Sequence record: PZ379176.1 | Strand: one strand, 5' to 3' | DNA length: 64,000 bases | DNA from: a phage | Shown here: piece after piece, positions 1-64,000 of the stretch | How the letters are laid out: each line of letters opens with the position of its first letter | How positions within the stretch are numbered: the stretch's first letter is position 1 | The notes under the pieces: model-generated | What the model was told of the DNA's origin: nothing | Databases searched by the model: none | The model's input: the letters and a program-made list of their open reading frames with translations, nothing else | Program-made: the position numbers and the translations under genes

Positions 1-63
1 TGTTTAGTGAGTTTGATGGTCAGTATAAAATCATCACACTCCCTGCTTGTGCTTGAGGTTATT

Positions 64-228
64 ATGTTCAAGTGGTTTAAACGTTTCTTCCATCTCCATG
101 ATTGGGAGACAATAAAAGAAGTTCGTTTACACATATATAATGAGATTGGTCAAATAGAAGACACAGGTACTCGTTATATACTTCGATGTAAAACATGTGG
201 TCATATCACCAAGCGAGATATGATCTAA
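64..228 (+). CDS. hypothetical small protein with C-terminal CxxC (start trimmed to first ATG of track ORF 7..228)
   Basis: ORF track 7..228; internal ATG at 64; CKTCGH motif near C-terminus. Confidence 0.35.
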   Translation: MFKWFKRFFHLHDWETIKEVRLHIYNEIGQIEDTGTRYILRCKTCGHITKRDMI

Positions 229-236
229 ATAATTCT

Positions 237-312
237 GCGCTCTTAGCTCAATGGATAGAGCAGTAGCCTTCTAAGCTATTGGTTACAGGTTCGAGTCCTG
301 TAGGGCGCACCA
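237..312 (+). tRNA. tRNA-Arg (anticodon UCU)
   Basis: Hand-folded cloverleaf: acceptor GCGCTCT/AGGGCGC (one G-U), D-arm GCTC/GAGC, anticodon stem GTAGC/GCTAT with loop CTTCTAA (anticodon TCT), T-arm ACAGG-TTCGAGT-CCTGT, discriminator A and encoded CCA at 310-312. Confidence 0.9.
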
Positions 313-318
313 CATTTA

Positions 319-432
319 GGGCTAGTATGGGTGCGGCACCAGAGTTAGTGTATCCCTGTTGAGGCAAGTGCTTTTATAACAGTGGGAATTACTTTCTTAG
401 TGAGCTTCTGGTTCGATTCCAGATAGTCCACC
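319..432 (+). ncRNA. tRNA-like element: canonical T-arm (TCTGG-TTCGATT-CCAGA at 407-423) plus acceptor-like 3' strand and CCA, but no canonical cloverleaf can be built; 5' boundary uncertain
   Basis: T-loop TTCGATT with 5-bp stem; GGGCTAG at 319-325 pairs 6/7 with ATAGTCC at 423-429, but the span (about 112 nt) is too long for a standard tRNA. Confidence 0.3.
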
Positions 433-452
433 AAATCTAATAGGAGGTAATT

Positions 453-752
453 ATGAGTTGGGGTGGTGTAATATCCTTAATCTGTATCTTCCTTGTCTGC
501 ATAGCCCTTACAGGCTGCGTACAGAGCCGTCCTGATGGATGGTGTGCAGTAGCAGTGGAAGGTGTTTGTGTTTCTCGCTGGTATAAGGGTGAGAAGATTC
601 CTTCTGGTGAAATTGATATGCGATGGAACGGAGCAACCTGTTCTAATGCTAACCCTTCTATCAACGAAGAGAAGTCTACGCCAGACAATGTTGTGATTGA
701 TACAGCGTTGTGGTGTGGTGGCTCTGTAACAACAACCGGTAAGGAGTGGTGA
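453..752 (+). CDS. predicted secreted lipoprotein (signal peptide with lipobox LTGC), Cys-rich
   Basis: AGGAGG RBS at 441-446, ATG 453; hydrophobic N-terminus followed by L-T-G-C lipobox; six further Cys. Confidence 0.6.
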   Translation: MSWGGVISLICIFLVCIALTGCVQSRPDGWCAVAVEGVCVSRWYKGEKIPSGEIDMRWNGATCSNANPSINEEKSTPDNVVIDTALWCGGSVTTTGKEW

Positions 753-753
753 T

Positions 754-951
754 ATGAATTACACATCCACAAAGGTGTTAATTGATTCAATTAATAGCTC
801 CTCAGAAGCTGTACAGGAGCGTTTAATACAAGATGTTAGCAATGACATTAAGTTCTTTGTTAAGAGCCGCCTGTTAGGTTCTAAGGCTTATTACAGAGCT
901 AAAGCAGAGCTTACAAAGAGGGTGTTTCTTTTACATGGTTTGGTATATTAA
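754..951 (+). CDS. hypothetical protein
   Basis: ORF track; tightly packed after upstream gene. Confidence 0.4.
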   Translation: MNYTSTKVLIDSINSSSEAVQERLIQDVSNDIKFFVKSRLLGSKAYYRAKAELTKRVFLLHGLVY

Positions 952-960
952 GGAACTTAT

Positions 961-1182
961 ATGAAACTAGACTCTAAGCAGTCACTTAAAACCGTTGAGC
1001 TGTCCACGCTGCCAAACGGAAGTATTTTTGGTCATGATAAACACTTCTGGATTAAAACAGACATCATAGACGATGGATATATCACCTGTGTCAATCTTTG
1101 GAACGGTTCAGTGGATGGTTATCGCCCTAGCGCAAAGGTAGTCCCTCAGCCTGATGCTAAGGCTGTAGGTTTAGTTTACTAA
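961..1182 (+). CDS. hypothetical protein, member of small paralog family (see 2576-3574)
   Basis: N-terminal pattern K..TV.LS.LP.G..F shared with the four tandem ORFs at 2576-3574. Confidence 0.5.
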   Translation: MKLDSKQSLKTVELSTLPNGSIFGHDKHFWIKTDIIDDGYITCVNLWNGSVDGYRPSAKVVPQPDAKAVGLVY

Positions 1183-1191
1183 GGAGTTCAT

Positions 1192-1365
1192 ATGAGCTGT
1201 TATGGTGGCGGTGAAGTGTGTGATGACGACGACATGGAATCCAATGGTACATGCCCTGACTGTGGGTGTGAGACATTTGATGGAGTGTCAGTATACCCTG
1301 CCTGTAGTTACTCACCAGTGATCTGTAAAACATGTGGAGATCAACCTTGTGACCAGTCTTGTTAG
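1192..1365 (+). CDS. small Cys-rich (zinc-ribbon-like) protein, 57 aa, not in ORF track
   Basis: AAGGAG RBS then ATG 1192; translation contains CPDCGC and CKTCGDQPCDQSC; stop TAG 1363-1365. Confidence 0.4.
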   Translation: MSCYGGGEVCDDDDMESNGTCPDCGCETFDGVSVYPACSYSPVICKTCGDQPCDQSC

Positions 1366-1366
1366 T

Positions 1367-1591
1367 ATGTTAATAGCCTATCTGATAGGATCAGTAGTAT
1401 CAGGTGTTCTGATTAAGATTATAGATGTTAAAGGTAATCAGTGTTTCAGAGGTTGGGATGGTGAGCCAGACCTCGGAAAGATAGCAGCTATGGTTTTCTT
1501 GTGGCCTATTATTGCTGTACTATTTATAGCACTCGTATCATGGGCTGCTCTTTGGGATTTCATCCTTCCTAACAAAAAGTATGAGGACTAA
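1367..1591 (+). CDS. small membrane protein (two hydrophobic helices)
   Basis: Track ORF 1334..1591 trimmed to ATG 1367; strongly hydrophobic segments. Confidence 0.45.
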   Translation: MLIAYLIGSVVSGVLIKIIDVKGNQCFRGWDGEPDLGKIAAMVFLWPIIAVLFIALVSWAALWDFILPNKKYED

Positions 1592-1722
1592 TGACTGAAG
1601 AATTTTTAAAGTGGTTTGGTGATACCTTCAAAGAGTATCTATTCTCTCCAGAAGACTTTGAAGAACTGAAAACCTACACTTGGTTGGCTTGGAGAGATAG
1701 CCGACGAGAGATGAATAAGTAA
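1591..1722 (+). CDS. hypothetical small protein (43 aa)
   Basis: ATG overlapping upstream stop (TAATG); in-frame to TAA 1720-1722. Confidence 0.3.
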   Translation: MTEEFLKWFGDTFKEYLFSPEDFEELKTYTWLAWRDSRREMNK

Positions 1723-2255
1723 TATCGTGAAGGATTCTTACGAGAGTCCTTTGAGATAGGACTTCAGATCTCCTATCAAACTAACATTCATGTAACTAGC
1801 CCATAAGGGCGTTACCCTTTAATAACCCAGCCCACTAAGGGGGCGGGAGTTTAGTGCTGGATTAGCATAACGCTTATTCCTACAAAGGCAACCGATTGTT
1901 AGGTCTTACATGCAATATTAATTAATAGGATAAGGGAGGATTCGTCCCCTCCCCTATTCATAAACTATTAGGAGAGTACATTAGCTGATTAGCTGTGGAA
2001 GGTAGGCCGATATCTACAGCGTGGCCCAGAGCTAGTGTACTCCCCAATAACTTTAGGGTAAATGTGGAACAACCTTTTAATTACAGGTATAGCTTATGGG
2101 ACTCAGTAATGCAGAGTCTACGGTAAAGCAGTCGCCCGTGGTCGAATGACCGTATGCCCATTGGATGCATTCCTTTGGTGATGGCTAGGGAGTCCGAGCG
2201 TAGGTTCGAATCCTACACCTGTAACCAAATTGAATAATAGCTAATTGGAGGATGT
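1723..2255 (+). ncRNA. 530-bp ORF-free structured region ending in a tRNA-like 3' end (T-arm GTAGG-TTCGAAT-CCTAC, acceptor ACCTGTA, discriminator A, CCA at 2225-2227); candidate unusual or interrupted tRNA, or other structured RNA
   Basis: No ORF of 60 aa or more; perfect 7-nt acceptor complement TACAGGT at 2082-2088; hairpins at 1755-1777 and 1933-1952; no canonical cloverleaf found by hand. Confidence 0.3.
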
Positions 2256-2567
2256 ATGAAAGCACGAAGAACTATATGGACTCCGATGCAGATTGAAAAT
2301 CTTCGGAGACTAATCAAAGAGTACTCGGTTCAAGAAGTTGCTCAGATTATGAATGTAACGGAGAATGCAGTTAACGCAGCTTGTACTAAATTCGGAATAT
2401 CAAGAGCTTCAATCCGAGTTAAATGGTCTGAAGAAGAAGACCAGTTCCTTATCCGTAATGCTGGGTTCATGTCTATTCAGAGAATGGCTGACATGCTCGG
2501 TAGAAGTTATGCTGCTGTACAGAACAGAGCATGTATGCACCTTAACATTAGCCTCAAACTTAAATAG
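2256..2567 (+). CDS. putative DNA-binding regulator with two tandem helix-turn-helix-like repeats
   Basis: GGAGG RBS; repeated segments SVQEVAQIMNVTENAVNAA and MSIQRMADMLGRSYAAVQNRA. Confidence 0.5.
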   Translation: MKARRTIWTPMQIENLRRLIKEYSVQEVAQIMNVTENAVNAACTKFGISRASIRVKWSEEEDQFLIRNAGFMSIQRMADMLGRSYAAVQNRACMHLNISLKLK

Positions 2568-2575
2568 GAATCAAT

Positions 2576-2830
2576 ATGAAAGTTAACGAATTGAACAAAA
2601 CTATCAAGACTGTGAAACTCCACACTCTGAAGAAGGGCGATACCTTCCGGCTGGAAGAGAACGGTCCAATTCATATGGTCTGTACTGCGGCATCTACTAA
2701 TTGGGTAGAAGTTGCACGAGATCGAGTCGTGTGTGTCAGACTGGAAGATGGACACTTAAGTGGCCCCGTTGAGGGCATCTCTGTTATTCCTGTTAAGGTT
2801 GAAGCTAACGTTATTAAGGATTCTAAATGA
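2576..2830 (+). CDS. hypothetical protein, tandem paralog 1 of 4
   Basis: Four consecutive 81-84 aa ORFs with overlapping stop/start codons and a shared N-terminal pattern. Confidence 0.55.
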   Translation: MKVNELNKTIKTVKLHTLKKGDTFRLEENGPIHMVCTAASTNWVEVARDRVVCVRLEDGHLSGPVEGISVIPVKVEANVIKDSK

Positions 2831-3078
2831 AGATTACCCACAAGAAAGAAGAAGTGACCACGATTGATCTCAACTCCCTCCCCAGCGGAGCAGTGTTTAA
2901 ATTCCCTGAGAGTGCTACTCTCTATGTTAAAGGGTCTGTGTCTGAAAGTCCTAATGTAACCGTTAACTCTGATCGAACAATTACTCTTCGTCTATCCGAT
3001 GGTAACGTAACAGCACCTTCTATCTGGTGCCGAGTTGTTCCTGTATCAGCAGAACTTTTGGTGGATAATACGCAATGA
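2827..3078 (+). CDS. hypothetical protein, tandem paralog 2 of 4
   Basis: As above; ATGA stop/start overlap. Confidence 0.55.
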   Translation: MKITHKKEEVTTIDLNSLPSGAVFKFPESATLYVKGSVSESPNVTVNSDRTITLRLSDGNVTAPSIWCRVVPVSAELLVDNTQ

Positions 3079-3320
3079 AAATCATCCCAAAGAAAAAGGA
3101 TAATACGGTACGATTGGAAACAATCATTCCCGGAAACCCTTTCGTGGTTCAGAACGGAAGTGCCTCTCCTCAGTATTACATGAGGGTTGAAAATGCTTCT
3201 GGTAACATCCGTATAGCCAGTGGTTGGGTTCCTGTGGTAAACCTTTCCACAGGTGTGTTATCTGTTAAAGGTCTTGATGATCAGGTAGAAATGATTCGTA
3301 TGTCAGTGGTTCAGGAGTAG
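3075..3320 (+). CDS. hypothetical protein, tandem paralog 3 of 4
   Basis: As above. Confidence 0.55.
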   Translation: MKIIPKKKDNTVRLETIIPGNPFVVQNGSASPQYYMRVENASGNIRIASGWVPVVNLSTGVLSVKGLDDQVEMIRMSVVQE

Positions 3321-3574
3321 TGCATATGAGCATTATTAACATTAAAGTTAAAGACAAAGAGGAAAAAATCCTCCGCGTCAGAGATCTAAATATGTCAGAT
3401 GTGTTCACTCTCCAAGAGTGCCAAAATCAAAAGGTTTATATGATGACAGCTAAAAGCAGGGGTTGTCAACCTGCTGGAGCTGTTAACCTAGGCACTGGAG
3501 AACTACGTGTCATCTCTGGTGATATGGTTGTTGGTGAGAAGTTTATTAAGGCTGAAATCATCTTAACTTCGTAG
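3320..3574 (+). CDS. hypothetical protein, tandem paralog 4 of 4 (more diverged)
   Basis: As above. Confidence 0.5.
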   Translation: MHMSIINIKVKDKEEKILRVRDLNMSDVFTLQECQNQKVYMMTAKSRGCQPAGAVNLGTGELRVISGDMVVGEKFIKAEIILTS

Positions 3575-3806
3575 GGAAAACAAATGAGACGTAAAGCATA
3601 TTCTTATGACGATATGATTAACCAGAAAGGCTTCGGTCAACGACAGCCTGACGGTTCAATTATCTGGTTCGTAAACGGACAGAAAAAGGTAGCTAAATAA
3701 GCCCTCTTCTCTCCTCCTTTTAGTACTATGACGCCTCTCTGTGGGCGGCCCGATTTGCGTAGGGAATTCCCTCTACGCAGCCATAATTTTTTAAGGAATT
3801 TCCCCT

Positions 3807-4040
3807 ATGTCTAAAGTAAGCGCAATCGATGCAATCCGTCAACCGTTTCAGTTCCAATCCAAATCAACCCAAACCTTCAGCGAACCTAAGCAAATTCGCT
3901 TGGGTGGTACAGAGAAGACTGTGTTTGATCTGGCTAAAAACAAGAGCGTTACCGTAGTTGATGGTGGCACTCTGGTTAACGTTTCTCATCGCATCCGCAC
4001 TGGCAAAACTGCCAAAGATCGTGCTAAGAAAGGTGAGTGA
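3807..4040 (+). CDS. hypothetical protein
   Basis: ORF track; preceded by GGGAATTCCC palindrome and T-run. Confidence 0.45.
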   Translation: MSKVSAIDAIRQPFQFQSKSTQTFSEPKQIRLGGTEKTVFDLAKNKSVTVVDGGTLVNVSHRIRTGKTAKDRAKKGE

Positions 4041-4255
4041 TGATAACACTTGTGTCTGTAGTTTACAGATTACACTATCGCCTAGATAAAGGAAAATCTT
4101 ATAAATGCAAGAGTAAGACAGGGAATCTATGCTCTGTAGAGAACAACTCTGGTCAATGGGTGAATGTTCCTTGTTGCTGGTTCAGGAAAGATTTGACTAG
4201 CAAAGAGATTGACGAAATTCTTAGTGATGATTTTGTAAAATCAGGTGATTTTTAG
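4037..4255 (+). CDS. hypothetical Cys-containing protein
   Basis: ORF track; ATGA overlap with upstream gene. Confidence 0.4.
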   Translation: MMITLVSVVYRLHYRLDKGKSYKCKSKTGNLCSVENNSGQWVNVPCCWFRKDLTSKEIDEILSDDFVKSGDF

Positions 4256-4270
4256 TTGTAGTAACGCCTA

Positions 4271-4290
4271 TAGCCTTCTTCGGAGGGCTA
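4271..4290 (+). other. 8-bp GC-rich hairpin with UUCG tetraloop immediately after gene 4037..4255
   Basis: TAGCCTTC-TTCG-GAGGGCTA; no clear T-run after it. Confidence 0.5.
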
Positions 4291-4411
4291 TGTGAGTTAT
4301 TCTGACTCAACTAACCTAATCTTAATATATTTCCCGTATGGGGCCGATGCTAGGGAGAGGAACATTCCTCGAACATCCGTCGGATAGATATTTTAAGAGC
4401 AGGTTATCCAC

Positions 4412-4439
4412 AGATATTGGGTAATATCTTTTTGTATTT
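4412..4439 (+). terminator. rho-independent terminator candidate
   Basis: AGATATT-GGGT-AATATCT hairpin followed by TTTTGTATTT. Confidence 0.5.
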
Positions 4440-4446
4440 AAAGCTT

Positions 4447-4471
4447 GACTCTTTTCGGAGAGTCCTTTTTT
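4447..4471 (+). terminator. rho-independent terminator candidate
   Basis: GACTCT-TTTCGG-AGAGTC hairpin followed by CTTTTTT. Confidence 0.5.
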
Positions 4472-4490
4472 AAATTCAACGAGAGGAAAT

Positions 4491-4643
4491 ATGTCTAAAT
4501 TAGATTTAAAACTGCTAGCAGCAGCGGTAGTGATTTGTGCACTAGCACTGGTAACGCAGAGAACATCTGGATTTATTCAGTGTTTCTTTTCTGGGCAATC
4601 CACTTATCAGTGGGTTATTGACGAGTGTAAACAACAGGAGTAA
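4491..4643 (+). CDS. small hydrophobic protein (50 aa), not in ORF track
   Basis: RBS GAGAGGAAAT then ATG 4491; hydrophobic N-terminus. Confidence 0.35.
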   Translation: MSKLDLKLLAAAVVICALALVTQRTSGFIQCFFSGQSTYQWVIDECKQQE

Positions 4644-4645
4644 GT

Positions 4646-5008
4646 ATGAATACACGTCCCATCAAGGGCAACGTTAATATTGAAACTCTGAACAAGGTTG
4701 CATCAAACCTCGGTGGTATGTCCAACGAAGAGCTTGAGCAAGAACTTGCTTGGATTGCAAATGGTATCAAGGTTGCTAAAGGTAAGATTGCTCGTGAGCA
4801 AAGTAACATGAAAGCTCATAAGTATCTAATCCATCGTGCAAACGTGTTACCGGATCGGGTTGTACATCTTGCCCGTAAAAACTACGCAGAAGCAAAGAAA
4901 GCTCTGGAAGAAGCTGAGTTCCAGAAGCATCAATTTATGAACAACTATCGAAACTTCCGAGATATTCTTTATATTCGTAAGTCGATTGAGTTGATTAAAA
5001 ACCAATAG
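4646..5008 (+). CDS. hypothetical protein
   Basis: ORF track. Confidence 0.5.
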   Translation: MNTRPIKGNVNIETLNKVASNLGGMSNEELEQELAWIANGIKVAKGKIAREQSNMKAHKYLIHRANVLPDRVVHLARKNYAEAKKALEEAEFQKHQFMNNYRNFRDILYIRKSIELIKNQ

Positions 5009-5019
5009 AGGTTGGTATA

Positions 5020-6219
5020 ATGTTTCCAGTAACATTAGAAGATACTGAAGGTAATATTTTAACAGTCAACCCTCCTTGTTATGGGTTCCTTCAGCTTCGC
5101 AACTATAACGGTGGCGTTGATGAAGACGATGAAGAGTATGATGACTACTTCGACCCTAACATGTATGAGGCAACTCATGGATGGAATATGCACGTTCGAG
5201 TGTGGCATGAAGAAGCTAACGTTCGTAGTGCTGATGGGGAAGAGTTCCTGTTAAGCCGAGAGATGGATATGTGTAAAATCAAGCATATCTGGAACTCTGG
5301 AACTCATATGAAGATGTTAGGTTTTAGACGTTGGCGTGATGAAAAGCATGTAGCTGAAGCTTTAAGTTGGTGTTCGTATGAAGATGAAGACACGCCCCCT
5401 AAGAACAACATCGAACGTTGGAACGACAAAAACCCTGAGCATCGAACCACACCTCGTGCTGTACTGGAAGCTATGGAAGCATTTGTGGACAAAGATCGTC
5501 CCTCCTGTTTACGCTGGCACGATAAAGGTTTTATGGGGGTAGCAACTGAGAATATCCCTGCTGATCGTTGTCTGTTCTATTTGATGTTAGACCGAACCTT
5601 CTATTGTGAAGATGAAGAGAGTCAAGTTGAAACCTTCCTCCATAAATGGTTGGTTGAAGGCTGGACAATCCTTCAGGCTTATGTTTACTCACGAATGGTT
5701 AGCACTTACACTAACCTCTTGGGAGAAAAGAAAGCAACTCTGGTTGGTAACGATTGGGATGCTTGTATCTTCCCAGCGTCGCTATTTACAGTCGGCATGG
5801 CTGATAAATACGCTGAAGCATTTCAAGTGCCTTGGCGTCAACAGTCATATAGAGATGGATGCGGTCATTTCCGTGATGAAGACTTTAAGTGGATTCATTA
5901 CGAGAATGATGAAACAGCAGAATTACGAGTTAACAACTCAATGTTCTTGCCAGTGATGCACCCCGATCTAGTAAAAGACGGGTCAGAGACACTTAAAGGT
6001 GATAATCTTTTGGTTAACTTTACCCGTCGCGTGTCTAAAAATGAGAAAACAGCTAACAGGTTAATCTACGGCATTCGTGCCGAGGCTAAAGACCTGTTCA
6101 ACATCTACAACATCATTCAGCGATTTAGTAGTGGAACTCTGGACCAAAGTTCGGAGTATTCAGTGATTCCGTCCTCTGAGTGGGATGGTATTATGAGCGG
6201 ATTATTTTTAGGAAAATAA
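5020..6219 (+). CDS. hypothetical protein (399 aa), first gene of the amidoligase-containing cluster
   Basis: ORF track; no motif recognised; contiguous with downstream ligase genes. Confidence 0.5.
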   Translation: MFPVTLEDTEGNILTVNPPCYGFLQLRNYNGGVDEDDEEYDDYFDPNMYEATHGWNMHVRVWHEEANVRSADGEEFLLSREMDMCKIKHIWNSGTHMKMLGFRRWRDEKHVAEALSWCSYEDEDTPPKNNIERWNDKNPEHRTTPRAVLEAMEAFVDKDRPSCLRWHDKGFMGVATENIPADRCLFYLMLDRTFYCEDEESQVETFLHKWLVEGWTILQAYVYSRMVSTYTNLLGEKKATLVGNDWDACIFPASLFTVGMADKYAEAFQVPWRQQSYRDGCGHFRDEDFKWIHYENDETAELRVNNSMFLPVMHPDLVKDGSETLKGDNLLVNFTRRVSKNEKTANRLIYGIRAEAKDLFNIYNIIQRFSSGTLDQSSEYSVIPSSEWDGIMSGLFLGK

Positions 6220-6229
6220 AAGGTTAGTT

Positions 6230-7201
6230 ATGTCAATCTCCACAACGATCGTACCTCTTAATCTTCAACAGGATTTAGGGGAACAGAAGTTCTTAGGTCG
6301 TGGGTGCTTCGGTATCCACAACTACATGCAAGGTCAAGTCGTATATGATGTTAATGACGAATGTGTAATGGAAGATGGGCGCCATAAACGCTTCAACCGT
6401 GACATTAACTTGCAATTGGAGATGTTGAATTACTGGACCCACTCTTTTCATGGTCATGTTCCATCTGATATTGAAAAGAACTTGATTGAAACAGCAGACA
6501 TTATGAATTCTATGTCTTGCTATCGTGATGTATTTACTATCACTTCAGCGAACAGTGTTGCTGTCAATCTTCGTGAGCATCCAGCAGATCAGATCTTCAC
6601 AGGACTTATGCTCTTCCGTAGTATTCTGGAAGGGCAATATCGTGGAATGGATTTCCTAGCAGAAGGAATTGAAGACAGGGAAGAGTGGCTGAAGCGTAAA
6701 CGCATCGGCATCGCTCTAGTGTTAGCTGGGTTGGGTCGTGACTTCTTCGGTGGGTGGTCTCAACGAGGAAGAGCCAATGGGAGTAGCGAGAGCACCTCTA
6801 TTGTTATTAACAACAATATGTCAGCAGCAGCTTTCCTTCCTTTGGTTGTAGACTCTGATGAATATACGAAGCAAGTATGGGTTCAAAACCCCTTCGGTGT
6901 TGGCGACAATGAGAATGGTTATGTTCGTAACCACAACCAAGATGCCTTACGAAGATTTGCTCGTGCTAAAGATCAAGACCCAGACGAGTATGAAACAATG
7001 TCAGAGTGGTTAAGACTCTGGTCCAACTGTTATGGTCACAAACGTGAAGCAATAGACGACAAGTTGGGAAACATTACGGTACAAAACTTTACATCCCGAC
7101 TGATTCAAAGAACTGGAGCAGATTCCGGTCTTACTCTTGAAGAAGTTGGTAACACAATCTCATCTCTCTTTTCTGAACTAGTGGAGTATTACAATGACTA
7201 A
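6230..7201 (+). CDS. hypothetical protein (323 aa), cluster member
   Basis: ORF track; overlaps next gene by 8 nt. Confidence 0.5.
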   Translation: MSISTTIVPLNLQQDLGEQKFLGRGCFGIHNYMQGQVVYDVNDECVMEDGRHKRFNRDINLQLEMLNYWTHSFHGHVPSDIEKNLIETADIMNSMSCYRDVFTITSANSVAVNLREHPADQIFTGLMLFRSILEGQYRGMDFLAEGIEDREEWLKRKRIGIALVLAGLGRDFFGGWSQRGRANGSSESTSIVINNNMSAAAFLPLVVDSDEYTKQVWVQNPFGVGDNENGYVRNHNQDALRRFARAKDQDPDEYETMSEWLRLWSNCYGHKREAIDDKLGNITVQNFTSRLIQRTGADSGLTLEEVGNTISSLFSELVEYYND

Positions 7202-8000
7202 GCGCAAATTTCTCATCGGCTCTGACCCTGAAATGTTCGTTCGTACTAGTAATGGTATCATCACTTCTGTAGCCGGTTTATTAGGCTGCTCTAAGGACGA
7301 TAAGATCGCTCTGGCTAAGGATGTTCGTCTCCAAGAGGACAACGTACTGGCTGAGTTTGATATTGACCCACAGAGCGGTTTTGAAGCGTTTAACGATAAC
7401 ATGCAACGTGGTATTGATCTCACCAATAATGTCCTGAACAAACTGGACATGGAAACAGCTCCGGGTGTTAGCTCTCACATCTTCACTGAAGAAGAGATGA
7501 AGACCTTTAACGAATCAGCGTTCATCTTCGGGTGCACTCCTGATTTCAACGCCTTCACTGGTCAGAAAAACCCATCCCCGACTTCTCAGAATAAGGGACT
7601 TCGTACTGCCGGTGGTCACGTACATCTTGGCGTAGTTGGTGCTTTGGATATCACTCTGCAAACTCAGATGATGCTGGGTGTGTTGTGTGACTACTTCCTG
7701 TCTCTCCCAGCAGTAATTATGGACAAAGATACTCGCCGTAAAGAACTCTACGGTAAAGCATCTGCAATCCGTTATAAAGACTATGGTATTGAATACCGTT
7801 CTCTGTCTAACTTCTGGATTAGTGATCGTGAAAACCGTAAGTTTGTTTACGATCAGGTTGACAAGGTTGTTCAGCAGTGTGATATGTCCACCCTGATGGC
7901 ATTGCACTCTCGCCTTCCGATTGAGAAGCTTCATGAAATCATTAACGGGAACAACGTTAAAGAAGCTGACCAGCAGATCAAACTCCTTCAGGTAGCATAA
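7194..8000 (+). CDS. putative carboxylate-amine (COOH-NH2) ligase / amidoligase-like protein
   Basis: N-terminal GSDPE and central GGHVHLG, reminiscent of glutamine-synthetase-like amidoligase motifs; assignment by eye only. Confidence 0.4.
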   Translation: MTKRKFLIGSDPEMFVRTSNGIITSVAGLLGCSKDDKIALAKDVRLQEDNVLAEFDIDPQSGFEAFNDNMQRGIDLTNNVLNKLDMETAPGVSSHIFTEEEMKTFNESAFIFGCTPDFNAFTGQKNPSPTSQNKGLRTAGGHVHLGVVGALDITLQTQMMLGVLCDYFLSLPAVIMDKDTRRKELYGKASAIRYKDYGIEYRSLSNFWISDRENRKFVYDQVDKVVQQCDMSTLMALHSRLPIEKLHEIINGNNVKEADQQIKLLQVA

Positions 8001-8009
8001 GAGGTTATC

Positions 8010-8627
8010 GTGAGCTTAGTAGCTGATTTTTCTCATTACTATAATGGTACATGGATTGCTAAACGAGCAGGCAATATCAACCTTCCGTGTTTTGTGATTG
8101 GTGTTGAGCAGAGCGGTAACTTCCGCAGCGATGACTTCTCGCATGAAGCAGAACAGGCTCTGTATTTTGTTGTAGAGCAGTGGTACAAGAACGAGCATGG
8201 GAATCTCCGAAACACTACGATGAATATTCCAGTGTTCGACCCAACCTTGATTCTTGAATCACCTGATGTTGGTTATCTGTTCCATAACGGTAACACTGTA
8301 AGCTGGACTCATATCAACCCTGTTCGTCAGAGAGCGAAGGGTTTGATGGGTAACAAGATTCGAAACGCTCCGGGAATTGGTCGTTCGATCTCTGGTGAAA
8401 TGGTTTACAGTCTGTTCAATCCTGAATTTGATGGATTGGTTACTCGTTATATTTACATCAATCCTACAGATGGTAAAGTGCATTATAAAGGTGCACTGGT
8501 AGGTCAGGTAGATCTGGAAGCACCTCGTGACTCTTATGGTCAACAACCGATGCGACTTCTGGAGCATTTTCATCACATCTCTGAAAACCTTAGCAATTAT
8601 AATATTACGTTGGTGGATTCGTTATGA
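8010..8627 (+). CDS. hypothetical protein (205 aa), cluster member
   Basis: ORF track. Confidence 0.5.
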   Translation: MSLVADFSHYYNGTWIAKRAGNINLPCFVIGVEQSGNFRSDDFSHEAEQALYFVVEQWYKNEHGNLRNTTMNIPVFDPTLILESPDVGYLFHNGNTVSWTHINPVRQRAKGLMGNKIRNAPGIGRSISGEMVYSLFNPEFDGLVTRYIYINPTDGKVHYKGALVGQVDLEAPRDSYGQQPMRLLEHFHHISENLSNYNITLVDSL

Positions 8628-18817: not shown

Positions 18818-19015
18818 ATGAAAAAGTGGATTGTTCGTGTACATGATAACACGACTGGAGAGTTAGTAGCTGTAGATTTTGTTAAGACTCGAGAGCACGC
18901 ACGTAGGGTCAAAAATCAATACAAGTCTACTTTTAGACTTAATAAGGTTACACTAGGAAAAGCTATCGTGAATAGTGAAGGTGCTTTTTGTGTCAACAGT
19001 AAGGTTTATTACTAA
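18818..19015 (+). CDS. hypothetical protein, tandem paralog 1 of 3
   Basis: Three consecutive 65-69 aa ORFs with ATGA overlaps and shared C-terminal K-V-x-Y-Y pattern. Confidence 0.5.
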   Translation: MKKWIVRVHDNTTGELVAVDFVKTREHARRVKNQYKSTFRLNKVTLGKAIVNSEGAFCVNSKVYY

Positions 19016-19224
19016 TGAGACCAATCACTATGAGAAAATTCTGGTTAGCGAAGATTAAGTGGGCATCAGGTGGTATGACTATGACTGCACTCCCTACTCG
19101 TCAACAAGCTCGAGATTTTAAAAAGACTATGCTTACTGGTGACGTGGTTAATAGTATCAGCATCCATAAGGCCAAGGAGTATTCTTCTGGTCGTGTTTAT
19201 ATCAGCGGAAAGGTACATTACTAA
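19015..19224 (+). CDS. hypothetical protein, tandem paralog 2 of 3
   Basis: As above. Confidence 0.5.
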   Translation: MRPITMRKFWLAKIKWASGGMTMTALPTRQQARDFKKTMLTGDVVNSISIHKAKEYSSGRVYISGKVHY

Positions 19225-19433
19225 TGAAAAAGATGTGGGCTATTCATGTTGTTTGGGATCTTGAGCAACACATGAGAAAAGATAACATCAAATTGTTTGA
19301 CACTCGCAAAGAGGCTCGTATTGCTAAGAAACAGTTGAAGACTCTGGGCACAATAGTAAAAAGCGCTGACATACATCGCTGGTATGAAGACCCTAACACT
19401 GGTTCTTTTATGTCTAAAGTAATTTACTACTGA
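19224..19433 (+). CDS. hypothetical protein, tandem paralog 3 of 3
   Basis: As above. Confidence 0.5.
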   Translation: MKKMWAIHVVWDLEQHMRKDNIKLFDTRKEARIAKKQLKTLGTIVKSADIHRWYEDPNTGSFMSKVIYY

Positions 19434-19505
19434 TTGGTAGTAGATATGATAACTCTCAAATGTATATAGAGTACAATAAGAATTTGTATTTTACAGGAGA
19501 GAGTT

Positions 19506-19835
19506 ATGTTAGATTTGAGTAAAGTGGCCCCGCCCACTGAAGAGATTACAAAATCCAAGGTGATGCAACAGTTTTATCATCGTGATATGCTTGGTCGCTT
19601 TATCAAGAATCGTGATGTTGTTGCTTGGTCTATTGGTAATCAGGGATATCTGTTGAAGGTTCTTCAGGTTACAGGTTCAACTGCTAAGCGAGTTAAGGTG
19701 TATGACCCTGAAATGGGGCGTTCTAAGTCAGTAGACCCACAGAACTGCATCGTAATTACCCAGCAGGTAATGGATAATATTGCACGTAACGTTGCTAACT
19801 CAGTTGAACTTGATGGAGAAAACCCAAATGCATAA
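19506..19835 (+). CDS. hypothetical protein
   Basis: ORF track; GGAGAG RBS. Confidence 0.45.
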   Translation: MLDLSKVAPPTEEITKSKVMQQFYHRDMLGRFIKNRDVVAWSIGNQGYLLKVLQVTGSTAKRVKVYDPEMGRSKSVDPQNCIVITQQVMDNIARNVANSVELDGENPNA

Positions 19836-20391
19836 GAATGTTTTTGATTTACCTGAGATTGGTCGTGACAGCTATAGCATGTTAGACCGGTCCGACCTAT
19901 CAATCTCTCGCCTTGAAACAATGCAAGGCATGATTAGTGGAAACAGCCTAGAACACATCCTGAGCTGCTTACAAGCTAACATGGAACTCTTGCATATCAA
20001 AGCTAAAAACTACCACTGGAACGTCTCTGGTGCAGGATTTCAGGGTGTTCATGGTATGTTTGATGAGCTGGAAGATTACGCACGACAGGTAGGAGATCGT
20101 ATTGCTGAACGTATGCGTTACCACTGTGTTAAAGTGGATGCTACAGCAGCTAATTATCTTTCTCATGCTTGGTTCTCAGAGGGGAATGCTGATCTAGACA
20201 TGGACGGTATGCTCTCTGATATGTGCATGACCTTGATGTGTATTATTGAGAAGATGGATGAGTTTGATGGTGATTTAGCCTCCTACCCTGTCGATCAGAG
20301 TATGCTTCAAGAAATTAATGAAGGTCTTGGCAAGTATTGCTACTTCGTCAAGAGCAACATGTCCCATTCAAGTGGTGACGTGTCTTACTAA
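19828..20391 (+). CDS. Dps-like ferritin-superfamily protein
   Basis: Track ORF 19780..20391 trimmed to ATG 19828 (GGAGAA RBS); LQANMELLHIKAKNYHWNVSGAGFQGVHGMFDE and DRIAER match the Dps di-iron region. Confidence 0.55.
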   Translation: MHKNVFDLPEIGRDSYSMLDRSDLSISRLETMQGMISGNSLEHILSCLQANMELLHIKAKNYHWNVSGAGFQGVHGMFDELEDYARQVGDRIAERMRYHCVKVDATAANYLSHAWFSEGNADLDMDGMLSDMCMTLMCIIEKMDEFDGDLASYPVDQSMLQEINEGLGKYCYFVKSNMSHSSGDVSY

Positions 20392-20451
20392 AACCTCCGC
20401 CCTGTCTCCTAACCCGAGGTGGGGCGAACTTATTTATAAGGATATAGATAT

Positions 20452-20631
20452 ATGTTATCAGCAATCGTATGGGGTATTTGGGCTATCTTTATCGGTGGTG
20501 GTATTTATTGGGCTTCTGGTAAGCTTATTGAAGAAACTCCTGATAAGAAAGGTGAGATTCAAACAGCATCAACCATCATGGTTATCGTAGCTGTTGTTAT
20601 CCCATTCCTGCTTCACCTCCTGACTGCATAA
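20452..20631 (+). CDS. small membrane protein (59 aa, two hydrophobic helices), not in ORF track
   Basis: AAGGA RBS then ATG 20452; fills the gap between Dps-like gene and thioredoxin gene. Confidence 0.4.
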   Translation: MLSAIVWGIWAIFIGGGIYWASGKLIEETPDKKGEIQTASTIMVIVAVVIPFLLHLLTA

Positions 20632-20639
20632 GGATTTAC

Positions 20640-20915
20640 ATGTCTAAAGTAATTAAGTTTTATAGTGATCAGTGTGCTCCATGTAAAGCAATGGCTCCTA
20701 CCTTTGAGAAGGTTGTTAAGGAGTTTGATGTAGAAGTGGAAGAGATTAACATCCTTGAAGGTGATGGTCGTGAACAAGCTGTTAAGTATGGTGTACGAAG
20801 CATCCCTGCTTTTGTTGTGCCTGACCGTAACAGTGGTGCACACTACAGCCTCTCCGGTATGCAGACTGAAGCAAACCTGAAAGCATTTTTGGACACAGCC
20901 CTGAGAAATAAGTAA
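20640..20915 (+). CDS. thioredoxin/glutaredoxin-fold protein
   Basis: CAPC active-site motif near N-terminus; AAGGA RBS. Confidence 0.6.
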   Translation: MSKVIKFYSDQCAPCKAMAPTFEKVVKEFDVEVEEINILEGDGREQAVKYGVRSIPAFVVPDRNSGAHYSLSGMQTEANLKAFLDTALRNK

Positions 20916-20930
20916 TAAGGATATTCACGG

Positions 20931-21587
20931 ATGAATGAACAACTACAAGCAACATTAATCGAAGCTATGGGAAGTGATCGTAGCGTAGTAAACGCAGCTC
21001 GAGTTTCCTTTGGCGTAACCCGTGAAGGTGATTTAAATGAACGTGATGAACGTCTCATCAACTTCCTCGCAAGAGAGAAGCATGTTACCCCATTCCGACA
21101 CCCGCAAGTCAGTTTCCGATGCAAAGCACCTATCGCAATTGCAAGACAGTTGGGCAAGCATCAGGTTGGATTCTCGTGGAACGAAATGTCCCGGCGGTAT
21201 AAAGATGGAGCAGTTGAAGTCTTCATCCCTAAAGAGATTTTTGCGAGACCTTCGGACCTCCATGCAGGTTCAGGGATTCAACTCATCGACGGAGAGCGAG
21301 CTGAAGCATTAATGTTAATTAACGATGCATATGAAGCTTCTCTAGCAGCATATGACAAGTTGATTGAGTTTATTGCACCAGAGCAAGCTCGATTTGTTCT
21401 TCCTCAGGGGATGATCACTGAGTGGGTGTGGACCGGTTCTTTGTATGGCTGGTTTGAGTTGTGTCGTCAGCGACTCTCCTCTCACGCTCAATATGAAGTT
21501 CGAGTGTTTGCTAAATCTGTAGACGAAGAGATGTCTAAGATCTACCCAATCTCGTGGGCAGCTCTGAAGAAAACATTGGAGATTTAA
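20931..21587 (+). CDS. thyX: flavin-dependent thymidylate synthase (ThyX-like)
   Basis: N-terminal SDRSVVNAARVSFG and ThyX-motif-like KHQVGFSWNEMSRRY. Confidence 0.7.
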   Translation: MNEQLQATLIEAMGSDRSVVNAARVSFGVTREGDLNERDERLINFLAREKHVTPFRHPQVSFRCKAPIAIARQLGKHQVGFSWNEMSRRYKDGAVEVFIPKEIFARPSDLHAGSGIQLIDGERAEALMLINDAYEASLAAYDKLIEFIAPEQARFVLPQGMITEWVWTGSLYGWFELCRQRLSSHAQYEVRVFAKSVDEEMSKIYPISWAALKKTLEI

Positions 21588-21733
21588 TATTGGAAGAAGA
21601 TGACGACGTGTTCTGTACCAAGTGCGGAATGACAGTGGATGATGCATATGACCCAAGTGTAGAAATTTGTCCATGTTGCGGGGTATGTGAGTATTGCTGT
21701 TCTCATAATCCAGAGGATTAGCAGGAATTTCTG

Positions 21734-21967
21734 ATGAAAATCAAACATATTACAGATATTCAGGAGGCATTTAGGATGCTTCCTCGAAGAGAGAAGGATA
21801 AGATTAAAAAGCTTATTCAAGTTTATGGTCATACATCTAAAGATGATGTAGACTATATGCCTTCTACTTTCGTAGAGTGTGGGATTGCTCGCGGTTTCAC
21901 ATTCGACCATAAAGTATTTCAGCAATTCGTTGACCACTGGAGAAAAGATGGAAAAGAAAGTCTGTAG
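21734..21967 (+). CDS. hypothetical protein
   Basis: ORF track. Confidence 0.4.
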   Translation: MKIKHITDIQEAFRMLPRREKDKIKKLIQVYGHTSKDDVDYMPSTFVECGIARGFTFDHKVFQQFVDHWRKDGKESL

Positions 21968-22133
21968 CTTCTGTAAGAAAGAGAAACCTATCGCCAACTT
22001 CAAACCTAACCCTGTAACCGGTCTGACCCATGTCATGTGCCACTCTTGCAGGATATATCTTGAAACAAAGCACACTATCAATAGGTTGCACTATTATCAC
22101 CCAACAACATTCAAATTTAAGGTTGTGAAATGA
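21948..22133 (+). CDS. small zinc-ribbon-like protein (CxxC...CxxC)
   Basis: Track ORF 21879..22133 trimmed to ATG 21948; CSFC and CHSC pairs. Confidence 0.4.
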   Translation: MEKKVCSFCKKEKPIANFKPNPVTGLTHVMCHSCRIYLETKHTINRLHYYHPTTFKFKVVK

Positions 22134-22453
22134 TTGACAGTAATACATTTAGGACTTCAAATGGAAGTGAAATAAGTCCCGCTGAAGTAATCAATCGGCA
22201 TAGAAGGCAATTGATCATCCATTCCTATTTGTATTACTGGTTGGATGACCCTATCTGGTCTGATGATAAATGGCAACAAGTTGCTAATGATCTAGTGGAG
22301 CTGCAAGCTCTGTATCCAGAACCTACTGGAGTCTTTGACAACGAGTTTAAAGATTGGGATGGTTCTACAGGTATGCATCTCCCACATAACGAAGCTGTTG
22401 CTTGTATGGCGACAGCTGTTTACAGACTTCATAAAGAGGTTAACGTCGCATGA
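22130..22453 (+). CDS. hypothetical protein
   Basis: ORF track. Confidence 0.4.
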   Translation: MIDSNTFRTSNGSEISPAEVINRHRRQLIIHSYLYYWLDDPIWSDDKWQQVANDLVELQALYPEPTGVFDNEFKDWDGSTGMHLPHNEAVACMATAVYRLHKEVNVA

Positions 22454-22650
22454 GCGTAGTTTATGTTCTAGAAAGATACGCTGAAGATCACAACAGTATT
22501 GTTGCCATATTTAAACATGCCCCGGATGTTGAGGACATTTTGAATGTGACTCACTTAACTGATGTTGATAAAATCAAAGACCTCATCAGGAATGACAATG
22601 CCCACATAGGTGACTCTCTGTGGTCTCTTACTGAATGGACATTGTGGTGA
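22450..22650 (+). CDS. hypothetical protein
   Basis: ORF track. Confidence 0.4.
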   Translation: MSVVYVLERYAEDHNSIVAIFKHAPDVEDILNVTHLTDVDKIKDLIRNDNAHIGDSLWSLTEWTLW

Positions 22651-22832
22651 AGTGCTCTAAATGTGAAGGAACAAACCTTCATTTAAGTAACAAGGTTATC
22701 AGAGAGCTTGCTAAAGGCTCTCCAACCAAAGGGAAGAACAAACGATTTACTAACGTCAGGGTTTATACAGCAATCTGTAAAGACTGCTTAACTACTGAGT
22801 GTCATTACGAAGAAATTGGAGAGCGTAAATGA
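22635..22832 (+). CDS. small Cys-rich protein
   Basis: CSKC and CKDC pairs. Confidence 0.4.
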   Translation: MDIVVKCSKCEGTNLHLSNKVIRELAKGSPTKGKNKRFTNVRVYTAICKDCLTTECHYEEIGERK

Positions 22833-23566
22833 GTCGTCGTCAATCACGGAAAGAATCACGGAAAGACCTTCGTCGGGAAGCACTTGTTACTCGTAAAGGT
22901 AAGCGAGAGTATGAAGAGGTGGTTTTAGCAAAGCCTGTAGTCCCTCAGAACCAGTTTCAGTCTGAGCTACTCAATGCTATTAAGACTAAACAAGTTGTGT
23001 TCACAGACGCTCCTGCGGGCTGTGGTAAGACCTTTGTAATCACTTCCACAGTTATTGATGCACTGAAGAGCGGTAAGATTCAGAAGATCATTCTGAGTCG
23101 CCCTTCGGTTGGCATGGGCAACTCTCTTGGGTTACTTCCGGGAGGAATGCGTGAGAAGTTTGAACCATACCTGATGCCTATCATTGATGTTATTACTCAG
23201 CGATATGGTAAGGGATTCTATGAATGCCAAATCGGAAATGGTAACATTGAGTTTGTACCTCTGGAATATCTCCGTGGTCGTTCTTTCAATGATGCTATTG
23301 TTATTGTTGATGAGTTCCAGAACACAACTAAGGATGAAGCCTTCTCCATCATGACTCGATTGGGAGAAACCTCTCAATTGTTCTGTATGGGTGATACAAA
23401 CCAGCATGATATGCGTGGTCGCGAGAGTGGTCTAACTTGGGCTACTAACTTTATTGATGAACACGATCTGTATGAGTTTGCTGAGATTGTAGATGGTGAA
23501 TCAGATGATATTGTTCGTTCTGGTTTCTGTAAGGCGATTGTTAAAGCAATGGAAAAGAAAGCTTAA
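22829..23566 (+). CDS. PhoH-like ATPase
   Basis: Walker A APAGCGKT, Walker B IVIVDEFQN. Confidence 0.7.
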   Translation: MSRRQSRKESRKDLRREALVTRKGKREYEEVVLAKPVVPQNQFQSELLNAIKTKQVVFTDAPAGCGKTFVITSTVIDALKSGKIQKIILSRPSVGMGNSLGLLPGGMREKFEPYLMPIIDVITQRYGKGFYECQIGNGNIEFVPLEYLRGRSFNDAIVIVDEFQNTTKDEAFSIMTRLGETSQLFCMGDTNQHDMRGRESGLTWATNFIDEHDLYEFAEIVDGESDDIVRSGFCKAIVKAMEKKA

Positions 23567-23577
23567 ACAGTAACTTA

Positions 23578-23586
23578 TAATGTATA
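23578..23586 (+). promoter_or_regulatory. TAATGTATA motif about 37 nt upstream of gene 23623; candidate phage-sigma promoter element
   Basis: Exact 9-mer; the same 9-mer recurs upstream of other genes on both strands. Confidence 0.4.
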
Positions 23587-23622
23587 CTCCTTAGTGTACA
23601 CTGATATATTAAGGAGTTCTAA

Positions 23623-23937
23623 ATGGCAGATCATGTAGGAAAGAGAGATTATGCACAAGAAAGACGTACCGCAATTGCCCGTGGTGAAACAGGCGTTGGG
23701 AGCAAGAGCGGAGATGCTCAGCGCCACCGTGCACGTCGCATCGTTGAAAAGCGCGATGGAAAAGCTGCTGTCAGAGGTAAAGACGTTGGACACAAACGAG
23801 CTGTCAAGTCTGGAGGCTCTAATGCGTCAAGCAACTTACGTGTTGAATCAGTCAGCTCAAACCGTTCAAACGGCGGCAAAAGTGGTGATCGAGCTGGAAA
23901 AGCAGCTGGAGCACGCAAAGGAGCTTTAAGCTCATAA
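23623..23937 (+). CDS. small basic Lys/Arg/Gly-rich protein
   Basis: Strong AAGGAG RBS 7 nt upstream of ATG 23623; preferred over overlapping track ORF 23651..23929. Confidence 0.4.
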   Translation: MADHVGKRDYAQERRTAIARGETGVGSKSGDAQRHRARRIVEKRDGKAAVRGKDVGHKRAVKSGGSNASSNLRVESVSSNRSNGGKSGDRAGKAAGARKGALSS

Positions 23938-23947
23938 AGAGGTTATA

Positions 23948-24241
23948 GTGTCAGCAGAAACAAAAAGATGTACAATTCACACTTATTGTAAATTCTGTAA
24001 AGCAGAGGGTGTAAAAAGAGTTGCAACTTTAATGACCAAGTATTCTCCAAGTAGAGGATACAGGGACCACTATAAGCACTACTCTTGTAGTGATCACTCC
24101 TATCTATTAGAAGATACAGACCCGAATAGAACAAGGAGAGAGCATAACATTGACCTGAGAGCTACTCTCAAGGAAATGAAAAATAACTCTCGAAACAACC
24201 ATTACACTGAAGCTGACTATCAAACTTGGCTTCGTCTCTAG
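23948..24241 (+). CDS. hypothetical Cys/His-rich protein
   Basis: ORF track; followed by hairpin and T-run. Confidence 0.4.
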   Translation: MSAETKRCTIHTYCKFCKAEGVKRVATLMTKYSPSRGYRDHYKHYSCSDHSYLLEDTDPNRTRREHNIDLRATLKEMKNNSRNNHYTEADYQTWLRL

Positions 24242-24310
24242 AACAAAGGCTGCCTAATCAGGTGGCCTTTTCTTTTATATAAACCAAATTAAACTTCTTA
24301 GGTAATAAAT

Positions 24311-24565
24311 ATGTCTATTGTAAAAATCGTAAATATCATTGATGTAACTCGTACCGGTAAAACTATCAGTTGGAAATTCACCAATAAGCATAGAGGTTCA
24401 GAGAACATCATTCGTTCTATGATTCAACAAAACCCAAATACAGCTCGCACTAACGTACTCCTTCGAGGAGCTGATGGAAAATTTATCTCTTATAAGAATA
24501 AGAACGTAGAAAAATCTTTCCGTGTTGCAGTAGAAAATCTCATCCCATTCCCTAAAGGAGTTTAA
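24311..24565 (+). CDS. hypothetical protein, tandem paralog 1 of 2
   Basis: Shares GKFISY...PFP(K/R)G C-terminal pattern with next ORF. Confidence 0.5.
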   Translation: MSIVKIVNIIDVTRTGKTISWKFTNKHRGSENIIRSMIQQNPNTARTNVLLRGADGKFISYKNKNVEKSFRVAVENLIPFPKGV

Positions 24566-24566
24566 T

Positions 24567-24851
24567 ATGAATAAGTTAGCTATGGTTCAAATTCGGGACA
24601 CATACCCTAACCGCCCGGAGCAGAAACCGCGTACTTGGTCTTATCTGTTAGCTGAAAGTAAGACTATTGACAAATACGCTGTAGGGATTGATGCTATTCC
24701 AACTAGTATCACATTGCTCCCTCACAAAACAGCCAGAACCCATGTGATGTTACGTGATAGCAAAGGTAAGTTTATCTCTTATCGTGATTCACGAATCAAT
24801 AATGAGATTAAATCTGCTATGGAATTTTTGATGCCATTCCCAAGAGGTTGA
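24567..24851 (+). CDS. hypothetical protein, tandem paralog 2 of 2
   Basis: As above. Confidence 0.5.
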   Translation: MNKLAMVQIRDTYPNRPEQKPRTWSYLLAESKTIDKYAVGIDAIPTSITLLPHKTARTHVMLRDSKGKFISYRDSRINNEIKSAMEFLMPFPRG

Positions 24852-25014
24852 GTGATGAAAGAATACATTTACGTAGGACAGCGCTGGTTCGGCGATGAAT
24901 GGGAAGGCGGATACAGCGTTGTGAAAGCTTTTAAGTCGGAAGAAGATGCCAAGTCATGGGTCTTAAAAGACGATGTTGGCGAGAGAACTTACATTGAAGT
25001 AGAGGTGGAGTAGG

Positions 25015-25437
25015 ATGCCATTACCAGCTAGATATCCAAACCGTTTCTTAGTTCTCAAGTGGGATGATATCGAAATGAATCTCACTGAACATGAACTGGA
25101 TTTGTTCCATGAATTATTATCAGAAATTCGCTCTGGTATTCCTGAACGTCAGTATGTGGTTATCAGTGATAAACACCCTCAAGAGTTTGAAGAGGCTTGG
25201 GGTATGAAGCTGGCTTATATTCAGAGAGCTATTCAAGAAAGAGAAGAAGTTGCCAATCAGAGGGTTGTGGCTCATTTAGTACGAGAGCAACCTCGTGAAG
25301 CTAGGGCTAACCATGCACCACCTCCACCCCCTCCTTGGACAGTTGTCAACGGGACGGTTAGGGCTTATAGTGATGAAGCTACCATGTTGAATGTAGTAGA
25401 AGATAACCAAGCCTTTACAGATTTACTTTACCAATAA
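25015..25437 (+). CDS. hypothetical protein with poly-proline stretch
   Basis: ORF track; PPPPPPW segment. Confidence 0.45.
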   Translation: MPLPARYPNRFLVLKWDDIEMNLTEHELDLFHELLSEIRSGIPERQYVVISDKHPQEFEEAWGMKLAYIQRAIQEREEVANQRVVAHLVREQPREARANHAPPPPPPWTVVNGTVRAYSDEATMLNVVEDNQAFTDLLYQ

Positions 25438-25453
25438 TTTAAAGGAGTATAAA

Positions 25454-26179
25454 GTGAGCAACCCGGACGCTCTTCCATTTTTGACAGAGATGACTGTCGC
25501 TGATATAATCTCTAAGCAAGCAAAGCACGGAGTGAGTTTCAACCGAAGAAATGCTCGGTGGTATGTTCACCTCCTTAAAGAGATTATTGTTAATATTGAC
25601 AGAGAGTTGATTCCTCTCTTACCTAAGATGAGATTAGATGGCTCTACTTACATGAAGCCATTTAAGAAGTCTGGAGCTTTACAGAAGTGGCCTCAAGCCT
25701 ATTGTGATAGGGTTGGGCTGAAAAGAGAAGATATTGGTGGAGCTTTCACCTGCGTCGAATACGTAGACTTTGACCCATCGAAAGATGCACGAGTTAAAGA
25801 AGCTCTTATGGATGAGGGTTTTCTTCCTCCAGAGTTTAACGTATCTAAGAAGCCTTGGAATACTTTCGAAATTAAGAAAGATATGCGAAAGTATGGAACA
25901 TACCAAGCATGGTATACTGCTTGGATGCGAGGTAATGCTAAGCAAAAGCAGACAGCCGAGATGGTTGACGCTGATATTAAGAAGTTCTTAGAAAAGCATT
26001 TCAGGTTTAAAACTAAGAACTATATGAAGGCTTACGTATTTGGTTTGGGATTAAACCCGAATCGCCGTAATCCTGTAACGTTTGATGAGATTAAGAAAGC
26101 ACTAGCCACATCAAACAAGTGGCCTACAGCTCCTACAAACCTCGAGGAGACTCTTGAAGAAGGGTTAGGGGTGAGCTAG
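25454..26179 (+). CDS. family A DNA polymerase, N-terminal part of polymerase domain
   Basis: Position directly upstream of the palm/fingers ORF; frame stays open into the next ORF's overlap zone 26158-26179. Confidence 0.5.
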   Translation: MSNPDALPFLTEMTVADIISKQAKHGVSFNRRNARWYVHLLKEIIVNIDRELIPLLPKMRLDGSTYMKPFKKSGALQKWPQAYCDRVGLKREDIGGAFTCVEYVDFDPSKDARVKEALMDEGFLPPEFNVSKKPWNTFEIKKDMRKYGTYQAWYTAWMRGNAKQKQTAEMVDADIKKFLEKHFRFKTKNYMKAYVFGLGLNPNRRNPVTFDEIKKALATSNKWPTAPTNLEETLEEGLGVS

Positions 26180-26193
26180 GGAGTGTCGGAAGT

Positions 26194-27297
26194 TTGCTTA
26201 AGAGACGCGTTGTAGCGGCTCACAGGCTAGGTCTTATCAGTGGACTCATAGCAAAGGAACGCGAAGATGGTAAACTTTCGGCAGAAGCTAACAGCTGCGC
26301 TACGCCGACTTTTCGATTCAAACATCGTATCGTGGTTAATATTCCCTCCCGTGGTCTGTTTGGTCACGAGTGTCGCAGTTTGTTTGAGTCTGACTATAAC
26401 TCAGACAGTGATCACTCTCGTCCTTTCGTTATTACTAACGTTGTTCCTGATGGTTGTTATATACGAAAAGGTACTAACGTAATTTACGAGAAAGGTAAGC
26501 CGGGGAAGAAAGATAAACCTATAGGTGCTTACAAATATTACATACCCGCTGGTAAAGAAGTATTCTTAGGGTATGATGGTTCTGGACTTGAACTTCGTAT
26601 GCTCGCTCACTACCTCATTAAAGAGTGTAGGGATATGCTTGCTGAGGCAATTGAAGAGAACAACCCAGCTAAGAAAGCTCTGGCAGAACGTGGTTTAGCT
26701 TCTGCTATTATGTATCGTGATATTCTCCTTGAAGGTGATATCCACTCCCACAACCAGAAACTTGCTGGTCTTCCTACTCGTGACAACGCTAAGACGTTTA
26801 TCTACGCATTCAACTATGGTGCTGGTGATGCTAAGCTTGGTTCAATTGTAGGTGGTGGGGCTGACGAAGGTTCAGTGATGCGAGCACGTTTCTTAGCAGA
26901 GAACCCATGTATTGCAATCCTCATTGATCGTATGACAGAGAAAGCTGCTCAAGGATACTTGATTGGAGTTGATGGTCGTAAGATTACAATGAGACGGGAT
27001 GCCACTGGTAAGGTTATGGTTCATAAAGCCCTTAACACACTCCTGCAATGTGCTGGTGCTGTTGTTATGAAATATGCTATGATGTTCCTTAACAAGTGGA
27101 TTGAGAAAGATAAGGTTCGTTGTGCTAAGGTAATTGATATGCACGATGAAGGTCAATTCTCAGTAAACCGTAATGATGTACAGAAACTCAAAGAGCACAC
27201 CGAGCTTTGTGTTAAGAAAGCTGGCGAGTATCTGAATATGGAATGTCCTCTGGCATCTGATTGTCAGATTGGACTTAACTGGATGCATACACACTAA
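26194..27297 (+). CDS. family A DNA polymerase, catalytic part
   Basis: Motif A DGSGLELRMLAHY, motif B RDNAKTFIYAFNYGAG, motif C VIDMHDEGQF. Confidence 0.8.
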   Translation: MLKRRVVAAHRLGLISGLIAKEREDGKLSAEANSCATPTFRFKHRIVVNIPSRGLFGHECRSLFESDYNSDSDHSRPFVITNVVPDGCYIRKGTNVIYEKGKPGKKDKPIGAYKYYIPAGKEVFLGYDGSGLELRMLAHYLIKECRDMLAEAIEENNPAKKALAERGLASAIMYRDILLEGDIHSHNQKLAGLPTRDNAKTFIYAFNYGAGDAKLGSIVGGGADEGSVMRARFLAENPCIAILIDRMTEKAAQGYLIGVDGRKITMRRDATGKVMVHKALNTLLQCAGAVVMKYAMMFLNKWIEKDKVRCAKVIDMHDEGQFSVNRNDVQKLKEHTELCVKKAGEYLNMECPLASDCQIGLNWMHTH

Positions 27298-27361
27298 GGT
27301 GAGTGATGAAAGAAACCAATATCATCTACAGAACATTGAGATGTTTAGCTAAAGAGAGGGG

Positions 27362-27670
27362 ATGGAGGATTTCCTCCTCCAATATTATGAAATAGCTAAG
27401 ACTGGAATTTATCCAAAATGGTTTAGTGAAGATCAAGGATTATGCTTCAACTTTCGCTGTTATAAGAGGTATTACTATTTCACAAAGCATTTAGATATTG
27501 ACGACATGAAGAATATGTTTAATCAAGAAAAGTTTTTTGACCCAACATACCCATTCGGATGTGATCAATATTTTAGAGATAGGGAAAACGGGGCACATCA
27601 TAAGAATCCAAAACGACGTGCTTGGATTAAAGATACACTGAAAACTCTATATAATATTGAGGTTGAGTGA
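27362..27670 (+). CDS. hypothetical protein
   Basis: ORF track. Confidence 0.4.
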   Translation: MEDFLLQYYEIAKTGIYPKWFSEDQGLCFNFRCYKRYYYFTKHLDIDDMKNMFNQEKFFDPTYPFGCDQYFRDRENGAHHKNPKRRAWIKDTLKTLYNIEVE

Positions 27671-27861
27671 TGAGTGTTCGTGGTTATTATGAATCTTGGG
27701 CCGTCTTCAGTGGTGGCTCCACTCTCGTAGCGTTAAATGGTCAACTGTGTATCTTTGAGACAGAGAACTTAGCAATAACCAAAGCAGCAGAGCTAGTTCG
27801 AAAGTTTCCAAACAAGACATTCACAGTTAAAATGATAGAAGTACCTGCATTGGTAGAGTGA
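27667..27861 (+). CDS. hypothetical protein
   Basis: ORF track. Confidence 0.4.
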   Translation: MMSVRGYYESWAVFSGGSTLVALNGQLCIFETENLAITKAAELVRKFPNKTFTVKMIEVPALVE

Positions 27862-28404
27862 ATAAATAAGACGAATGAACTATTCTTATTGATTGGTTCG
27901 TAACAAGGAGATTGAAGTGGAAGAGATGCCATCGGATTGGTGTTATCGTCAGAGCGCCATCTGTAATGAACAAGGTCGTCTTGATGAGGCTGAGTTCTAT
28001 CTAGAGCTAGCCGAACTGTGGAAAGAACGAGAGGAGAAAGAGTGATGGAAGGTATTTACCGTAAACCGCCTCCAAAATATAACATCCTTTATACTGATGC
28101 AACAGGCGAGTTTAGAAGTGTGTTAGTTTACACGGATGAAGAACGAAACCAAATGGTTGCTGCTATTGAAGCCAATGGTGGTACAATCATGCGAATTTAT
28201 AACATAACATAAGGAATATCAATGACTGCTTCTGAATTAAAAGAAACCCTATCCACTGAAGAAGGTAAAGCTTTCTTCTTATCTCAAGTACACTCTATGG
28301 GTAAAGATGCCCTTCGCCAAGCAGTCGTTGAGCTTACTGGTGTAGTGATTGACTTGAGTATTGAAAACGAAACACTTGAAGCTAAAGTGAACAGTTAAAT
28401 AAGA

Positions 28405-28430
28405 AGCTGCCTTCGGGCGGCTTTTCTTGT
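28405..28430 (+). terminator. rho-independent terminator
   Basis: AGCTGCC-TTCG-GGCGGCT hairpin (UUCG loop) followed by TTTCTTGT. Confidence 0.6.
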
Positions 28431-28444
28431 CTAAAGGATTTGAC

Positions 28445-28837
28445 ATGAATATTGGTTTAGATTACGATGACACTTACACCTCAGATAAAAAGCTGTGGCG
28501 CTCTGTGGTGGCATTAATGCAAGAAAAGGGCTACGATGTACGCTTTGTAACTTATCGCTTTGCAGAGCCTAATGGGTACGATAACCACGACATTAAGATT
28601 GATGCAGAGTGTTTGCAGATTCCTATTATCTTTTGTAATGGTGTGCAGAAGGATGAGGTCTGTCGACAGCTAGGTTTCTTCGTCGATATCTGGATTGACG
28701 ACTTCCCTGTTGGAATCCCCAAAAAGGACCACCTAGACGGTATGCTGAAGGGCGTAAGACTTAATGACCTTAGGGCAGCACCTCCTGTAGAAATAGCCGC
28801 TCCTGTGTACTCTGAAGAGCCTTTGGTGATTCGATGA
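28445..28837 (+). CDS. HAD-superfamily phosphatase-like protein (possible 5'-nucleotidase)
   Basis: Track ORF trimmed to ATG 28445; motif I-like GLDYDDT near N-terminus and DIWIDDFP later. Confidence 0.45.
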   Translation: MNIGLDYDDTYTSDKKLWRSVVALMQEKGYDVRFVTYRFAEPNGYDNHDIKIDAECLQIPIIFCNGVQKDEVCRQLGFFVDIWIDDFPVGIPKKDHLDGMLKGVRLNDLRAAPPVEIAAPVYSEEPLVIR

Positions 28838-28997
28838 AGAAATATAGTGTATGGATTAACGAGGAAGAAGAAGGTTTTGATGAAGCTGGAGGGTGGGTGA
28901 ATATCCTAAACACCGACGACATAGAAGAGGCCGAGAAGTGCGCCCTAAACTACAACTCTGGGTATTATGAAAGAAATTGGGAATATGAGGAAGAAGT

Positions 28998-29219
28998 ATG
29001 ATTTGGGTTCACACTTATAGAATTGGGAAGAAAGGGCTTACTACTATTCACACATCTGAAGATAGTGCTAAAGCATCTCAGGCTGTACTGAAAGGAAAGA
29101 TCACACCTTATGTAGTCGCTGAAGAAAAGAAGAATCCTCCAGTTCTGGAATACTTAGGAACAGGTAAACCTTACACAGCACTGGATGTTATTAACAACAA
29201 ACAAGGAGATGTGGCATAA
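28998..29219 (+). CDS. hypothetical protein
   Basis: ORF track. Confidence 0.4.
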   Translation: MIWVHTYRIGKKGLTTIHTSEDSAKASQAVLKGKITPYVVAEEKKNPPVLEYLGTGKPYTALDVINNKQGDVA

Positions 29220-29221
29220 AA

Positions 29222-29437
29222 ATGGAATACATTGATAAATACTCAAGTGAAGATTCAACAAACGCTGAAGTTTTATTTATACTAAAAACAGACTGTCTTG
29301 AACATGGTCAACTTATCAATTTCATTGAGTTAGCAAAACTTAAAGAAGAGATAGATCAACTGTATAGCGATGAGCAGTCTCGTTTGTTATCACTGTCCCT
29401 TCTCGGAGATCTTACCTGTGATGGATGTACTATCTAA
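29222..29437 (+). CDS. hypothetical protein
   Basis: ORF track. Confidence 0.4.
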   Translation: MEYIDKYSSEDSTNAEVLFILKTDCLEHGQLINFIELAKLKEEIDQLYSDEQSRLLSLSLLGDLTCDGCTI

Positions 29438-29597
29438 CTCTGAGAAAAAGAAGATCTCAGTATTTAAAGAACCTGTAGTTTATAAAGACTCTATCAGAGA
29501 TCAATATAATGAGATGTTAAAGAAACAAGCTGATTCTAATCTTCGTTATCAGAGGATAATAGAACAAACTAACTTTAAAGGTTTACTTGAATGGTAA

Positions 29598-30013
29598 CTT
29601 ATATCCTTTACTTTTTAGCTTTCTTAGGAATAATCTTTTTATCTATTATTCTTGAATTTGGTTTAAGTAGGTTAGTTAATTATTTAGGTAATAAGTAATT
29701 AATATTCTTTTAAATAGAGAATCAAAGTCCCTAGGAGTCCCTACAACCTAAATCAAGGATTCCTTAATTCTCTATTTTTATCTCGCAGGTGGCTCCTGCC
29801 CTTCGGTACTTGCAAGGGATTCTGTGAATTGCCCAATATACAAGCCTGCAATAACTTTATCAGCTATACAATATATACATTACTAGTGTGTTATATCTAC
29901 TACCAAAGATACTTATATTATATAGTACTCTTATCGGTATAAGCGTAATGTATACTATACATAACCGCTCAAAGAGAGCAACAATCTTTCAAATTAAATA
30001 AGGAAATTAAAAT
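29598..30013 (+). promoter_or_regulatory. 416-bp AT-rich ORF-poor region upstream of the SSB-like gene with inverted and direct repeats and TAATGTATA motif copies on both strands; candidate promoter hub and/or replication origin
   Basis: AAATAGAGAAT (29712-29722) / ATTCTCTATTT (29767-29777) inverted repeat flanking two GTCCCTA direct repeats; TAATGTATA at 29946-29954 (+) and 29874-29882 (- strand reading). Confidence 0.45.
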
Positions 30014-30760
30014 ATGTCTATGATTCCAACTATCGCAACTGCTTCCCGTAAATCCAACTACGATGTAATCCCTGATGGTGAATACGAAGCACGTATCGTT
30101 CGTGTAGTAGGTTTGGGTGTTCACAATCGTGACCCTTGGATTGACCCGAAGACCAAAGCAGTAACTCCTAAGAATCCGGCTTTCCGTATGGATTTAGCTT
30201 TCGAGCTGATTGGTGTTGATGCTACTGGTAAAGATTCCGATGGTAAGGCATTAGAACCACGTCCAGCTTGCCAGTTCAAGAGCTATGATGTAAACCCACG
30301 AGCTAAGAACTCTGGTATTCTTGATCTTTGCAAAATGATTGACCCAAGTATTCAAGCACTGAAAGGTGATCTGTCTTGGTTCAAGGATGTTCTGTTAGGT
30401 CAGCCTGTTAACATTCTGGTTAACTCTTATACTAACAAATCTGGTGAAGTTAAAAACTCCATCAAGACCATTTCTCCAATCCCAACCAAATATCGTGCAG
30501 CAGTTGGTGAAGCTCGTAGTCCTCTGGTATTCTTCGAACCGTATGCTGAAACCGATGAGAACGTAGCATCCTATCAACTGATGTTCCCGTTCCAGCGCAA
30601 CCTGCTTACTCAAGCTAATGACGCTAAGAACATGCCTCTGGCTGGTCGTGAAATTACTCGTGCTTCTGAAACAGAGCAGAAAGAAGCTACTCCTTCAATC
30701 CCTACGATTGATAAAGAGCCTGCTTCTACTTACGAAGACGACAACGATAGCCCATTCTAA
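30014..30760 (+). CDS. single-stranded DNA-binding protein-like (T7 gp2.5-type), acidic C-terminal tail ending DDNDSPF
   Basis: Strong RBS AAGGAAATTAAAAT-ATG; acidic tail with terminal aromatic residue as in SSBs; followed by strong terminator. Confidence 0.5.
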   Translation: MSMIPTIATASRKSNYDVIPDGEYEARIVRVVGLGVHNRDPWIDPKTKAVTPKNPAFRMDLAFELIGVDATGKDSDGKALEPRPACQFKSYDVNPRAKNSGILDLCKMIDPSIQALKGDLSWFKDVLLGQPVNILVNSYTNKSGEVKNSIKTISPIPTKYRAAVGEARSPLVFFEPYAETDENVASYQLMFPFQRNLLTQANDAKNMPLAGREITRASETEQKEATPSIPTIDKEPASTYEDDNDSPF

Positions 30761-30781
30761 TAACTCTCCTTGTTATAGCTT

Positions 30782-30806
30782 AGCCACCTCCGGGTGGCTT
30801 TTTTCG
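30782..30806 (+). terminator. rho-independent terminator
   Basis: AGCCACC-TCCG-GGTGGCT hairpin followed by TTTTTTCG. Confidence 0.7.
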
Positions 30807-30817
30807 TTGGAGACAAC

Positions 30818-31168
30818 ATGCAAAACACATTAAGTGATAACTTAGGGTTTATCGTTTTCTCAGCTCTTGTATTCTTTGGTGGTATGAAGTTTAACGAATA
30901 TCAAACAGACAGCAGTAATCTGGACAAAGAGAAGCACCAGCAAGAGTTAGAGATTGAAAGAAGTAGAGCAGCTGATGAAGTTGCTCAGAGAGTTCTTACC
31001 GGTTTATCTAACTGGAAGAAGAACACGGAAACCGTTTATAAAGAGATGCATTATGAGAAAACTAAACCAGTTTTTTATAATGTCTGCGCTAGTGATGAGT
31101 ATGTCAGCTTGTTCAACGAGCGACAACAGCAGGCAATCAATGCCCTTACCAACAAACCTAAAAGCTGA
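30818..31168 (+). CDS. i-spanin-like protein (N-terminal transmembrane helix plus charged coiled-coil region)
   Basis: Track ORF 30794..31168 trimmed to ATG 30818; hydrophobic LGFIVFSALVFFGGM; a lipoprotein ORF is embedded in another frame over its 3' half. Confidence 0.45.
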   Translation: MQNTLSDNLGFIVFSALVFFGGMKFNEYQTDSSNLDKEKHQQELEIERSRAADEVAQRVLTGLSNWKKNTETVYKEMHYEKTKPVFYNVCASDEYVSLFNERQQQAINALTNKPKS

Positions 31169-31312
31169 ATGTAGGGTTGACCTGCCTCTTTTAGAAAGTG
31201 CTCAAGGAAAAGCATTAGCCACTACGTTGGAGTGGTATCAGGACCAGTACACAGAATGTGCTGCCAATCACAATGGATTGTTAGAAGCTCTGAAAGAGCG
31301 TGGAATAGAATA

Positions 31313-31313
<1 letters not shown>
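31053..31313 (+). CDS. o-spanin-like lipoprotein overlapping the 3' end of the preceding gene out of frame
   Basis: ATG 31053 inside track ORF 30954..31313; signal peptide ending MSAC (lipobox-like); Rz/Rz1-type overlap architecture. Confidence 0.45.
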
Positions 31314-32799
<1,486 letters not shown>

Positions 32800-32809
<10 letters not shown>

Positions 32810-33336
32810 ATAAGTTTAACCTTATGGAAGAAGAGATTGCTGATCTGTGTCACAAATTAAGAGATAAGACCAGAACGATTTCTATGTTACGTGCAGTTAT
32901 TGATAGCTATCGTAAATCTGTTGAAGAAATCTCTTCGTGTTCTGCTGATACAGAAATTCGGTATGCAATGAAAAGGTTGATAGTAAAGCCGCCAGTAGGT
33001 GAAGAGTATCCAATTTATTCCTCTGTTCCTGTAGTCAGTTTTAAGCCTACAACTGAACAAACCAGCAAAAGAAGTCCAGCTTTAGACACTATGGTTGGGG
33101 GTGCACACTATAACCCTGAATCTAAAATCATTCAGCCTGTTGAGTTTTACCATGCAAACCCTCAGTTGAACTTCCAACAAACCAATATGATCAAATACGC
33201 TTATCGACACAAAGATAAGAATAAGGTTCAGGATTTGTTGAAGGTTGTTCACTACGCCCTTCTTGAGTGTGGGTTTGAATACCCTGAAGAGTATGATAAC
33301 TTCCGCAATGAAATCCGTAAGCTGTTAGGAGAATAA
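32800..33336 (+). CDS. hypothetical protein
   Basis: ORF track. Confidence 0.45.
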
Positions 33337-33337
33337 T

Positions 33338-34156
33338 ATGGAAGACGTTAAGCTCCCTGAGGTAGCTATAGTGGATGCTGACGTTCTTCGATATGAAGTG
33401 GGTGCTCTTACTCAGGAGCATCCCTTTCTTGACACAGGACGTGTTCCAGTTGATTATAATTTCATGATTGAACGACTTCAGTACAAGATTGATACAATTA
33501 TAGCTCGCTCAGGATGTAGTAAGGTTGTGTTCTACTTCAGCGAAGGTGGTAATTTCCGTTTCGATGTTGCTAAGCAGCAAGATTACAAAGCAAATAGACC
33601 TCCCGGAGAAAGACCTTTTCACTGGCAAAACGTTGGTGATTATATTAAAGGTAAGTATGAATACATAGATGTATTTGGGAGAGAGGCTGATGATGCACTA
33701 GCTGAAAGGCAACGTAGAGATAAGAATACTATCATCTGTACTAGAGACAAGGATTTGTTGATAACTCCCGGATGGCATTATCGTTGGGCTTGTGGAGAAA
33801 GACAGAAAGAGGTTCCTCCTCACTACGTATCTGATTTAGTTTCATGGCAAAATTTCTTCTATCAGATGCTGGTTGGAGATGGTACAGATAATATCCCCGG
33901 ATGTGGAGAACGTAAAGAAGTTATGTGGGGTGGTAAGCTCCAGCTTCGACGTCAAGGAATAGGGAAGAAAGCAGCAGCTAAACTATTGGCTGGTGTTACA
34001 GATAAGTGGACCATGTATCATATAGTACGAATGGAATATTATAAGAAGTTCGATACTGAAGATGAAGAGAAGATGCTTGAGAATGCTCGGCTGCTCTTTG
34101 TTGGTCAGACTCCGGAAGACCTGTTCGACTGGACATGGTTAGATAAATCTTGGTAA
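33338..34156 (+). CDS. 5'-3' exonuclease / flap endonuclease (T7 gp6 / Pol I 5'-nuclease family)
   Basis: KANR, READD, TRDKD, GDGTDNIPG and GIGKKAAAKLL segments. Confidence 0.7.
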   Translation: MEDVKLPEVAIVDADVLRYEVGALTQEHPFLDTGRVPVDYNFMIERLQYKIDTIIARSGCSKVVFYFSEGGNFRFDVAKQQDYKANRPPGERPFHWQNVGDYIKGKYEYIDVFGREADDALAERQRRDKNTIICTRDKDLLITPGWHYRWACGERQKEVPPHYVSDLVSWQNFFYQMLVGDGTDNIPGCGERKEVMWGGKLQLRRQGIGKKAAAKLLAGVTDKWTMYHIVRMEYYKKFDTEDEEKMLENARLLFVGQTPEDLFDWTWLDKSW

Positions 34157-34335
34157 TAAGGATATTATAATGGGTAAATTTGATTATCGTTCATATGATG
34201 AAAACTCCTCCAACCGTGAATCTCGTAAAGACCAAAAGATTAAACATCAACTGTTTGATCAGAGAACTGGTCGTATTCCTCGTGAGGGTAAGGTGAGTCA
34301 TCGTGTAAACAAACGAGTTTGGGAAGAAGCTGATT

Positions 34336-34737
34336 ATGGCGAAGTCTGAGAAGACTCGCTGTAGTGGAATGTGGACTGAAGCTCGTTACAACTCTTTCAT
34401 CAAGTCAGGGATTCGTTCTCTGACTAGAAAGTGGAAGCCTATGTTCGATGCACTAGCAGACGCCAAGACAGAGCAGAAGATTAATCCAAAGACAGGAAGA
34501 CTGGCAATGCACTTTAAGTGTGCCATGTGTGGTTCTGACCACCCTGTAAAGGATATGGCTATTGACCACATAGAGCCTATAGTTCCCTTAGATCATGAAG
34601 CAACTTGGGATGAAATCATCTCTCGTGCTCTGTGTGAGAAAGAAGGTTTTCAGGTTCTGTGTAAAGACCCTTGTCATAAGATTAAAACAAAAGAAGAGAA
34701 TGATGCAAGAAAACAATTCAAAAAAGGAAATGAGTGA
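34336..34737 (+). CDS. HNH-motif endonuclease
   Basis: CAMCGS...AIDHIEP...LCKDPCHKIK His-Me finger-like pattern. Confidence 0.5.
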   Translation: MAKSEKTRCSGMWTEARYNSFIKSGIRSLTRKWKPMFDALADAKTEQKINPKTGRLAMHFKCAMCGSDHPVKDMAIDHIEPIVPLDHEATWDEIISRALCEKEGFQVLCKDPCHKIKTKEENDARKQFKKGNE

Positions 34738-34957
34738 TGATCAAAAATCTACGCAACAAGTGCTTCGCTTTCGCTATCGCAATTGGAGAGGCGAGGTTGC
34801 TGACCGGTCCGTTATTCCACTCCGAACCTCCGTTGCTAGCTCCCGTTTTCATAACGGTGGCAAACCTTGTTGGATTATGACAGCAATTGATGTAGAGAAA
34901 GATGAGATTCGAGAGTTCAAACTCTCTGACATTATTCAGTATTACGATTTAATCTAG
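34730..34957 (+). CDS. hypothetical protein (start trimmed to ATG 34730)
   Basis: Track ORF 34595..34957; AAAAAGGAAATGAG context. Confidence 0.35.
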   Translation: MSDDQKSTQQVLRFRYRNWRGEVADRSVIPLRTSVASSRFHNGGKPCWIMTAIDVEKDEIREFKLSDIIQYYDLI

Positions 34958-35282
34958 GAACTGACATGATCACACAATCAGATAAAAATAAACTCTTCGA
35001 CTTAATCCACGACCTATTAGAAGCTCAGAGCTTTATCGACAATGCCGATACTTGGGAGATGGAAGCAGCTGGAAAAGCTTTTGATGAAAGTGAAGAGAAA
35101 CTTACTAATTTTATAAACACAATCTAGGGGGGTTATATGAATGAAGAAGTTGTTATTCTTGGAAGTAAATCAGATTGGTTCTACGGAGGCATCTCAGGGT
35201 GCTTTGAAGATGAACGTCCAGACCTCTGAAGAAAATTGGGATGTATGACGAATTTGATGGTTTTTAAAACTTAGAAACAAAC

Positions 35283-35316
35283 AAAGCCCCTTCCTTTCGG
35301 TTGGGGCTTTTCTTTT
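35283..35316. terminator. bidirectional rho-independent terminator between the convergent + and - transcription blocks
   Basis: AGCCCC...GGGGCT stem with T-rich tracts on both sides (TTTTCTTTT on +, TTTGTTTGTTT on -). Confidence 0.6.
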
Positions 35317-35317
35317 A

Positions 35318-38300
35318 TCACTCCTTAGGTCGAACTCTTACACGGAGTCTCGATTGACGCTTACTGCGTTCAAGCTTCTCTGACAATGAGCCACGTTTAA
35401 TCTTCGGCTTCCCTTCGTCATTAAACTTCTCCAAGAACTGCAAGTACTCAGTACGATTCGTTGTCTTGTAAGAAGGAATCTTAATATCAGGGTTCTCTTC
35501 AATTACACGTCTCATCTTCGCTACATCATCCCTACCAAGCAACTTACTCTTAGCCTGTTCAGCTGTAGAACCAAAGATCTTCTCCAGTGCTCTGGATTTG
35601 TTACCACCTGCGGAAGAAGCACCAAGTTTAGCAATGGCAGAGTAATCATCAGCACTAAACCAAGCTACCGGATTATCACCATACTTCTTCTTGTTTTCAG
35701 CAGCAGTCTGCAATGCACGTACAAAGCGACGGTTGTTACCAGCCTTATCTGCACCATGAACCCTGTCTAAAACTTCAGCCACACTAGCCAACTCATCCAA
35801 GCTCTTCCCACTCAAGAAAGCTTTCTCTACTTTATCAGCAAAAACCTCTTCCTGTTGTTTAATGCTTTCCAAGATATCAGAATTTGCTTGAGATCTTTCA
35901 TCATCAGGCAGAGCAGAACGAATCTTCTCCATCTCCAACTCTTCCTCTTGCAGTTTCTTAATATCAGAGTCAACCTTCTGAGCCTCCTCAATAGCCTTCC
36001 TAGTATCCGCATCCAAGTTATCAAGTTTACCTTCAGTATCTCCAGTAACCTTAACAATCTCTTTCTCGATAGGAGTCATTGATTCGTACTTCTTAGCGAA
36101 CTTCTCAACATCAGCCTCAATACGAGAGCGAGCATTCTGATGTTCAGTTGGAGTCATAGGCTTCTCGAGAAGTGCATAACGGTTATCCATATAGGAACCA
36201 GCAAACGCTTCAGCATCCTCTCTAGATATGCCCTTATCTTCCATAGTACGCATCAGGCGGCGATGAATATCATCACGTTGACGTTGTACTGCCATAAGAT
36301 CATTCTCACGCTCTTGGGCCGCTTTAAGCTCTTCACTGCGCTTAACTCTCTTGTCCACATCAAACTTGCGGTTCATCTCTTCCGCTTGCTCATACATCTT
36401 GTTCCACTTAGCCTGACGAGCATCTTCCTCTGCATCAGTTAAACGACGCTGACGATCAAGGTAGTCTGACTCGGCGTTATGGATACGTTCAATGTAACTA
36501 CGGAACTTCTCTGGAGGAACTGGAGAGTTCTTATCGTGGTGAGCAGCCAACTGTTTCAGTGTACGAGATTCCTGAGCCTCACGAACAGGTTTAGGTAAAC
36601 CTTCCATCATCTTCTCAATCTCACTCTTCTGAGCTGCAATAGCCTCTAGAGTTTTACGTTCATTCTCAACAGCAGCTTTAGCATCCGAACGAGCCTGAGC
36701 CTTTTTCCTGAGTGTAGCAAGACGTTCTTCACGAGCCTGTAAATGCTTAGCAGCAGCTTCGTACTGAGAGTTCTTGTTAGCTTTGTTGAAGGCATTCACT
36801 TCTCTGTTATAGGTGTTAATAAACCCATCCCAAATATCCTTCATCTGACCAACTTCCAAAGCCTCTTCCCTACCAGCCTTCTCTGAAGATTTAAACTTTC
36901 CATCTACAAAGTCATTCATCAATTTACGCATAGCGTCTTTCTGAGCAGGACGTAAAGGTTCTGCATCAATCAAAGTATCAATCTCAGACTGAAGCTCTTT
37001 CTTCTGGTCAACCAGCTTAGGAGCATTCTTGTTATCGAAAGCTTTATTCTCTTCTAGAGCTTGTTGGTACAGTCTATCAAACTCATCTTCACGCTGCTTC
37101 TGATACAACCTTTCAGCACGACGTTTCAGACTATCCAAGTTAGTTACGTTCCCACCTAAACCTTTCTCTTCAGCACGTAATGCCTTAGTAGCAATGTCTT
37201 CTGGCAGACCACGTTCTTTAACCCATTCAGCAAAGTTAGTTCGTACAGTGTTGTTCTTAGCAGTAGCAATACCTTGCTGAGAAGCCAGCTGGTTACGAGC
37301 CATTTCTTCATGACGTTCAGTGTTGATAGCATTATCTTCCTGACGAATACGACGCATCAGTTCCTTAGGATCACCTTTATAGGCCAAGAAGTTTTCAGCA
37401 GTAGCTTTAGCTTTAGCAGCCTTAGAGTACAGAGAACGAGCAAAACGTTCTGCACGATCTTTAGTAGCCTGACGAGCAGCACTAGACATAGCAGCTAAAC
37501 GTTCTACACCACTTGCCGGTTTAACGTCCTGTACAGCTTCCTTAGGAGCTTTAGGAGCACGAGCAGGTAATGGCTCAGCTTTGACTGTTGGTTCCTCTAC
37601 GGTTGGTTCTGGAGCCTGTGCGGCCTCTTCTTGAGCACGTTGCTGTTCCATTGCACGACGCTCCTCTAGAGGGTTACGAGCAGGGAGAGGTTCAGCCTGT
37701 GGAGTTTGTTCGACCGGAGCTTCTTGAGCAGCCAATGCCTCTTCTTCAGCGCGACGCTGTTCAGCCTGACGGATAGCGCGTCTTTGCGCAACTAAATCAC
37801 GAGCTGTAAGAGGAGTTTCTTGAGGAGCAGAAGAAGGAAGATTTTCTTCCGTCACAGTACTAGAAGAAGGCTCCCGAACCGGTTCGGTTTCCACGTCATT
37901 TTGCGTCTTAAATTTAATGTCATCAACAACTGGTTCTTCTTCCATTTTAGCACGAGCTTCATCAGCAGTAGATTTAGCACGAGCAACTTCCAAATCACCA
38001 CGAGCAAGAGAGCGGATAGCTTCGCTGTTAGATTCTTGTTGCTTAACACGTTGAGAGCGAGCACGCTGAGAAGAGAAGCGATTCAGAGCATACTTAGCAG
38101 CACCAAGAGTGTTCATTACCAGACTAGGTGAAGAAGCCTCACGGAATCCATCATCAGTCAGGGAAGTCCAACCACGGTCTTGATTGCTCATGAACTTAGC
38201 TGTATTGTTCAGAGTGTAAGCATCTTGAATAGGATTAAAACCTTCAGGCATACCTTTCAGTTTCTTCAACCCACCAATAGCTTTCTTCATCTCTGGAGAA

Positions 38301-39739
38301 ACATTATCAGCCATCTTCTGTAGTTCAGCAGCTTTCTCTACAAAGTTGTTAAAGTCTTCACCATCACGAGCTTTGAATCGATTTGCTTCATTATAGAAAG
38401 TCTTGTAAGCATCAATGAAGTCACGGTCGGCTTGTGTACGATTCTTAATATCAATCGGACTACCAGTAAAATCACCAGAAGCTCGGAGAGAGGTTAATTC
38501 ACGGTCTAGATTATCTAGAACATCTGTAAGAGCTTTCGTGTTGTCTTTGGTGTAGTCAGCCATTGCATCCTTCATAGCAACAGCCTGCTTCTGGTTGTGC
38601 TCGTTATCAGCGAATGCTTTACCACGAGTCTTAGCAGGAGAAGCTAAAGGGTTGAGGCCCGGAATGTTGGAATGTTCTTTCTGAACGGAAGCAGCTTTCT
38701 CAGCACGAGCTTGGTCAGTATTAAGAATACGCTGAGCGGCAGGAGAATCTACAGCAACAGCATCTGTAATACGGAATCCATTCTCATCCAGAAGGTTCAG
38801 AGCAGAAGCAGCGTTAGCAGTTTCAGCTTTAGAGTAAGCTTCTTTCAATTCATCAATATTCTTAGCACTACGAATCAGTTCATCATCAGCAGCAATATCG
38901 GTCTTCGCATACTCTGGAGTGTTCTTGAAGACAGCAGAATCCGGACGGCTAATCAAACCATGAACCCCACCAACTGCACCACCGAATGCAGCACCCATAG
39001 CACCTTCTTCGATAGCACCCTCTAATACATTAGCAAAGGTTGTATCATCTCCATGCTTGTTCTGAGCTTCAGCAGCACCTACAAGAGCACCACCTTTAGC
39101 ACCAGCCACTGCGTTAGTAGCAACGTTCTGACCAATACGTCCAAGTGTGGACTCAGCTGTACCAACAGCGCCCGGAAGGATTCTCTGAGCCGCATAGTTA
39201 GCACCACCAACCAAGGCTGCATCTAGAATAGATTTATCTTCCCCCTCTTCAGGGGTTTGGTCTGCATATGCACGACCTGTCTCACGACCTGCGATGATAG
39301 CAGCAGCAGCCAATGGGTTAGCAACAGTCATACCAATATCACCAGCAACGCCAGCATACTGACCTACAGTTTTACCAATCCCATCCTCAATCTTATCCAT
39401 ACGTTCTTTCAGAAGATTCTGAGAGTTCTCTTGGATACGCTTACCATAACTAGTTTGTGCTCCAGCTAGATTCTCACCAATCTCAACTAAACCACCAATA
39501 CCTTTAGCAGCACTAGCTGCAATATTTGCACCACCAGATTGAAGAGCATTTGACACACCTTGAGCAAACTCACCTATAGCACCACGTTCTTCTTGTTGTG
39601 GTTGTGCTACTGGCTGTTCCTCAGGAATAGAGCCACCTGCTGCCTTATATTGTTCTCTCATTTGAGCTTGTTGCTCCGGAGAGGCATTCAGATACGCAGG
39701 AGCTTTGGAAGCTTCTTCCCACGGTTTAATGTTAGCCAT
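35318..39739 (-). CDS. large internal virion / ejection-type protein (1473 aa), coiled-coil rich
   Basis: Track ORF 35318..39784 trimmed to ATG 39739 (AAGGAG RBS); long charged heptad-like central region; last gene of the structural block. Confidence 0.55.
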   Translation of the reverse strand: MANIKPWEEASKAPAYLNASPEQQAQMREQYKAAGGSIPEEQPVAQPQQEERGAIGEFAQGVSNALQSGGANIAASAAKGIGGLVEIGENLAGAQTSYGKRIQENSQNLLKERMDKIEDGIGKTVGQYAGVAGDIGMTVANPLAAAAIIAGRETGRAYADQTPEEGEDKSILDAALVGGANYAAQRILPGAVGTAESTLGRIGQNVATNAVAGAKGGALVGAAEAQNKHGDDTTFANVLEGAIEEGAMGAAFGGAVGGVHGLISRPDSAVFKNTPEYAKTDIAADDELIRSAKNIDELKEAYSKAETANAASALNLLDENGFRITDAVAVDSPAAQRILNTDQARAEKAASVQKEHSNIPGLNPLASPAKTRGKAFADNEHNQKQAVAMKDAMADYTKDNTKALTDVLDNLDRELTSLRASGDFTGSPIDIKNRTQADRDFIDAYKTFYNEANRFKARDGEDFNNFVEKAAELQKMADNVSPEMKKAIGGLKKLKGMPEGFNPIQDAYTLNNTAKFMSNQDRGWTSLTDDGFREASSPSLVMNTLGAAKYALNRFSSQRARSQRVKQQESNSEAIRSLARGDLEVARAKSTADEARAKMEEEPVVDDIKFKTQNDVETEPVREPSSSTVTEENLPSSAPQETPLTARDLVAQRRAIRQAEQRRAEEEALAAQEAPVEQTPQAEPLPARNPLEERRAMEQQRAQEEAAQAPEPTVEEPTVKAEPLPARAPKAPKEAVQDVKPASGVERLAAMSSAARQATKDRAERFARSLYSKAAKAKATAENFLAYKGDPKELMRRIRQEDNAINTERHEEMARNQLASQQGIATAKNNTVRTNFAEWVKERGLPEDIATKALRAEEKGLGGNVTNLDSLKRRAERLYQKQREDEFDRLYQQALEENKAFDNKNAPKLVDQKKELQSEIDTLIDAEPLRPAQKDAMRKLMNDFVDGKFKSSEKAGREEALEVGQMKDIWDGFINTYNREVNAFNKANKNSQYEAAAKHLQAREERLATLRKKAQARSDAKAAVENERKTLEAIAAQKSEIEKMMEGLPKPVREAQESRTLKQLAAHHDKNSPVPPEKFRSYIERIHNAESDYLDRQRRLTDAEEDARQAKWNKMYEQAEEMNRKFDVDKRVKRSEELKAAQERENDLMAVQRQRDDIHRRLMRTMEDKGISREDAEAFAGSYMDNRYALLEKPMTPTEHQNARSRIEADVEKFAKKYESMTPIEKEIVKVTGDTEGKLDNLDADTRKAIEEAQKVDSDIKKLQEEELEMEKIRSALPDDERSQANSDILESIKQQEEVFADKVEKAFLSGKSLDELASVAEVLDRVHGADKAGNNRRFVRALQTAAENKKKYGDNPVAWFSADDYSAIAKLGASSAGGNKSRALEKIFGSTAEQAKSKLLGRDDVAKMRRVIEENPDIKIPSYKTTNRTEYLQFLEKFNDEGKPKIKRGSLSEKLERSKRQSRLRVRVRPKE

Positions 39740-39777
39740 AACGTCTCCTTTTATAAATAAAAATGTCCTACCCCCTA

Positions 39778-39786
39778 TATACATTA
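39778..39786 (-). promoter_or_regulatory. TAATGTATA motif (read on - strand) about 40 nt upstream of the 1473-aa gene
   Basis: Plus-strand TATACATTA at 39778-39786. Confidence 0.4.
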
Positions 39787-39806
39787 TAGAAGGCAGGACT
39801 TAGGTC

Positions 39807-41462
39807 TTATTGAGTGAACCAGCTCGTATCTTCAACAGCTGATAGAGCACCATTAAGCTTAGGATTGGTTGCTGCACCACCAACCGCTTCTTCTGCTTGT
39901 TCAGAGAAAACACCTAGAGGGTCATAGAAACCACCAGAAGGGATTGCACGGTTGACCAATGCAGTAGCTCTCTTCTTATCCATACCAGAACCAATGTAAG
40001 CTTCAATCGTAGCTCTCTTAGCATCAGCAACACCTTTCATTGCAGAGGTATGACCAACGTTAGCTTGCTTACGAGCATAAGCAAGAGCAGAATCAGTAGG
40101 ACGCCATCCAGACTTCAGTGCAAACTTGTTGCCAACACGAACGAAGATTGACGGGTCTTCTGCAAAGTGCCCCAAGTCTTCTTCGGTAAGAGAACGAGTA
40201 GCACCGATTTCAGCCCTTGCGGAGTTCATGATAGCTTGCATGTAAGCAGAACGAGCTGTCTGATAGTCTTTATCCTTAACAGCCTTATCAGCCAAATCCA
40301 AGTCTTTATTAGACTGGTTAAACAGGCCACCTTTCTCTGCCCACTGCTTAGCAACCGTACCTTCAGCTGTATTCTGAGCAAGACGAACTTCTTTCGGGTT
40401 AAAGTTAAAACTCTGAGCAGCTTGTTCAGCACGTTCAGCCTTGACTTGATCACGATACCCAATCAACTCTTTCTGACGTTCAAAGTTCATATTAGCCCTT
40501 TCTTCAGCAGCACGACGAGTTTCCTCAGCACGCTCACGCATAGTCTGCTCTTGAATCTGTTGACGTCTATCCCATTCAGCATTTTGTCGTTCTTCACGAG
40601 CAGCATACAGCGCTTCTTTCTGAGCAGGGTCTACAGCTCTCATCTTCAGTAGAGACGGGTCTCCGTTAGCAATAGCAGCTGCAATCGAGTCTTGAGAGAA
40701 GCCTTGTTCAATCAGAGCATCACGGTTAGCTTCCAGTTGCTTCTTAGTCTCATCTTGATTAGCCATTCCCTGACCAATCTGGAAAGCTTCAATAGGAGAC
40801 TTACCTGACATAATGGAAAGACCTACACCCATCAAACCTGTGTAGAAACTGGAGTTTTGGTAGAATGGTTCTTTCTGTAGTTTGTTCCAAGCTTCCGAAG
40901 GGTCTTTAGCTTTCGCAACTTGCAAGATATCGTTGTTAACACGTTCCTGATCTTTAGCACGAGTAGCAGCAGCCATTCCATCACCAGTGTCTTGTCCTTG
41001 AGCAAGAGTATTAATCACACCCTGTGCCTGTTCCACCTGAGAAGGAGTAAACTCCATAGGACCAGCTTCTAGTGGTTTAGGAGGAGGTGTTACCGGAAGA
41101 GGGCCACTAGGCATAAGCCCAGCATCCTGTAAACCTTGATCAGTGGATAGGTTAGGATTAGCTGATACAGGGGCCGGTGCTCCAATATCAATACCCTGAA
41201 GACTGGTAGGAGTTCCTTGATTCTGCTGTTCCATAAGACGTTGCTGGAATCCCGGATTAACCATAGCATTCTGATCTTCCTCTGCCTGAGAGACAAGACC
41301 CGCAAGAGATGAAGGTACAGCAGGACGTTGATACATAGAAATATCTGCTGTCTGAGTAGGTCTAGCCATATAAGGAGAGGCCGAAGCCGCTCCCGGATTA
41401 ACACCATAGAAAGTATTTCTCGGGTCACGACTTCTGACCTGAGCGTAAGTTGTCTGTTGCAT
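39807..41462 (-). CDS. virion protein (551 aa), probable internal/ejection protein
   Basis: ORF track; position in structural block. Confidence 0.5.
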   Translation of the reverse strand: MQQTTYAQVRSRDPRNTFYGVNPGAASASPYMARPTQTADISMYQRPAVPSSLAGLVSQAEEDQNAMVNPGFQQRLMEQQNQGTPTSLQGIDIGAPAPVSANPNLSTDQGLQDAGLMPSGPLPVTPPPKPLEAGPMEFTPSQVEQAQGVINTLAQGQDTGDGMAAATRAKDQERVNNDILQVAKAKDPSEAWNKLQKEPFYQNSSFYTGLMGVGLSIMSGKSPIEAFQIGQGMANQDETKKQLEANRDALIEQGFSQDSIAAAIANGDPSLLKMRAVDPAQKEALYAAREERQNAEWDRRQQIQEQTMRERAEETRRAAEERANMNFERQKELIGYRDQVKAERAEQAAQSFNFNPKEVRLAQNTAEGTVAKQWAEKGGLFNQSNKDLDLADKAVKDKDYQTARSAYMQAIMNSARAEIGATRSLTEEDLGHFAEDPSIFVRVGNKFALKSGWRPTDSALAYARKQANVGHTSAMKGVADAKRATIEAYIGSGMDKKRATALVNRAIPSGGFYDPLGVFSEQAEEAVGGAATNPKLNGALSAVEDTSWFTQ

Positions 41463-41475
41463 ATTTATCTCCTAA

Positions 41476-42444
41476 TTAAGTACTAGCCAACCCACCGATT
41501 ACACCCCCAGCTAATGCACCCCAAGGTCCAAAGGAAGAGCCACCTGCTGCACCACTCATAGCTCCACCAAGGAAACCACCTTTGCCACCAGATGTTTTAG
41601 TAGTTGTAGTTTGTCCGAGAGCACCGTTAAGTACACCTGCTGCACCGAGTTGGTTATTGATATCTTGCCATCCCCAATTAGCTGCGTTCTGAGCATTCTG
41701 GTAGGCATTATCATATTCATTCTGTTGTTGCTGTTGTTGCTGCAACCCTGCATTCCATTGATTCATTATTTGCTGTTGAGACAAATTAGCACCCTGCTGA
41801 CCTAGGTTAGAAAGGTTAGAACCAATATTAGAAAGACCAGAGAGAGCAGCTGCCTGATTCTGTCTATTACCAGAGAGGATGCTTTCAGCTTGGCTGATAG
41901 CCGAGTTATATGCACTATTGGTAATATCTGTTGCTTGCCCTTGCATCTGATTCAGAGCATCACCTTGGGCAAAAGATTTAGCCATACGAGCACCTGAACC
42001 CTGCTGACCAGCATACTGTTGAGCTAACTGAGGAAGAGCATTACGTGCCAAGTTCTGTTGAACCTGTTCATTATTAGCTGTAATGGCTGCTTGCACAGCG
42101 TCATCATCATACAGTTGACCAGCGAGAGCACCAATCTGTTCTCCAGTAATCCCACCTTGTCCAGAGAGGCTCTGATAGCCTTTATAGGCATTATCCAGAT
42201 ACCCTAACCCTTGACCTGCTGCATCCATGTATTGCTGTGAGAGAGTGCCCAAAGCGCCAGATTGTGCTAGGTTATTAAGTGCCTCTGTCTGATTGTTATT
42301 AAACCCTACATTGTCACGATAGACATAATCCCCTGAACTAGTATTACCAATCTGTTGGTTAAGCTGGTCAATATACTGTTGAATGTATTCAGGGCGAATC
42401 ATTTGGGAAGTAGTTTTACTACCCCCGCCTCCGAAAAGTCCCAT
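41476..42444 (-). CDS. Gln/Asn/Gly-rich virion protein
   Basis: ORF track; low-complexity Q/N/G-rich composition. Confidence 0.5.
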   Translation of the reverse strand: MGLFGGGGSKTTSQMIRPEYIQQYIDQLNQQIGNTSSGDYVYRDNVGFNNNQTEALNNLAQSGALGTLSQQYMDAAGQGLGYLDNAYKGYQSLSGQGGITGEQIGALAGQLYDDDAVQAAITANNEQVQQNLARNALPQLAQQYAGQQGSGARMAKSFAQGDALNQMQGQATDITNSAYNSAISQAESILSGNRQNQAAALSGLSNIGSNLSNLGQQGANLSQQQIMNQWNAGLQQQQQQQNEYDNAYQNAQNAANWGWQDINNQLGAAGVLNGALGQTTTTKTSGGKGGFLGGAMSGAAGGSSFGPWGALAGGVIGGLAST

Positions 42445-42456
42445 ATCAAATCTCCT

Positions 42457-43509
42457 TTAGTTTGCTCCAAATGCCCCTAAGACACCACCTAAGATATTAC
42501 TACCTGCTGTGGATAACCAGTTAGACTGACCTCTCTGTTGAGAAAGATTAGAACCACCAATCATAGGACCAGCCATTCCAGATTGCCCACCTGAGTTGTT
42601 ATAGGAACTCCAAGCATTCTGAGTCTGTTGATTAGGAGAGAAAGCACCCATACGACCTGCAATACCTAATCCAGTGATACCAGCACCTAGGAGCTGTTGT
42701 CCAGTATTAACCCCCGGAGCAGCATTCTTAATCGTGTACCCAGCCATTGGGCTTACACTATTTAATACATTAAGTTGGTTGTTAAGCTGATTCCACCCAT
42801 ACTGTTGAGAGCCAATAGCGTTCTGCCAATTAATATCAGCTTGAGCTTGGGCTTGTTGCTGTTGTAGATTACCAGCCATGAGTTGATTCTGGATAGCTTG
42901 TTGAGTTGCCTGAACACCTTGAGCACCAAGATTGAGATTCTGTCCAGCCAATCCTGACTGAGCACCAAGTAAGCCCCTCTGGAAGTTTTGGTCTTGTTGA
43001 AGAGCACTGATTCCCATATTCTTGCCACTGATAGTACGAGCTAAGTTTGTATTAGCACTGTTCAGAGCAGCACCTTGAGCAGCAGCTCTACGGAGAGAGC
43101 CTGAATCAGAACCATTTCCGAGGGATACATTGGAAGCTGCCTTACTAGTCGCTTGAGCAAGAGCTGAGTTATTCAATCCTTTACTAAAGTTATTAACACC
43201 ATCAGCAGTTAGACCACCACCATTGACAATATTCTGATACTGCTGTGCAAGAGAATTTAATTGGTCCAACCCTTGCTGTGTACGAGGCGTGTACATATCA
43301 GCCAATTGCTTCTGAGTAGTAGAAGCTGCTAAGTTGTTCAGAGCACCCTGTTGGTTGCCATTAAACCCAGCCAGTTGTTGGGAGATGAATCCCGGATCGT
43401 TGTTCTGCATATTCTGAGCATTAGCAACAATCTGCTTCAGCAGGGCATCAACCTGAGAGGAAGGGGCCACTGTGGTTTTGCTAGAAGCTGATTTTCCAAA
43501 TAAAGACAT
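42457..43509 (-). CDS. Gln/Asn-rich virion protein (similar composition to neighbour)
   Basis: ORF track. Confidence 0.5.
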   Translation of the reverse strand: MSLFGKSASSKTTVAPSSQVDALLKQIVANAQNMQNNDPGFISQQLAGFNGNQQGALNNLAASTTQKQLADMYTPRTQQGLDQLNSLAQQYQNIVNGGGLTADGVNNFSKGLNNSALAQATSKAASNVSLGNGSDSGSLRRAAAQGAALNSANTNLARTISGKNMGISALQQDQNFQRGLLGAQSGLAGQNLNLGAQGVQATQQAIQNQLMAGNLQQQQAQAQADINWQNAIGSQQYGWNQLNNQLNVLNSVSPMAGYTIKNAAPGVNTGQQLLGAGITGLGIAGRMGAFSPNQQTQNAWSSYNNSGGQSGMAGPMIGGSNLSQQRGQSNWLSTAGSNILGGVLGAFGAN

Positions 43510-43528
43510 AAGTCCTCCTTAAAGATTA

Positions 43529-44311
43529 TTACTTTACACCAATGCTAGCCAAACGTCTGAGCACTGCTTGTGTTTGTGGACTGTACTGAGAACCTGCTGC
43601 ATGTGGTGCACTTGCCCTCTGAACTGTTTGAGAAGTCGGAGGTTTACCAGCAAGCATAGCAGCTACACCTAATACTGCATTACCAAAGTTCTGTTGAGGC
43701 TTCTGATCTTCCCCTTCCTGCACTTCATCAGAGTAAAACTCTACTGGATTTCCTCCTAAAGCACCTGTCTTAGAAGCAGTAATGTCTGCCTGAGTTGGAG
43801 CTTGTGCGGCTTTCTCTCTATCTAACAAGTCAGGACTAAACTGATTGACTGGTTGAACAGCTTGCAAAGCTCCAACAGGGTTAGCAATCTGAGAAGCTGC
43901 ATCACCATAGAAAGGAAGAAAGTGTTTATTGTTCATGGAGTCAAGAGCTTGTGGAGTAAATCCCTTTTTACCAGCGAACATTTGCTTAGCACCACCGATA
44001 CCTTCTGAGTAACCAACCATTGCTTTCTTAACATCACCATTAAAAGCCTTTAAGTTATCTCGAATATAACGAGCACCCATATCAATATTCTTTGCTGGGT
44101 CAAGTCTGTCTTCTAGTTTGTAGCCGTAGTCTTTAGCCAACCCTTTACTGATCTGCATTAAACCTACAGGACCAGTTCCAGAAGCCACTGTAGGACGACC
44201 ACTAGACTCCCTTTGGATTACAGCATGAATCAAAGCAGCAGGAATCCCATACTTCTTTGAAGCCTGTTGAACCATTGGGTCTAGTTCTTCAATACCCATC
44301 TTAATTGCCAT
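43529..44311 (-). CDS. lytic transglycosylase (SLT domain), probably virion-associated
   Basis: QRESSGRPTVASGTGPVGLMQI contains the SLT catalytic Glu-Ser and GLMQ motifs. Confidence 0.7.
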   Translation of the reverse strand: MAIKMGIEELDPMVQQASKKYGIPAALIHAVIQRESSGRPTVASGTGPVGLMQISKGLAKDYGYKLEDRLDPAKNIDMGARYIRDNLKAFNGDVKKAMVGYSEGIGGAKQMFAGKKGFTPQALDSMNNKHFLPFYGDAASQIANPVGALQAVQPVNQFSPDLLDREKAAQAPTQADITASKTGALGGNPVEFYSDEVQEGEDQKPQQNFGNAVLGVAAMLAGKPPTSQTVQRASAPHAAGSQYSPQTQAVLRRLASIGVK

Positions 44312-44323
44312 AATATCTCCTTG

Positions 44324-45355
44324 TTATAGTCCAGCAAAAACCTTAGCTGCATTTATTACAGGAACTGATAAATTAACTACAGTATCAGCTCCTAGGTCGT
44401 AATTTTGATCCCACTGAAACAGATATCTTCCATAGCCAGTTCCTATGCTAGAGCCACTCATTGTGTGAGATCTCATTTGCTGATATCTCCACCCACTACC
44501 TCGACCTTTTATTGCACCTATTCCAGAAGTAAGAGGTATCATAGGATATGCCATACCAGTGTTGCCCCCTCCCGAACCAATAAAATTGTCTACAGTGAAA
44601 GGTGTTCTATTAGTAGAGAAGACACATTGAGTTGTCCCAGGAGAATATATGTTTAACCCACCATTATGCTCAGGAACACCAGCTCCGTTACAGAACACAG
44701 CGACTCTAACAAAGACAGAACCACCTTCGTTAGTGTTACCATTGACATAAGGCCTATTCTGATAGACTCGAATAACCCTATCATCAGATGTGTAAGATAA
44801 ACCGATCCCTCCATCAGACCAATTAGCAAACACAACAGCATTGGTCATATTGAACCCACCAATATTTGGTATCTGAAGGGAGTTGTTTATGGTCCCCTGC
44901 CAAGCCCAAATACATTGACCAACAACCCCACTATCAGAGATTGAGAAATAATCTGCTGTATTTGAGAAAGTGATTCCATAGTTTCTGTCAGCTCTAGGCC
45001 ATATTTGGTATACGTTGAACCCACAGTCAAATAGTGGGTTACTACCGGGATTCTGGTTCAGAGTCACCCTAAAAGATGAGTTATTTTCTACATAGATGTT
45101 ATTTACACAATAAACATCAGGGACTAAGTTAGGAGGGACTTCCCATTGCCAGCATAGAGAACCAGTAGGAACAATAACTATCTGACCGCTACCATCCCAT
45201 CCACTAATAGGGAAAGATCTCCCTGCTCCGTTAAAGTTAAAACTCCCTCTTATACTATTTTTGAACTGAGGGAAAGTGCTTCCACTGTCTATAAAAAGAG
45301 GGGCTGGTGTAGCTGGTCCCGGCCCTACTGGTTGTGTCCAAATTCCATATGCCAT
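44324..45355 (-). CDS. virion structural protein (343 aa)
   Basis: ORF track; Gly/Asn/Ser-rich. Confidence 0.45.
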   Translation of the reverse strand: MAYGIWTQPVGPGPATPAPLFIDSGSTFPQFKNSIRGSFNFNGAGRSFPISGWDGSGQIVIVPTGSLCWQWEVPPNLVPDVYCVNNIYVENNSSFRVTLNQNPGSNPLFDCGFNVYQIWPRADRNYGITFSNTADYFSISDSGVVGQCIWAWQGTINNSLQIPNIGGFNMTNAVVFANWSDGGIGLSYTSDDRVIRVYQNRPYVNGNTNEGGSVFVRVAVFCNGAGVPEHNGGLNIYSPGTTQCVFSTNRTPFTVDNFIGSGGGNTGMAYPMIPLTSGIGAIKGRGSGWRYQQMRSHTMSGSSIGTGYGRYLFQWDQNYDLGADTVVNLSVPVINAAKVFAGL

Positions 45356-45356
45356 A

Positions 45357-46391
45357 TCACCAACTCCCTATCCTAATTCTCAGAGCACCACTTCCATCGT
45401 AGAAGTCTATCCTGTTTCCATTCATCCACAACTGTGCCCCACCTGTACCACCCATAACAAAATCACCACCAACAGTAAGTCTCCAGTTAGAACCCCACAT
45501 AGAACCAGCAGTAATCTTATCCGCTGATAAGTTCTGAATCTGAGCATTGGAGATAGATACGTTATCAATCTGTGCCCATTGGATTCTAGCGTTAGCAATC
45601 TGGGCTGTTGTGATGTTGACGTTCTTTATGTCAGCGAATTCCATCCTAGCTCTACCACCCTCAAACACAAAAGGTGTGTTACCAGAGTTGCCATCACCAA
45701 CAATAAACTTGTTAGCTGTTACTTGGAATTGACTGTTTGTTCCGTTGTTAGTTAACTTGACCCCAGCATATCTTCCGTTTACTGTAGAGTTAACTCCCCA
45801 TGTAGCTTCATACTCAGAAAGCTTCATATACTGAGAGAGGCTTCCGTTAATATTTTGAATCTCTGTCTGAACTAAAGCAATCTCTTGACCTTGGTCGTTG
45901 ACAATACCTTCTACCGTTTGAATCTTAGTTGTGTTACCCTCAATACTTGTTTTAAAGCCAGATACAGTGCTTTCTAATTTTACAGGAGGTTGAACAGAAT
46001 TATCCCAAATATCTTCAGTGGAGAGATTCCCCATCTGTGTTTGGATATCGGCAATAGCTGTCTCTATCTCTGTAGTAATTCTATTCTCAAGCTCATCAAA
46101 TTGTAAGTTCATCGCATGAAGAGCTTTGATACGAACATCAATCTCATCGTGAATCTCATCAATAGCTTGGAACATTTGGTTAGTAGCTGTGCTGACTTTC
46201 TGTAGCTCGTCATATACGGCTACGTTATATGTTTCTGTGTCCTGTACATTATTGAGAAACCCAACGTTGTACGGGAGTGTGGTGTTATTACGACCAGTGT
46301 TCTTACGAAAACCACCTGCACCCATAAGTTCCTCCAAAACAATAAAAGGGGCACGAAGCCCCTTGTTGTTATCTCCGTCCGCCAACAGCAA
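45357..46391 (-). CDS. tail fiber-like protein
   Basis: Gly-rich C-terminal region typical of fiber tips. Confidence 0.45.
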   Translation of the reverse strand: MLLADGDNNKGLRAPFIVLEELMGAGGFRKNTGRNNTTLPYNVGFLNNVQDTETYNVAVYDELQKVSTATNQMFQAIDEIHDEIDVRIKALHAMNLQFDELENRITTEIETAIADIQTQMGNLSTEDIWDNSVQPPVKLESTVSGFKTSIEGNTTKIQTVEGIVNDQGQEIALVQTEIQNINGSLSQYMKLSEYEATWGVNSTVNGRYAGVKLTNNGTNSQFQVTANKFIVGDGNSGNTPFVFEGGRARMEFADIKNVNITTAQIANARIQWAQIDNVSISNAQIQNLSADKITAGSMWGSNWRLTVGGDFVMGGTGGAQLWMNGNRIDFYDGSGALRIRIGSW

Positions 46392-49188
46392 ACTCTATCG
46401 TTAACCCATTGATAGCAGCATTACTGTTAACATCATTATCTATAACATTATAGAAAAGGTATGGATGGTTCAGTCTCACTGAGACATGCCTGTCAACACC
46501 AATCGTATAAGTCTTAGACGTGTGTGGGTGTCCATATTCATTTGAGAATTGACTACCTCCAGCTTCAAAGGTATAAGTACCTGAGCCAGTTGTCTGAGGA
46601 CGGAATCTGTTAATATGCTTCTGATTCCACTCATTCGTCACATTATCAAAATCTATACCAGTCCTCTCCAATCTCATCTCCAGAGGTTTCTCTATAACAG
46701 TATCATTTAGCCTGTCATAGAAATAATCAAGAGCCCCTACATCCACTTGATAGAATCCCCTCAAGAACGAGCCTACTATCGTAACCCTCTGCCTAAAGTT
46801 TGTTGCATCCTTTCTCCAAACAAGTTCTTTGATAGATGGGTCATCCCAAGTGATCTCTTGGAAGTCAGACCAGATTGGACCTCTCTCTAAAACAGGAGGG
46901 TCAACCAGACCGATACACTGAGCATAAGGGATAGTACGGAAAGACCAAGTATCAAACTCATAATTCCATACAGCAGCTTTAGTACAAGCGAAGCTTTCTT
47001 TCGGCTCTCCCGGACCTACATAGAGAACCCAAACTTCTTTCTTATCCTGATGCAAGTGTACTCGAGTTGCTAGAGGGTTAACCAGACACACCTCGTTAAT
47101 CAGCATGTTCTTGACACGGTTAGATGCAATTGACTTCTTGGTTGCACCATTGTGTAAGATTACATCGTTCTGAGTAACTACGAAGTGACTGCCTTCTACT
47201 TCAACCACACACTCAGGAGCAAGGATACCAGAGTCGTTAAAGAGCTTCTTGAACATTAGAGGTTGGTACGTGTTATTAGTCGGAGAACCAATATACGTTT
47301 CAAACTCTGTATAAACAAACAAGTAATCTTTAAGAGGTAGGATATCAATCAAGCTGCCGTTAGAGTCAGCTAAATCAATGTAACCAGCATATCCGTTCTC
47401 TAGAGCCTGAGTCTGCCCTACAATGTTAGAAGCCAAGTCCGAAGACACAACTCTATCATAGGCAAAGTCATCCCACAGTGTAGGAGCTTTGTTCTCGTTG
47501 GCAAAGTTAGACCAACGAAGACGAAGTGGATAGTTAGTGGTAACACCAGAAGCATTAGCCTCTCTCATATTCAGAGCAAAAAGACGGTTGTTAAAAGATC
47601 TCACTCTTTCACATTTCCAGTTAAACTTCTTGACTGAAGGGTTTCCATCATTATCAACAACTGTTTGCTCACCCCATCCCGGAAGGTCTACAAAGTATTC
47701 TGATTCGAATTCTTTTACCTGAGGAGTTTCATAGTGAGTTGTAGCAACTGCACAGTTAGAGATAACAGCGTGATACCAAGGGTAGTCATCAAAAGCATCG
47801 TAATCCTTCTGAGTCATTTGGCTGACAGTACATGTTACAGTAATCTCCCCTTTACGAAGAGCAACCAGTTTGATAGATTTACCAGTAACTGAAGTTGTAG
47901 AAACATAACCAGTCTTATCAACAGACCACTGATAAGAATAATCACCTTCTGGGGAAGCTGTAGCTGTAATAACTATTTCCTCACCAACATCAAGAGAAGC
48001 GCTGACAACATCTAAGGTTACGGATGACAAAGGAGTTGCGAACAAAGAAGCTCTTGCAAAACCCTCAATATCATTTACGTTAGAATAGTCGTAAAAGCTG
48101 TTACCTTCGTACATACCAGATGTGTCAATACCAGACATAGGCTCAGCAAAATAAACCGTCTCTTCACTTTCAGAAGGAGTTACTACTTCTTCCTCTTGTG
48201 ATTCAATTGGTTCTGATGCAGGTGCAGCAAATGCCATAGCACTTGTTCTCATCGCCCTTCCAGCTAAATCTACTCGTACAGTACAGACAGCAACCCTATT
48301 ACCTTCTTCAGTGGTAGCTGTAATCTCAGTAAACCCAGCGAGTAGAGCGTTGACCGTCCCTTGTGTACTGGTCCCTGATACTGTTGCAATATTTGGATTA
48401 GAAGAGGTCCAAGTAATGTTTTGATTAGGGGCGTTAGCGGGAGAAAGGGTAGCAGTTAAGATGTATTGAGAACCTCTACTAACTATCACATCTGACTGAC
48501 TTAAAGTGATACTGTCAATCTGAGGAATGGAAACAACCTCACAAGAAGCAGTCTTCGTTCCATTATCAGCAGTGATTGTTACATTGCCCTCACCATTAGC
48601 AGTAATAACAGCAGTTAGGGAATTAGCGTTAGGGGTTACGGATACAATAGAAGCATTATTGCTGGACCAAGTTACAGGGGTTTTACCAGTAACAGCTGTA
48701 AGAGTGGTAGTCCCTCCTTTACGGATAGTAACAGCATCTTGACTCAAGAAGATGCCTGAATCGCCATCTATAATGTTAACAGCAATCTGAGCCACTACAG
48801 AATCATCAGCAGTAGATATGGTTACTACAAGATTACCCTCTCTCTCAAAAGATGTTAGAGTAGCAAGTTTAGAATCACTAGGGTCTACTGTAACACTCCC
48901 ATAGGTTGAATTACTAACCTCCCAAACAAGATCGGTATTGTTAGCATCAGCAGGAAGAAGAGAAACTTCTAGATTCTTAGTCTGATTGAAGTTCATTGAG
49001 ATAGTTGATTCTTTAGGAACGATTTGAGAAACGACTGGATAAATCTTAATTGAGGCAGAAGCCTTTTTAGTGACTGTAGCAACCTTACGGCTAATATCAG
49101 TCAAGCTTTCATCTGTCAGTTTATATAACTTCTTATCTGTACCTACAATAAGAAAGCTATTACCTGCGCTATAATAATCGAAAGGCAT
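46369..49188 (-). CDS. large tail protein (939 aa) with Ig-like (Big_2-type) repeats
   Basis: Repeated T/S/V-rich beta-sandwich-like segments. Confidence 0.5.
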   Translation of the reverse strand: MPFDYYSAGNSFLIVGTDKKLYKLTDESLTDISRKVATVTKKASASIKIYPVVSQIVPKESTISMNFNQTKNLEVSLLPADANNTDLVWEVSNSTYGSVTVDPSDSKLATLTSFEREGNLVVTISTADDSVVAQIAVNIIDGDSGIFLSQDAVTIRKGGTTTLTAVTGKTPVTWSSNNASIVSVTPNANSLTAVITANGEGNVTITADNGTKTASCEVVSIPQIDSITLSQSDVIVSRGSQYILTATLSPANAPNQNITWTSSNPNIATVSGTSTQGTVNALLAGFTEITATTEEGNRVAVCTVRVDLAGRAMRTSAMAFAAPASEPIESQEEEVVTPSESEETVYFAEPMSGIDTSGMYEGNSFYDYSNVNDIEGFARASLFATPLSSVTLDVVSASLDVGEEIVITATASPEGDYSYQWSVDKTGYVSTTSVTGKSIKLVALRKGEITVTCTVSQMTQKDYDAFDDYPWYHAVISNCAVATTHYETPQVKEFESEYFVDLPGWGEQTVVDNDGNPSVKKFNWKCERVRSFNNRLFALNMREANASGVTTNYPLRLRWSNFANENKAPTLWDDFAYDRVVSSDLASNIVGQTQALENGYAGYIDLADSNGSLIDILPLKDYLFVYTEFETYIGSPTNNTYQPLMFKKLFNDSGILAPECVVEVEGSHFVVTQNDVILHNGATKKSIASNRVKNMLINEVCLVNPLATRVHLHQDKKEVWVLYVGPGEPKESFACTKAAVWNYEFDTWSFRTIPYAQCIGLVDPPVLERGPIWSDFQEITWDDPSIKELVWRKDATNFRQRVTIVGSFLRGFYQVDVGALDYFYDRLNDTVIEKPLEMRLERTGIDFDNVTNEWNQKHINRFRPQTTGSGTYTFEAGGSQFSNEYGHPHTSKTYTIGVDRHVSVRLNHPYLFYNVIDNDVNSNAAINGLTIEFAVGGRR

Positions 49189-49394
49189 AGAAACGAAAGA
49201 CAGAGGGGTTAAATCCTTATCTTCATCTACATAAGAAAGAGGGGCATTGCCCCCGTCTTAAATACTCTCTGCTCAACAAATCGAGCATTTATAGCATTAG
49301 TGAAAGCATTAGGAGCTAAGTCTGTCGGAGCCTGATCAGCGATAACGCCTACAGCACCTAACGACTTTATTGGATACAGCGCCATAATTCCTCC

Positions 49395-50198
49395 TTAGCT
49401 AATACGTCTCCAAATGTGAGCCGCTCTGAATGGTGGCAAAGTATTAATAGGTTGACGAGAGATATCATCACGACCAAGACTTACACTACCAGAGATTGTA
49501 TGAGTGTGAGTATCATTATCAGTTCTCTGACTATATCCACCACCCGGACTATACCAGTTTGGCGAGCTGTTATGACCACTAGCATCTCCACGACCAAATA
49601 CCATATTGTGACTGTGAGTATTACTGGATAGAGAGAAGCTGGAGCCATTAACTGTCATCAAAGGTACGTTCTCAGTTCGAATAGTATTGAAGACACGACC
49701 ACCAGTACCACCTGCTTGGAACTCAACTCTCTGAGCATTAGGAACAGAGCCATCGGGGTTTACTACACCAGTACCCATAATGACACCAGTCACTTTAGCC
49801 CAAGAACCAAATCCTAAGGAGATAGAATCACCGGGGTTAATGTCTTCTTCAGTGATATAGTAAGAACCAATTCGATAGAGCTTATTCTCCATCCAGTTCT
49901 TCATGAACGCTTCCATCTGACCTTTAGTAACAACATCCTTGTCACCAGTCCCCGGAGTGACGTTCTTAATCATTAGACCACCAACATCCATTGCATCGCC
50001 AGTAAACTTAAGCTTCTCTGACATAATCTTAAAGGTGTCAGAATCTATATCAACTGGCTCTGTAACATTGGGGAATGTGTTCTGTAGTGTTTGTTTAATG
50101 AGGCGGATTTGAGCCGCCCCTTCGTAGATGTAATCTCTATCTCTAGGATAGAGTGGGTTTAAATCGGTAATAACTACCGCATTAGTTTCGATAGCCAA
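49395..50198 (-). CDS. tail fiber / receptor-binding-like protein with His-x-His motifs
   Basis: THSHNM and THTHTISG His-rich segments; Gly-rich. Confidence 0.45.
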   Translation of the reverse strand: MAIETNAVVITDLNPLYPRDRDYIYEGAAQIRLIKQTLQNTFPNVTEPVDIDSDTFKIMSEKLKFTGDAMDVGGLMIKNVTPGTGDKDVVTKGQMEAFMKNWMENKLYRIGSYYITEEDINPGDSISLGFGSWAKVTGVIMGTGVVNPDGSVPNAQRVEFQAGGTGGRVFNTIRTENVPLMTVNGSSFSLSSNTHSHNMVFGRGDASGHNSSPNWYSPGGGYSQRTDNDTHTHTISGSVSLGRDDISRQPINTLPPFRAAHIWRRIS

Positions 50199-50210
50199 AC
50201 GGCACCTCCA

Positions 50211-50702
50211 TTAATATTTACCTTCGGTATAAAGATTAGCTTCTGCAACTCTTCTGTTATGAAGACCCTGACTTCTCTGCTTCTCTCCCTTGACCGTTAT
50301 TTTATCCCAACGAAGAAATTCGGAATAAACATCCCCCTTAACATCTCCATTGATTACTTTCCTTAACTTAGATGTGCTCAAAGCACCACTGCCAACGTTG
50401 AAGTTGAAAGAAGTGAGTGCATCAAACTCATGAACTAGCAAAGGAACCTTTATGTTCTTCTGAGTAGCACGAACAGAGTCTTGTGTGTCTCTATCTAGCA
50501 GAGCTAGACAATCCTCTATAGAATACGTTAATCCTTGTCTAACCGGATAACCATTCATATCACGCGTAGCCCCTACACATATAGTCCAGATACCTGCGGA
50601 ATCTTTATAAGCCTTGGTTCTCATACCCTCATGCTTCATGATGAATTCCATTCCAGCTGGGCTTAAGTTTAGTTGTACAGGTGGCAATGCGGCGTTATCC
50701 AT
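50211..50702 (-). CDS. endolysin (T4-lysozyme-like muramidase)
   Basis: N-terminal HEGMRTKAYKDSAGIWTICVG pattern (catalytic Glu, then D and T). Confidence 0.7.
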   Translation of the reverse strand: MDNAALPPVQLNLSPAGMEFIMKHEGMRTKAYKDSAGIWTICVGATRDMNGYPVRQGLTYSIEDCLALLDRDTQDSVRATQKNIKVPLLVHEFDALTSFNFNVGSGALSTSKLRKVINGDVKGDVYSEFLRWDKITVKGEKQRSQGLHNRRVAEANLYTEGKY

Positions 50703-50731
50703 TTCTAACCTCCTTTTGTGGTCCCTTTAAA

Positions 50732-50950
50732 TTAAGGTAGTATCTTTCTCAGAGCGTTAGATTCAGCATCAGGACAAATAACAACTAGATTATTTTGAAT
50801 GGTTCGCTGCTTACATTGAGAACTAAGTTTCTCTACTGGAGCAGGTGCTGTAACTAATGGATGAACTGCGCTTACAGGGATTGCAGTAGATACCACGACT
50901 CCTGCACCTAAACAAACTAAACCATATACAGCTTGTTTCATCATTTTCAT
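50732..50950 (-). CDS. small protein with N-terminal signal/transmembrane segment upstream of endolysin; candidate holin or lysis accessory protein
   Basis: MKMMKQ then hydrophobic AVYGLVCLGAGVVVSTAI. Confidence 0.4.
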   Translation of the reverse strand: MKMMKQAVYGLVCLGAGVVVSTAIPVSAVHPLVTAPAPVEKLSSQCKQRTIQNNLVVICPDAESNALRKILP

Positions 50951-51017
50951 TTGAGTGTCTCCTATAAATTAACCTCTTGGGATATATTAGTTTCATTACC
51001 TATTCACTAGTTTAACT

Positions 51018-51038
51018 TCTAAAAGCCCCCGAAGGGGC
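51018..51038 (-). terminator. terminator-like hairpin with UUCG loop on - strand
   Basis: Minus strand GCCCC-TTCG-GGGGC followed by CTTTTAG. Confidence 0.4.
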
Positions 51039-51044
51039 AATCCT

Positions 51045-52064
51045 TTACTTAGCAGCCAGTTGAGCTTCTAACTCTTCTACACGCTTCAGCAAATTCTGAA
51101 CAACCTGCATAGTGTCAAGTAGCATAGGAGTTGTGTCTAACTCTTTCTGCTCTTTCATAGAATCGCCGTTTCCAGTTCCGGGATACTTACGAGTCTTGAC
51201 ATACAGAGGTTCTACCGTCTCTGCCTGCTGTGCAATGATACCACGACGAGATCGATTCTTCTCATCATCGTTGTAAACAAAGGATTTGAACTTCAGTCCT
51301 TTTATTACTTCAATAGCTCTTTCTGCATCAATATCAACAATGTTATGTTTCAGGTTTTCATCCGAGACGCCACTCTTTGTAGGACCACCAGAACCGCCAC
51401 CACTGTTACGAAGCTGTCTCAAAGTAACTGCATCGTAATCTCCAACTGCATCAGGAACAGTTACAGGTTGAGAGAAAGTCACCTTCTGAGTAAGCTGTTT
51501 GATATCAGAGTTAATCCCTGTACGAGTAACCCCAACAGTACGTCCCTTAGAATCTTTGACATAAGAACCAATTGCAGCGAAAGGCAAATCCTCAATCTCT
51601 GGACGATACCGTTTAGAATAAACTGGATACTTAGTTTCTACTCCAGAGTCGTTCTGGTCTACTACTTGAAGACGACCAGCAGAGTGAATCTCTACCCCCT
51701 GAACGGAAGAAGCATAGCTACCAATCTTGATTGAGTTATCAGGAGTAACCTTCATCATATCCACAGACTCTACACCATTAGCCCCAGCAGAACGGAAAGG
51801 GATGTTATTATCTACAAAAGGGTCTGCTTTGAATAAAGCACCCTCCATGATAGGCTGTATTGAATCTAAAACATAATCCTTAGATGCACCTTCTGTTTTA
51901 GTCTGATATGTAGCAGCCGCATCGGTTTTCTGTAAATACTTATCAGTCAGGTTCACAGCTCCTGCCTGACCATCTACTGTAGAAACACCAACAACTGCCG
52001 CATCTCTAGTCACAACTACGTGAGGCATCATTATGCCAGATTTGGGCATTAATTCTCTAGACAT
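51045..52064 (-). CDS. tail fiber/spike protein with C-terminal intramolecular-chaperone (S74-like) domain
   Basis: C-terminal NDDEKNRSRRGIIAQQ...LLKRVEELEAQLAAK pattern. Confidence 0.5.
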   Translation of the reverse strand: MSRELMPKSGIMMPHVVVTRDAAVVGVSTVDGQAGAVNLTDKYLQKTDAAATYQTKTEGASKDYVLDSIQPIMEGALFKADPFVDNNIPFRSAGANGVESVDMMKVTPDNSIKIGSYASSVQGVEIHSAGRLQVVDQNDSGVETKYPVYSKRYRPEIEDLPFAAIGSYVKDSKGRTVGVTRTGINSDIKQLTQKVTFSQPVTVPDAVGDYDAVTLRQLRNSGGGSGGPTKSGVSDENLKHNIVDIDAERAIEVIKGLKFKSFVYNDDEKNRSRRGIIAQQAETVEPLYVKTRKYPGTGNGDSMKEQKELDTTPMLLDTMQVVQNLLKRVEELEAQLAAK

Positions 52065-52104
52065 TTATTTCTCCTTAAAGCTCCCCGAAGGGAGCGTATA
52101 TTAT

Positions 52105-54846
52105 TTACTTAACTGGCATCTCTACACGAACTGAGATAAAAGCATCACTTGGAATATCAATAGGATCTCCATCAGAAAAACCTTCTATCTCATTTCTAGC
52201 AAAAACTGGAGAGGTCGGGTGAGTTCTGTGATAGGTTTTAACTAAAATAGAACCATCCTCTTTAACCTTATAATCTAACCAAATTCTAGGCTGCTTGTTG
52301 CGGTCTACAGGGATTTCAAACCCACCATCCACCCCACCCCAACTAGCGTCTACGTTTAAACCAAGGCAACCAGTAATCAAATATTCACCAATACCTTGCC
52401 GAATGACACTAACCCCCTCAGACTCATCATTCGTTTCATATCGACCGTCAGAGTAAACTTTAACTATCGGAGATGCCGCTTTGATGAATCCATTTACATC
52501 AACAGTGGTATTTTTGTCTGTGAGACACTGAACATATTTTGTTGTCCCATCTGCAACTTTTATCGCGTAAATTACACGACCATACCCTGAGGCCGCACCA
52601 CCAACCCCTGCGTATGACACAGCGTGAGCAATCCAGAAGTTAGTATCCTCTGGCTGCATATACCAATAGCAGTTAAACATGTCTACAGTAAACATGCCAT
52701 TCCCGGCGACGTGCTGGACTCGAGCACCAGTACCACCTGTACCTGTATTTGCTGGAGTGTTGCTCAATGCTCCAATATTTCTCAGAGCACCATCAGCATC
52801 TGTTGCCCCGGTTCCCCCTCTTCCAACTGACAAAGCTACATCACCAGCTAATCCAGATATGGTACGGTAACACCCCCATCCGTTATTATCGACAAACATG
52901 TAAGTTTCTTTATTCGGAGAAAAGATTTTAGTCTCCACAGAACTTTGTTCTACTCTGTCTACTCCTAAATTAGACTTAGCACCCGCAGCAGTGCTAGCAC
53001 CTGTACCGCCATTTGCCACTGGAATATTATCTAGTGTAGAAACAGAACCAAGTCCTAAATTAGATCTGGCGTCACTGGCATTCTTCGCCCCTGTACCGCC
53101 ATTTGCCACTGGAATATTATCTAGTGTAGAAACAGAACCAAGTCCTAAATTAGATCTGGCGTCACTGGCATTCTTCGCCCCTGTACCGCCATTTGCCACT
53201 GGAATATTATCTAGTGTAGAAACAGAACCAAGTCCTAAATTAGATCTGGCGTCACTGGCATTCTTCGCCCCTGTACCGCCATTTGCCACTGGAATATTAT
53301 CTAGTGTAGAAACAGAACCAAGTCCTAAATTAGATCTGGCGTCACTGGCATTCTTCGCCCCTGTTCCACCCTGAGTAACAGACAGTGCTGTCGTAAGTCC
53401 AGTCATAGATGTTATATCAGAGTTTGCACCAGCAGCAGCAGCACCTAATATAGACCTGGAGATATTGACGTTACCTGTAGTTTCATCAGGAGCTTGGTTG
53501 TTTACAGTGACTACATAAGGAACCTGAGACTGAACCCCACCTTTGTAATTAGCATCTTTACTAGAATCAGGGGAGCGAATAGCCTCACCACCTGTCCAAT
53601 CTGGAAGACGTATATTAATGAAGTTAGTGGCATCCGCATCAGTTACACCATCAGTGAGTTTACCCCAAGAGAAATACTGACGAGCACCAGCTTGCCACTC
53701 TGTTTCAGAGACCACAGGAAGCTGACCACTGACTAGAGATGGGCCTAAGTCTAGAGCAGACTCTTTTGACACCAAACGACCATCGGCAGGAAGAACCCCC
53801 GGATATGAGATATTCTTCGTTGGGTCGTAAGGAAACATTACCATCTCGCCAAGATACAGAGATGGGTTTCCTGTTGGAATGGTAATGTCAATGTTACCAC
53901 TAGAGTCTGGAGAACGGGAGTTAACGGTAAGGATTCTACCTTCAGTTTTAACAGGAGTTAGTGTTTTGTTAGCAGCAACCGTATAGAATTCATACTTAGT
54001 AGCTTCCCAAACTAAGACCTGCTCTCCAACTTGACGGTACTGAGCATCAGCATCAGCTTCTGCTTTTGATTGGTATGTCTTGGTAGTTTTGTCAAACTTG
54101 TCATTAATCTCTTGACGGCTGTATTGAGCAACGTTCAGAACATTCCCTAAACCTACTGTCTCTTTGTTAAACGTTAGAGCAACCTCTCCATCAAGAGCTG
54201 GACCCCCATTAACAGAAACAGAACGAACAACAGATGGGATTAAGTTAGCAATGTTCTCTAGAGTGGTTTTGTGGACAGTATTGTCATCTTTGTCAACATA
54301 GAAACCTAAGTCACCTAACTCTGGAACACCGGTAGGTGCTGTATCTAAATCCTTAACAGAACCATCCTTTCCGGGATCACCTTCTGGAATACCTAAAGAG
54401 ATTACACCAGTGGTCGGATTAAAAGAACCAGTAGCCGGAGTTCCCGGAGGAAGTGTAGTTACGTCAACGGACATTCCTAACAGAATATCAAGCTGATTCT
54501 GAACTTCAATAAGTTTCTGATTAATGAGAGCAACAGCATTGTTAGCATCAGAGACTGCTGCGTTAGTTTGAGCAATCAAGCTCATCAGACGAGCATCTTG
54601 ATCTATAAAATCCTGCTTAAGATCTTCGATATCCTGCTTCATCAGAATACCTTGTTGATACAGACGTTCTACTTCAGCAATCAAATCATCAATCGTACCA
54701 AACTTAGACTCCGCTAGCAGTGCCCAATATTTGGAGTCAGCTGCGTATTCTGCTGCTTGCTTATAAGCTCCGATAGAGCCTTCAGTAGCACCAAACTGCC
54801 CAACGTTATTCACTGCATCAGGTGCTTGGTTATTATAAACGATCAT
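52105..54846 (-). CDS. long tail fiber protein (913 aa) with four identical 30-aa tandem repeats
   Basis: Repeated GGTGAKNASDARSNLGLGSVSTLDNIPVAN units; N-terminal coiled-coil. Confidence 0.6.
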   Translation of the reverse strand: MIVYNNQAPDAVNNVGQFGATEGSIGAYKQAAEYAADSKYWALLAESKFGTIDDLIAEVERLYQQGILMKQDIEDLKQDFIDQDARLMSLIAQTNAAVSDANNAVALINQKLIEVQNQLDILLGMSVDVTTLPPGTPATGSFNPTTGVISLGIPEGDPGKDGSVKDLDTAPTGVPELGDLGFYVDKDDNTVHKTTLENIANLIPSVVRSVSVNGGPALDGEVALTFNKETVGLGNVLNVAQYSRQEINDKFDKTTKTYQSKAEADADAQYRQVGEQVLVWEATKYEFYTVAANKTLTPVKTEGRILTVNSRSPDSSGNIDITIPTGNPSLYLGEMVMFPYDPTKNISYPGVLPADGRLVSKESALDLGPSLVSGQLPVVSETEWQAGARQYFSWGKLTDGVTDADATNFINIRLPDWTGGEAIRSPDSSKDANYKGGVQSQVPYVVTVNNQAPDETTGNVNISRSILGAAAAGANSDITSMTGLTTALSVTQGGTGAKNASDARSNLGLGSVSTLDNIPVANGGTGAKNASDARSNLGLGSVSTLDNIPVANGGTGAKNASDARSNLGLGSVSTLDNIPVANGGTGAKNASDARSNLGLGSVSTLDNIPVANGGTGASTAAGAKSNLGVDRVEQSSVETKIFSPNKETYMFVDNNGWGCYRTISGLAGDVALSVGRGGTGATDADGALRNIGALSNTPANTGTGGTGARVQHVAGNGMFTVDMFNCYWYMQPEDTNFWIAHAVSYAGVGGAASGYGRVIYAIKVADGTTKYVQCLTDKNTTVDVNGFIKAASPIVKVYSDGRYETNDESEGVSVIRQGIGEYLITGCLGLNVDASWGGVDGGFEIPVDRNKQPRIWLDYKVKEDGSILVKTYHRTHPTSPVFARNEIEGFSDGDPIDIPSDAFISVRVEMPVK
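53001..53360. repeat. 4 perfect tandem copies of a 90-bp unit inside the tail fiber gene
   Basis: Unit starting ctgtaccgcc and ending ttcttcgccc repeated at 53001, 53091, 53181, 53271; degenerate copies flank. Confidence 0.95.
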
Positions 54847-54855
54847 ATTATCTCC

Positions 54856-55632
54856 TTATACACGAGAAGTACGAATACCATAAATATCAGGCAGGCTGCT
54901 CTGAAGTCGAGTCATGTTATTCGGAATTGCGATAGGTGAACCTGAGTACTCTTGTTTCTTATTCTGCTCTACCATTTCATCAAGGATAGCTTTTCCTAAT
55001 GCTGACCATTTCTGAACACCATTATCATCTTGAACAAACAAGCAAGCATGACGTAGTGTGAAGTACAGAAGAAGTTCTGGTGCGATAGTAAGAATAGCAC
55101 TAGTGTCTGTATCTTCGTGGAATTCCGGTGGATCTGCATAATAACTGAGAATCACTGAGTTTTCTGCTGGAATCAAAGGGCTTCCATCATCAGGATAAAC
55201 AGGAGTATCTGCTTCAATACTAGGGTAGAAAATGAAACGACTCCCGAAACGAGCAAAGTTAACAGGTTGGTTATTCCAGTGAGATGGATTAACTGTTCCA
55301 TGCTGTCTACGATAGCTAATCTCTTCAGGAGATGTTACTTGGAAGATTGCACCATCTTTGGCTCTCATCATCCATTGAGCTTCTAAGTAATCAGGAGGAA
55401 TATAAGCCACTCCATCTTTGATATCTAAATACACTTCTTTTTCCAGAGGAGGGATTCGTAAGTTACGATAAATCTCTTTCTCTGCAAAGTTAATAAAGTT
55501 TGGAATTTGATTAACAAATTCATCATCGTCCCTATCTGCCCAGAGGGCCACGGCCTTCTTTAGCCACCCATAGGTATTGATGGGGTATTGAACTTCAGGC
55601 AACATAGGATACCTCCTTCCAGTTTGTGCCAT
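54856..55632 (-). CDS. virion structural protein (possible head-tail adaptor)
   Basis: ORF track; position between capsid module and fibers. Confidence 0.4.
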   Translation of the reverse strand: MAQTGRRYPMLPEVQYPINTYGWLKKAVALWADRDDDEFVNQIPNFINFAEKEIYRNLRIPPLEKEVYLDIKDGVAYIPPDYLEAQWMMRAKDGAIFQVTSPEEISYRRQHGTVNPSHWNNQPVNFARFGSRFIFYPSIEADTPVYPDDGSPLIPAENSVILSYYADPPEFHEDTDTSAILTIAPELLLYFTLRHACLFVQDDNGVQKWSALGKAILDEMVEQNKKQEYSGSPIAIPNNMTRLQSSLPDIYGIRTSRV

Positions 55633-56107
55633 TGATTATTAGGCTTATTGTGCTTGAAGAGACTCCAAACTTCCTAGCTAAAGCTCTAGCTCCGAACTGT
55701 CTGTCCCTCGGTTTATAGTTCTCTAAACAGAAAAGAACTTGTTCTTTAGTAAGTTTGGAATTAGGATTATCCTCAAGATTTCTTGGTGTTGAGAGTTTTG
55801 TTTCATAAGCATGTACACAGTTTTCTTGTTGAGTACACCACTCTAGATTCTCAATCCTGTTATCATCTTTTATTCCATTCTTATGGTTGACATAATCCTT
55901 CCCTTCTACCTTAGGAAGAAAAAGTTCAGCTATGACCCTATGCTCTAAATATGATTTCTTTTTAAAAGTCACTTTACGATAACCTCTGTCGCCAATACAC
56001 CCGGCACGTTGTCCTTTCTGCTTATTAAAGATGTTACTCATAGACCAGAAAAGATGCCCTGTATTTGGATCATAGGTAAAAGCTTCTCTGAAATCAGGCA
56101 TTGCCAT
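55595..56107 (-). CDS. HNH homing endonuclease (freestanding, inside structural module)
   Basis: YVNHKNGIKDDNRIENLEWCTQQEN HNH segment; C-terminal helix-turn-helix-like region. Confidence 0.65.
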   Translation of the reverse strand: MAMPDFREAFTYDPNTGHLFWSMSNIFNKQKGQRAGCIGDRGYRKVTFKKKSYLEHRVIAELFLPKVEGKDYVNHKNGIKDDNRIENLEWCTQQENCVHAYETKLSTPRNLEDNPNSKLTKEQVLFCLENYKPRDRQFGARALARKFGVSSSTISLIINGTNWKEVSYVA

Positions 56108-56141
56108 AGTGTGTCCTCCTAGTTATGTATAGACAAAGAGA

Positions 56142-56150
56142 ATACATTAC
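56142..56150 (-). promoter_or_regulatory. TAATGTATT (8/9 match to TAATGTATA) on - strand about 36 nt upstream of the HNH gene
   Basis: Plus-strand AATACATTA at 56142-56150. Confidence 0.3.
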
Positions 56151-56175
56151 ATTTCTCCTTATAAGGGTCTTAAAC

Positions 56176-56200
56176 GAGAAAACCCCGCCCGAAGGCAGGG
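56176..56200 (-). terminator. rho-independent terminator after the capsid/Ig-like genes
   Basis: Minus strand CCCTGCC-TTCG-GGCGGGG followed by TTTTCTCGTTT. Confidence 0.55.
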
Positions 56201-56209
56201 TAAGGGTTA

Positions 56210-57235
56210 TTACGGCTTAGGTGTTACATTGGTTAAATTGAAAGTAGAAGTAACAGAGGTTTTAATTTTGTGAGTAGCTTTAATAGTTACAGCACCACTG
56301 GCTGTGTCAGCCAAGGTCAGTAACCCAGAAGTATTCACTGTACCAGCTTCTGTCGGAGTGACTACAAAGTTGTAATCAGATGCCGCAGAGTTAGTTACTG
56401 TAAACATATCAGCAAACGCGAGTGTATCACCGCCCACTTTGTCCGCAACGGTAGCTTTAGCCACGATGGTTGGAAGAGGGGTTACGCCATTAATATTAGC
56501 AGTTGCAGTAACAGAGGTTACCGTCTTGTGAGTAGCTTTAACAGTTACGTTACCGCTAGCCGTACCAGCTAAAGTGAGCTGACCAGCAGCATTCACTGTA
56601 CCAGCAGCAGATGGAGTTACTACAAAATTATAGTCACTAGCAGCTGAGCGTTGAACAGTAAACATATCTGTAAAAGCGACACTGTCTCCACCAGATTTTC
56701 CAGTAATAGCAGCTTTAGCTACAATAGTTGGAGGCTGAGGGTTGACAACAATATTAATCACTTTAGTGACAGAAGGTTTAGTAGAGGATTTAACTGTAAG
56801 AGTAGTGCTACCTGCTGCAACAGCAGTTACACGACCAGCAGCTGTTACCGTAGCCTTAGTCTGATCTGCAATTTCCCAGGTAACACCTTGAGGTGCACCA
56901 GCAGGAGATACAGAAGCAGTCAGGTTGGTAGCATCTGGAACAGTTATGGTGAGAGTATCACCAGTTAGACCACCACCAGTTACAGCAATGGAAGCTGGGT
57001 CAGGGATTGGAGCTTTAATTTCCGAGATAACGGCAGTGCCTGATACACCTTTAAGAGTAGCAGTCACTGTAATATCAGCGGTTTGAGGCGAACCCGGAGC
57101 AGTGAACAGCCCAGAAACAGAAATAGCCCCACCACCGGCTACTGACCAATCGAAGCCTGTAGTAGATGTGGAGCCATCGCTTAGTTCTGCTTCAGCTGTA
57201 AACTGTTGGGTAGCCCCGGTCAGCAGACTTGCCAC
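56210..57235 (-). CDS. Ig-like (Big_2-type) domain protein, candidate capsid decoration or fiber protein
   Basis: Repeated T/A/V/S-rich segments. Confidence 0.45.
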   Translation of the reverse strand: MASLLTGATQQFTAEAELSDGSTSTTGFDWSVAGGGAISVSGLFTAPGSPQTADITVTATLKGVSGTAVISEIKAPIPDPASIAVTGGGLTGDTLTITVPDATNLTASVSPAGAPQGVTWEIADQTKATVTAAGRVTAVAAGSTTLTVKSSTKPSVTKVINIVVNPQPPTIVAKAAITGKSGGDSVAFTDMFTVQRSAASDYNFVVTPSAAGTVNAAGQLTLAGTASGNVTVKATHKTVTSVTATANINGVTPLPTIVAKATVADKVGGDTLAFADMFTVTNSAASDYNFVVTPTEAGTVNTSGLLTLADTASGAVTIKATHKIKTSVTSTFNLTNVTPKP

Positions 57236-57267
57236 TGACGCAGGACTAACAGTTACGCTGTCAACTG

Positions 57268-58326
57268 TTACGCCCCCGCCTTTCCCGCAGCGGTGAACAG
57301 TACACCAGAAGCATACGGGTTGCGGTGACGCAGACCAACTTCCATTTCAATCATCCACTTCTCGTAAGAACCATCTTTTGCTAGTTCAGTACGTTTCGGA
57401 GCACGCAGAACCATCTGAGTCCAGTCAGCGCTACGGAAGAAGTAAACTGCATCGGTAGGCATCCAACGGTTAACGATGATTTTGTAGCTCTGGCCCAGCG
57501 GGTCAGTGATGCTATTAACTTCGTAGATGAACTGCTTGGTGTTCTCAAAGATACGCTTACGTGAACCCTGAGTATTTTCTTGCAGACCAGCGAAGATCTT
57601 AGCATGAGCCGGGTTAATCATGATGATATCTGCTTCAGAACCAGCGGTATACAGTTGCAGAGTCATATCAAAGATATCAGCTTCGTCGAAACCAATGTTA
57701 GTGGTCGGGTTAGAAGCATTCTGTGCAACTTTAACAGTCACTGCACCAGTATCCGGGTCAGCAGGACCATTCTTGGTCTTGTCAACAACGCCACCAGCCA
57801 GACCACCGTGAGCACACAGGAACTGGAATGCACCAGTCTTACGAGCTGCATGGGTGTCATTCAGACCAACAACAGCAGGATCAGTTGCAGAGTTAGTCAG
57901 ATACTGGTCAGCCAGAACGTCGGTACGAGCCTGACCGGACAGAAGGATTTTCTCGAGGTCACGCTTGATCTCTTTACCTTTCTTCTCCAGCTGATACATC
58001 AGTTCACGACCACGACCGTAGTTAGCGGTGGTGTTAGCAGTATCAGAAACACGAACAACCTTACGCAGAATCTGAGTAACGTTAGATTTGATAACAGTCG
58101 GTTTCATTTCACCGTCTTCAGCACGAGAGCCTTCGACGTGTGCGTTATTACCGTCAACGCTTGCCAGTGCATCGGTCTGCCAGCTAAAGATAGTCTGGTT
58201 GATAGACTCTTTACCGGTCATAGATACGAACGGGGTATCCTGAGGGGACAGAACAGAAATCCAGTTAGCAAAAGAAAGTTTTTTACCATTCTGGTCATAC
58301 GATACAAATAAAGTTGGATTAGCCAT
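57268..58326 (-). CDS. major capsid protein
   Basis: 352-aa ORF immediately downstream of acidic scaffold gene and portal. Confidence 0.65.
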   Translation of the reverse strand: MANPTLFVSYDQNGKKLSFANWISVLSPQDTPFVSMTGKESINQTIFSWQTDALASVDGNNAHVEGSRAEDGEMKPTVIKSNVTQILRKVVRVSDTANTTANYGRGRELMYQLEKKGKEIKRDLEKILLSGQARTDVLADQYLTNSATDPAVVGLNDTHAARKTGAFQFLCAHGGLAGGVVDKTKNGPADPDTGAVTVKVAQNASNPTTNIGFDEADIFDMTLQLYTAGSEADIIMINPAHAKIFAGLQENTQGSRKRIFENTKQFIYEVNSITDPLGQSYKIIVNRWMPTDAVYFFRSADWTQMVLRAPKRTELAKDGSYEKWMIEMEVGLRHRNPYASGVLFTAAGKAGA

Positions 58327-58366
58327 GTTATGTTAGCTCCTATACTATTAATAATTAATTTGTCGA

Positions 58367-59443
58367 TTAATCTACGAGGAATTTGAATGCGTCTTCGTGA
58401 CTAACGCGACCCTCTGCGAATGCCTTGGCAACCTTAGCGTTGTCGGGCTTATTGGAAGTGCGAGACTTTGCAGCATCAGACTTCACAACCTTGCGTGGAG
58501 CACCGGGACGTTTAATCTTAGCCATCACCTGTTGCTTACCTTTATCAAATTGGTATGCTTTATGGAGAGCTAGGAAAATAGACGGACGGTTTTCCTTCAA
58601 TACTTCTTCTTCAGTAGCACCTAAGTCAATTGCGTATTGCATTAAGTTTTGATATAAGTTTTCATCCCAATTTGGAATCTCGCGTTTCAGAATATTAACA
58701 CATTCAATACTCTTGGCTTGGAAAGCTTCCTGCTCTTTAGCTGCTGCTTCCTGCTTAATACGGACCTGAGCCTGTTCAAGCTGTTGACGGCGAGCTGTGT
58801 ACTTCTCTAGGAAACGTTTGTTTTCAACATATGCTTGAGGATCTTCTACTGCAAGCTTGTCCCAATCAAAACCGTTATAATCTTCAATTACTCGGTCTGC
58901 TTCTAAAGACGCTAGTTCTAATACATCCTTCAAACCTACTACACGTTCCTCGAATGCTTCCATATGACGCTGAAGAGTTGATTCTCGTTCTGTCATATCA
59001 GCACCAGTAAGATAGCCATTAGAAAGTTCTTCAATAGTCATCTCACGTCCATCAGGAAGGGTGATAACGGTTTCGTAGTCTACATCAAAGACTTCACCTT
59101 CACCGTCAGCAGAATCATCTTCATACTCTGCATCGCTTGAATCTTCTTCCTCTTGTTCTTCTGCTTCAGAGGATTCGTCTTCATCTTCTTCGACTTCGCC
59201 TTCCTCTTCACGATCTTCCCAACCATCTTCATCTTCGAACTTAAGCTCATCGCTTTCACCGAGAAGGTCGGTATCAAAGTCGAAATCGTCACCGTCTTTT
59301 TCCGGGAACTCATCGTCAATGTCCACTTCTGGTTCTTGTTCAGATTCTAATCGACCGAGTTCTTCTTTGAAAGAACCTTTCAGGTCATCCAGTTGGAGGA
59401 AAGATTTAAAATCGTTCGGGTCAATATAATTATCTTGTGGCAT
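58367..59443 (-). CDS. scaffolding protein (highly acidic, coiled-coil)
   Basis: Long E/D-rich stretch; between portal and capsid. Confidence 0.6.
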   Translation of the reverse strand: MPQDNYIDPNDFKSFLQLDDLKGSFKEELGRLESEQEPEVDIDDEFPEKDGDDFDFDTDLLGESDELKFEDEDGWEDREEEGEVEEDEDESSEAEEQEEEDSSDAEYEDDSADGEGEVFDVDYETVITLPDGREMTIEELSNGYLTGADMTERESTLQRHMEAFEERVVGLKDVLELASLEADRVIEDYNGFDWDKLAVEDPQAYVENKRFLEKYTARRQQLEQAQVRIKQEAAAKEQEAFQAKSIECVNILKREIPNWDENLYQNLMQYAIDLGATEEEVLKENRPSIFLALHKAYQFDKGKQQVMAKIKRPGAPRKVVKSDAAKSRTSNKPDNAKVAKAFAEGRVSHEDAFKFLVD

Positions 59444-59679
59444 TATGAAACATCTCCTGCACTATTGATAGCAGCTTTTATGACCTCTTTTAAGCTACCA
59501 ACCATTTTATACTTTTGATAACAATCTTCGCGTTTCTTATTCTCATGAGGTTCTGTTTGAACTATCTCTGTCATGAGTCTTTCTTTCAATGCCTCTAATG
59601 CTGCGTCAAGACTGCCGTTAAGGTTGAGAGCCGCCAAAGCGGCGGCGTGCTCTTTATTAAATTGATGTCTAATGTTCAT
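59443..59679 (-). CDS. hypothetical small protein
   Basis: ORF track. Confidence 0.35.
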   Translation of the reverse strand: MNIRHQFNKEHAAALAALNLNGSLDAALEALKERLMTEIVQTEPHENKKREDCYQKYKMVGSLKEVIKAAINSAGDVS

Positions 59680-59688
59680 TCGACGTCC

Positions 59689-61932
59689 TTAGTTTTTACT
59701 TCCAAGACGTTTGCCTGGAATCCGTGAATCTTTGAGAGAAGCTTGTTGCTCTTTCTTAGTTACATTAGCTTCTTTCTTTTGGAGTTCCAAAGTTTTATCC
59801 TGAACACGAGCTTGCTGAACAATCTTCTCTTGGTCTACCTGATGAGACATAACCATCTGCAATTCTTTCAGTACAGATTCATACTGACGGACCTGCTGTT
59901 GCATAAGAGCTAACTTGTGCTTAGCTTGTTCCAGAGTAGCATTGTTATCTTCTTTACGGTTTTCCAGAGTCATTGCATCTGCTGCATTTTCTTGCTTGAA
60001 TTGCAACTCTTCCTGACGTAGACTTAATTCATCCGCAGCTTTCTGCTGTTCGAATGTAGTACGTTCACGTTGGTCGAATGCATCAGCAATCATCTTCTGA
60101 GAAGAAGCCTGTACGTTCTCAACCTGTGCTTTAGTCATCTCGAGCTGGAGGATTTCCATCGGAGAAGGTTCTGGAGGCTGATACTGTTCCAGAGGCAGAA
60201 GATATTTATGAGTATCTTTAATACCCATCAACTCAAAGATCTGTGCAGTCATGTAACGGTCTTGCTCCAAACCAAAGAGAGGTGCTAACTGTGCATCTGC
60301 TGCAATCAGCTGTTTCAAGCTAATCAGTTTCTGTGCACGTTCTGCTTTCTCGTTAGGAGAGATAGCTACAACAACTTGAAGATTGTGACGAGCTGGTAAT
60401 TGTTTTGGATTTACCTGAATCATACCACGAGGGGTTTGTACCTCGATAGGAACTTCACCATTTTCTCTGATAAGGTTGTAAATACCACGCATCAATTCAA
60501 CCATACCATTGTGAGCAATGTTACGACATACCATACGGAGACGGTTCTGTGCAGCATTCATCATCAAGCCTACGGTTGCATAAGCGTTATCATTCTTAAA
60601 CACATCAGGGTTGATACCCATGCCTAGTTTGGTTACACCTGTACGTGTCTCTTTAAGCTCCTCAGACATGCCTAGGAGGCCGTCAATACCTTGAGGTAGG
60701 TTATGGTATGGGAACAGGTCAATAGCGTCCTGACGTTCCATTTCAACCACTCCACCGGGACGGTTATCAAGCAGAGAGCGACGGTCGTATGCACCAACAA
60801 GAGCCTTGTATCGACCATAGTTAGCATTGTTGACGTTATCAATATAACCACGAACTAACGCGGTACGTAAATCTTGAATATCTTTCGTAATGTCATAGAC
60901 CGATTGACCATAGAAGGAACCCGGAATCGGATACGGGCAGAAGGTTACAAACGGAATGTGAGTTACTTCTTCAGTGTGAAGGATATGCTCACCAGCTTGA
61001 ATAACCTGATAGAGTTTAGACTCTTTATTCTTATCTAGAACACCAGTACGAATATAGTGCTCATAAACCCAAACCATAGAAGCGATATCTTCGGTATCTG
61101 TACCAATATCAGCATCAATATCCTGACGCCAGTCAGTACGAGACCAAGCAACTGTAGATTGAGTGGTATCCATTGTATCTGTCCAGTCGTTAAATGCTTC
61201 AATCTCATCTTTAGGGAATCCCATAGCAACCAGATCTTCTTTAGAACGACGTACACGATGACAGAAGTATTGTGCATCTGCAAAAGAGGTAGCATGTTCG
61301 TCAACAAAGATTTGCTCTGAAGGAACATATTCAACTTTCACACGTTTAACGGTTTGTTCGTAAGTAACTTTAACATCTACTGTACCATCTTCATTTTCTT
61401 CAGTGAAGATTTCCAGATTCTTGAGTCCACCAGCTTCTAATCCCTGAACATATGCAGCCAATGCTTCCGGTGGTACACCTTCAGCTTCTTCAGTTTGAGT
61501 AGAAGTTTGTTCATCCCAATAATACTTGATAAAAGAGTTACGAGTAACCAGACATTCTTGTGCAGCAGAAGAGATAATATTGTATCCCGGATTATCACGC
61601 AGAAGAATTTGGTTAACTAATTTAGTTGCTACGTCAGCAGCATCAGAATCCTGTTGGTTGTCAGCTACGAAAGTAACTGCTTCATCACCAGAACAGAATA
61701 CGTTAATAATATCTTGCAATGTACCGTTAACAGATTCCCAAACAGTACGATCTACCCAACTAGAGCTGCCAGCAGTTACTGGTGCAGGTAAGTTACCATA
61801 GAAATATTCCCAAGCTTCACGAGCATAGCCCTTAACAGCCATGTCCACGTAGCCTTGAGCATAATTAAAACGACGTTGAAGGTCAACACGTAACTCGTCC
61901 AACACCTCTTCACTATATTTTTGCTTAGCCAT
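59689..61932 (-). CDS. portal protein
   Basis: 747-aa ORF directly downstream of terminase large subunit. Confidence 0.7.
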   Translation of the reverse strand: MAKQKYSEEVLDELRVDLQRRFNYAQGYVDMAVKGYAREAWEYFYGNLPAPVTAGSSSWVDRTVWESVNGTLQDIINVFCSGDEAVTFVADNQQDSDAADVATKLVNQILLRDNPGYNIISSAAQECLVTRNSFIKYYWDEQTSTQTEEAEGVPPEALAAYVQGLEAGGLKNLEIFTEENEDGTVDVKVTYEQTVKRVKVEYVPSEQIFVDEHATSFADAQYFCHRVRRSKEDLVAMGFPKDEIEAFNDWTDTMDTTQSTVAWSRTDWRQDIDADIGTDTEDIASMVWVYEHYIRTGVLDKNKESKLYQVIQAGEHILHTEEVTHIPFVTFCPYPIPGSFYGQSVYDITKDIQDLRTALVRGYIDNVNNANYGRYKALVGAYDRRSLLDNRPGGVVEMERQDAIDLFPYHNLPQGIDGLLGMSEELKETRTGVTKLGMGINPDVFKNDNAYATVGLMMNAAQNRLRMVCRNIAHNGMVELMRGIYNLIRENGEVPIEVQTPRGMIQVNPKQLPARHNLQVVVAISPNEKAERAQKLISLKQLIAADAQLAPLFGLEQDRYMTAQIFELMGIKDTHKYLLPLEQYQPPEPSPMEILQLEMTKAQVENVQASSQKMIADAFDQRERTTFEQQKAADELSLRQEELQFKQENAADAMTLENRKEDNNATLEQAKHKLALMQQQVRQYESVLKELQMVMSHQVDQEKIVQQARVQDKTLELQKKEANVTKKEQQASLKDSRIPGKRLGSKN

Positions 61933-61957
61933 CGATTCTCTCCCTCGGTTGATAGCT

Positions 61958-61988
61958 TAAATAAAAGAAGGGAGGACAAACCTCCCCC
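61958..61988 (-). terminator. terminator/attenuator hairpin between terminase and portal genes
   Basis: Minus strand GGGAGG-TTTGT-CCTCCC followed by TTCTTTTATTT. Confidence 0.5.
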
Positions 61989-61993
61989 TTACT

Positions 61994-63535
61994 TTAGTAA
62001 CTCTGATTCCATCTGCTTACGTTTGCCTCATACAGAGAAGCACTTCCGTAGCTAACGTCATGTTTAGAGCGACCACGATGTGTAACAGAGCACGCTGAAT
62101 AGCGCATTGCATCCATTAAGTCATCATGTTCTTTAATAATCTTACCAACCTTACGGTGATATCTAGCTTTCTCTTCGAATAGCTTAGCGTTAGCAGCTGT
62201 GTTAAAGATTTTAAAGCGTCCACTCATCATTCTTTCTCGGATATCTGTGATTCCGGGTTCTACAAAGAAGTTCTTTTTACCATCCATTCCAATTTTGTTG
62301 TAGAAGGTCTCACTCTGTACGTTAACTCCTGCATTCTTATAGAATTGAGCAACAGATGAACCACTACCTTTCTCAGTATTGTCCGCATCATGCGGTAGGA
62401 TGACAGGAATCCACTGACCACGACCATTAATAGCTGGAGCATGATACACTGGAGTAAAGCCACCTTCTTTATATGAGTCGTAAACATAGATAGTATCCGT
62501 GTTTGCGTCGTAAGCTGTCCAAACAGCAGCAGTTGGGTGATCAATACCAATATCAATTGCACAGACACGTTTCCACGTATCAGGAATTTCGAATGGTTCA
62601 CATTTAATTGTGTCATCCGATACATCATAAATCAAACCACTTCCTAACAATGGCATACCTTTTGAACGCATCTCTAACTGCCACGCTGGAATACCTTCAG
62701 TCATATCTTTTATATCTTGGTCAGTGATGTGTCCACCTAGGTCTGCATGAGCATCCCACCAAGAAGCATTCTGGAAATATAGAGAACCTGTGCTCTCATC
62801 CCCTTCACCTTTCATAAATTTATCTACCAGTTCAGTTAAACCGTTCTCTGGTGTAGCTGTAATTGTAACTAGACCTTTAGTTGTGAGTGTACGTGTGACG
62901 CACTGTGCGAATATAGCCATAGACTCGTATGGATCTTCTTCGTCTAACCAAATGTAGTCAACTGTTGCACCCATTAATGTGTGTTCACCCTGTTGGGTTG
63001 AACGGAATTCTAATGTACTTAAACCGTCAAACTCTCCTCTCTCATTTTGATGTTTGATTTGTACGATTTGAAGTTTGTTACCATCTCGTTCTATCGTATC
63101 AATGACGATAGCATCACGAGGAATGACACCTGTCCCTAATAAATTTGTATCCTTTCCGATAGGTGTACCAAACAATTCCTTTTGCAATACTTTCCTTGTG
63201 GAATCCCCTGTAATACCAACTGCCCATGCTAAGATAGGTCTTTTAAATTTATATCCTGTCCACCAAGTTGGGTAGCGACCTGTGACATGACAAGCAAACT
63301 CGTATGCCTCGCTATAAGATTTACCAACACGGTTCGCTGCACACAAAAATCTAAAGCGATGCTTCAATCCTGCTGCATAAAATTTCTTTTGGAAGTCATA
63401 CGCCTTGAAAGACAAAATCCTATTATACTTCCTCCATTGGTCACGCTCTTTCAACATATTCAATAGTGCTTTCTTTTCGTCTACACTAAGATTGTTACCA
63501 GTTAGAGCTTCGTAAATTTGCTTATCTAATGACAT
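61994..63535 (-). CDS. terminase large subunit
   Basis: Walker A CAANRVGKS near N-terminus; GGAGGAAG RBS. Confidence 0.85.
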   Translation of the reverse strand: MSLDKQIYEALTGNNLSVDEKKALLNMLKERDQWRKYNRILSFKAYDFQKKFYAAGLKHRFRFLCAANRVGKSYSEAYEFACHVTGRYPTWWTGYKFKRPILAWAVGITGDSTRKVLQKELFGTPIGKDTNLLGTGVIPRDAIVIDTIERDGNKLQIVQIKHQNERGEFDGLSTLEFRSTQQGEHTLMGATVDYIWLDEEDPYESMAIFAQCVTRTLTTKGLVTITATPENGLTELVDKFMKGEGDESTGSLYFQNASWWDAHADLGGHITDQDIKDMTEGIPAWQLEMRSKGMPLLGSGLIYDVSDDTIKCEPFEIPDTWKRVCAIDIGIDHPTAAVWTAYDANTDTIYVYDSYKEGGFTPVYHAPAINGRGQWIPVILPHDADNTEKGSGSSVAQFYKNAGVNVQSETFYNKIGMDGKKNFFVEPGITDIRERMMSGRFKIFNTAANAKLFEEKARYHRKVGKIIKEHDDLMDAMRYSACSVTHRGRSKHDVSYGSASLYEANVSRWNQSY

Positions 63536-63671
63536 ACTTCCTCCAGTTTAAAAATAGAAAAGGGAAAGTCCCTTCGTCAAAGAACCTCCCCTTCTTTCCT
63601 TTAATTAACTCTTGAATAAATGAAATCTCCTCTATCACTTCTAAGGTTTGTTAGTTTAACGAGAGGATTCC

Positions 63672-64000
63672 TTAAACCTGCTCATCTTGACTATTCGTTT
63701 CATTTTCTTCAGAGTCATCTTCTTCTGGAGGCATAACGTCGATACCAAGTGCTCCAGTCAAGAAGTCCTTGATTTGTGCATTCAATGATTCTTCGTTAAT
63801 TACATTCTCTTCCTCAATCTTAACTTCAACAGAGGCCGCCTTAGGATATACCAGATCTGCAACTTTTGATGCAGCCTTGAATCTAAGATCAGGTGGAATA
63901 TTAGGATCTTCGTAAATTTGAATTAACACTTCATCAGGAGACAAATGACTTGCAGCAACACGGTCCAACATTAATTGTGTCAGTTTACCTCTACTACCTC
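63672..64000 (-). CDS. acidic small protein upstream of terminase large subunit, possibly terminase small subunit; N-terminus may lie beyond window edge
   Basis: Track ORF 63672..63971; acidic C-terminus. Confidence 0.35.
   Translation of the reverse strand, partial: GSRGKLTQLMLDRVAASHLSPDEVLIQIYEDPNIPPDLRFKAASKVADLVYPKAASVEVKIEEENVINEESLNAQIKDFLTGALGIDVMPPEEDDSEENETNSQDEQV

What the first reader, a model, noticed from the sequence alone, without database searches (positions are those of the whole stretch)
237..432. tRNA-Arg(UCU) followed by a tRNA-like element that does not fold canonically
The first gene is a clean tRNA-Arg reading AGA codons. Directly after it, a perfect T-arm and CCA-bearing acceptor 3' strand (407-432) has its only acceptor complement about 112 nt upstream (319-325), and no anticodon arm can be drawn by hand. 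It may be an unusual tRNA, a tRNA with an insertion, or a decayed tRNA copy.
Basis: seen in the sequence. Interest (0 to 1): 0.5.

Follow-up and report, generated by a model that had tools for sequence, protein, structure and literature searches.

The report
Conserved anticodon-less alanine-type tRNA mimic
Right after a normal arginine tRNA gene, this E. coli/Shigella phage carries an unannotated, strongly conserved 115-base gene for a tRNA-shaped RNA. It has no anticodon but has the marks that should let it be loaded with alanine, which makes it a new example of the long-unexplained "stable tRNA-like RNAs" of phages T4 and T5.

Summary
tRNA-Arg(UCU) lies at 237-312. After a 6-nt spacer comes a 115-nt element at 319-433; the CCA ends at 433, not 432. 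It has a perfect T arm, an encoded ACCA end and a 6-bp acceptor stem, but no anticodon arm. This architecture occurs three times in the window against 0.01 expected by chance.

It is not a decayed tRNA. The window is a Kuravirus (phiEco32-like phage). The element is found in 30 phage records across three genera at 97.4-100% identity. Flanking DNA in the same genomes is 72-83% identical or unrelated. Only four sites vary. All are transitions that fall in loops or keep a pair (A-U/G·U).

The best model is the top half of a tRNA (acceptor stem, D arm with GG, T arm) with a 55-nt irregular hairpin in place of the anticodon arm. The acceptor end reads G1-C72, G2-C71, G3·U70, A73, the alanine identity set. 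None of 434 non-Ala phage tRNAs sampled carried this full set.

The most likely reading is a non-decoding tRNA mimic that is processed like a tRNA and probably alanylated. Its function is unknown. The closest known kind is the T4 RNAC/RNAD and T5 RNA1/RNA2 stable RNAs.

A second, unrelated tRNA-like element (2082-2227) was also found in the window.

The parts
237..312 (+). tRNA-Arg(UCU) with encoded CCA; the upstream partner in the same transcription unit
   Evidence: ARAGORN; Rfam RF00005 at 72.4 bits. In Bas91/YF01-type phages a different tRNA-Arg(UCU) allele sits here.
313..318 (+). 6-nt spacer CATTTA between the CCA of tRNA-Arg and G+1 of the element. Together with 319-433 it forms the 121-bp presence/absence module.
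   Evidence: Alignments with MN03, FS2B, phiEco32 and KBNP1711, which lack exactly 313-433.
319..433 (+). Element A: a 115-nt anticodon-less tRNA-like RNA gene (whole unit)
   Evidence: Sequence; architecture scan; found in 30 phage records at >=97.4% identity; only 4 variable sites.
319..324 (+). Acceptor 5' strand GGGCUA. It pairs with 424-429: G319-C429, G320-C428, G321·U427 (= G3·U70), C322-G426, U323-A425, A324-U424. G325 is unpaired or mismatched with A423.
   Evidence: Sequence; invariant in all haplotypes.
328..342 (+). D-arm-like hairpin. Pairs are U328·G/A342, G330-C340 and G331-C339, with a G329xA341 mismatch. The 7-nt loop UGCGGCA carries the G18G19-like GG (335-336) and an A21-like A338. 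It follows U326 A327, which are in register with U8 and A9.
   Evidence: Hand model. Polymorphisms G333A (loop) and G342A (U·G to U-A) are neutral in this model, whereas G342A breaks a G-C pair in the rod-like MFE fold.
343..397 (+). 55-nt irregular hairpin (19 pairs, 3 internal loops or bulges, apical loop 366-369) occupying the place of the anticodon arm. It has no 7-nt anticodon loop.
   Evidence: Constrained folding. A391G keeps the pair with U349 and A366G lies in the apical loop.
398..406 (+). 9-nt single-stranded linker (variable-region position), UAGUGAGCU
   Evidence: Constrained fold; invariant.
407..423 (+). T arm: 5-bp stem UCUGG/CCAGA with the canonical loop UUCGAUU
   Evidence: Sequence; motif search.
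424..433 (+). Acceptor 3' strand UAGUCC (424-429), discriminator A430, encoded CCA 431-433. The RBS of the next gene follows immediately (AATCTAATAGGAGG, ATG at 453).
   Evidence: Sequence; ORF list.

Best explanation
Element A (319-433) is a functional accessory gene for a non-decoding tRNA mimic.

Shown:
- It lies 6 nt downstream of tRNA-Arg(UCU) on the same strand, inside a run of same-strand early genes, with no promoter-like or terminator-like site between them.
- It has an acceptor stem, a T arm and an encoded ACCA.
- It lacks an anticodon arm.
- It is under strong constraint across three phage genera.
- It is a clean 121-bp presence/absence module.

Inferred from established tRNA biology:
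- It is co-transcribed with tRNA-Arg.
- RNase P cuts 5' of G319, guided by the acceptor/T-stem stack and the ACCA end.
- The 3' end is trimmed to CCA433.
- The D-loop GG and the T loop form a tRNA elbow, so the RNA accumulates as a stable L-shaped molecule whose 'anticodon' limb is a 55-nt irregular helix.
- Its acceptor end carries G1-C72, G2-C71, G3·U70 and A73. E. coli AlaRS recognises the acceptor helix without needing the anticodon. The RNA is therefore probably charged with alanine.
- With no anticodon and an over-long limb, it should not decode.

Biological role: not established. My favoured guess is a mimic or decoy that engages host factors which read the top half or 3' end of tRNAs. 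Candidates are AlaRS, EF-Tu, tRNA-end-modifying or tRNA-cleaving defence toxins, and processing enzymes. Its patchy distribution suggests an optional benefit to the phage. It belongs to the same kind of entity as the T4 RNAC/RNAD and T5 RNA1/RNA2 stable RNAs.

The confidence given (0.6) is for the whole statement. I put 'functional, processed tRNA-like RNA gene' at about 0.75, 'alanylated' at about 0.45 and the decoy role at about 0.2.
For: - Architecture and statistics.
- No curated family matches and no anticodon arm is found.
- Conservation: 30 records at 97.4-100% identity, in Kuravirus, Suseptimavirus and Nieuwekanaalvirus. Against the window, EP335 is 97.4% identical in the element but 72.5% and 82.5% in the flanks. 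Bas91/YF01 have a different tRNA-Arg allele upstream, and SR02/101114UKE3 have different genes downstream.
- Polymorphism: only sites 333, 342, 366 and 391 vary. All are transitions, two in loops and two switching A-U and G·U. Sites 333 and 391 occur in all four allele combinations.
- Clean indel: exactly 313-433 is missing in MN03, FS2B, phiEco32 and KBNP1711, bounded by ACCA on both sides.
- Alanine signature: the bacterial Ala identity set is A73, G2-C71, G3·U70, G4-C69 and G20 (PMC9976931). Among 453 distinct phage tRNAs in session loci, G3·U70 occurs in 16/19 tRNA-Ala and 8/434 others, and none of those 8 also has G1-C72, G2-C71 and A73.
- Precedent: T4 has tRNA-Arg followed by rnaD and rnaC. 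T5 is annotated with 'tRNA-like stable RNA with unknown functions' inside its tRNA region.
- Support by analogy: a second non-canonical tRNA-like element in this window (2082-2227) has 3 compensatory pair changes and sits inside a tRNA array in a Klebsiella N4-like phage.
Against: - There is no expression data, so the mature ends and aminoacylation are all inferred.
- No compensatory double substitutions exist for element A, so the fold is not proven by covariation.
- The unconstrained MFE is a rod that disrupts the T arm: -37.9 kcal/mol against -32.3 for the tRNA-like fold, and the overall z-score is only -2.1.
- The acceptor stem has 6 rather than 7 pairs. Positions 4:69 (C-G) and 20 (C) do not match the minor Ala determinants.
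- High identity could partly reflect recent horizontal spread rather than long-term purifying selection.
- No homologue was found in E. coli genomes, plasmids or JGI metagenomes, and GTDB genomes gave only one chance match. IMG/VR gave only one weak possible relative.
Confidence: 0.6

Rival explanations
1. It is a decaying tRNA pseudogene or recombination scar, for example a tRNA-Ala copy disrupted by an insertion, with no function of its own.
For: No tRNA finder or Rfam model accepts it. It is absent from most relatives, including phiEco32. The acceptor stem is one pair short and its sequence (GGGCUA/UAGUCC) looks like the E. coli tRNA-Ala acceptor minus one pair (recalled from memory, not tested here). 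A 6-nt direct repeat TTAGTG (345-350 and 397-402) flanks much of the extra arm.
Against: The element is 97.4-100% identical where flanks are 72-83% identical or unrelated. 111 of 115 positions are invariant, including loops. All 4 changes are structure-neutral transitions. Removing the segment between the repeats leaves a 63-nt RNA with no anticodon arm, so no ancestral tRNA is restored. A 6-mer repeat within 115 nt is expected by chance.
Confidence: 0.1
2. It is a miniature tmRNA-like ribosome-rescue RNA. It is alanylated, enters stalled ribosomes with SmpB, and may encode a very short tag in the apical part of the long arm.
For: It has G3·U70, A73 and ACCA, a canonical T arm, and a long helix leaving the tRNA-like domain. 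That is the same topology as the tmRNA tRNA-like domain plus helix 2 (PMC3985003 abstract). Short tmRNA-model hits occur in other phage tRNA arrays (L117 3555-3631).
Against: ARAGORN tmRNA mode finds nothing. No Rfam tmRNA-clan hit appears even at E<=10. There are no pseudoknots. There is no convincing resume-codon/stop frame: the GCA frame runs into the T arm, and the alternative frame reads only QVLL*. A D-stem and a continuous helix occupy the space where SmpB binds tmRNA (inference from known structures).
Confidence: 0.07
3. It is mainly a cis-acting processing module ('tRNA punctuation'). The tRNA-like fold recruits RNase P and 3' processing to cut the polycistronic early transcript just upstream of the next gene's RBS, and the released RNA is a by-product.
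For: The CCA end lies about 10 nt upstream of the RBS of the downstream gene. Element B likewise ends just before the RBS of the D5-like regulator gene. There is no promoter or terminator between the units.
Against: Phages without the element have tRNA-Arg itself in the same position before the same gene, so punctuation is already provided. The downstream gene differs in SR02 and 101114UKE3 while the element is unchanged. Punctuation would constrain only the acceptor and T arms, yet the 55-nt arm, the linker and the loops are invariant too.
Confidence: 0.12
4. It is a rod-shaped small regulatory RNA, and the tRNA-like appearance is incidental. The D-region (328-346) pairs with the T-arm region (403-421), as in the MFE fold.
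For: The MFE of -37.9 kcal/mol is 5.6 kcal/mol better than the tRNA-like fold. There are 16 pairs between 328-346 and 403-421.
Against: The G342A polymorphism breaks a G-C pair of the rod in 2 of 7 haplotypes but is neutral in the D-stem model. A canonical UUCGAUU loop on a perfect 5-bp stem next to an acceptor stem and ACCA, directly after a tRNA gene, is very unlikely to be incidental. MFE predictions often miss tRNA cloverleaves.
Confidence: 0.06

Closest known systems
Phage T4 small stable RNAs: species 2 (rnaD, 119 nt) and species 1 (rnaC, 139 nt)
   Same: They are encoded immediately downstream of tRNA-Arg on the same strand, next to a homing-endonuclease gene (segB), and are of similar size. 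rnaC carries a canonical T arm (CCGGG-TTCGAAT-CCCGG). Their function is still unknown. Some phages carrying element A have an HNH endonuclease just upstream of tRNA-Arg.
   Different: There is no detectable sequence similarity (no BLAST hit). rnaD has no T arm or acceptor stem. Neither has a G3·U70/ACCA alanine-type end. T4 RNAs are shown experimentally to accumulate; element A is not.
Phage T5 'tRNA-like stable RNAs with unknown functions' (RNA1, 144 nt; RNA2, 125 nt; also RNA3, RNAI, RNAIII)
   Same: They are embedded among tRNA genes on the same strand. RNA2 has a perfect acceptor-type stem and a CAGG-TTCGAAT-CCTG T arm enclosing non-tRNA hairpins. This is the same design as elements A and B.
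   Different: They are unrelated in sequence. They have no G3·U70. Their 3' ends are not ACCA-encoded in the same way. T5 carries many of them inside a 25-tRNA region, whereas the Kuravirus has a single tRNA.
tRNA-Ala, alanine minihelices and the tRNA-like domain of tmRNA (AlaRS substrates defined by G3·U70)
   Same: Element A has G1-C72, G2-C71, G3·U70, A73, CCA and a canonical T arm. AlaRS recognition is independent of the anticodon (PMC9976931). In the phage tRNAs sampled, the full signature is specific to Ala.
   Different: The acceptor stem has 6 bp. Position 4:69 is C-G and position 20 is C. There is no UGC/GGC anticodon arm (unlike tRNA-Ala), and no tag ORF or pseudoknots and no tmRNA model hit (unlike tmRNA).
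Element B of the same window (2082-2227) and its copies in Kuraviruses and Klebsiella N4-like phages
   Same: It is an unannotated long tRNA-like gene (146 nt) with a 7-bp acceptor stem, a canonical T arm, an encoded ACCA and a non-tRNA core. It is an accessory element that ends just before an RBS.
   Different: It is unrelated in sequence. Its acceptor starts U1-A72 with C3-G70, so it is not Ala-type. It has a multi-hairpin core rather than one long arm. It has real covariation support and a demonstrated position inside a tRNA array (L028).

Membership tests
Canonical tRNA (Rfam RF00005) | Covariance-model score at or above the gathering threshold (29 bits), or an ARAGORN call | tested here: not met
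   No hit over 319-433 at gathering or at E<=10. ARAGORN finds nothing, including in intron mode.
Canonical tRNA (Rfam RF00005) | Anticodon arm: 5-bp stem with a 7-nt loop | tested here: not met
   A 55-nt irregular hairpin (343-397) with a 4-nt apical loop occupies that position.
Canonical tRNA (Rfam RF00005) | Acceptor stem, T arm with TΨCRA-type loop, and D loop with GG | tested here: met
   Acceptor 319-324/424-429 (6 bp); T arm 407-423 with loop UUCGAUU; D loop UGCGGCA.
AlaRS substrates (tRNA-Ala identity, bacteria) | G3·U70 wobble pair in the acceptor helix | tested here: met
   G321·U427 is the third pair from the helix end and is invariant in 7 haplotypes. Identity rule from PMC9976931.
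AlaRS substrates (tRNA-Ala identity, bacteria) | A73 discriminator and G2-C71 | tested here: met
   A430 and G320-C428. The full set was seen in none of 434 non-Ala phage tRNAs.
AlaRS substrates (tRNA-Ala identity, bacteria) | Minor determinants G4-C69 and G20 | tested here: not met
   Position 4:69 is C322-G426. The position-20 equivalent is C337.
AlaRS substrates (tRNA-Ala identity, bacteria) | Actual aminoacylation with alanine | not testable with these tools
   Needs an in vitro AlaRS assay or acid-gel/periodate analysis of RNA from infected cells.
tmRNA (Rfam CL00001 tmRNA families) | Detection by tmRNA covariance models or ARAGORN tmRNA mode | tested here: not met
tmRNA (Rfam CL00001 tmRNA families) | mRNA-like domain with a resume codon, tag ORF and in-frame stop; pseudoknots | tested here: not met
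   There is no room for pseudoknots. The GCA(364) frame has no stop before the T arm, and the alternative frame gives QVLL* only (sequence reading).
Phage tRNA-cluster stable tRNA-like RNAs (T4 RNAC/RNAD, T5 RNA1/RNA2) | Encoded next to phage tRNA genes on the same strand, with no intervening promoter or terminator | tested here: met
   A 6-nt spacer after tRNA-Arg; no sites between them; compare.
Phage tRNA-cluster stable tRNA-like RNAs (T4 RNAC/RNAD, T5 RNA1/RNA2) | Partial tRNA architecture (acceptor-type stem and/or T arm) around a non-tRNA core | tested here: met
   The same design is seen in T5 RNA2 and T4 rnaC.
Phage tRNA-cluster stable tRNA-like RNAs (T4 RNAC/RNAD, T5 RNA1/RNA2) | Sequence homology to a described member | tested here: not met
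   Alignment with rnaC/rnaD shows no similarity. blastn against 50,697 phage records finds only its own 30 copies plus T-arm fragments.
Phage tRNA-cluster stable tRNA-like RNAs (T4 RNAC/RNAD, T5 RNA1/RNA2) | Accumulates as a discrete stable RNA in infected cells | not testable with these tools
   No Kuravirus small-RNA data were found. Genome papers report a single tRNA.
tRNA gene interrupted by a group I intron | Intron of roughly 200 nt or more with a P1-P9 core inserted in the anticodon loop; the exons give a canonical tRNA | tested here: not met
   Only about 40-50 extra nucleotides are present. ARAGORN intron mode finds no tRNA. There are no Rfam intron hits.
YrlA / bacterial Y RNA-like (RF02553) | Covariance-model score at or above 69 bits | tested here: not met
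   A 14.1-bit hit (E=3.3) that mostly overlaps tRNA-Arg.

The most novel reading that the evidence does not exclude
Element A may be an alanine-accepting, anticodon-less tRNA mimic, and one member of a wider, undescribed class of Ala-type (G1G2G3·U70, A73, CCA) long tRNA-like genes. These would be 105-131 nt with a short 6-bp acceptor stem and would sit in or next to phage tRNA arrays. Candidates are IMG/VR loci L072/L134, L117/L137, L106 and L124; none is called by ARAGORN or Rfam. Such RNAs would tap AlaRS, and possibly EF-Tu, for a non-decoding purpose. One such purpose is acting as decoys or sinks against host immunity that attacks tRNA 3' ends or acceptor stems. Another is acting as alanine donors. 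Either would give a first testable function for the 50-year-old 'stable RNA' puzzle of T4 and T5.
Probability: 0.2. Interest if true: 0.8.

Novelty: new member of a known kind. Interest (0 to 1): 0.52.

Why it matters
Phage-encoded stable tRNA-like RNAs have been known since the 1970s (T4 species 1 and 2, T5 RNA1 and RNA2), and none has an assigned function. Element A is a compact new example in a simple genome that has only one true tRNA. It exists naturally as a clean presence/absence polymorphism among otherwise similar, easily grown coliphages (SU10, Bas90 and Bas91 carry it; phiEco32 and MN03 do not). It also carries a specific, falsifiable biochemical prediction: charging by AlaRS through G3·U70. 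That combination makes the old question experimentally tractable. It also shows that standard annotation with tRNAscan-SE, ARAGORN and Rfam misses conserved tRNA-like genes in phages. All 30 records leave this element unannotated, and element B is likewise unannotated.

Tried and rejected
- ARAGORN with introns, lowered thresholds, mitochondrial mode and tmRNA mode gave only spurious chimeras spanning tRNA-Arg.
- Rfam at E<=10 gave nothing on the element; a 14-bit YrlA hit overlaps tRNA-Arg.
- Pattern scans for relatives:
  - GGGCTAGTA..TAGTCCACCA in IMG/VR returned 7 chance hits in coding DNA.
  - D-arm plus T-loop, and the 3'-end 24-mer, in JGI metagenomes returned no hits.
  - The 3'-end 24-mer in GTDB genomes returned one chance hit inside a Marinobacter ORF.
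- blastn against E. coli genomes and plasmids found nothing.
- A synteny search with the upstream ORF in IMG/VR found only phiEco32 and KBNP1711.
- A covariance model built from the 7 haplotypes (R1) is not specific. Ordinary tRNAs and unrelated short elements score the same (~24 bits) as the one possible relative, L124, so it could not define a family.
- Interior similarity between element A and the L124 element is not significant (524 of 1000 shuffles score as well). Only the ends resemble each other.
- blastn of the L124, L072 and L137 elements against cultured phages found nothing.
- Protein-coding readings on either strand were rejected. The short ORFs have TTG starts, run opposite to the neighbouring genes or are interrupted, and the polymorphisms do not follow a codon pattern.
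- Pfam on Kuravirus 'nucleotidyltransferase' and amidoligase genes found no tRNA-related enzyme.
- An insertion with target-site duplication (TTAGTG repeat) was rejected, because excision does not restore a tRNA.
- The tag-ORF idea (tmRNA-like) has no consistent frame in element A or in the IMG/VR candidates.
Full report
**Context.** The window is 100% identical to Shigella phage ShigP1 over the 1.5-kb stretch compared (window 1-1500). ShigP1 is a Kuravirus (phiEco32-like podophage, Gordonclarkvirinae). The region 1-3000 is a run of short same-strand early-type ORFs with no promoter-like or terminator-like site between the tRNA gene and its neighbours.

**Checking the observation.**
- ARAGORN calls one tRNA in the whole window, tRNA-Arg(UCU) at 237-312. 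Rfam scores it at 72.4 bits.
- Six nucleotides later (CATTTA) the second element begins. Read from the sequence:
  - acceptor 5' strand GGGCUA at 319-324;
  - T arm at 407-423 (UCUGG/UUCGAUU/CCAGA);
  - acceptor 3' strand UAGUCC at 424-429;
  - discriminator A430 and CCA at 431-433.
G325 faces A423.
- No anticodon arm exists. ARAGORN in intron, low-threshold, mitochondrial and tmRNA modes gives nothing or obvious chimeras. Rfam at E<=10 gives nothing on the element.
- The arrangement is far from chance. A scan for a perfect T stem, a TTCRANN loop, an abutting acceptor strand, NCCA and a perfectly complementary upstream strand finds three sites in 64 kb against 0.01 expected (motif alone).

**Conservation.**
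- blastn against 50,697 phage records finds the element in 30 records, all E. coli/Shigella Gordonclarkvirinae, at 97.4-100% identity. No intermediate relatives appear. The only other hits are about 24-nt T-arm matches to tRNA-Gln of T4-like Klebsiella phages.
- The carriers belong to three genera: Kuravirus, Suseptimavirus and Nieuwekanaalvirus.
- Against the window, EP335 is 97.4% identical in the element but 72.5% in the upstream ORF and 82.5% downstream. Bas91 and YF01 carry a different tRNA-Arg(UCU) allele, preceded by an HNH endonuclease gene, in front of an almost unchanged element. SR02 and 101114UKE3 have unrelated genes after it.
- Across 11 sequenced copies only four sites vary: G333A, G342A, A366G and A391G. 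They form seven haplotypes. Sites 333 and 391 occur in all four combinations, so there has been recombination or recurrent mutation while the other 111 positions stayed fixed.
- Relatives without the element (MN03, FS2B, phiEco32, KBNP1711) lack exactly 313-433. The junction reads ...ACCA|AATC..., so this is a clean 121-bp module bounded by ACCA on both sides.
- This pattern is what a selected accessory gene looks like. It is not what a decaying pseudogene looks like.

**Structure.**
- With the acceptor and T arms fixed, the 5' half is in exact tRNA register. Seven acceptor-strand nucleotides are followed by U326 A327 (positions 8 and 9). Next comes a 4-position D stem UGGG/CCAG (U·G, a G×A mismatch, G-C, G-C). 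Its 7-nt loop UGCGGCA carries a G18G19-like GG and an A21-like A.
- The anticodon arm is replaced by a 55-nt irregular hairpin (343-397). It has 19 pairs, three internal loops or bulges and a 4-nt apical loop. A 9-nt linker and the T arm follow.
- All four polymorphisms are neutral in this model. Sites 333 and 366 are in loops. Site 342 changes U·G to U-A. Site 391 changes U-A to U·G.
- The unconstrained MFE is a rod (-37.9 against -32.3 kcal/mol, z = -2.1) in which the D region pairs with the T-arm region. G342A breaks one of its G-C pairs in two haplotypes.
- There are no double compensatory changes. The tRNA-like fold is therefore favoured by motif content and by one polymorphism. It is not proven.

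**Alanine signature.**
- The acceptor end reads G1-C72, G2-C71, G3·U70, A73, CCA. The published bacterial alanine identity set is A73, G2-C71, G3·U70, G4-C69 and G20 (PMC9976931). The element has the major determinant and two others, but not G4-C69 or G20.
Of 453 distinct phage tRNAs, 16/19 tRNA-Ala and 8/434 others have G3·U70. None of those eight also has G1-C72, G2-C71 and A73.
- AlaRS reads the acceptor helix and charges anticodon-less minihelices and tmRNA. This is established knowledge (references; tmRNA abstracts). Alanylation is therefore a specific, testable prediction. It is inferred, not shown.

**Comparison with known systems.**
- T4 has the same local layout: the homing endonuclease segB, then tRNA-Arg, then rnaD (119 nt), then rnaC (139 nt). 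rnaC has a canonical T arm. Their roles are still unknown (PMC3014915, PMC9697503).
- The T5 record annotates RNA1 and RNA2 as 'tRNA-like stable RNA with unknown functions', plus several other stable RNAs, inside its tRNA region. T5 RNA2 has a perfect acceptor-type stem and T arm around non-tRNA hairpins.
- Element A shares the design and the genomic habit, but it has no sequence similarity with any of them.
- It fails the membership tests for canonical tRNA, tmRNA, YrlA and intron-containing tRNA (see the membership table).
- The Kuravirus literature searched reports a single tRNA per genome, using tRNAscan-SE and ARAGORN (PMC9965538, PMC4281155). None of the records inspected annotates the element.

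**Search for a wider family.**
- Exact-pattern scans in JGI metagenomes found no match, GTDB genomes gave one chance match, and BLAST against E. coli genomes and plasmids found nothing real.
- A looser scan of IMG/VR used the T loop, a 6-nt acceptor strand and UCCACCA. It returned at least 120 loci. Many look like tmRNA or attachment-site ends by eye; that was not checked with ARAGORN or Rfam.
- Several loci have a perfect GGG-initiated 6-bp acceptor complement 105-131 nt upstream and lie in or near large phage tRNA arrays, uncalled by ARAGORN or Rfam. These are L124, L072/L134, L106, L117 and L137.
- L072/L134 differ by a compensatory C-G to U-A change in a UUCG hairpin. L117/L137 share a covarying hairpin. 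Their interiors share a GGAA(G/A)CAC motif.
- L124 resembles element A at both ends (GGGCUA[A/G]UAUGG...GCUU...GAUAGUCCACCAAAU), but the interior similarity is not significant.
- A chance 6-mer complement is expected in roughly one locus in eight. A covariance model built from element A is unspecific. I therefore treat a broader 'Ala-type long tRNA-like' class as a lead, not a result.

**Second element in the window.**
- The T-loop search also exposed element B at 2082-2227 (146 nt). It has a perfect 7-bp acceptor stem (UACAGGU/ACCUGUA), a T arm at 2200-2216 and an ACCA end. It lies in a 534-nt non-coding gap just upstream of the D5-like regulator gene. Rfam sees only its T arm, at 14.8 bits.
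- It occurs in 13 records at 92.8-100% identity. These include Klebsiella phage HS106 (annotated as Schitoviridae), where it sits between tRNA-Tyr and tRNA-Ser in a tRNA array. A diverged 124-nt relative lies in the tRNA region of Klebsiella phage KP8.
- Three of its pairs show compensatory changes, in the acceptor stem and in two hairpins. The slid controls give 0-1.
- Element B is unrelated to element A in sequence. It shows that this phage group carries and exchanges genuine, structured, non-canonical tRNA-like genes, which strengthens the reading of element A.

**Mechanism, with status of each step.**
- Shown: position, architecture, constraint and modular presence/absence.
- Inferred from tRNA biology: co-transcription with tRNA-Arg; RNase P cleavage 5' of G319; 3' trimming to CCA433; elbow formation and stability; alanylation by AlaRS; inability to decode.
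- Guess: it acts as a mimic or decoy for host factors that read the upper half or the 3' end of tRNAs. The cis-processing and mini-tmRNA readings are the main alternatives.

**Verdict.** This is a real, unannotated, conserved non-coding RNA gene. It is a new member of the known but functionally unexplained kind 'phage tRNA-cluster stable tRNA-like RNAs', distinguished by an alanine-type acceptor end. Interest is moderate, at 0.52.

Noticed in passing
window 2082-2227 (+): Element B is a second unannotated tRNA-like gene of 146 nt. It has a perfect 7-bp acceptor stem (UACAGGU/ACCUGUA), a T arm at 2200-2216 (GUAGG-UUCGAAU-CCUAC), discriminator A2224 and CCA at 2225-2227, around a multi-hairpin core. 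It occurs in 13 phage records, including a Klebsiella N4-like phage where it lies inside a tRNA array (L028 404-549). It has 3 compensatory pair changes. It is unrelated in sequence to element A.
   Followed up: partly
L013 (Bas91) 1-390; L014 (YF01) 1-389; L021, L022, L025: Two very different tRNA-Arg(UCU) alleles (about 64-69% identical) precede the same element A. The second allele comes with an HNH homing-endonuclease gene that overlaps its 5' end. This recalls T4 segB next to tRNA-Arg and the T5 heg genes in its tRNA region. It suggests endonuclease-driven exchange of the tRNA module.
   Followed up: partly
IMG/VR loci L072 4984-5096(-), L134 9252-9363(-), L117 6609-6730(+), L137 4728-4842(+), L106 8746-8850(-), L124 2352-2482(-): These are 105-131-nt candidates with GGG-initiated 6-bp acceptor stems (G3·U70), A73, CCA and T arms. 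They lie in or near large phage tRNA arrays and are not called by ARAGORN or Rfam. L072/L134 and L117/L137 show compensatory changes and share an interior GGAA(G/A)CAC motif. They may form a class of Ala-type long tRNA-like RNAs.
   Followed up: partly
L117 3555-3631(+); L072 3753-3859(-): Very short sequences (77-107 nt) in jumbo-phage tRNA arrays align end to end with the Rfam tmRNA model (19.6 and 12.8 bits, below threshold). They look like tmRNA tRNA-like domains without the mRNA part.
   Followed up: no
window 1723-2081 (+/-): The rest of the 534-nt non-coding gap upstream of element B contains strong hairpins, for example 1930-1957, which the scan calls terminator-like on the minus strand. 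A weak CssrA-model hit (16.5 bits, E=0.73) lies at 1755-1861(-). The function is unknown. It may be an early regulatory region.
   Followed up: no
L030 (Klebsiella phage KP8) 421-544: A 124-nt relative of element B (UACUGGU...ACCAGUAACCA, with a T arm carrying one mismatch) lies in the KP8 tRNA region between tRNA-Leu and an annotated 'tRNA-OTHER'. ARAGORN called no tRNA at all in this 1-kb stretch, although the record annotates three.
   Followed up: no
L015 (T4) 2910-3001(-): The 3' 92 nt of T4 rnaC can form a 7-bp acceptor-type stem (CGGAACG/CGUUUCG) closing on its T arm. The tRNA-like part of species 1 RNA may therefore be its 3' two-thirds.
   Followed up: no
L152 (Bas90) 10179-17385, equivalent genes in the window: This Kuravirus gene cluster is annotated as gamma-glutamyl cyclotransferase, a RimK-like S6 modification enzyme, a glutamine amidotransferase, an amidoligase and a COOH-NH2 ligase. 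Pfam confirmed Amidoligase_2 and COOH-NH2_lig. No tRNA-related enzyme was found.
   Followed up: partly

What the first reader, a model, noticed from the sequence alone, without database searches (positions are those of the whole stretch)
453..752. Early-region lipoprotein with Cys-rich mature domain: candidate superinfection-exclusion or receptor-blocking factor
A strong RBS, signal peptide and lipobox (LTGC) define an exported lipoprotein of about 80 mature residues with six additional cysteines, encoded next to the tRNA at the start of the early block. Early lipoproteins of lytic phages are known to mask the phage's own receptor.
Basis: partly seen in the sequence, partly recalled or inferred. 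Interest (0 to 1): 0.45.

Follow-up and report, generated by a model that had tools for sequence, protein, structure and literature searches.

The report
Rtp45-type receptor-blocking lipoprotein of a Kuravirus
This small early phage gene encodes a lipoprotein of the same family as Rtp45, a protein shown to plug the bacterial LPS exporter LptD from inside so that phages cannot dock on it; the same genome carries the matching LptD-binding tail protein, which suggests that this group of short-tailed coliphages uses LptD as its so far unidentified final receptor.

Summary
The ORF at 453-752 (+) is real: strong RBS, hydrophobic signal peptide, lipobox LTGC, 78-residue mature protein. It has four extra cysteines in the mature part, not six. 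The window is a Kuravirus (phiEco32/SU10-like podophage).

The protein is a full-length member of Pfam PF24052 (E=1e-34). Its only solved relative is Rtp45 (PDB 9RPS), the superinfection-exclusion lipoprotein of siphophage Rtp. Rtp45 binds the periplasmic side of LptDE and displaces loop EL4. Mature-protein identity is 52%, the disulfide pair is conserved, and the AF2 model matches 9rps_D alone (TM 0.76).

The difference is a 24-residue, Cys63-Cys88-bounded, hypervariable insertion at the predicted hairpin tip.

44 kb away, the window gene 44324-45355 (-) (SU10 gp19, never assigned a role) is a sequence and fold homolog of the LptD-binding RBPs Rtp44/RBP-Oeko (TM 0.81 to 9rpt_C). It sits just after a J-like tail needle. 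Lipoprotein and RBP co-occur in every lineage examined.

The most likely target is LptDE, which would also be the Kuravirus terminal receptor. I found no paper reporting that. No binding, lipidation or exclusion phenotype has been shown for this protein.

The parts
442..447 (+). Shine-Dalgarno AGGAGG, 5 nt upstream of the ATG
   Evidence: Read directly from the sequence.
453..752 (+). CDS of the 99-aa prolipoprotein (homolog of SU10 gp104), stop codon TGA at 750-752
   Evidence: ORF list. Pfam PF24052 E=1e-34 and phrog_4281 E=9e-34. dN/dS 0.10-0.37.
453..515 (+). Signal peptide, residues 1-21: uncharged n-region MSWGG and 14-residue h-region
   Evidence: Aligned with the signal peptides of Rtp45, SE-Oeko and the Webervirus homolog.
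507..518 (+). Lipobox L-T-G-C. Cys22 (516-518) is the predicted lipidated first residue of the mature protein. Val at +2 predicts outer-membrane sorting.
   Evidence: PS51257 core pattern match. G21 and C22 are invariant across the family.
543..569 (+). Cys31...Cys39 pair, aligned with the Cys30-Cys38 disulfide seen in Rtp45, inside the conserved motif RPDGWC-x7-C
   Evidence: phmmer alignment to 9rps_D. Both Cys are invariant in the 59-sequence alignment. The disulfide is described in PMC12685063.
639..716 (+). Cys63...Cys88-bounded 24-residue insertion (residues 64-87) at the predicted tip of the long beta-hairpin. It is absent from Rtp45, SE-Oeko and the Webervirus homologs and hypervariable among Kuravirus alleles (93-, 99- and 108-aa types).
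   Evidence: Alignments. AF2 gives a low-confidence loop between strands 31-44 and 65-77 in mature numbering. pN in the loop is 0.37-0.58 against 0.06-0.13 in the core.
717..749 (+). Conserved C-terminal strand GGSVTTTGKEW. The G-x-V...(K/R)EW motif is shared with Rtp45, SE-Oeko and the Webervirus proteins.
237..312 (+). tRNA-Arg(TCT) immediately upstream, same strand, presumably on the same early transcript
   Evidence: ARAGORN. Rfam RF00005 at 72.4 bits. The same neighbourhood is seen in EcoN5 and 101114UKE3.
44324..45355 (-). Homolog of SU10 gp19 (343 aa): DUF6453 protein, sequence and fold homolog of the LptD-binding RBPs Rtp44 and RBP-Oeko. Inferred cognate RBP whose docking the lipoprotein would block.
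   Evidence: tblastn E=8e-11 and 1e-11. Pfam PF20051 at 90 bits against a cut-off of 25, and phrog_1265 E=2e-110. The only PDB sequence hit is 9rpt_C, E=1.8e-10. AF2 pLDDT 86, pTM 0.87. Foldseek finds only 9rpt_C below E=0.001 (E=6.6e-13, TMt 0.81).
45357..46391 (-). Tail needle (SU10 gp18 homolog) with a lambda-J-like Phage_Tail_Tip domain. Inferred carrier of the gp19 RBP.
   Evidence: PF09327 E=8e-27. PDB 7z4b_EA E=5e-209. Residues 68-267 align with the C-terminal part of the J-like proteins of Oekolampad (E=2e-6) and Rtp (E=8e-5).

Best explanation
The gene encodes an Rtp45-type superinfection-exclusion lipoprotein whose target is the LptDE lipopolysaccharide translocon.

Proposed mechanism, with the status of each step:
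1. It is transcribed in the early class by read-through from sigma-70 promoters further upstream. This is inferred from the SU10/phiEco32 gene classes and from the absence of a phage-sigma promoter nearby.
2. The precursor is exported, lipidated at Cys22 and sorted by Lol to the inner leaflet of the outer membrane. This is inferred from the sequence.
3. Cys31-Cys39 forms a disulfide, as in Rtp45. Cys63-Cys88 probably staples the base of an extra tip loop. Both are inferred.
4. The protein docks on the periplasmic rim of the LptD barrel and pushes its long beta-hairpin up the lumen, forcing extracellular loop EL4 outward. This is shown for Rtp45 in PDB 9RPS and inferred here by homology.
5. LptD can then no longer accept the phage's own DUF6453 receptor-binding protein (gp19 homolog), which I infer sits on the tip of the J-like tail needle.
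6. Infected cells, and the membrane debris left after lysis, stop triggering irreversible adsorption of sister virions and of other LptD-dependent phages.

A corollary follows: LptD is the terminal receptor of Kuraviruses, after O-antigen binding by the long fibres.
For: Homology of the lipoprotein to Rtp45:
- Full-length Pfam PF24052 hit, E=1e-34.
- The only credible PDB relative is Rtp45 (9rps_D): phmmer E=1.3e-13 and family profile E=1.2e-34 over the whole chain.
- The mature protein is 52% identical to mature Rtp45 over 54 aligned positions. That is more than the 35% between Rtp45 and the Oekolampad SE protein, both assigned to LptD.
- Lipobox Cys, the disulfide pair, the GE-D-R-G strand and the C-terminal KEW are conserved.
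- The AF2 model (pLDDT 82) is a long beta-hairpin. Its only Foldseek hit below E=1 is 9rps_D (prob 1.0, TMt 0.76).
- The Rtp45 mechanism and structure are described in PMC12685063.

The cognate RBP is present:
- Window 44324-45355(-) belongs to DUF6453 and phrog_1265 together with Rtp44 and RBP-Oeko.
- Its only PDB sequence hit is RBP-Oeko.
- Foldseek returns 9rpt_C alone with E below 0.001 (E=6.6e-13, TMt 0.81).
- It lies directly after a J-like tail needle.

Co-occurrence of the two genes:
- Of 34 IMG/VR loci with the lipoprotein, 28 have a DUF6453 gene immediately downstream, 3 have partial or diverged ones within 650 nt, and 3 Webervirus-like contigs have it about 9.5 kb away.
- Kuravirus genomes (window, EcoN5, and several records found in both searches) and a distant 100-kb relative carry both genes unlinked.

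Expression class and selection:
- SU10 early genes are CDS 69-125 and the homolog is gp104.
- There is no tAATGTAtA phage-sigma promoter on the + strand before position 23578.
- Purifying selection acts on the core.

Precedent: the podovirus DEV uses O-antigen and then LptD through a gpJ-like fibre plus RBP module.
Against: - No experiment exists on this protein: lipidation, localisation, LptDE binding and exclusion are all inferred.
- The n-region has no Lys or Arg, which is atypical for lipoprotein signal peptides.
- SU10 gp19 was not among the 34 proteins detected by MS of concentrated virions, nor in the gel-band MS of the cryo-EM study, and it is not placed in the virion model. A single copy co-migrating with the 38.5-kDa capsid protein could be missed, but its virion location is unproven.
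- The Kuravirus RBP is only about 23-25% identical to the LptD-binding RBPs, so a shift of receptor is possible.
- Published receptor work on Gordonclarkvirinae points only to O-antigen, and resistant mutants lost O-antigen.
- The 24-residue tip insertion has no counterpart in the solved complex, and its effect on binding is unknown.
- Lipoprotein and RBP alleles do not co-vary. EcoN5 has 95% against 47% identity to the window, PE006 92% against 63%, and CHD5UKE1 74% against 98%. There is therefore no co-evolution signal to add support.
Confidence: 0.7

Rival explanations
1. Cross-exclusion only. The lipoprotein blocks LptD to keep competing LptD-dependent siphophages (Rtp-, Dhillonvirus- and Queuovirinae-type) out of the infected cell. 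The Kuravirus itself would not need LptD, and gp19 would have another role or another target.
For: - Published data implicate only O-antigen for Gordonclarkvirinae.
- gp19 has not been detected in SU10 virions.
- Lipoprotein and RBP alleles assort independently.
Against: - A DUF6453 RBP homolog is retained in the tail gene block, directly after a J-like needle, in Kuravirus, Suseptimavirus-type genomes and a distant 100-kb relative.
- Across phages the lipoprotein almost never occurs without such an RBP.
- In siphophages the pair is a self-exclusion module.
Confidence: 0.12
2. Same family, different target. The Kuravirus lipoprotein and gp19 have both drifted to another outer-membrane protein, and the lipoprotein blocks that one.
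For: - The RBP is only 23-25% identical to the LptD binders.
- The lipoprotein carries a large lineage-specific insertion at the functional tip.
- RBP modules of small siphophages are known to switch receptors by exchange.
Against: - The lipoprotein core is 52% identical to Rtp45, closer than the two accepted LptD-directed proteins are to each other.
- In siphophages different receptors go with different, non-homologous RBP loci rather than diverged versions of the same one.
- The RBP fold matches the LptD-bound structure with TMt 0.81.
Confidence: 0.1
3. Host-envelope manipulation. By occupying the LptD lumen the lipoprotein mainly throttles LPS/O-antigen export. This would stop the display of new primary receptor or weaken the outer membrane before lysis, and exclusion would be a side effect.
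For: - In the solved complex the Rtp45 hairpin runs up through the LptD lumen, next to LptE and LptM.
- Kuraviruses depend on O-antigen, which is exported through LptD.
- The Kuravirus hairpin carries a 24-residue insertion that the solved Rtp45 lacks.
Against: - Rtp45 was co-overexpressed with LptDE in E. coli, and the parts of the paper read here report no toxicity.
- Existing surface LPS would persist through a short lytic cycle.
- The strict genomic association is with an RBP, not with envelope or lysis genes.
Confidence: 0.05
4. Not a functional lipoprotein: a secreted or membrane-retained small Cys-rich early protein, or an outer-membrane spanin-like lysis component.
For: - The n-region has no positive charge.
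- o-spanins are also small outer-membrane lipoproteins with cysteines (general knowledge).
Against: - The lipobox Gly-Cys is invariant in 59 homologs.
- There is no i-spanin partner, and the neighbours are small early ORFs. In SU10, holin and endolysin are gp14 and gp15 in the late block.
- The family match to a demonstrated LptDE-bound lipoprotein is specific.
Confidence: 0.03

Closest known systems
Rtp45, superinfection-exclusion lipoprotein of Escherichia phage Rtp (PDB 9RPS chain D; Pfam PF24052)
   Same: - Same Pfam family and full-length homology: signal peptide, lipobox, RPDGWC-x7-C disulfide motif, GE-D-R-G strand and C-terminal KEW.
- 52% identity between the mature proteins.
- The AF2 model superposes on the experimental structure (TMt 0.76).
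- The genome also carries a DUF6453 RBP.
   Different: - A 24-residue Cys-bounded hypervariable insertion at the hairpin tip.
- An uncharged n-region.
- The gene sits in the early block of a podovirus, 44 kb from the RBP gene, instead of directly upstream of it in a siphovirus.
- Function is untested.
SE-Oeko (bas18_0026) of Dhillonvirus Oekolampad and the lipoproteins of other LptD-dependent small siphophages
   Same: Same family (tblastn E=2e-5 in Oekolampad). The lipoprotein is coupled with an LptD-type RBP.
   Different: Only 38% identity. Those genes are adjacent to the RBP downstream of gpJ.
Webervirus (Klebsiella T1-like) 'receptor blocking protein', e.g. phage Solomon gp32
   Same: 50% identity including the C-terminal TTTGKEW. 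The gene is also unlinked from the DUF6453 RBP (about 10 kb away, between the VRR-NUC and Dam genes).
   Different: It lacks the Cys-bounded insertion and belongs to a siphovirus. Its receptor has not been established in anything I read.
Llp of phage T5 (FhuA blocker) and Cor of T1/phi80/N15
   Same: They work alike: an early small outer-membrane lipoprotein acts from the periplasmic side on the phage's own protein receptor. This prevents superinfection and the loss of progeny on debris.
   Different: - There is no detectable sequence relationship. A family profile search of all PDB chains did not retrieve Llp, and no Pfam family other than PF24052 scored above its cut-off.
- The target is FhuA and the mechanism is long-range allostery. 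Rtp45 instead displaces loops physically.
DEV (Schitoviridae) gp56-gp55-gp54 receptor-binding fibre targeting LptD
   Same: A podovirus that binds O-antigen first and LptD second, through a gpJ-like fibre carrying a separate RBP that is coupled to tail unplugging. This resembles the inferred gp18 needle plus gp19 arrangement.
   Different: The host is Pseudomonas, and homology of gp54 to DUF6453 was not tested here. The parts of the paper I searched mention no exclusion lipoprotein.

Membership tests
Pfam PF24052 Phage_lipoprotein (Rtp45-like SE lipoproteins) | Scores above the family's gathering threshold over the full model | tested here: met
   118.8 bits against a cut-off of 27, E=1e-34, model positions 1-80 of 80. 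All 85 database homologs carry PF24052.
Pfam PF24052 Phage_lipoprotein (Rtp45-like SE lipoproteins) | N-terminal signal peptide ending in a lipobox with an invariant Cys | tested here: met
   IFLVCIALTGC fits the PS51257 core pattern and the h-region is strongly hydrophobic. G21 and C22 are invariant in the family. Caveat: the first 7 residues contain no K or R.
Pfam PF24052 Phage_lipoprotein (Rtp45-like SE lipoproteins) | Conserved cysteine pair equivalent to the Rtp45 Cys30-Cys38 disulfide | tested here: met
   C31 and C39 align with C30 and C38 and are invariant in 59 sequences. Formation of the bond itself was not tested.
Pfam PF24052 Phage_lipoprotein (Rtp45-like SE lipoproteins) | Fold of Rtp45: small beta core plus a long beta-hairpin | tested here: met
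   AF2 pLDDT 81.9 with strands at 31-44 and 65-77. In Foldseek, 9rps_D has E=1e-3, prob 1.0 and TMt 0.76, and the next hit has E=2.3.
Pfam PF24052 Phage_lipoprotein (Rtp45-like SE lipoproteins) | Encoded in a genome that also encodes a DUF6453 (Rtp44/RBP-Oeko-type) receptor-binding protein | tested here: met
   Window 44324-45355(-). Association across 34 IMG/VR loci.
Pfam PF24052 Phage_lipoprotein (Rtp45-like SE lipoproteins) | Gene immediately adjacent to the RBP gene downstream of gpJ (the siphophage arrangement) | tested here: not met
   The two genes are 44 kb apart on opposite strands. The arrangement is also unlinked in Webervirus. This is a feature of the siphophage locus, not of the protein family.
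Pfam PF24052 Phage_lipoprotein (Rtp45-like SE lipoproteins) | Binds the periplasmic face of LptDE and displaces EL4 | not testable with these tools
   Shown only for Rtp45. The authors report that AF3 complex predictions for this system are wrong, so in-silico docking would not settle it.
Pfam PF24052 Phage_lipoprotein (Rtp45-like SE lipoproteins) | Confers exclusion of the cognate phage when expressed | not testable with these tools
   This needs plating and adsorption assays.
T5 Llp family (FhuA-blocking lipoprotein) | Sequence homology to Llp | tested here: not met
   The family profile A2 searched against all PDB chains at E<=10 returns Rtp45 and no Llp chain. phmmer with the single sequence gives the same result.
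Outer-membrane spanin (Rz1-like) | Located in the lysis cassette, paired with or embedded in an i-spanin gene | tested here: not met
   The neighbours are small early ORFs of unknown function. In SU10, holin and endolysin are gp14 and gp15 in the late block.
LptD-dependent phages (terminal receptor LptD) | Possession of a DUF6453 RBP with the fold of RBP-Oeko, carried after a J-like tip protein | tested here: met
LptD-dependent phages (terminal receptor LptD) | Infection abolished by lptD extracellular-loop mutations, and the RBP binds LptDE | not testable with these tools
   The papers I could search contain no such data for Kuravirus.

The most novel reading that the evidence does not exclude
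Kuraviruses (the prolate C3 podophages phiEco32, SU10, ES17 and the BASEL Gordonclarkvirinae) have the essential LPS translocon LptDE as their hitherto unidentified terminal receptor.

- LptDE would be read by an overlooked, probably single-copy RBP (gp19, DUF6453) on the tip of the J-like tail needle. Its engagement would be the trigger for needle release and nozzle formation.
- The early lipoprotein would be the matching periplasmic plug.
- Its lineage-specific, disulfide-stapled hypervariable loop would extend the Rtp45 hairpin further up the LptD lumen. It might reach the cell surface, where it could be under diversifying pressure from competing LptD-targeting phages.
Probability: 0.5. Interest if true: 0.7.

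Novelty: new member of a known kind. Interest (0 to 1): 0.5.

Why it matters
- The lipoprotein itself belongs to a curated family with a solved, mechanistically understood member, so it is not new.
- The value is in what it reveals about its phage. Together with the gp19/RBP-Oeko homology, it turns an open question into a concrete hypothesis testable with existing reagents: lptD loop mutants, BASEL Kuraviruses, and the Rtp45 co-expression protocol. The open question is what the terminal receptor of Kuraviruses is and what triggers their unusual tail-needle release and nozzle extension.
- Kuraviruses are broad-host-range, restriction-resistant therapy candidates. An essential, conserved receptor such as LptD affects expectations about resistance.
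- The same central-fibre tip, RBP and exclusion-lipoprotein set appears in siphophages and podophages. In the podophage the exclusion gene has moved into the early operon.

Tried and rejected
- **Link to T5 Llp.** An annotation of Klebsiella phage Solomon cites a weak BLAST hit to a T5 'receptor-blocking protein'. A family profile searched against all PDB chains did not retrieve Llp, so I treat Llp as a functional analogue only.
- **PDB hits to designed armadillo-repeat proteins.** These reached E of 2e-10 but had 0 significant stretches. They are summed weak repeat matches to the Asn/Glu-rich insertion and I dismissed them.
- **Weak Pfam hits.** PorV and Anophelin (E=0.16 and 0.26, far below their cut-offs) were dismissed.
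- **NCBIfam.** No family matched either protein.
- **Spanin idea.** Rejected on gene context.
- **Local promoter.** The sigma-70 scan found no + strand promoter in 1-3000. The phage-sigma consensus has no site near the gene. The gene therefore depends on read-through.
- **Allele co-variation between the lipoprotein loop type and the RBP type.** None was found. It gives no extra support, and it rejects the idea of allele-specific pairing.
- **Virion evidence for gp19.** I looked in two SU10 papers and one supplement and found none.
- **Literature link between Kuravirus and LptD.** Nothing was found beyond the BASEL paper, which does not connect them.
- **tRNA-like 3' end at 313-432.** Neither ARAGORN nor Rfam calls it.
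- **First fetch of EcoN5.** It stopped short of the lipoprotein and had to be extended.
Full report
**1. What is in the sequence**

The ORF 453-752 (+) encodes 99 residues: MSWGGVISLICIFLVCIALTGCVQSRPDGWCAVAVEGVCVSRWYKGEKIPSGEIDMRWNGATCSNANPSINEEKSTPDNVVIDTALWCGGSVTTTGKEW.

- A perfect AGGAGG lies at 442-447, 5 nt before the ATG. An in-frame TAG at 441-443 excludes a longer N-terminus.
- Residues 6-19 form a strongly hydrophobic h-region (mean Kyte-Doolittle 3.3). IFLVCIALTGC fits the core pattern of the PROSITE lipoprotein signature. Cys22 would be the lipidated first residue of a 78-residue mature protein of 8.4 kDa and pI 4.7.
- Val at +2 predicts Lol-dependent sorting to the outer membrane. 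This is the E. coli '+2 rule', from general knowledge.
- The stop codon TGA (750-752) is followed one base later by the next ATG, and that gene's AAGGAG lies inside the 3' end of this one. The genes are tightly packed in an operon.
- tRNA-Arg(TCT) lies at 237-312.

- There are seven cysteines. Two lie in the cleaved signal peptide and one is the lipidation site, so the mature domain has four further cysteines: C31, C39, C63 and C88.
- The gene is not at the start of the early block. It only appears so because the window begins there.

**2. Where the window comes from**

The first 3 kb are 99.9% identical to Shigella phage ShigP1 and 91-97% identical to many Kuravirus genomes, including SU10, DE5 and SkaterBoy/Bas90. 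These are prolate C3 podophages of the Gordonclarkvirinae.

- In SU10 the homolog is gp104, annotated 'putative lipoprotein'.
- The SU10 authors class CDS 69-125 as early. The sigma-70 promoters lie upstream of CDS125 and between CDS120 and 121.
- In the window I found no sigma-70-like promoter on the + strand in the first 3 kb.
- The phage-sigma (gp36) consensus tAATGTAtA has its first + strand site at 23578.

The gene is therefore early-class, transcribed by read-through, and lies some 16-20 genes downstream of the promoters.

**3. Family and closest solved relative**

The protein matches Pfam PF24052 'Phage_lipoprotein' over the whole model (E=1e-34, 118.8 bits against a cut-off of 27) and phrog_4281.

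Against all PDB sequences the only credible hit is 9rps_D (E=1.3e-13). A profile of 59 family members hits it over its full length at E=1.2e-34.

[quoted passage not shown] According to that paper:

- Rtp45 binds the periplasmic rim of LptD near strands 5-8, sandwiched between LptE and LptM.
- It has a Cys30-Cys38 disulfide.
- It sends a long, partly beta-stranded hairpin up the LptD lumen.
- It displaces extracellular loop EL4 by up to 20 A, so that the phage RBP can no longer bind.

The window protein aligns with Rtp45 from the signal peptide to the C-terminal KEW.

- C31 and C39 correspond to C30 and C38.
- Mature-protein identity is 52% over 54 aligned positions. That is more than the 35% between Rtp45 and the Oekolampad SE protein.
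- An AF2 model built on the family alignment (pLDDT 81.9) shows a small beta core and a long hairpin, at mature residues 31-44 and 65-77.
- Foldseek against the PDB returns 9rps_D as the only hit with E below 1 (E=1e-3, probability 1.0, TM 0.76 normalised to Rtp45).
- T5 Llp is not retrieved by the family profile. Llp and Cor are therefore functional analogues, not detectable relatives.

**4. What is different**

Kuravirus proteins carry an insertion exactly where the AF2 model places the hairpin tip.

- In the window it is residues 64-87, flanked by C63 and C88.
- Among seven Gordonclarkvirinae alleles the core is nearly invariant: pN 0.03-0.13, and core dN/dS about 0.12-0.28.
- The insertion comes in three length types (93-, 99- and 108-aa proteins). 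Its pN is 0.37-0.58 and its synonymous sites are saturated.
- AF2 confidence is low there.
- The two flanking cysteines are conserved in all insertion-bearing alleles. This suggests a second disulfide at the base of a variable loop, which is an inference.
- The n-region lacks any Lys or Arg in all Kuravirus alleles, unlike the siphophage homologs.

**5. The partner gene**

In LptD-dependent small siphophages the exclusion lipoprotein is encoded next to the RBP, downstream of gpJ. I therefore searched the window with Rtp44 and RBP-Oeko.

- Both hit the minus-strand ORF 44324-45355, with E=8e-11 and 1e-11.
- This 343-aa protein belongs to the same Pfam family (DUF6453, 90 bits against a cut-off of 25) and the same PHROG (1265, E=2e-110 over the full length) as the two RBPs.
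- Its only PDB sequence hit is RBP-Oeko in the LptDE complexes 9RPT, 9RPW and 9RQI (E=1.8e-10).
- Its AF2 model (pLDDT 86, pTM 0.87) matches 9rpt_C alone with E below 0.001 (E=6.6e-13, TM 0.81 normalised to the target). The next hit has E=0.11.
- It is the homolog of SU10 gp19. It lies between the tail needle gp18 and the transglycosylase ejection protein gp20.
- The needle carries the lambda-J-like Phage_Tail_Tip domain. Its residues 68-267 align with the C-terminal part of the J-like proteins of Oekolampad and Rtp, the part that precedes the RBP gene in those phages.
- The main text and held supplements of the SU10 cryo-EM paper do not mention gp19.

**6. Co-occurrence of the two genes**

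- tblastn against 50,697 phage records finds the lipoprotein in 384 records and the RBP homolog in 309. Both sets fall in the same groups: Kuravirus and relatives, Klebsiella Webervirus, and Rtp-like, Dhillonvirus and related small siphophages.
- Of 34 lipoprotein loci in IMG/VR:
  - 28 have a DUF6453 gene immediately downstream.
  - 3 have a partial or diverged one within 650 nt.
  - 3 Webervirus-like contigs have it 9.2-9.7 kb away.
  - 2 are Kuraviruses, where the RBP lies outside the 10-kb flank.
  - 1 is cut by the contig end.
- A 100.6-kb metagenomic contig has a Kuravirus-like tail module (Big_2 nozzle, Phage_Tail_Tip, DUF6453, SLT). It carries a 39%-identical lipoprotein about 25 kb from a 45%-identical RBP.

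The pair is therefore retained together across deep divergence, whether linked or not.

The alleles do not co-vary. Relative to the window, EcoN5 has a 95%-identical lipoprotein but a 47%-identical RBP, PE006 has 92% against 63%, and CHD5UKE1 has 74% against 98%. This fits two proteins that touch opposite faces of the same receptor. It argues against allele-specific pairing.

**7. Interpretation**

The best explanation is that this is the Kuravirus version of the Rtp45-type exclusion lipoprotein.

- It is made early, lipidated and sent to the inner leaflet of the outer membrane.
- It plugs LptDE from the periplasm.
- The phage's own gp19 RBP then cannot dock, and neither can those of competing LptD-dependent phages.
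- This protects the infected cell from superinfection and protects progeny from being wasted on debris.

The status of each element is as follows.

- Shown here: family membership, conserved motifs, fold similarity, presence and fold of the RBP homolog, their co-occurrence, and purifying selection.
- Taken from the literature: the Rtp45 mechanism and the early gene class.
- Inferred: lipidation, sorting, disulfides, LptDE as the target, and gp19 as a virion RBP on the needle tip.

The corollary is that LptD is the terminal receptor of Kuraviruses.

- It is consistent with their strict dependence on O-antigen as the first receptor.
- lptD is essential, so it is absent from knockout collections, and its mutational target is small. 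That would explain why resistant mutants lose O-antigen instead.
- There is a precedent. The N4-like podovirus DEV binds O-antigen first and then LptD, through a gpJ-like fibre that carries a separate RBP and controls tail unplugging.
- My searches found no paper linking Kuravirus to LptD.

**8. Evidence against and limits**

- SU10 gp19 was not among the 34 proteins detected by MS of PEG-concentrated virions. It also does not appear in the gel-band MS of the cryo-EM study.
- One copy per virion of a 37-kDa protein next to 715 copies of a 38.5-kDa capsid protein could escape detection. This remains the weakest link.
- The RBP is only 23-25% identical to the proven LptD binders.
- The tip insertion has no structural precedent.
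- The authors of the LptDE work report that AF3 predictions of these complexes are wrong, so I did not attempt docking.
- All functional statements for this protein await experiment.

**9. Verdict**

The gene and its lipoprotein features are real, while the cysteine count and the position in the early block were inexact.
- The protein is a new member of a known kind.
- Interest is moderate (0.5). It lies mainly in the testable prediction about the Kuravirus receptor and the unassigned gp19.

Noticed in passing
window 44324-45355 (-), with 45357-46391 (-): The SU10 gp19 homolog is a DUF6453 protein with the fold of the LptD-binding RBP of Oekolampad (Foldseek TMt 0.81 to 9rpt_C). It lies directly after the J-like tail needle. 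The SU10 structural and proteomic papers assign it no role and did not detect it.
   Followed up: yes
window 313-432 (+): A 120-nt spacer lies between tRNA-Arg and the lipoprotein RBS. It ends in a tRNA-like T-arm plus acceptor plus CCA (CTGGTTCGATTCCAGATAGTCCACCA), and an acceptor-like 5' strand GGGCTAG pairs with it. It is absent from EcoN5, where the tRNA abuts the RBS. ARAGORN and Rfam do not call it. It folds to -37.7 kcal/mol (z = -2.0). It may be a degraded or interrupted second tRNA.
   Followed up: partly
window 961-1182 and 2576-3574 (+): Five small early ORFs of 73-84 aa, four of them in tandem, are paralogs. They share 22-29% identity and the motif MK..K..TV.L.TL..G..F ... VNL..G. 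They match PHROGs of unknown function.
   Followed up: partly
window 1192-1365 (+): A 57-aa early ORF has 10 cysteines and an acidic run (CPDCGC...CKTCGDQPCDQSC), which looks like a zinc-ribbon or knot protein. It matches phrog_13157, of unknown function.
   Followed up: no
window 1-3000 versus 44324-45355: The genome is mosaic. The early region is 99.9% identical to ShigP1, but the gp19 protein is only 96.8% identical to the ShigP1 copy and 98.3% identical to those of myPSH2311 and EcP-vB. Across Kuraviruses gp19 ranges down to 45-63% identity while the lipoprotein core stays nearly invariant.
   Followed up: partly
L004 (Klebsiella phage Solomon) 3995-4222; Trimon PV340598 19833-20732 and 30357-30575: Webervirus phages carry the closest non-Kuravirus lipoprotein (50% identity, same C-terminus). 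It lies between the VRR-NUC and Dam genes, about 10 kb from their DUF6453 RBP. These Klebsiella phages may also be LptD-dependent.
   Followed up: partly
window 23578 (+), 29874 (-), 29946 (+), 39778 (-): There are four exact copies of the phiEco32 gp36-sigma promoter element TAATGTATA, against 0.7 expected by chance. They probably mark the middle and late promoters of this phage, including a divergent pair at 29874 and 29946.
   Followed up: no
records MG0656xx: Seven 'Campylobacter phage' records of 47-50 kb carry both the lipoprotein and the DUF6453 RBP typical of enterobacterial T1-like phages. This suggests a mislabelled host or contaminating coliphages.
   Followed up: no

What the first reader, a model, noticed from the sequence alone, without database searches (positions are those of the whole stretch)
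1723..2255. Large structured ORF-free region ending in a tRNA 3' half
About 530 bp without any ORF of 60 aa or more, inside an otherwise tightly packed early region. It ends with a textbook T-arm, acceptor strand, discriminator and CCA (2200-2227), whose perfect 7-nt partner TACAGGT lies 143 nt upstream (2082-2088). Several stable hairpins lie further upstream. Candidate explanations are a tRNA interrupted by an insertion or intron-like element, a tRNA-derived regulatory RNA, or another structured non-coding RNA.
Basis: seen in the sequence. Interest (0 to 1): 0.6.

Follow-up and report, generated by a model that had tools for sequence, protein, structure and literature searches.

The report
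Phage gene for tRNA-like small RNA
The gap between two early genes of this phiEco32-like coliphage holds unannotated, structured RNA modules, the last being a 146-base tRNA-shaped RNA that cannot read codons and that also occurs, nearly identical, inside the tRNA gene cluster of unrelated N4-like phages.

Summary
Window 2082-2227 has a 7-bp acceptor stem, a canonical T-arm, discriminator A and an encoded CCA, closing a 146-nt unit. It is not a decoding tRNA, an intron-containing tRNA, a tmRNA or any Rfam family. Seven homologues show three compensatory base-pair changes: acceptor stem, a hairpin inserted in the D-loop, and an inner hairpin. In Klebsiella N4-like phages the same 146 nt (95% identical) fills the space between tRNA-Tyr and tRNA-Ser, and homology ends within 3 nt of the RNA's ends. 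So the RNA itself is the transferred unit. A 124-nt sister family in N4-like coliphages shares the UA...UAACCA ends, the T-arm and the D-arm-with-hairpin design; it has no anticodon arm.

Best reading: a gene for a non-decoding, class-II-tRNA-like stable RNA, cut from the early transcript by tRNA-processing enzymes (inferred). It probably acts by tRNA mimicry. The closest known analogue is T4 RNAC, whose function is still unknown.

The rest of the gap (1723-2081) is also conserved structured RNA, shared with N4-like phages. Function is untested and expression was not checked. This is a new variant of a known kind, of moderate interest.

The parts
2082..2227 (+). Module C: 146-nt tRNA-like RNA gene (predicted mature RNA from U2082 to the encoded CCA at 2225-2227)
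   Evidence: Sequence. Homology to Klebsiella N4-like phages covers 2079-2231 only. In HS106 the unit sits exactly between tRNA-Tyr and tRNA-Ser. Three compensatory pairs. CM of the 124-nt sister family aligns it end to end, 36.4 bits, E about 7e-8.
2082..2088 (+). Acceptor stem 5' strand UACAGGU, pairs with 2217-2223
   Evidence: 7/7 Watson-Crick pairs; pair 6:137 is G-C in kuraviruses and A-U in the Klebsiella phages.
2090..2129 (+). D-arm analogue: D-stem GCUU (2092-2095) / AAGC (2126-2129), with a D-loop carrying GG (2122-2123) and an inserted hairpin
   Evidence: Inferred. Invariant, so there is no covariation. The sequence with H1 removed matches the D-arm of the 76-nt tRNA-like L044:2661-2736, and the same design is seen in the 124-nt family. 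It competes with the alifold helix 2120-2123/2136-2139.
2099..2119 (+). Hairpin H1 (6 bp, 9-nt loop with invariant UAAUGCA), inserted in the D-loop
   Evidence: Compensatory change A-U to G-C at 20:36 in FH3 and XT32.
2138..2153 (+). Hairpin H3 (GGUC-GAAU-GACC, extendable by U58-G71 and G57-U72)
   Evidence: alifold. G71A in HS106 turns U-G into U-A; loop position 63 varies G/A.
2158..2178 (+). Hairpin H4 (CCA-UU-GGA UGCAU UCC-UU-UGG)
   Evidence: Compensatory change A-U to G-C at 84:90 in XT32.
2184..2199 (+). Hairpin H5, next to the T-arm, in the position of a class II long variable arm
   Evidence: alifold. Sequence-similar to the 3' half of the long arm of the 124-nt family. No covariation.
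2200..2216 (+). T-arm GUAGG-UUCGAAU-CCUAC
   Evidence: Only part that matches Rfam tRNA (local 14.8 bits, model positions 44-63).
2217..2227 (+). Acceptor 3' strand ACCUGUA, discriminator A, encoded CCA
   Evidence: Sequence. CCA is followed by AAU(U), as after every tRNA of the HS106/L007 clusters.
1974..2042 (+). Module B: 69-nt long hairpin with conserved internal loops
   Evidence: 9 distinct homologues from kuraviruses and N4-like phages; 23 pairs, 6 with compensatory changes and none broken by substitution. In N4-like phages it precedes a tmRNA-like tag region.
1723..1958 (+). Module A: multi-hairpin conserved block. Hairpins at 1729-1752 and 1755-1777, a variable middle, near-invariant TTGTTAGGTCTTACATGCAA at 1896-1915, and a GC-rich hairpin GGGAGG/CCTCCC at 1934-1953.
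   Evidence: Present in about 160 phage records, including N4-like Gamaleyavirus. Hairpin 1755-1777 has two compensatory pairs between the families. The GC hairpin is annotated as a terminator in phage 4E8.

Best explanation
Window 2082-2227 is a gene for a 146-nt non-decoding tRNA-like small RNA. It keeps the parts of a tRNA that processing and binding factors recognise. These are a 7-bp acceptor stem stacked on a canonical T-arm, a D-arm with the GG that docks on the T-loop, discriminator A73 and an encoded CCA. A 21-nt hairpin is inserted in the D-loop. The anticodon arm is replaced by a set of hairpins, and a hairpin next to the T-arm sits where class II tRNAs carry their long variable arm. 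The gene lies inside the early, host-RNA-polymerase-transcribed operon. I infer that it is released like a tRNA: RNase P cuts 5' of U2082, and RNase E plus 3' exonucleases trim the AU-rich trailer back to CCA. The same cuts would separate the upstream and downstream mRNAs. It is a self-contained cassette that moves between the tRNA/RNA islands of unrelated enterobacterial podophages (Kuravirus and N4-like Schitoviridae). Because it has no anticodon, the most likely mode of action is tRNA mimicry. It would occupy or titrate a host factor that recognises the tRNA elbow, acceptor end or variable arm. The most plausible targets are tRNA-directed anti-phage nucleases or CCA-end-modifying toxins, which phage tRNAs are already known to counter. 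The RNA-gene identity is well supported; the processing route is inferred; the decoy function is a guess.
For: - Anatomy: sequence as described.
- Structure: 98.6% of cells paired across 7 homologues, with compensatory changes in three separate helices and none in five of six slid controls.
- Changes: the other substitutions fall in loops and junctions or keep pairing as G-U, apart from four cells that break a pair (HS106 at 40:57, XT32 at 23:33, metagenomic variant L052 at 18:38 and 22:34).
- Unit of transfer: 95-100% identity between Kuravirus and Klebsiella Efbeekayvirus phages is confined to 2079-2231.
- Context in N4-like phages: in HS106, GADU21 and IMG/VR contig L007 the unit lies exactly between tRNA-Tyr...CCA-AAU and tRNA-Ser.
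- Junctions: XT32 and FH3 have a different upstream cassette joined at the same 5' base.
- Sister family: a 124-nt family in N4-like phages has four compensatory pairs, the same UA...UAACCA ends and T-arm, a D-stem with a hairpin in the D-loop followed by GG, and no anticodon arm. Its CM aligns window 2082-2227 end to end at 36.4 bits, and also hits class II tRNA-Ser at about 30 bits.
- D-arm homology to a 76-nt non-decoding tRNA-like gene.
- Not host-derived: no match in 5,426 E. coli genomes or in 185,579 species genomes with a 27-base pattern.
- Precedent: T4 RNAC, a 139-nt RNA with T-arm and acceptor-like stem encoded next to tRNA-Arg, is a real stable RNA of unknown function.
- Phage tRNAs neutralise tRNA-cleaving defences that attack the tRNA-Tyr variable loop (PMC13096335, PMC11555353).
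Against: - No expression, processing or phenotype data exist for any member, and I found no transcriptome of a kuravirus.
- Only 7 distinct sequences, 97% identical. Three compensatory pairs is a small sample, and most helices, including the D-stem, are invariant and therefore untested.
- The nearest-neighbour energy of the cloverleaf-like model (-37.4 kcal/mol) is worse than the MFE (-47.2), and the unit's z-score is only -1.4.
- Divergence of the unit between window and XT32 (11/146) is no lower than that of flanking DNA, so purifying selection on the sequence as a whole is not shown.
- The element is absent from most kuraviruses (13 of roughly 140-160 records), so it is dispensable.
- XT32 has a non-canonical T-loop (UCCGAAC). 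Two lineages encode UCA instead of CCA, and one metagenomic variant breaks two H1 pairs.
- Nothing links it specifically to any defence system.
Confidence: 0.72

Rival explanations
1. Decaying remnant of a tRNA gene cluster. A tRNA gene picked up insertions, lost its anticodon arm and is carried along as neutral DNA acquired by recombination with an N4-like phage. It may still be cut by RNase P but does nothing.
For: Patchy distribution, in 13 phage records only. Divergence is similar to flanking DNA. T-loop U55C in XT32, CCA to UCA in two lineages, and a variant with two broken H1 pairs. N4-like islands are full of other odd 'tRNA-OTHER' genes and of T-arms without CCA.
Against: Three compensatory double substitutions in three helices would not be expected in neutral DNA. 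The 124-nt sister family shows four more. Homology boundaries coincide with the RNA ends in two phage families. Phage genomes this compact rarely keep 146 nt of junk, and the unit is kept in different contexts.
Confidence: 0.12
2. Cis-acting processing signal ('t-element' or tRNA punctuation). The tRNA-like fold exists to recruit RNase P and RNase E so that the early polycistronic transcript is cut upstream of the HTH-regulator gene (2256-2567), setting that mRNA's stability and translation. The excised RNA is a by-product.
For: It lies 28 nt upstream of the start codon of a conserved HTH protein gene, inside an operon with no nearby sigma-70 promoter or terminator call. tRNA-Arg and a second tRNA-like unit are embedded in the same operon.
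Against: In HS106, GADU21 and L007 the same RNA sits between two tRNA genes with no adjacent mRNA to punctuate. Most kuraviruses express the same downstream gene without it. A minimal acceptor/T hairpin would be enough for cleavage, yet hairpins H1 and H4 are maintained by compensatory changes.
Confidence: 0.08
3. tmRNA-related RNA. The unit is the tRNA-like domain of a reduced or split phage tmRNA system and takes part in trans-translation or interferes with it.
For: The architecture (acceptor, T-arm, no anticodon arm, long arm where class II tRNAs have the variable arm) is that of the tmRNA tRNA-like domain; this comparison rests on my own knowledge (Bessho et al. 2007). In N4-like phages the sister 124-nt RNA lies just downstream of module B and of a tmRNA-like tag reading frame, ANDDVVLMAA* or ANEEAYLMVA*. 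That frame shows synonymous change between phages and gives a 33-bit sub-threshold Rfam permuted-tmRNA hit.
Against: Pair 3:70 is C-G (or U-A in UE-S5b), not the G-U needed for alanylation. There is no tmRNA call by ARAGORN or Rfam. The only tag-like frame in the window RNA (GCA GAG UCU ... UGA) changes only non-synonymously, and those changes are explained by RNA pairing. The window lacks the tag cassette altogether. In UE-S5b other cassettes separate the tag region from the 124-nt RNA.
Confidence: 0.05
4. A functional decoding tRNA that carries an intron or insertion which is removed or tolerated, as in the first reader's leading idea and the ARAGORN -i call of tRNA-Val(UAC) with a 49-nt intron.
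For: ARAGORN with introns allowed reports tRNA-Val(UAC) at 2082-2227.
Against: The proposed anticodon stem (CAGAG/CUUUG) overlaps the 3' strand of H1, which covaries with 2101. The third 'anticodon' base is C, U or A in different phages. Its D-stem is mostly mismatched. There is no group I intron signature, and 49 nt is far below the size of any self-splicing intron. Bacteria lack a bulge-helix-bulge splicing endonuclease (established knowledge). With H1 deleted in silico ARAGORN calls a different tRNA (Arg CCU), so the call is unstable.
Confidence: 0.03

Closest known systems
Bacteriophage T4 RNAC (species 1 RNA, rnaC) and RNAD
   Same: A roughly 140-nt non-coding RNA encoded with phage tRNA genes. 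T4 has tRNA-Arg(UCU) followed by rnaD and rnaC; this window has tRNA-Arg(UCU) followed by a 119-nt tRNA-like unit, with this RNA 1.8 kb downstream. It closes with an acceptor-like stem plus a canonical T-arm and has a non-tRNA core. The biological role is still unknown (PMC3014915, PMC9697503).
   Different: No sequence or CM similarity: R1 gives no hit on the T4 locus at E up to 10. T4 RNAC has U-U mismatches in its terminal stem and no encoded CCA. T4 RNAC and RNAD are late RNAs, whereas this gene is in the early operon.
tRNA-like domain of tmRNA (SsrA)
   Same: Acceptor stem + T-arm + CCA, no anticodon arm, and a long helix leaving the core where class II tRNAs have the variable arm. Related phages carry a tag-like reading frame close to the sister RNA.
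   Different: No G3-U70, no tag frame under coding constraint, no pseudoknots detected, and no hit with tmRNA models.
Class II (long-variable-arm) tRNAs and the non-canonical 'tRNA-OTHER' genes of N4-like phages
   Same: The D-arm sequence, T-arm, UAC...GUA-A-CCA acceptor end and the CCA-AAU(U) spacing are shared with a 76-nt tRNA-like gene of UE-S5b. The CM of the sister family also scores tRNA-Ser at about 30 bits.
   Different: No 5-bp anticodon stem with a 7-nt loop. About 70 extra nucleotides. Rejected by ARAGORN in standard mode and by Rfam tRNA (14.8 bits against a threshold of 29).
tRNA-like processing elements and scaffolds (plant mitochondrial t-elements, MALAT1 mascRNA, engineered tRNA scaffolds for recombinant RNA)
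   Same: A tRNA-shaped fold embedded in a longer transcript that recruits RNase P and protects or defines RNA ends (own knowledge; PMC1920247 and PMC3753655 appeared).
   Different: Those are cis signals or artificial constructs. This one is a free-standing cassette that also sits between tRNA genes, with its non-tRNA hairpins kept by compensatory change.

Membership tests
tRNA (Rfam RF00005) | Score at or above the family gathering threshold (29 bits) | tested here: not met
   No hit in gathering or E<=10 scans of 1-6000 apart from tRNA-Arg. In a 186-nt scan only the T-arm matches locally at 14.8 bits.
tRNA (Rfam RF00005) | Anticodon arm: 5-bp stem with a 7-nt loop and a conserved anticodon | tested here: not met
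   ARAGORN standard mode finds nothing. The intron-mode model conflicts with covarying H1 and has a variable 'anticodon'.
tRNA (Rfam RF00005) | 7-bp acceptor stem, discriminator, CCA, and a T-arm with UUCRANY loop and G53-C61 | tested here: met
   2082-2088/2217-2223, A2224, CCA 2225-2227, GUAGG-UUCGAAU-CCUAC.
tRNA (Rfam RF00005) | D-arm with conserved GG able to dock on the T-loop | tested here: inconclusive
   GCUU/AAGC stem and GG at 2122-2123 are present and homologous to the D-arm of a 76-nt relative. They are invariant, however, and compete with another predicted helix.
tRNA with group I (or other) intron | Intron with a self-splicing core, or a spliced product that restores a canonical tRNA | tested here: not met
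   No Intron_gpI or gpII hit. The insert is far too short, and in silico removal of H1 or of the ARAGORN 'intron' does not give a stable canonical tRNA call. Splicing itself is not testable here.
tmRNA (RF00023, permuted and clade-specific models) | G3-U70 wobble pair with A73 (alanine identity) | tested here: not met
   Pair 3:70 is C-G in all 7 sequences, and C-G or U-A in the 124-nt family.
tmRNA (RF00023, permuted and clade-specific models) | Tag reading frame with a resume codon, under coding constraint | tested here: not met
   The tag-ORF scan finds none in the window's RNA region. The frame GCA GAG ... UGA has only non-synonymous differences, which coincide with RNA pairing.
tmRNA (RF00023, permuted and clade-specific models) | Detection by ARAGORN tmRNA mode or an Rfam tmRNA model | tested here: not met
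T4 RNAC-type phage stable RNA (no formal family) | Roughly 120-150-nt RNA closed by an acceptor-like stem next to a T-arm, encoded among phage tRNA genes | tested here: met
   Window anatomy, position between tRNA-Tyr and tRNA-Ser in HS106, GADU21 and L007, and the T4 comparison.
T4 RNAC-type phage stable RNA (no formal family) | Sequence or profile homology to T4 rnaC | tested here: not met
   No similarity by eye, and no hit of CM R1 on the T4 locus.
T4 RNAC-type phage stable RNA (no formal family) | Accumulates as a discrete stable RNA in infected cells | not testable with these tools
   Needs a Northern blot or RNA-seq; no kuravirus transcriptome was found.
YrlA / Y RNA-like (RF02553) | Rfam model hit | tested here: not met
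   No YrlA hit in the window.
YrlA / Y RNA-like (RF02553) | Adjacent rsr (Ro60) gene | not tested
   Neighbouring genes were not searched for rsr; none is named in the ShigP1 annotation stretches read.

The most novel reading that the evidence does not exclude
The 146-nt RNA and its 124-nt sisters form a previously unrecognised class of mobile, non-decoding tRNA mimics carried in the 'RNA islands' of enterobacterial podophages. They would act either as decoys that disarm tRNA-targeting immune nucleases or CCA-modifying toxins without disturbing translation, or as the acceptor-like partner of an unusual split phage trans-translation system. The message part of such a system, a tag frame AN(D/E)(D/E)xxLMxA, survives in N4-like phages but has been lost from this kuravirus.
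Probability: 0.2. Interest if true: 0.85.

Novelty: new variant of a known kind. Interest (0 to 1): 0.55.

Why it matters
Phage tRNA genes are now known to be weapons against tRNA-cleaving defence systems. The odd stable RNAs that travel with them, such as T4 RNAC and RNAD, have had no function for 50 years. This window supplies a second, independent example that can be studied experimentally: a tRNA-shaped RNA without an anticodon, kept by compensatory evolution. It is exchanged as a discrete cassette between two unrelated phage families that infect E. coli, Shigella and Klebsiella, including phages being developed for therapy. None of the GenBank records holding it annotates it as an RNA, and two place hypothetical ORFs, which look spurious, over this non-coding region. 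If it is a decoy or a trans-translation component, it would add a new type of RNA-based counter-defence or translation control. If it is inert, it still marks a hot spot of RNA-cassette shuffling between phage families.

Tried and rejected
- Rfam scans at gathering and permissive thresholds over the window, the 186-nt unit and related loci gave nothing beyond a local T-arm match.
- ARAGORN standard and tmRNA modes found nothing. Its intron mode gives an unstable tRNA-Val call that conflicts with covariation.
- Two 16-mer scans of IMG/VR returned almost only chance hits, as checked by BLAST.
- The 27-base structured pattern found only kuravirus and N4-like contigs in IMG/VR and metagenomes, and nothing in 185,579 species genomes.
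- BLAST against all complete E. coli genomes found no match.
- A long-range helix 2100-2105/2192-2197 and a 'variable arm' helix 2161-2166/2192-2197 were considered. Both tolerate the observed changes only as G-U, and neither explains the second substitution of each compensatory pair, so the local hairpins H1 and H4 are preferred.
- RNAduplex between modules B and C, and between the N4-like tag cassette and the 124-nt RNA, gave no signal above shuffles.
- No sigma-70 promoter or intrinsic terminator was called in 1723-2255 on the + strand.
- Literature searches for phiEco32 tRNA-like RNAs, N4-like tmRNA and a kuravirus transcriptome found no prior description.
- The small ORFs in the gap (43 aa at 1995-2126, 36 aa at 2118-2228 on the minus strand) are not conserved and were dismissed.

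Full report
**Source and setting.** The window is a Kuravirus (phiEco32-like podophage). Region 1500-2500 is 99.8% identical to Shigella phage ShigP1 and 92-98% identical to many Escherichia kuraviruses. All genes here are on the + strand, in the early region. According to the SU10 paper, that region is transcribed by host sigma-70 polymerase from promoters far upstream, without internal terminators (PMC4281155). The gap lies between a 43-aa ORF ending at 1722 and a 103-aa HTH protein gene at 2256-2567. The same gap, of varying length, exists in relatives and carries no RNA annotation in any record I read. Annotated there are only a predicted terminator and promoter in 4E8 and hypothetical ORFs in XT32, GADU21 and PhAPEC7.

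**Check of the observation.**
- The sequence features are exactly as described: TACAGGT at 2082-2088; T-arm GTAGG/TTCGAAT/CCTAC at 2200-2216; ACCTGTA at 2217-2223; A, then CCA to 2227.
- No ORF of 60 aa or more lies in 1723-2255.
- A T-arm followed by CCA occurs only three times in the 64 kb, all in the first 2.3 kb of the + strand.
- Folding energy alone is not impressive: z = -2.7 for the gap and -1.4 for the 146-nt unit. The case has to rest on comparison between genomes.

**The gap is modular**.
- Module A (1723-1958) is present in about 160 phage records, including N4-like Gamaleyavirus.
- Module B (1974-2042) is present in a subset of kuraviruses and in N4-like phages.
- Module C (2082-2227) is present in only 13 records: 11 kuraviruses and two Klebsiella N4-like phages of the genus Efbeekayvirus.
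- Kuraviruses without C (SU10, 4E8) join B or A directly to the ribosome-binding site of the downstream gene.
- XT32 and FH3 carry a different cassette upstream of C, joined at the very base where the RNA starts.

**Module C is a discrete RNA gene.**
- In HS106, GADU21 and IMG/VR contig L007, the 146 nt (95% identical) lie exactly between tRNA-Tyr and tRNA-Ser. They are separated from each by the same CCA-AAU(U) spacer that follows every tRNA of the cluster.
- Homology between the two phage families is limited to 2079-2231.
- Seven distinct sequences differ at 17 columns.
- Six of those columns form three compensatory pairs: 6:137 in the acceptor stem, 20:36 in hairpin H1 and 84:90 in hairpin H4.
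- Most of the other changes are in loops or junctions, or give G-U. Four cells break a pair: 23:33 in XT32, 40:57 in HS106, and 18:38 and 22:34 in metagenomic variant L052. One further change turns the encoded CCA into UCA.
- In the shifted-partner controls, compensatory pairs were 0 in five of six shifts and 1 in the sixth.

**What it is not.**
- No Rfam family reaches even E = 10, apart from a local T-arm match to tRNA at 14.8 bits against a threshold of 29.
- ARAGORN finds no tRNA or tmRNA.
- With introns allowed, ARAGORN proposes tRNA-Val(UAC) with a 49-nt intron. That model's anticodon stem uses the 3' strand of covarying H1, its 'anticodon' third base is C, U or A in different phages, and its D-stem is mostly mismatched.
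- The call changes to tRNA-Arg(CCU) when H1 is deleted in silico.
- No self-splicing intron of this size is known, and bacteria lack the archaeal/eukaryal splicing endonuclease (established knowledge).
- tmRNA membership fails on G3-U70 and on the tag frame.
- There is no homologue in E. coli genomes. No exact match to the 27-base degenerate pattern was found in 185,579 bacterial and archaeal species genomes.

**What it resembles.**
- With H1 removed, the 5' part (UAGCUUAUG-ACGGUAAAGC) matches the D-arm of a 76-nt tRNA-like gene of phage UE-S5b (UAGGCUUAGUGGUAAAGCC). That gene has the same UAC...GUA-A-CCA acceptor end and a 6-nt 'anticodon' loop, so it is non-decoding too.
- A 124-nt family in N4-like phages (KP8, PhAPEC7, UE-S5b and 11 metagenomic or IMG/VR contigs; 9 distinct sequences in all) has these features:
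  - the same end sequences and T-arm;
  - a 4-bp D-stem;
  - a hairpin inserted in the D-loop just before a GG;
  - a 12-nt linker instead of an anticodon arm;
  - a long hairpin two bases before the T-arm.
- It shows four compensatory pairs.
- A covariance model of that family aligns window 2082-2227 end to end (36.4 bits, E about 7e-8). It also scores class II tRNA-Ser genes at about 30 bits, and it does not hit T4 rnaC.
- The common design is therefore a class-II-tRNA-like body without an anticodon arm.
- Confidence by helix: I regard the acceptor stem, H1, the inner part of H4 and the T-arm as supported. H3 is likely, because of a one-sided change that preserves pairing. The D-stem, H2, outer H4 and H5 are undecided. 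The cloverleaf-like model is 10 kcal/mol worse than the MFE in nearest-neighbour terms.

**Mechanism.**
- Shown: a conserved, structured, tRNA-shaped unit with encoded CCA, embedded in a transcription unit and exchanged as a cassette.
- Inferred from established knowledge of E. coli tRNA maturation:
  - RNase P recognises the stacked acceptor/T helix, the T-loop and the RCCA end, and should cut 5' of U2082 (the -1 base is U);
  - the AU-rich trailer is a typical RNase E and exonuclease substrate trimmed back to CCA;
  - these cuts also separate the flanking mRNAs.
- Guessed: the RNA works by tRNA mimicry without decoding. Phage tRNAs rescue infection from retron-Eco7/PtuAB and Septu, which cut the tRNA-Tyr variable loop, and from PARIS (PMC11555353, PMC13096335, PMC10802454). 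A tRNA-shaped RNA that cannot enter translation would be a cheap sponge for such enzymes, or for toxins that modify the CCA end. Nothing here tests that.
- The only E. coli synthetase whose known identity set could conceivably be met is LeuRS, which needs A73 plus core tertiary features and is anticodon-independent (own knowledge). This was not tested.

**Closest known.**
- T4 RNAC is 139 nt, has a T-arm plus an acceptor-like stem, and is encoded after tRNA-Arg and RNAD.
- Its role is still unknown (PMC3014915, PMC9697503).
- The resemblance is architectural only, not homology.

**Rest of the gap.**
- Module B is a 69-nt hairpin with six compensatory pairs among nine kuravirus and N4-like sequences.
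- Module A contains:
  - two 5' hairpins, the second with two compensatory pairs between families;
  - a variable middle in which whole hairpins are swapped;
  - a 20-nt near-invariant block at 1896-1915;
  - a GC-rich hairpin that others annotated as a terminator.
- In N4-like phages the order is A, B, a tmRNA-like tag region, then the 124-nt RNA. The window has A, B, C without the tag.
- The whole ORF-free region thus looks like a piece of an 'RNA island' shared between the two phage families.

**Verdict.**
- The finding is real and the region is not junk.
- Its 3' end is a complete tRNA-like small-RNA gene of a type known in outline from T4. It belongs to an undescribed, horizontally mobile family.
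- Function is open.
- Interest is moderate (0.55): a new variant of a known kind.

Noticed in passing
window 318-436 (+), directly after tRNA-Arg(UCU) at 237-312: A second unannotated tRNA-like unit of about 119 nt. It runs GGGCUA...UCUGG-UUCGAUU-CCAGA-UAGUCC-A-CCA-AAU. Its terminal stem has G1-C, G2-C and G3-U with discriminator A73, which is the alanine/tmRNA-type acceptor identity, but it has no cloverleaf and ARAGORN does not call it. About 30 kuravirus records hold it at 95% identity or more.
   Followed up: partly
L004 (KP8) 2140-2172; L044 (UE-S5b) 1701-1733; L041 (PhAPEC7), tag region between module B and 1897: N4-like coliphages and Klebsiella phages carry a tmRNA-like tag reading frame between module B and the 124-nt tRNA-like RNA. 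It reads ANDDVVLMAA* (with synonymous GCT GCT to GCA GCC between phages) or ANEEAYLMVA*. Rfam permuted-tmRNA scores 33 bits, below its threshold of 47. ARAGORN calls no tmRNA, and I found no paper reporting it. The window lacks this cassette.
   Followed up: partly
window 1974-2042 (+): Module B is a 69-nt hairpin conserved in kuraviruses and N4-like phages. Six base pairs change on both sides and none is broken; the internal loops GAUUA and GCGUGGCCCAG are invariant. Function unknown.
   Followed up: partly
window 1896-1915 and 1934-1953 (+): A 20-nt block, TTGTTAGGTCTTACATGCAA, is almost invariant across two unrelated phage families. It is followed by a GC-rich hairpin (GGGAGG-ATTCGTCC-CCTCCC) without a proper U-tract. 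It gave no call in the sigma-70 scan. It could be an RNA seed plus terminator-like hairpin, or a protein-binding site.
   Followed up: no
window 16961-18274 (+): A 437-aa 'nucleotidyltransferase' (PHROG 12715) with a weak match to the Poly A polymerase / CCA-adding enzyme head domain (PF01743, 18.8 bits, below the cutoff of 23). If it is a tRNA nucleotidyltransferase it could maintain the CCA ends of the phage's tRNA and tRNA-like RNAs. No solved homologue was found by sequence.
   Followed up: partly
L007 (IMG/VR contig), minus strand, about 1290-1175: Another non-tRNA cassette in a tRNA cluster: about 117 nt, closed by UGAAGAGU/ACUCUUCA followed by CCA-AAU, without a T-arm. HS106 has a different odd element with an internal T-arm at the same position.
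   Followed up: no
L048, L053, L061 (124-nt type) and L052, L059 (146-nt type): Two independent lineages encode UAAUCA instead of UAACCA at the 3' end. If the RNA is functional there, its CCA would have to be restored by a CCA-adding enzyme.
   Followed up: no
L012 (GADU21) 1503-1592 minus strand; L010 (XT32) 466-636 minus strand; L041 (PhAPEC7) 1537-1659: GenBank records annotate short hypothetical ORFs over these RNA modules: GADU21 over module C, the others over upstream non-coding sequence. They are probably spurious.
   Followed up: no
L005 (G7C) about 1800-3720: Phage G7C has a roughly 1.9-kb ORF-free island with no ARAGORN tRNA. It holds several T-arm-like motifs lacking CCA, and homologues of module A. 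It may be a larger collection of unusual or decayed RNA genes.
   Followed up: no

What the first reader, a model, noticed from the sequence alone, without database searches (positions are those of the whole stretch)
2576..3574. Tandem arrays of small paralogous early genes (four copies here, three at 18818-19433, two at 24311-24851)
Each array consists of 65-85 aa ORFs with overlapping stop/start codons and shared sequence patterns but substantial divergence. An extra member of the first family sits at 961-1182. Arrays of diversifying small early proteins in lytic phages are typical of host-takeover or anti-defence factors evolving under an arms race.
Basis: partly seen in the sequence, partly recalled or inferred. 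Interest (0 to 1): 0.5.

Follow-up and report, generated by a model that had tools for sequence, protein, structure and literature searches.

The report
Three small paralogue arrays in a kuravirus
A phiEco32-like E. coli phage carries three real but mutually unrelated clusters of duplicated small genes; the largest belongs to a widespread, uncharacterised family of small SH3-like proteins that includes phage N4 gp21, and no function is known for any of them.

Summary
The window is a Kuravirus (98.7% identical to Escherichia phage SkaterBoy_Bas90).

- Family A has five members: 961-1182 plus four in tandem at 2576-3574.
- Family B has three members at 18818-19433.
- Family C has two members at 24311-24851.
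- The three families are unrelated to one another, and the window holds no further members.

Family A is part of a much larger family: about 298 cluster representatives and 10 PHROGs, all of unknown function. N4 gp21 is a sequence-level member. The predicted fold is a small SH3-like beta-barrel. Only hydrophobic and glycine positions are conserved, and one loop is hypervariable.

Across Gordonclarkvirinae the array between the D5-like regulator and a 38-aa gene holds 1 to 5 copies, with allele swaps between conserved flanks. Gene-wide dN/dS is below 1 in every comparison. An unrelated 61-kb metagenomic contig carries 16 domains of the family in tandem.

Families B and C are very basic (pI about 10). 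C lies behind a phage-sigma (gp36-type) promoter motif and is a middle gene pair, not early.

Accessory status and cassette turnover are shown. Positive selection and any anti-defence role are not. Bas94 has one array copy and still resists all six tested restriction-modification (RM) systems. This is an ordinary kind of feature with a modestly new family-level insight.

The parts
961..1182 (+). A0: solitary member of family A (73 aa; phrog_6570; ortholog of phiEco32 gp104)
   Evidence: ORF. PHROG hit 7.9e-32 with cross-hits to phrog_7832 and phrog_16423. hhalign to A1 at 9e-7 and to A2 at 7e-6. E 6e-15 against the distant-relative HMM. dN/dS about 0.05-0.4 against orthologs.
2576..2830 (+). 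A1: first gene of the A array (84 aa; phrog_7832), starting 9 nt after the D5-like regulator gene
   Evidence: A1-A2 blastp 1.4e-10 and z=18 against shuffles. E 9e-22 against the distant-relative HMM.
2827..3078 (+). A2: second array gene (83 aa; phrog_7832; ortholog of phiEco32 gp97); ATGA overlap with A1
3075..3320 (+). A3: third array gene (81 aa; phrog_7431; ortholog of phiEco32 gp96); ATGA overlap with A2
   Evidence: hhalign to A0 at 4e-5, A1 at 2e-4 and A2 at 3.5e-4. E 1.3e-17. This is the only array type retained in Bas94.
3326..3574 (+). A4: fourth and most divergent array gene (82 aa from ATG 3326; phrog_12612; ortholog of phiEco32 gp95).
   Evidence: PHROG cross-hits to phrog_7431 (1.5e-4), phrog_6570 and phrog_8365. 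E 1.4e-12 against the distant-relative HMM. Pairwise similarity alone is not significant.
18818..19015 (+). B1 (65 aa; phrog_4939; phiEco32 gp71), starting directly after the dCTP deaminase stop codon
   Evidence: pI 10.1.
19015..19224 (+). B2 (69 aa; phrog_4939; phiEco32 gp70)
19224..19433 (+). B3 (69 aa; phrog_4939; phiEco32 gp69); last gene before the gene-68 promoter motif
   Evidence: AAATGTATA at 19458-19466 lies in the 72-nt spacer downstream.
19458..19466 (+). gp36-type (phage sigma) promoter-like motif AAATGTATA between B3 and the gene-68 equivalent
   Evidence: Consensus tAATGTAtA and the promoter in front of phiEco32 gene 68 come from PMC8948821. The 9-mer is not enriched window-wide, so the assignment rests on position and synteny.
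23578..23586 (+). Exact TAATGTATA motif in front of the gene-58 equivalent (ORF 23623-23937), upstream of the C pair
24311..24565 (+). C1 (84 aa; phrog_6814; phiEco32 gp57, SU10 gp054)
   Evidence: pI 10.8.
24567..24851 (+). C2 (94 aa; phrog_6814; phiEco32 gp56, SU10 gp053)
   Evidence: C1-C2 blastp 3e-12 and z=20. Absent from EP335.
2256..2567 (+). D5-like transcriptional regulator gene (103 aa); conserved upstream boundary of the A array in Kuravirus and Nieuwekanaalvirus genomes
3584..3700 (+). 38-aa gene (phiEco32 gp94); conserved downstream boundary of the A array
   Evidence: It is 82-100% identical across genomes in which array alleles differ by up to 50%.

Best explanation
The three clusters are independent families of dispensable accessory proteins. 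Each arose by ancient tandem duplication and was since reshuffled by gain, loss and cassette exchange.

Family A (A0 plus the four-gene array) consists of stand-alone, roughly 80-residue SH3-like beta-barrels of the N4-gp21-like family. The barrel core is kept: Gly21, Phe24, Tyr33/Met34, Val54, Leu56, Gly59, Val70, Pro72. The loop between residues about 37 and 50 varies freely in length and sequence.

I infer that these proteins act stoichiometrically as binding modules, not as enzymes, and are made soon after infection. I also infer that each paralogue recognises a different partner, most likely a host protein, for host takeover or counter-defence. No single copy appears to be essential.

Families B and C are unrelated to A. 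They are strongly basic small proteins embedded in the nucleotide-metabolism and replication block. B follows the dCTP deaminase and nucleotidyltransferase genes. C precedes the DNA polymerase gene. They more likely bind nucleic acid or replication proteins.

Shown: the paralogy, the predicted fold, the family breadth, the copy-number and allele variation, and purifying selection. Inferred: timing, binding function and targets.
For: Paralogy and completeness.

Conservation: only hydrophobic and glycine positions are conserved across 128 diverse members, and the 37-50 region is gappy and high-entropy. This is typical of a scaffold with a variable binding surface and gives no sign of a catalytic site.

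Family breadth:
- 298 representatives at E<=1e-3.
- 10 PHROGs of unknown function.
- N4 gp21 at E 7e-18.
- BFVD structural neighbours in Erwinia, Proteus, Serratia, Pseudomonas and Cronobacter phages, among other non-kuravirus hosts.

Propensity to form arrays: 15 ORFs carrying 16 domains in 5.6 kb of an unrelated 61-kb contig, and two-domain fusions.

Accessory status:
- 1 copy (Bas94) to 5 copies (EP335) at one fixed locus.
- A truncated copy in WFI101126 and a degenerate, unannotated stretch at the start of the EcM-vB1 array.
- A0 duplicated in KBNP1711 and EP335, and absent from the stretches of IMEP8 and Bas94 that were examined.

Real, selected genes: dN/dS 0.03-0.35.

Early position of A by synteny with SU10 CDS 96-98 and 102 and phiEco32 gp95-98 and gp104, inside the block called early.

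B and C basic charge: pI 9.8-10.8, net charge +6 to +10. Their neighbours are listed.
Against: - No experiment or named homolog ties any of the ten proteins to a function.
- SH3-like barrels also bind nucleic acids (Sso7d, KOW, Sm), so a protein target is not established. That comparison is from general knowledge.
- Expression timing was not measured for this phage. The literature I could read gives only block-level classes, and it calls gp79, which lies inside the 'early' block, a middle gene product.
- Dispensability is inferred from natural variation, not from knockouts. Other family members elsewhere in those genomes could compensate.
- The basic charge of B and C is the only argument for nucleic-acid binding.
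Confidence: 0.45

Rival explanations
1. This is a narrower version of the reader's idea. The arrays are batteries of anti-defence inhibitors, with each paralogue neutralising a different bacterial immune system. Their diversity is the product of an arms race.
For: - The proteins are small, non-enzymatic and hypervariable in copy number and allele content, at a fixed locus between conserved genes. This is the usual signature of counter-defence loci (general knowledge).
- Gordonclarkvirinae are reported as remarkably resistant to RM systems without any known inhibitor or modification pathway (PMC11990801).
- B lies next to the dCTP deaminase and nucleotidyltransferase genes, which that paper suspects of DNA modification.
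Against: - Bas94 keeps only one A-array copy and no A0 in the locus examined. [quoted passage not shown] A0, A1, A2 and A4 are therefore not needed for those resistances.
- Gene-wide dN/dS is well below 1 in every comparison.
- There is no homology to any named protein.
- N4 carries a single copy in its middle region, not in an anti-defence island.
Confidence: 0.2
2. The proteins serve the phage's own processes rather than acting on the host. Examples would be small nucleic-acid-binding or adaptor subunits for transcription, replication, DNA modification or packaging, with paralogues sub-functionalised.
For: - B and C are highly basic and sit inside the replication and nucleotide-metabolism block, with conserved positions across three genera.
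- The SH3-like/KOW/Tudor folds that match A include many nucleic-acid and RNA-polymerase binders, for example EF-P, Spt5 KOW, CarD and the UvrD C-terminal domain.
- The A array always follows a predicted transcriptional regulator.
- Purifying selection acts on every lineage.
Against: - Copy number of A ranges from 1 to 5 with wholesale allele replacement. C drops to one copy in EP335 and B to two in SU7. That is hard to reconcile with a fixed role in a conserved machine.
- A proteins are near neutral (pI 5.7-9.2), unlike Sso7d-type DNA binders.
- No conserved polar surface residues are seen.
Confidence: 0.25
3. The similarity is compositional or the ORFs are not genes, so the 'arrays' are chance runs of short ORFs.
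For: Some pairs are not significant on their own: A0-A4, A2-A4 and B1-B3 (z 1.3-2.1).
Against: - Profile evidence is strong for every member.
- Orthologs are conserved in about 100 phage genomes with dN/dS well below 1.
- The A genes have Shine-Dalgarno sequences, and genes within all three arrays abut or overlap in the manner of translational coupling.
- The AlphaFold2 models are confident.
Confidence: 0.01

Closest known systems
Bacteriophage N4 gp21 (YP_950499, 74 aa) and PHROGs 7832, 6570, 7431, 12612, 8365, 9955, 16423, 34455, 29867, 10911
   Same: Sequence-level family membership. N4 gp21 scores E 7e-18 against the distant-relative HMM and 2.6e-6 against a kuravirus-only HMM. It has the same length and the same G..F / YM / VNL..G / V.PV pattern, and it is a Foldseek neighbour of the A2 model. 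Of 128 diverse members, 122 hit phrog_7832.
   Different: N4 has one copy, in its middle-gene region between a lipoprotein gene and an endonuclease gene. The kuravirus has five, four of them in tandem. None of these proteins or PHROGs has a known function, so the match names the family without explaining it.
SH3-like small beta-barrel domains (uL2 C-terminal domain, DtxR/IdeR C-terminal domain and FeoA, EF-P/KOW, Tudor/PWWP, VapX antitoxin)
Clusters of small host-takeover or counter-defence genes in other virulent phages (SPO1 host-takeover module, T4 and T5 early accessory genes, anti-CRISPR loci); comparison from general knowledge plus the SPO1 abstract listed
   Same: Many short, tightly packed, co-oriented genes near the start of the infection programme. 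Variable content between related phages. Mostly orphan sequences.
   Different: Those clusters are mostly mixtures of unrelated genes. Here each cluster is a true paralogue family. No toxicity, host target or defence inhibition has been shown for the kuravirus genes. The C cluster is not early.

Membership tests
N4-gp21-like small SH3-like phage protein family (PHROGs 7832/6570/7431/12612 and relatives) | Full-length match to a family profile that does not contain the protein's own orthologs | tested here: met
   The HMM built from 123 relatives <40% identical gives A1 9e-22, A3 1.3e-17, A2 8e-17, A0 6e-15 and A4 1.4e-12. The next-best window ORF scores 0.54. Caveat: those relatives were themselves recruited with a profile of the A proteins.
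N4-gp21-like small SH3-like phage protein family | Conserved core positions (G21, F24, L56, G59, V70 in A1/A2 numbering) and a length of 70-90 aa | tested here: met
   F24, L56 and G59 are invariant in the five window proteins. Across 128 diverse members, G21, F24, L56, G59 and V70 are at least 90% conserved. Window protein lengths are 73-84 aa.
N4-gp21-like small SH3-like phage protein family | Small beta-barrel fold | tested here: met
   The model of A2 has pLDDT 86.8 and pTM 0.73. Its neighbours are SH3-like barrels and other family members in BFVD. Only A2 was modelled.
Named SH3-like families (FeoA, DtxR C-terminal domain, KOW, Tudor) | Significant sequence match to the family model | tested here: not met
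   No Pfam hit reaches E<=0.1 for any A protein. The only two listed (Gp5_C, NQRA_SLBB) have E about 0.16-0.17 and fall below their cut-offs. None of the 128 members matches these families. NCBIfam gives nothing and PDB sequences give nothing.
Phage early genes (host sigma-70 transcribed) | Location in the early transcription unit, with no phage-sigma promoter upstream | tested here: inconclusive
   A corresponds to SU10 CDS 96-98 and 102, within the block called early, CDS 69-125. There is no + strand gp36-type motif before position 19458. B is the last gene set of that block, yet gp79, which lies upstream of B, is described as a middle gene product. No expression data exist for this phage.
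Phage early genes (host sigma-70 transcribed) | The same criterion applied to the C pair | tested here: not met
   An exact TAATGTATA motif at 23578 precedes the gene-58 equivalent, and C follows it. SU10 gp053/054 lie in the middle block, CDS 25-68.
Genes under diversifying (positive) selection | dN/dS > 1 between orthologs | tested here: not met
   Nei-Gojobori gene-wide dN/dS is 0.03-0.35 for all A, B and C comparisons that are not saturated. Site-specific tests were not run.
Variable accessory ('cassette') locus | Presence/absence and allele replacement between conserved flanks in related genomes | tested here: met
   The A array has 1, 2, 3, 4 or 5 copies in Bas94, LAMP/KBNP1711, SU10, window/phiEco32/IMEP8 and EP335 respectively. 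DNA coverage falls into bands of 100, 84, 66 and 48%. A4 is 57% identical between the window and WFI101126 while the next two genes are 100% identical.
Known anti-defence proteins | Homology to a characterised inhibitor, or demonstrated inhibition of a defence system | not tested
   No anti-defence profile library was available. Pfam, PHROGs and NCBIfam give no named hit. Indirect evidence against an RM-inhibitor role for A0, A1, A2 and A4 comes from the Bas94 EOP data.

The most novel reading that the evidence does not exclude
Family A would be a previously unrecognised, very widespread superfamily of modular SH3-like inhibitor or adaptor proteins of virulent phages. It runs from N4 gp21 through kuraviruses to uncultured phages carrying 16 tandem copies. 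Duplication plus variation of one loop would generate new host-target specificities, making it a protein-level 'library' for host takeover or counter-defence. It might also account for part of the unexplained defence resistance of Gordonclarkvirinae.
Probability: 0.15. Interest if true: 0.7.

Novelty: new member of a known kind. Interest (0 to 1): 0.35.

Why it matters
Small orphan genes make up much of phage 'dark matter'. This analysis merges ten function-less PHROGs and N4 gp21 into one SH3-like family and shows that the family repeatedly expands in tandem. It also maps which copies come and go among closely related E. coli phages. Together these give a tractable entry point. Bas90 and Bas94 both infect E. 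coli K-12 with restored O-antigen and differ naturally in array content, so knockouts, trans-expression and pull-downs are straightforward. As it stands the finding is descriptive. It does not reveal a mechanism, and arrays of variable small genes in lytic phages are a familiar phenomenon.

Tried and rejected
- Pfam, NCBIfam and PDB-sequence searches of the window proteins and of 128 diverse family members gave no meaningful hit.
- A consensus-sequence tblastn against 50,697 phage records found only kuraviruses, so it was too insensitive.
- The search for related loci with the broad alignment failed because it had no conserved block. With A2 alone it returned just two loci.
- PHROG scans of large neighbours on the metagenomic contigs L004 and L007 gave nothing, so those phages could not be typed.
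- I first counted four B copies in SU10 from its annotation. The HMM shows that the extra gene, gp072, is not a family member. I corrected the count.
- hhalign between families A, B and C found no relationship.
- A search for DNA repeats that could indicate recent duplication found only RBS/start-codon junction similarity.
- Literature searches for paralogy or function of these genes found nothing relevant: phiEco32 with 'paralog', N4 gp21, SH3-like with anti-defence, and tandem paralogs. The two primary phiEco32 papers (PMC2587145, PMC3275717) are not held.

Full report
**Identity of the window.** The first 8 kb match Escherichia phage SkaterBoy_Bas90 at 98.7% identity, and 146 other records also match, mostly Escherichia phages of the phiEco32/SU10 type. 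The region 17-26 kb behaves the same way. The window is therefore a Kuravirus (Gordonclarkvirinae), a virulent C3-morphotype podophage. In Bas90 every ORF of the finding is annotated as 'hypothetical protein'.

**Observation.** All ten ORFs exist on the + strand:
- A0 at 961-1182.
- A1 at 2576-2830, A2 at 2827-3078, A3 at 3075-3320, A4 at 3320/3326-3574.
- B1 at 18818-19015, B2 at 19015-19224, B3 at 19224-19433.
- C1 at 24311-24565, C2 at 24567-24851.

The sequence shows ATGA overlaps at A1/A2 and A2/A3. B1/B2 and B2/B3 have TAATG overlaps. One base separates C1 from C2. C2 is 94 aa, slightly outside the stated 65-85 aa range.

**Is the similarity more than composition?**
- Smith-Waterman scores against 1000 shuffles give z=18 (A1-A2), 20 (C1-C2), 9 (B1-B2 and B2-B3), 6-7 (A0-A1 and A0-A2) and 4.7 (A1-A3).
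- A4 reaches only z 1.3-3.1, and B1-B3 only 2.1.
- The 31 cross-family pairs average z=0.22. blastp agrees.
- B proteins all hit phrog_4939 at about 1e-28. C proteins both hit phrog_6814 at about 1e-37 to 1e-39.
- A proteins sit in phrog_6570, 7832 (A1 and A2), 7431 and 12612, with reciprocal cross-hits.
- A word-indexed search found 117 homologs of the A proteins, and every one is an ortholog (at least 49% identity) of one of the five window genes.
- hhalign between the five ortholog profiles links A0, A1, A2 and A3 at 5e-11 to 3.5e-4. It links A4 to A1 and A3 at about 2e-3.
- An exhaustive HMM search found 298 cluster representatives at E<=1e-3, most of them full-length proteins of 70-90 aa.
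- An HMM built only from the 123 representatives that are <40% identical to any window protein recovers all five A ORFs at 1e-12 to 1e-21. The next window ORF scores E=0.54.
- Six-frame HMM scans find no additional A, B or C members in the 64 kb.
- The three families are unrelated to one another.

No Pfam, NCBIfam or PDB-sequence match exists for the window proteins or for 128 diverse members. Those members spread over ten PHROGs, all labelled 'unknown function'.

Foldseek against viral models finds uncharacterised proteins of other kuraviruses and also of N4, PaP3 and phages of Erwinia, Proteus, Serratia, Pseudomonas and Cronobacter, among other hosts. N4 gp21 (74 aa) is a sequence-level member, at E 7e-18 with the distant-relative HMM and 2.6e-6 with a kuravirus-only HMM. 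It is the only member in the first 20 kb of N4.

Column statistics over 128 members show conservation only at hydrophobic or glycine positions: M1, K2, I3, L15, L18, G21, F24, Y33, M34, V54, L56, G59, V70 and P72. The stretch around residues 37-50 is gappy and high-entropy. This is the pattern of a stable scaffold with a variable surface loop, not of an enzyme. The A proteins are near neutral, with pI 5.7-9.2.

**Arrays elsewhere and turnover.** The family expands in tandem in unrelated genomes. A 61-kb metagenomic contig (L004) carries 15 ORFs with 16 domains in 5.6 kb, nine of them consecutive. A 71-kb kuravirus-like genome (L006) has nine members. Two-domain fusion proteins also occur.

Within Gordonclarkvirinae the array always lies between the D5-like regulator gene and a 38-aa gene. 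Its content differs between genomes:

| Phage | Array content |
|---|---|
| Bas94 | one copy (A3-like) |
| LAMP, KBNP1711 | two copies |
| SU10 | three copies |
| window, Bas90, IMEP8, phiEco32 | four copies (phiEco32's first copy is of a different type) |
| EP335 | five copies |
| WFI101126 | includes a truncated A2 |
| EcM-vB1 | a degenerate, unannotated family-like stretch in the first position |

A0 is tandemly duplicated in KBNP1711 and EP335, and absent from the stretches of IMEP8 and Bas94 that were examined. A DNA search of the array shows coverage bands of 100, 84, 66 and 48% among 98 records.

Ortholog identities are bimodal. A4 is 99-100% identical in phiEco32 and EcM-vB1, 84-86% in SU10 and LAMP, and 51-58% in five other genomes. 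The two downstream genes are 82-100% identical across the same genomes. This indicates cassette exchange.

Nei-Gojobori dN/dS is well below 1 wherever dS is not saturated. Examples are A1-SU10 0.02/0.48, A2-phiEco32 0.05/0.79, A3-WFI101126 0.01/0.26, A4-SU10 0.08/0.50 and A3-SU10 0.26/0.75.

The paralogues share no DNA similarity beyond RBS/start junctions, so the duplications are old.

**Families B and C.** Both are confined to kuravirus-sized contigs in the word-indexed search.
- B (phiEco32 gp71-69) follows the dCTP deaminase gene directly. It has three copies in the window, SU10, phiEco32 and EP335, and two in SU7. SU10's extra small gene there is not a member.
- C (phiEco32 gp57/56, SU10 gp054/053) has two copies, but only one in EP335.
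- Both families diverge much faster than their neighbours. In EP335, B2 is 48% identical and C1 is 71%, against 94-97% for the flanking genes. dN/dS is 0.1-0.35.
- Both are strongly basic, with pI 9.8-10.8 and net charge +6 to +10.

**Timing.** The SU10 paper assigns CDS 69-125 to early genes and CDS 25-68 to middle genes (PMC4281155). The 7-11 paper states that phiEco32 gp36-dependent promoters, consensus tAATGTAtA, lie in front of genes 6, 13, 26, 40, 58 and 68. It also states that gp79 is a middle gene product (PMC8948821).

In the window, AAATGTATA lies at 19458, in the spacer after B3 and in front of the gene-68 equivalent. An exact TAATGTATA lies at 23578, in front of the gene-58 equivalent. 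There is no + strand match upstream of 19458. The motif count is not above chance window-wide, so these assignments rest on position and synteny.

My conclusions on timing are these:
- A is plausibly early. This is inferred, not measured.
- B is the tail of the long early unit and its class is ambiguous.
- C is a middle gene pair.

**Anti-defence?** The BASEL paper reports that Gordonclarkvirinae are remarkably RM-resistant without known inhibitors and are sensitive only to Fun/Z (PMC11990801). That leaves room for unknown counter-defence genes.

[quoted passage not shown] In the locus I examined, Bas94 keeps one A-array copy and no A0. A0, A1, A2 and A4 are therefore not required for those resistances. 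Two caveats apply: only a 5.7-kb stretch of Bas94 was scanned, and the A3-like copy remains. No evidence positively links any of the ten proteins to defence inhibition.

The best explanation (confidence 0.45) is that family A proteins are dispensable SH3-like binding modules acting on host targets, and that B and C are basic accessory proteins of the replication block. The rivals are a phage-internal role (0.25) and dedicated anti-defence batteries (0.2).

The kind of feature is familiar. The modest new points are three: ten PHROGs and N4 gp21 unify into one SH3-like family, the family repeatedly expands in tandem, and cassette turnover is now mapped in E. coli phages that are experimentally tractable.

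Noticed in passing
window 1723-2255 (especially 2134-2229): A 530-nt ORF-poor spacer upstream of the D5-like regulator gene carries a tRNA-like 3' end (GGTTCGAATCCTACACCTGTAACCA). Default ARAGORN calls only tRNA-Arg(tct) at 237-312. At a relaxed threshold it calls a 90-nt 'tRNA-Cys(gca)' at 2134-2223. Rfam finds nothing. It may be a degenerate tRNA or a tRNA-like element.
   Followed up: partly
L004:4832-10418 (ENA ERZ16268292 scaffold_2832, 61 kb): An unrelated metagenomic phage-like contig carries 15 ORFs with 16 domains of family A in 5.6 kb, nine of them consecutive. Its larger neighbouring genes have no PHROG hit.
   Followed up: partly
proteins P0328, P0334, P0341, P0343, P0407: Two-domain fusions of family A (139-156 aa, two full-length profile matches each). 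These suggest that tandem genes are sometimes fused into a single protein.
   Followed up: no
proteins P0300, P0301, P0306, P0320 and others: Several long proteins (470-1858 aa) match the family-A profile in 6-9 short stretches covering only profile positions about 16-50. This could be a repeated beta-hairpin motif or a spurious repeat match. It is unexplained.
   Followed up: no
window 453-752 and 961-1182; L024 (N4) 8256-9379: A family-A member lies just downstream of a lipoprotein gene in N4 (gp20 then gp21) and in kuraviruses (lipoprotein, one small gene, then A0). This may be coincidence.
   Followed up: no
window 1192-1365: A Cys-rich 57-aa ORF lies right after A0, with CPDCGC...CKTCGDQPC, zinc-ribbon-like spacing. 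It is conserved at 91-98% in the nine other Gordonclarkvirinae loci where it was found, with dN/dS below 0.1.
   Followed up: no
window 29865-29964: A cluster of four gp36-type promoter-like motifs (TAATGTATA, exact or one mismatch) sits on both strands within 100 nt. This is consistent with a divergent middle/late promoter region like the one described for phiEco32.
   Followed up: no
L012:3072-3242 (WFI101126 gp103); L020:2809-3120 (EcM-vB1): WFI101126 has a truncated A2 ortholog (56 aa). EcM-vB1 has an unannotated, degenerate family-A-like stretch in the first array position. Array copies appear to decay as well as being swapped.
   Followed up: partly
L002:2076-2282 (SU10 gp072): SU10 has an extra small gene between the dCTP deaminase gene and B1. 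It is not a family-B member by HMM, so this junction is also an insertion hotspot.
   Followed up: partly
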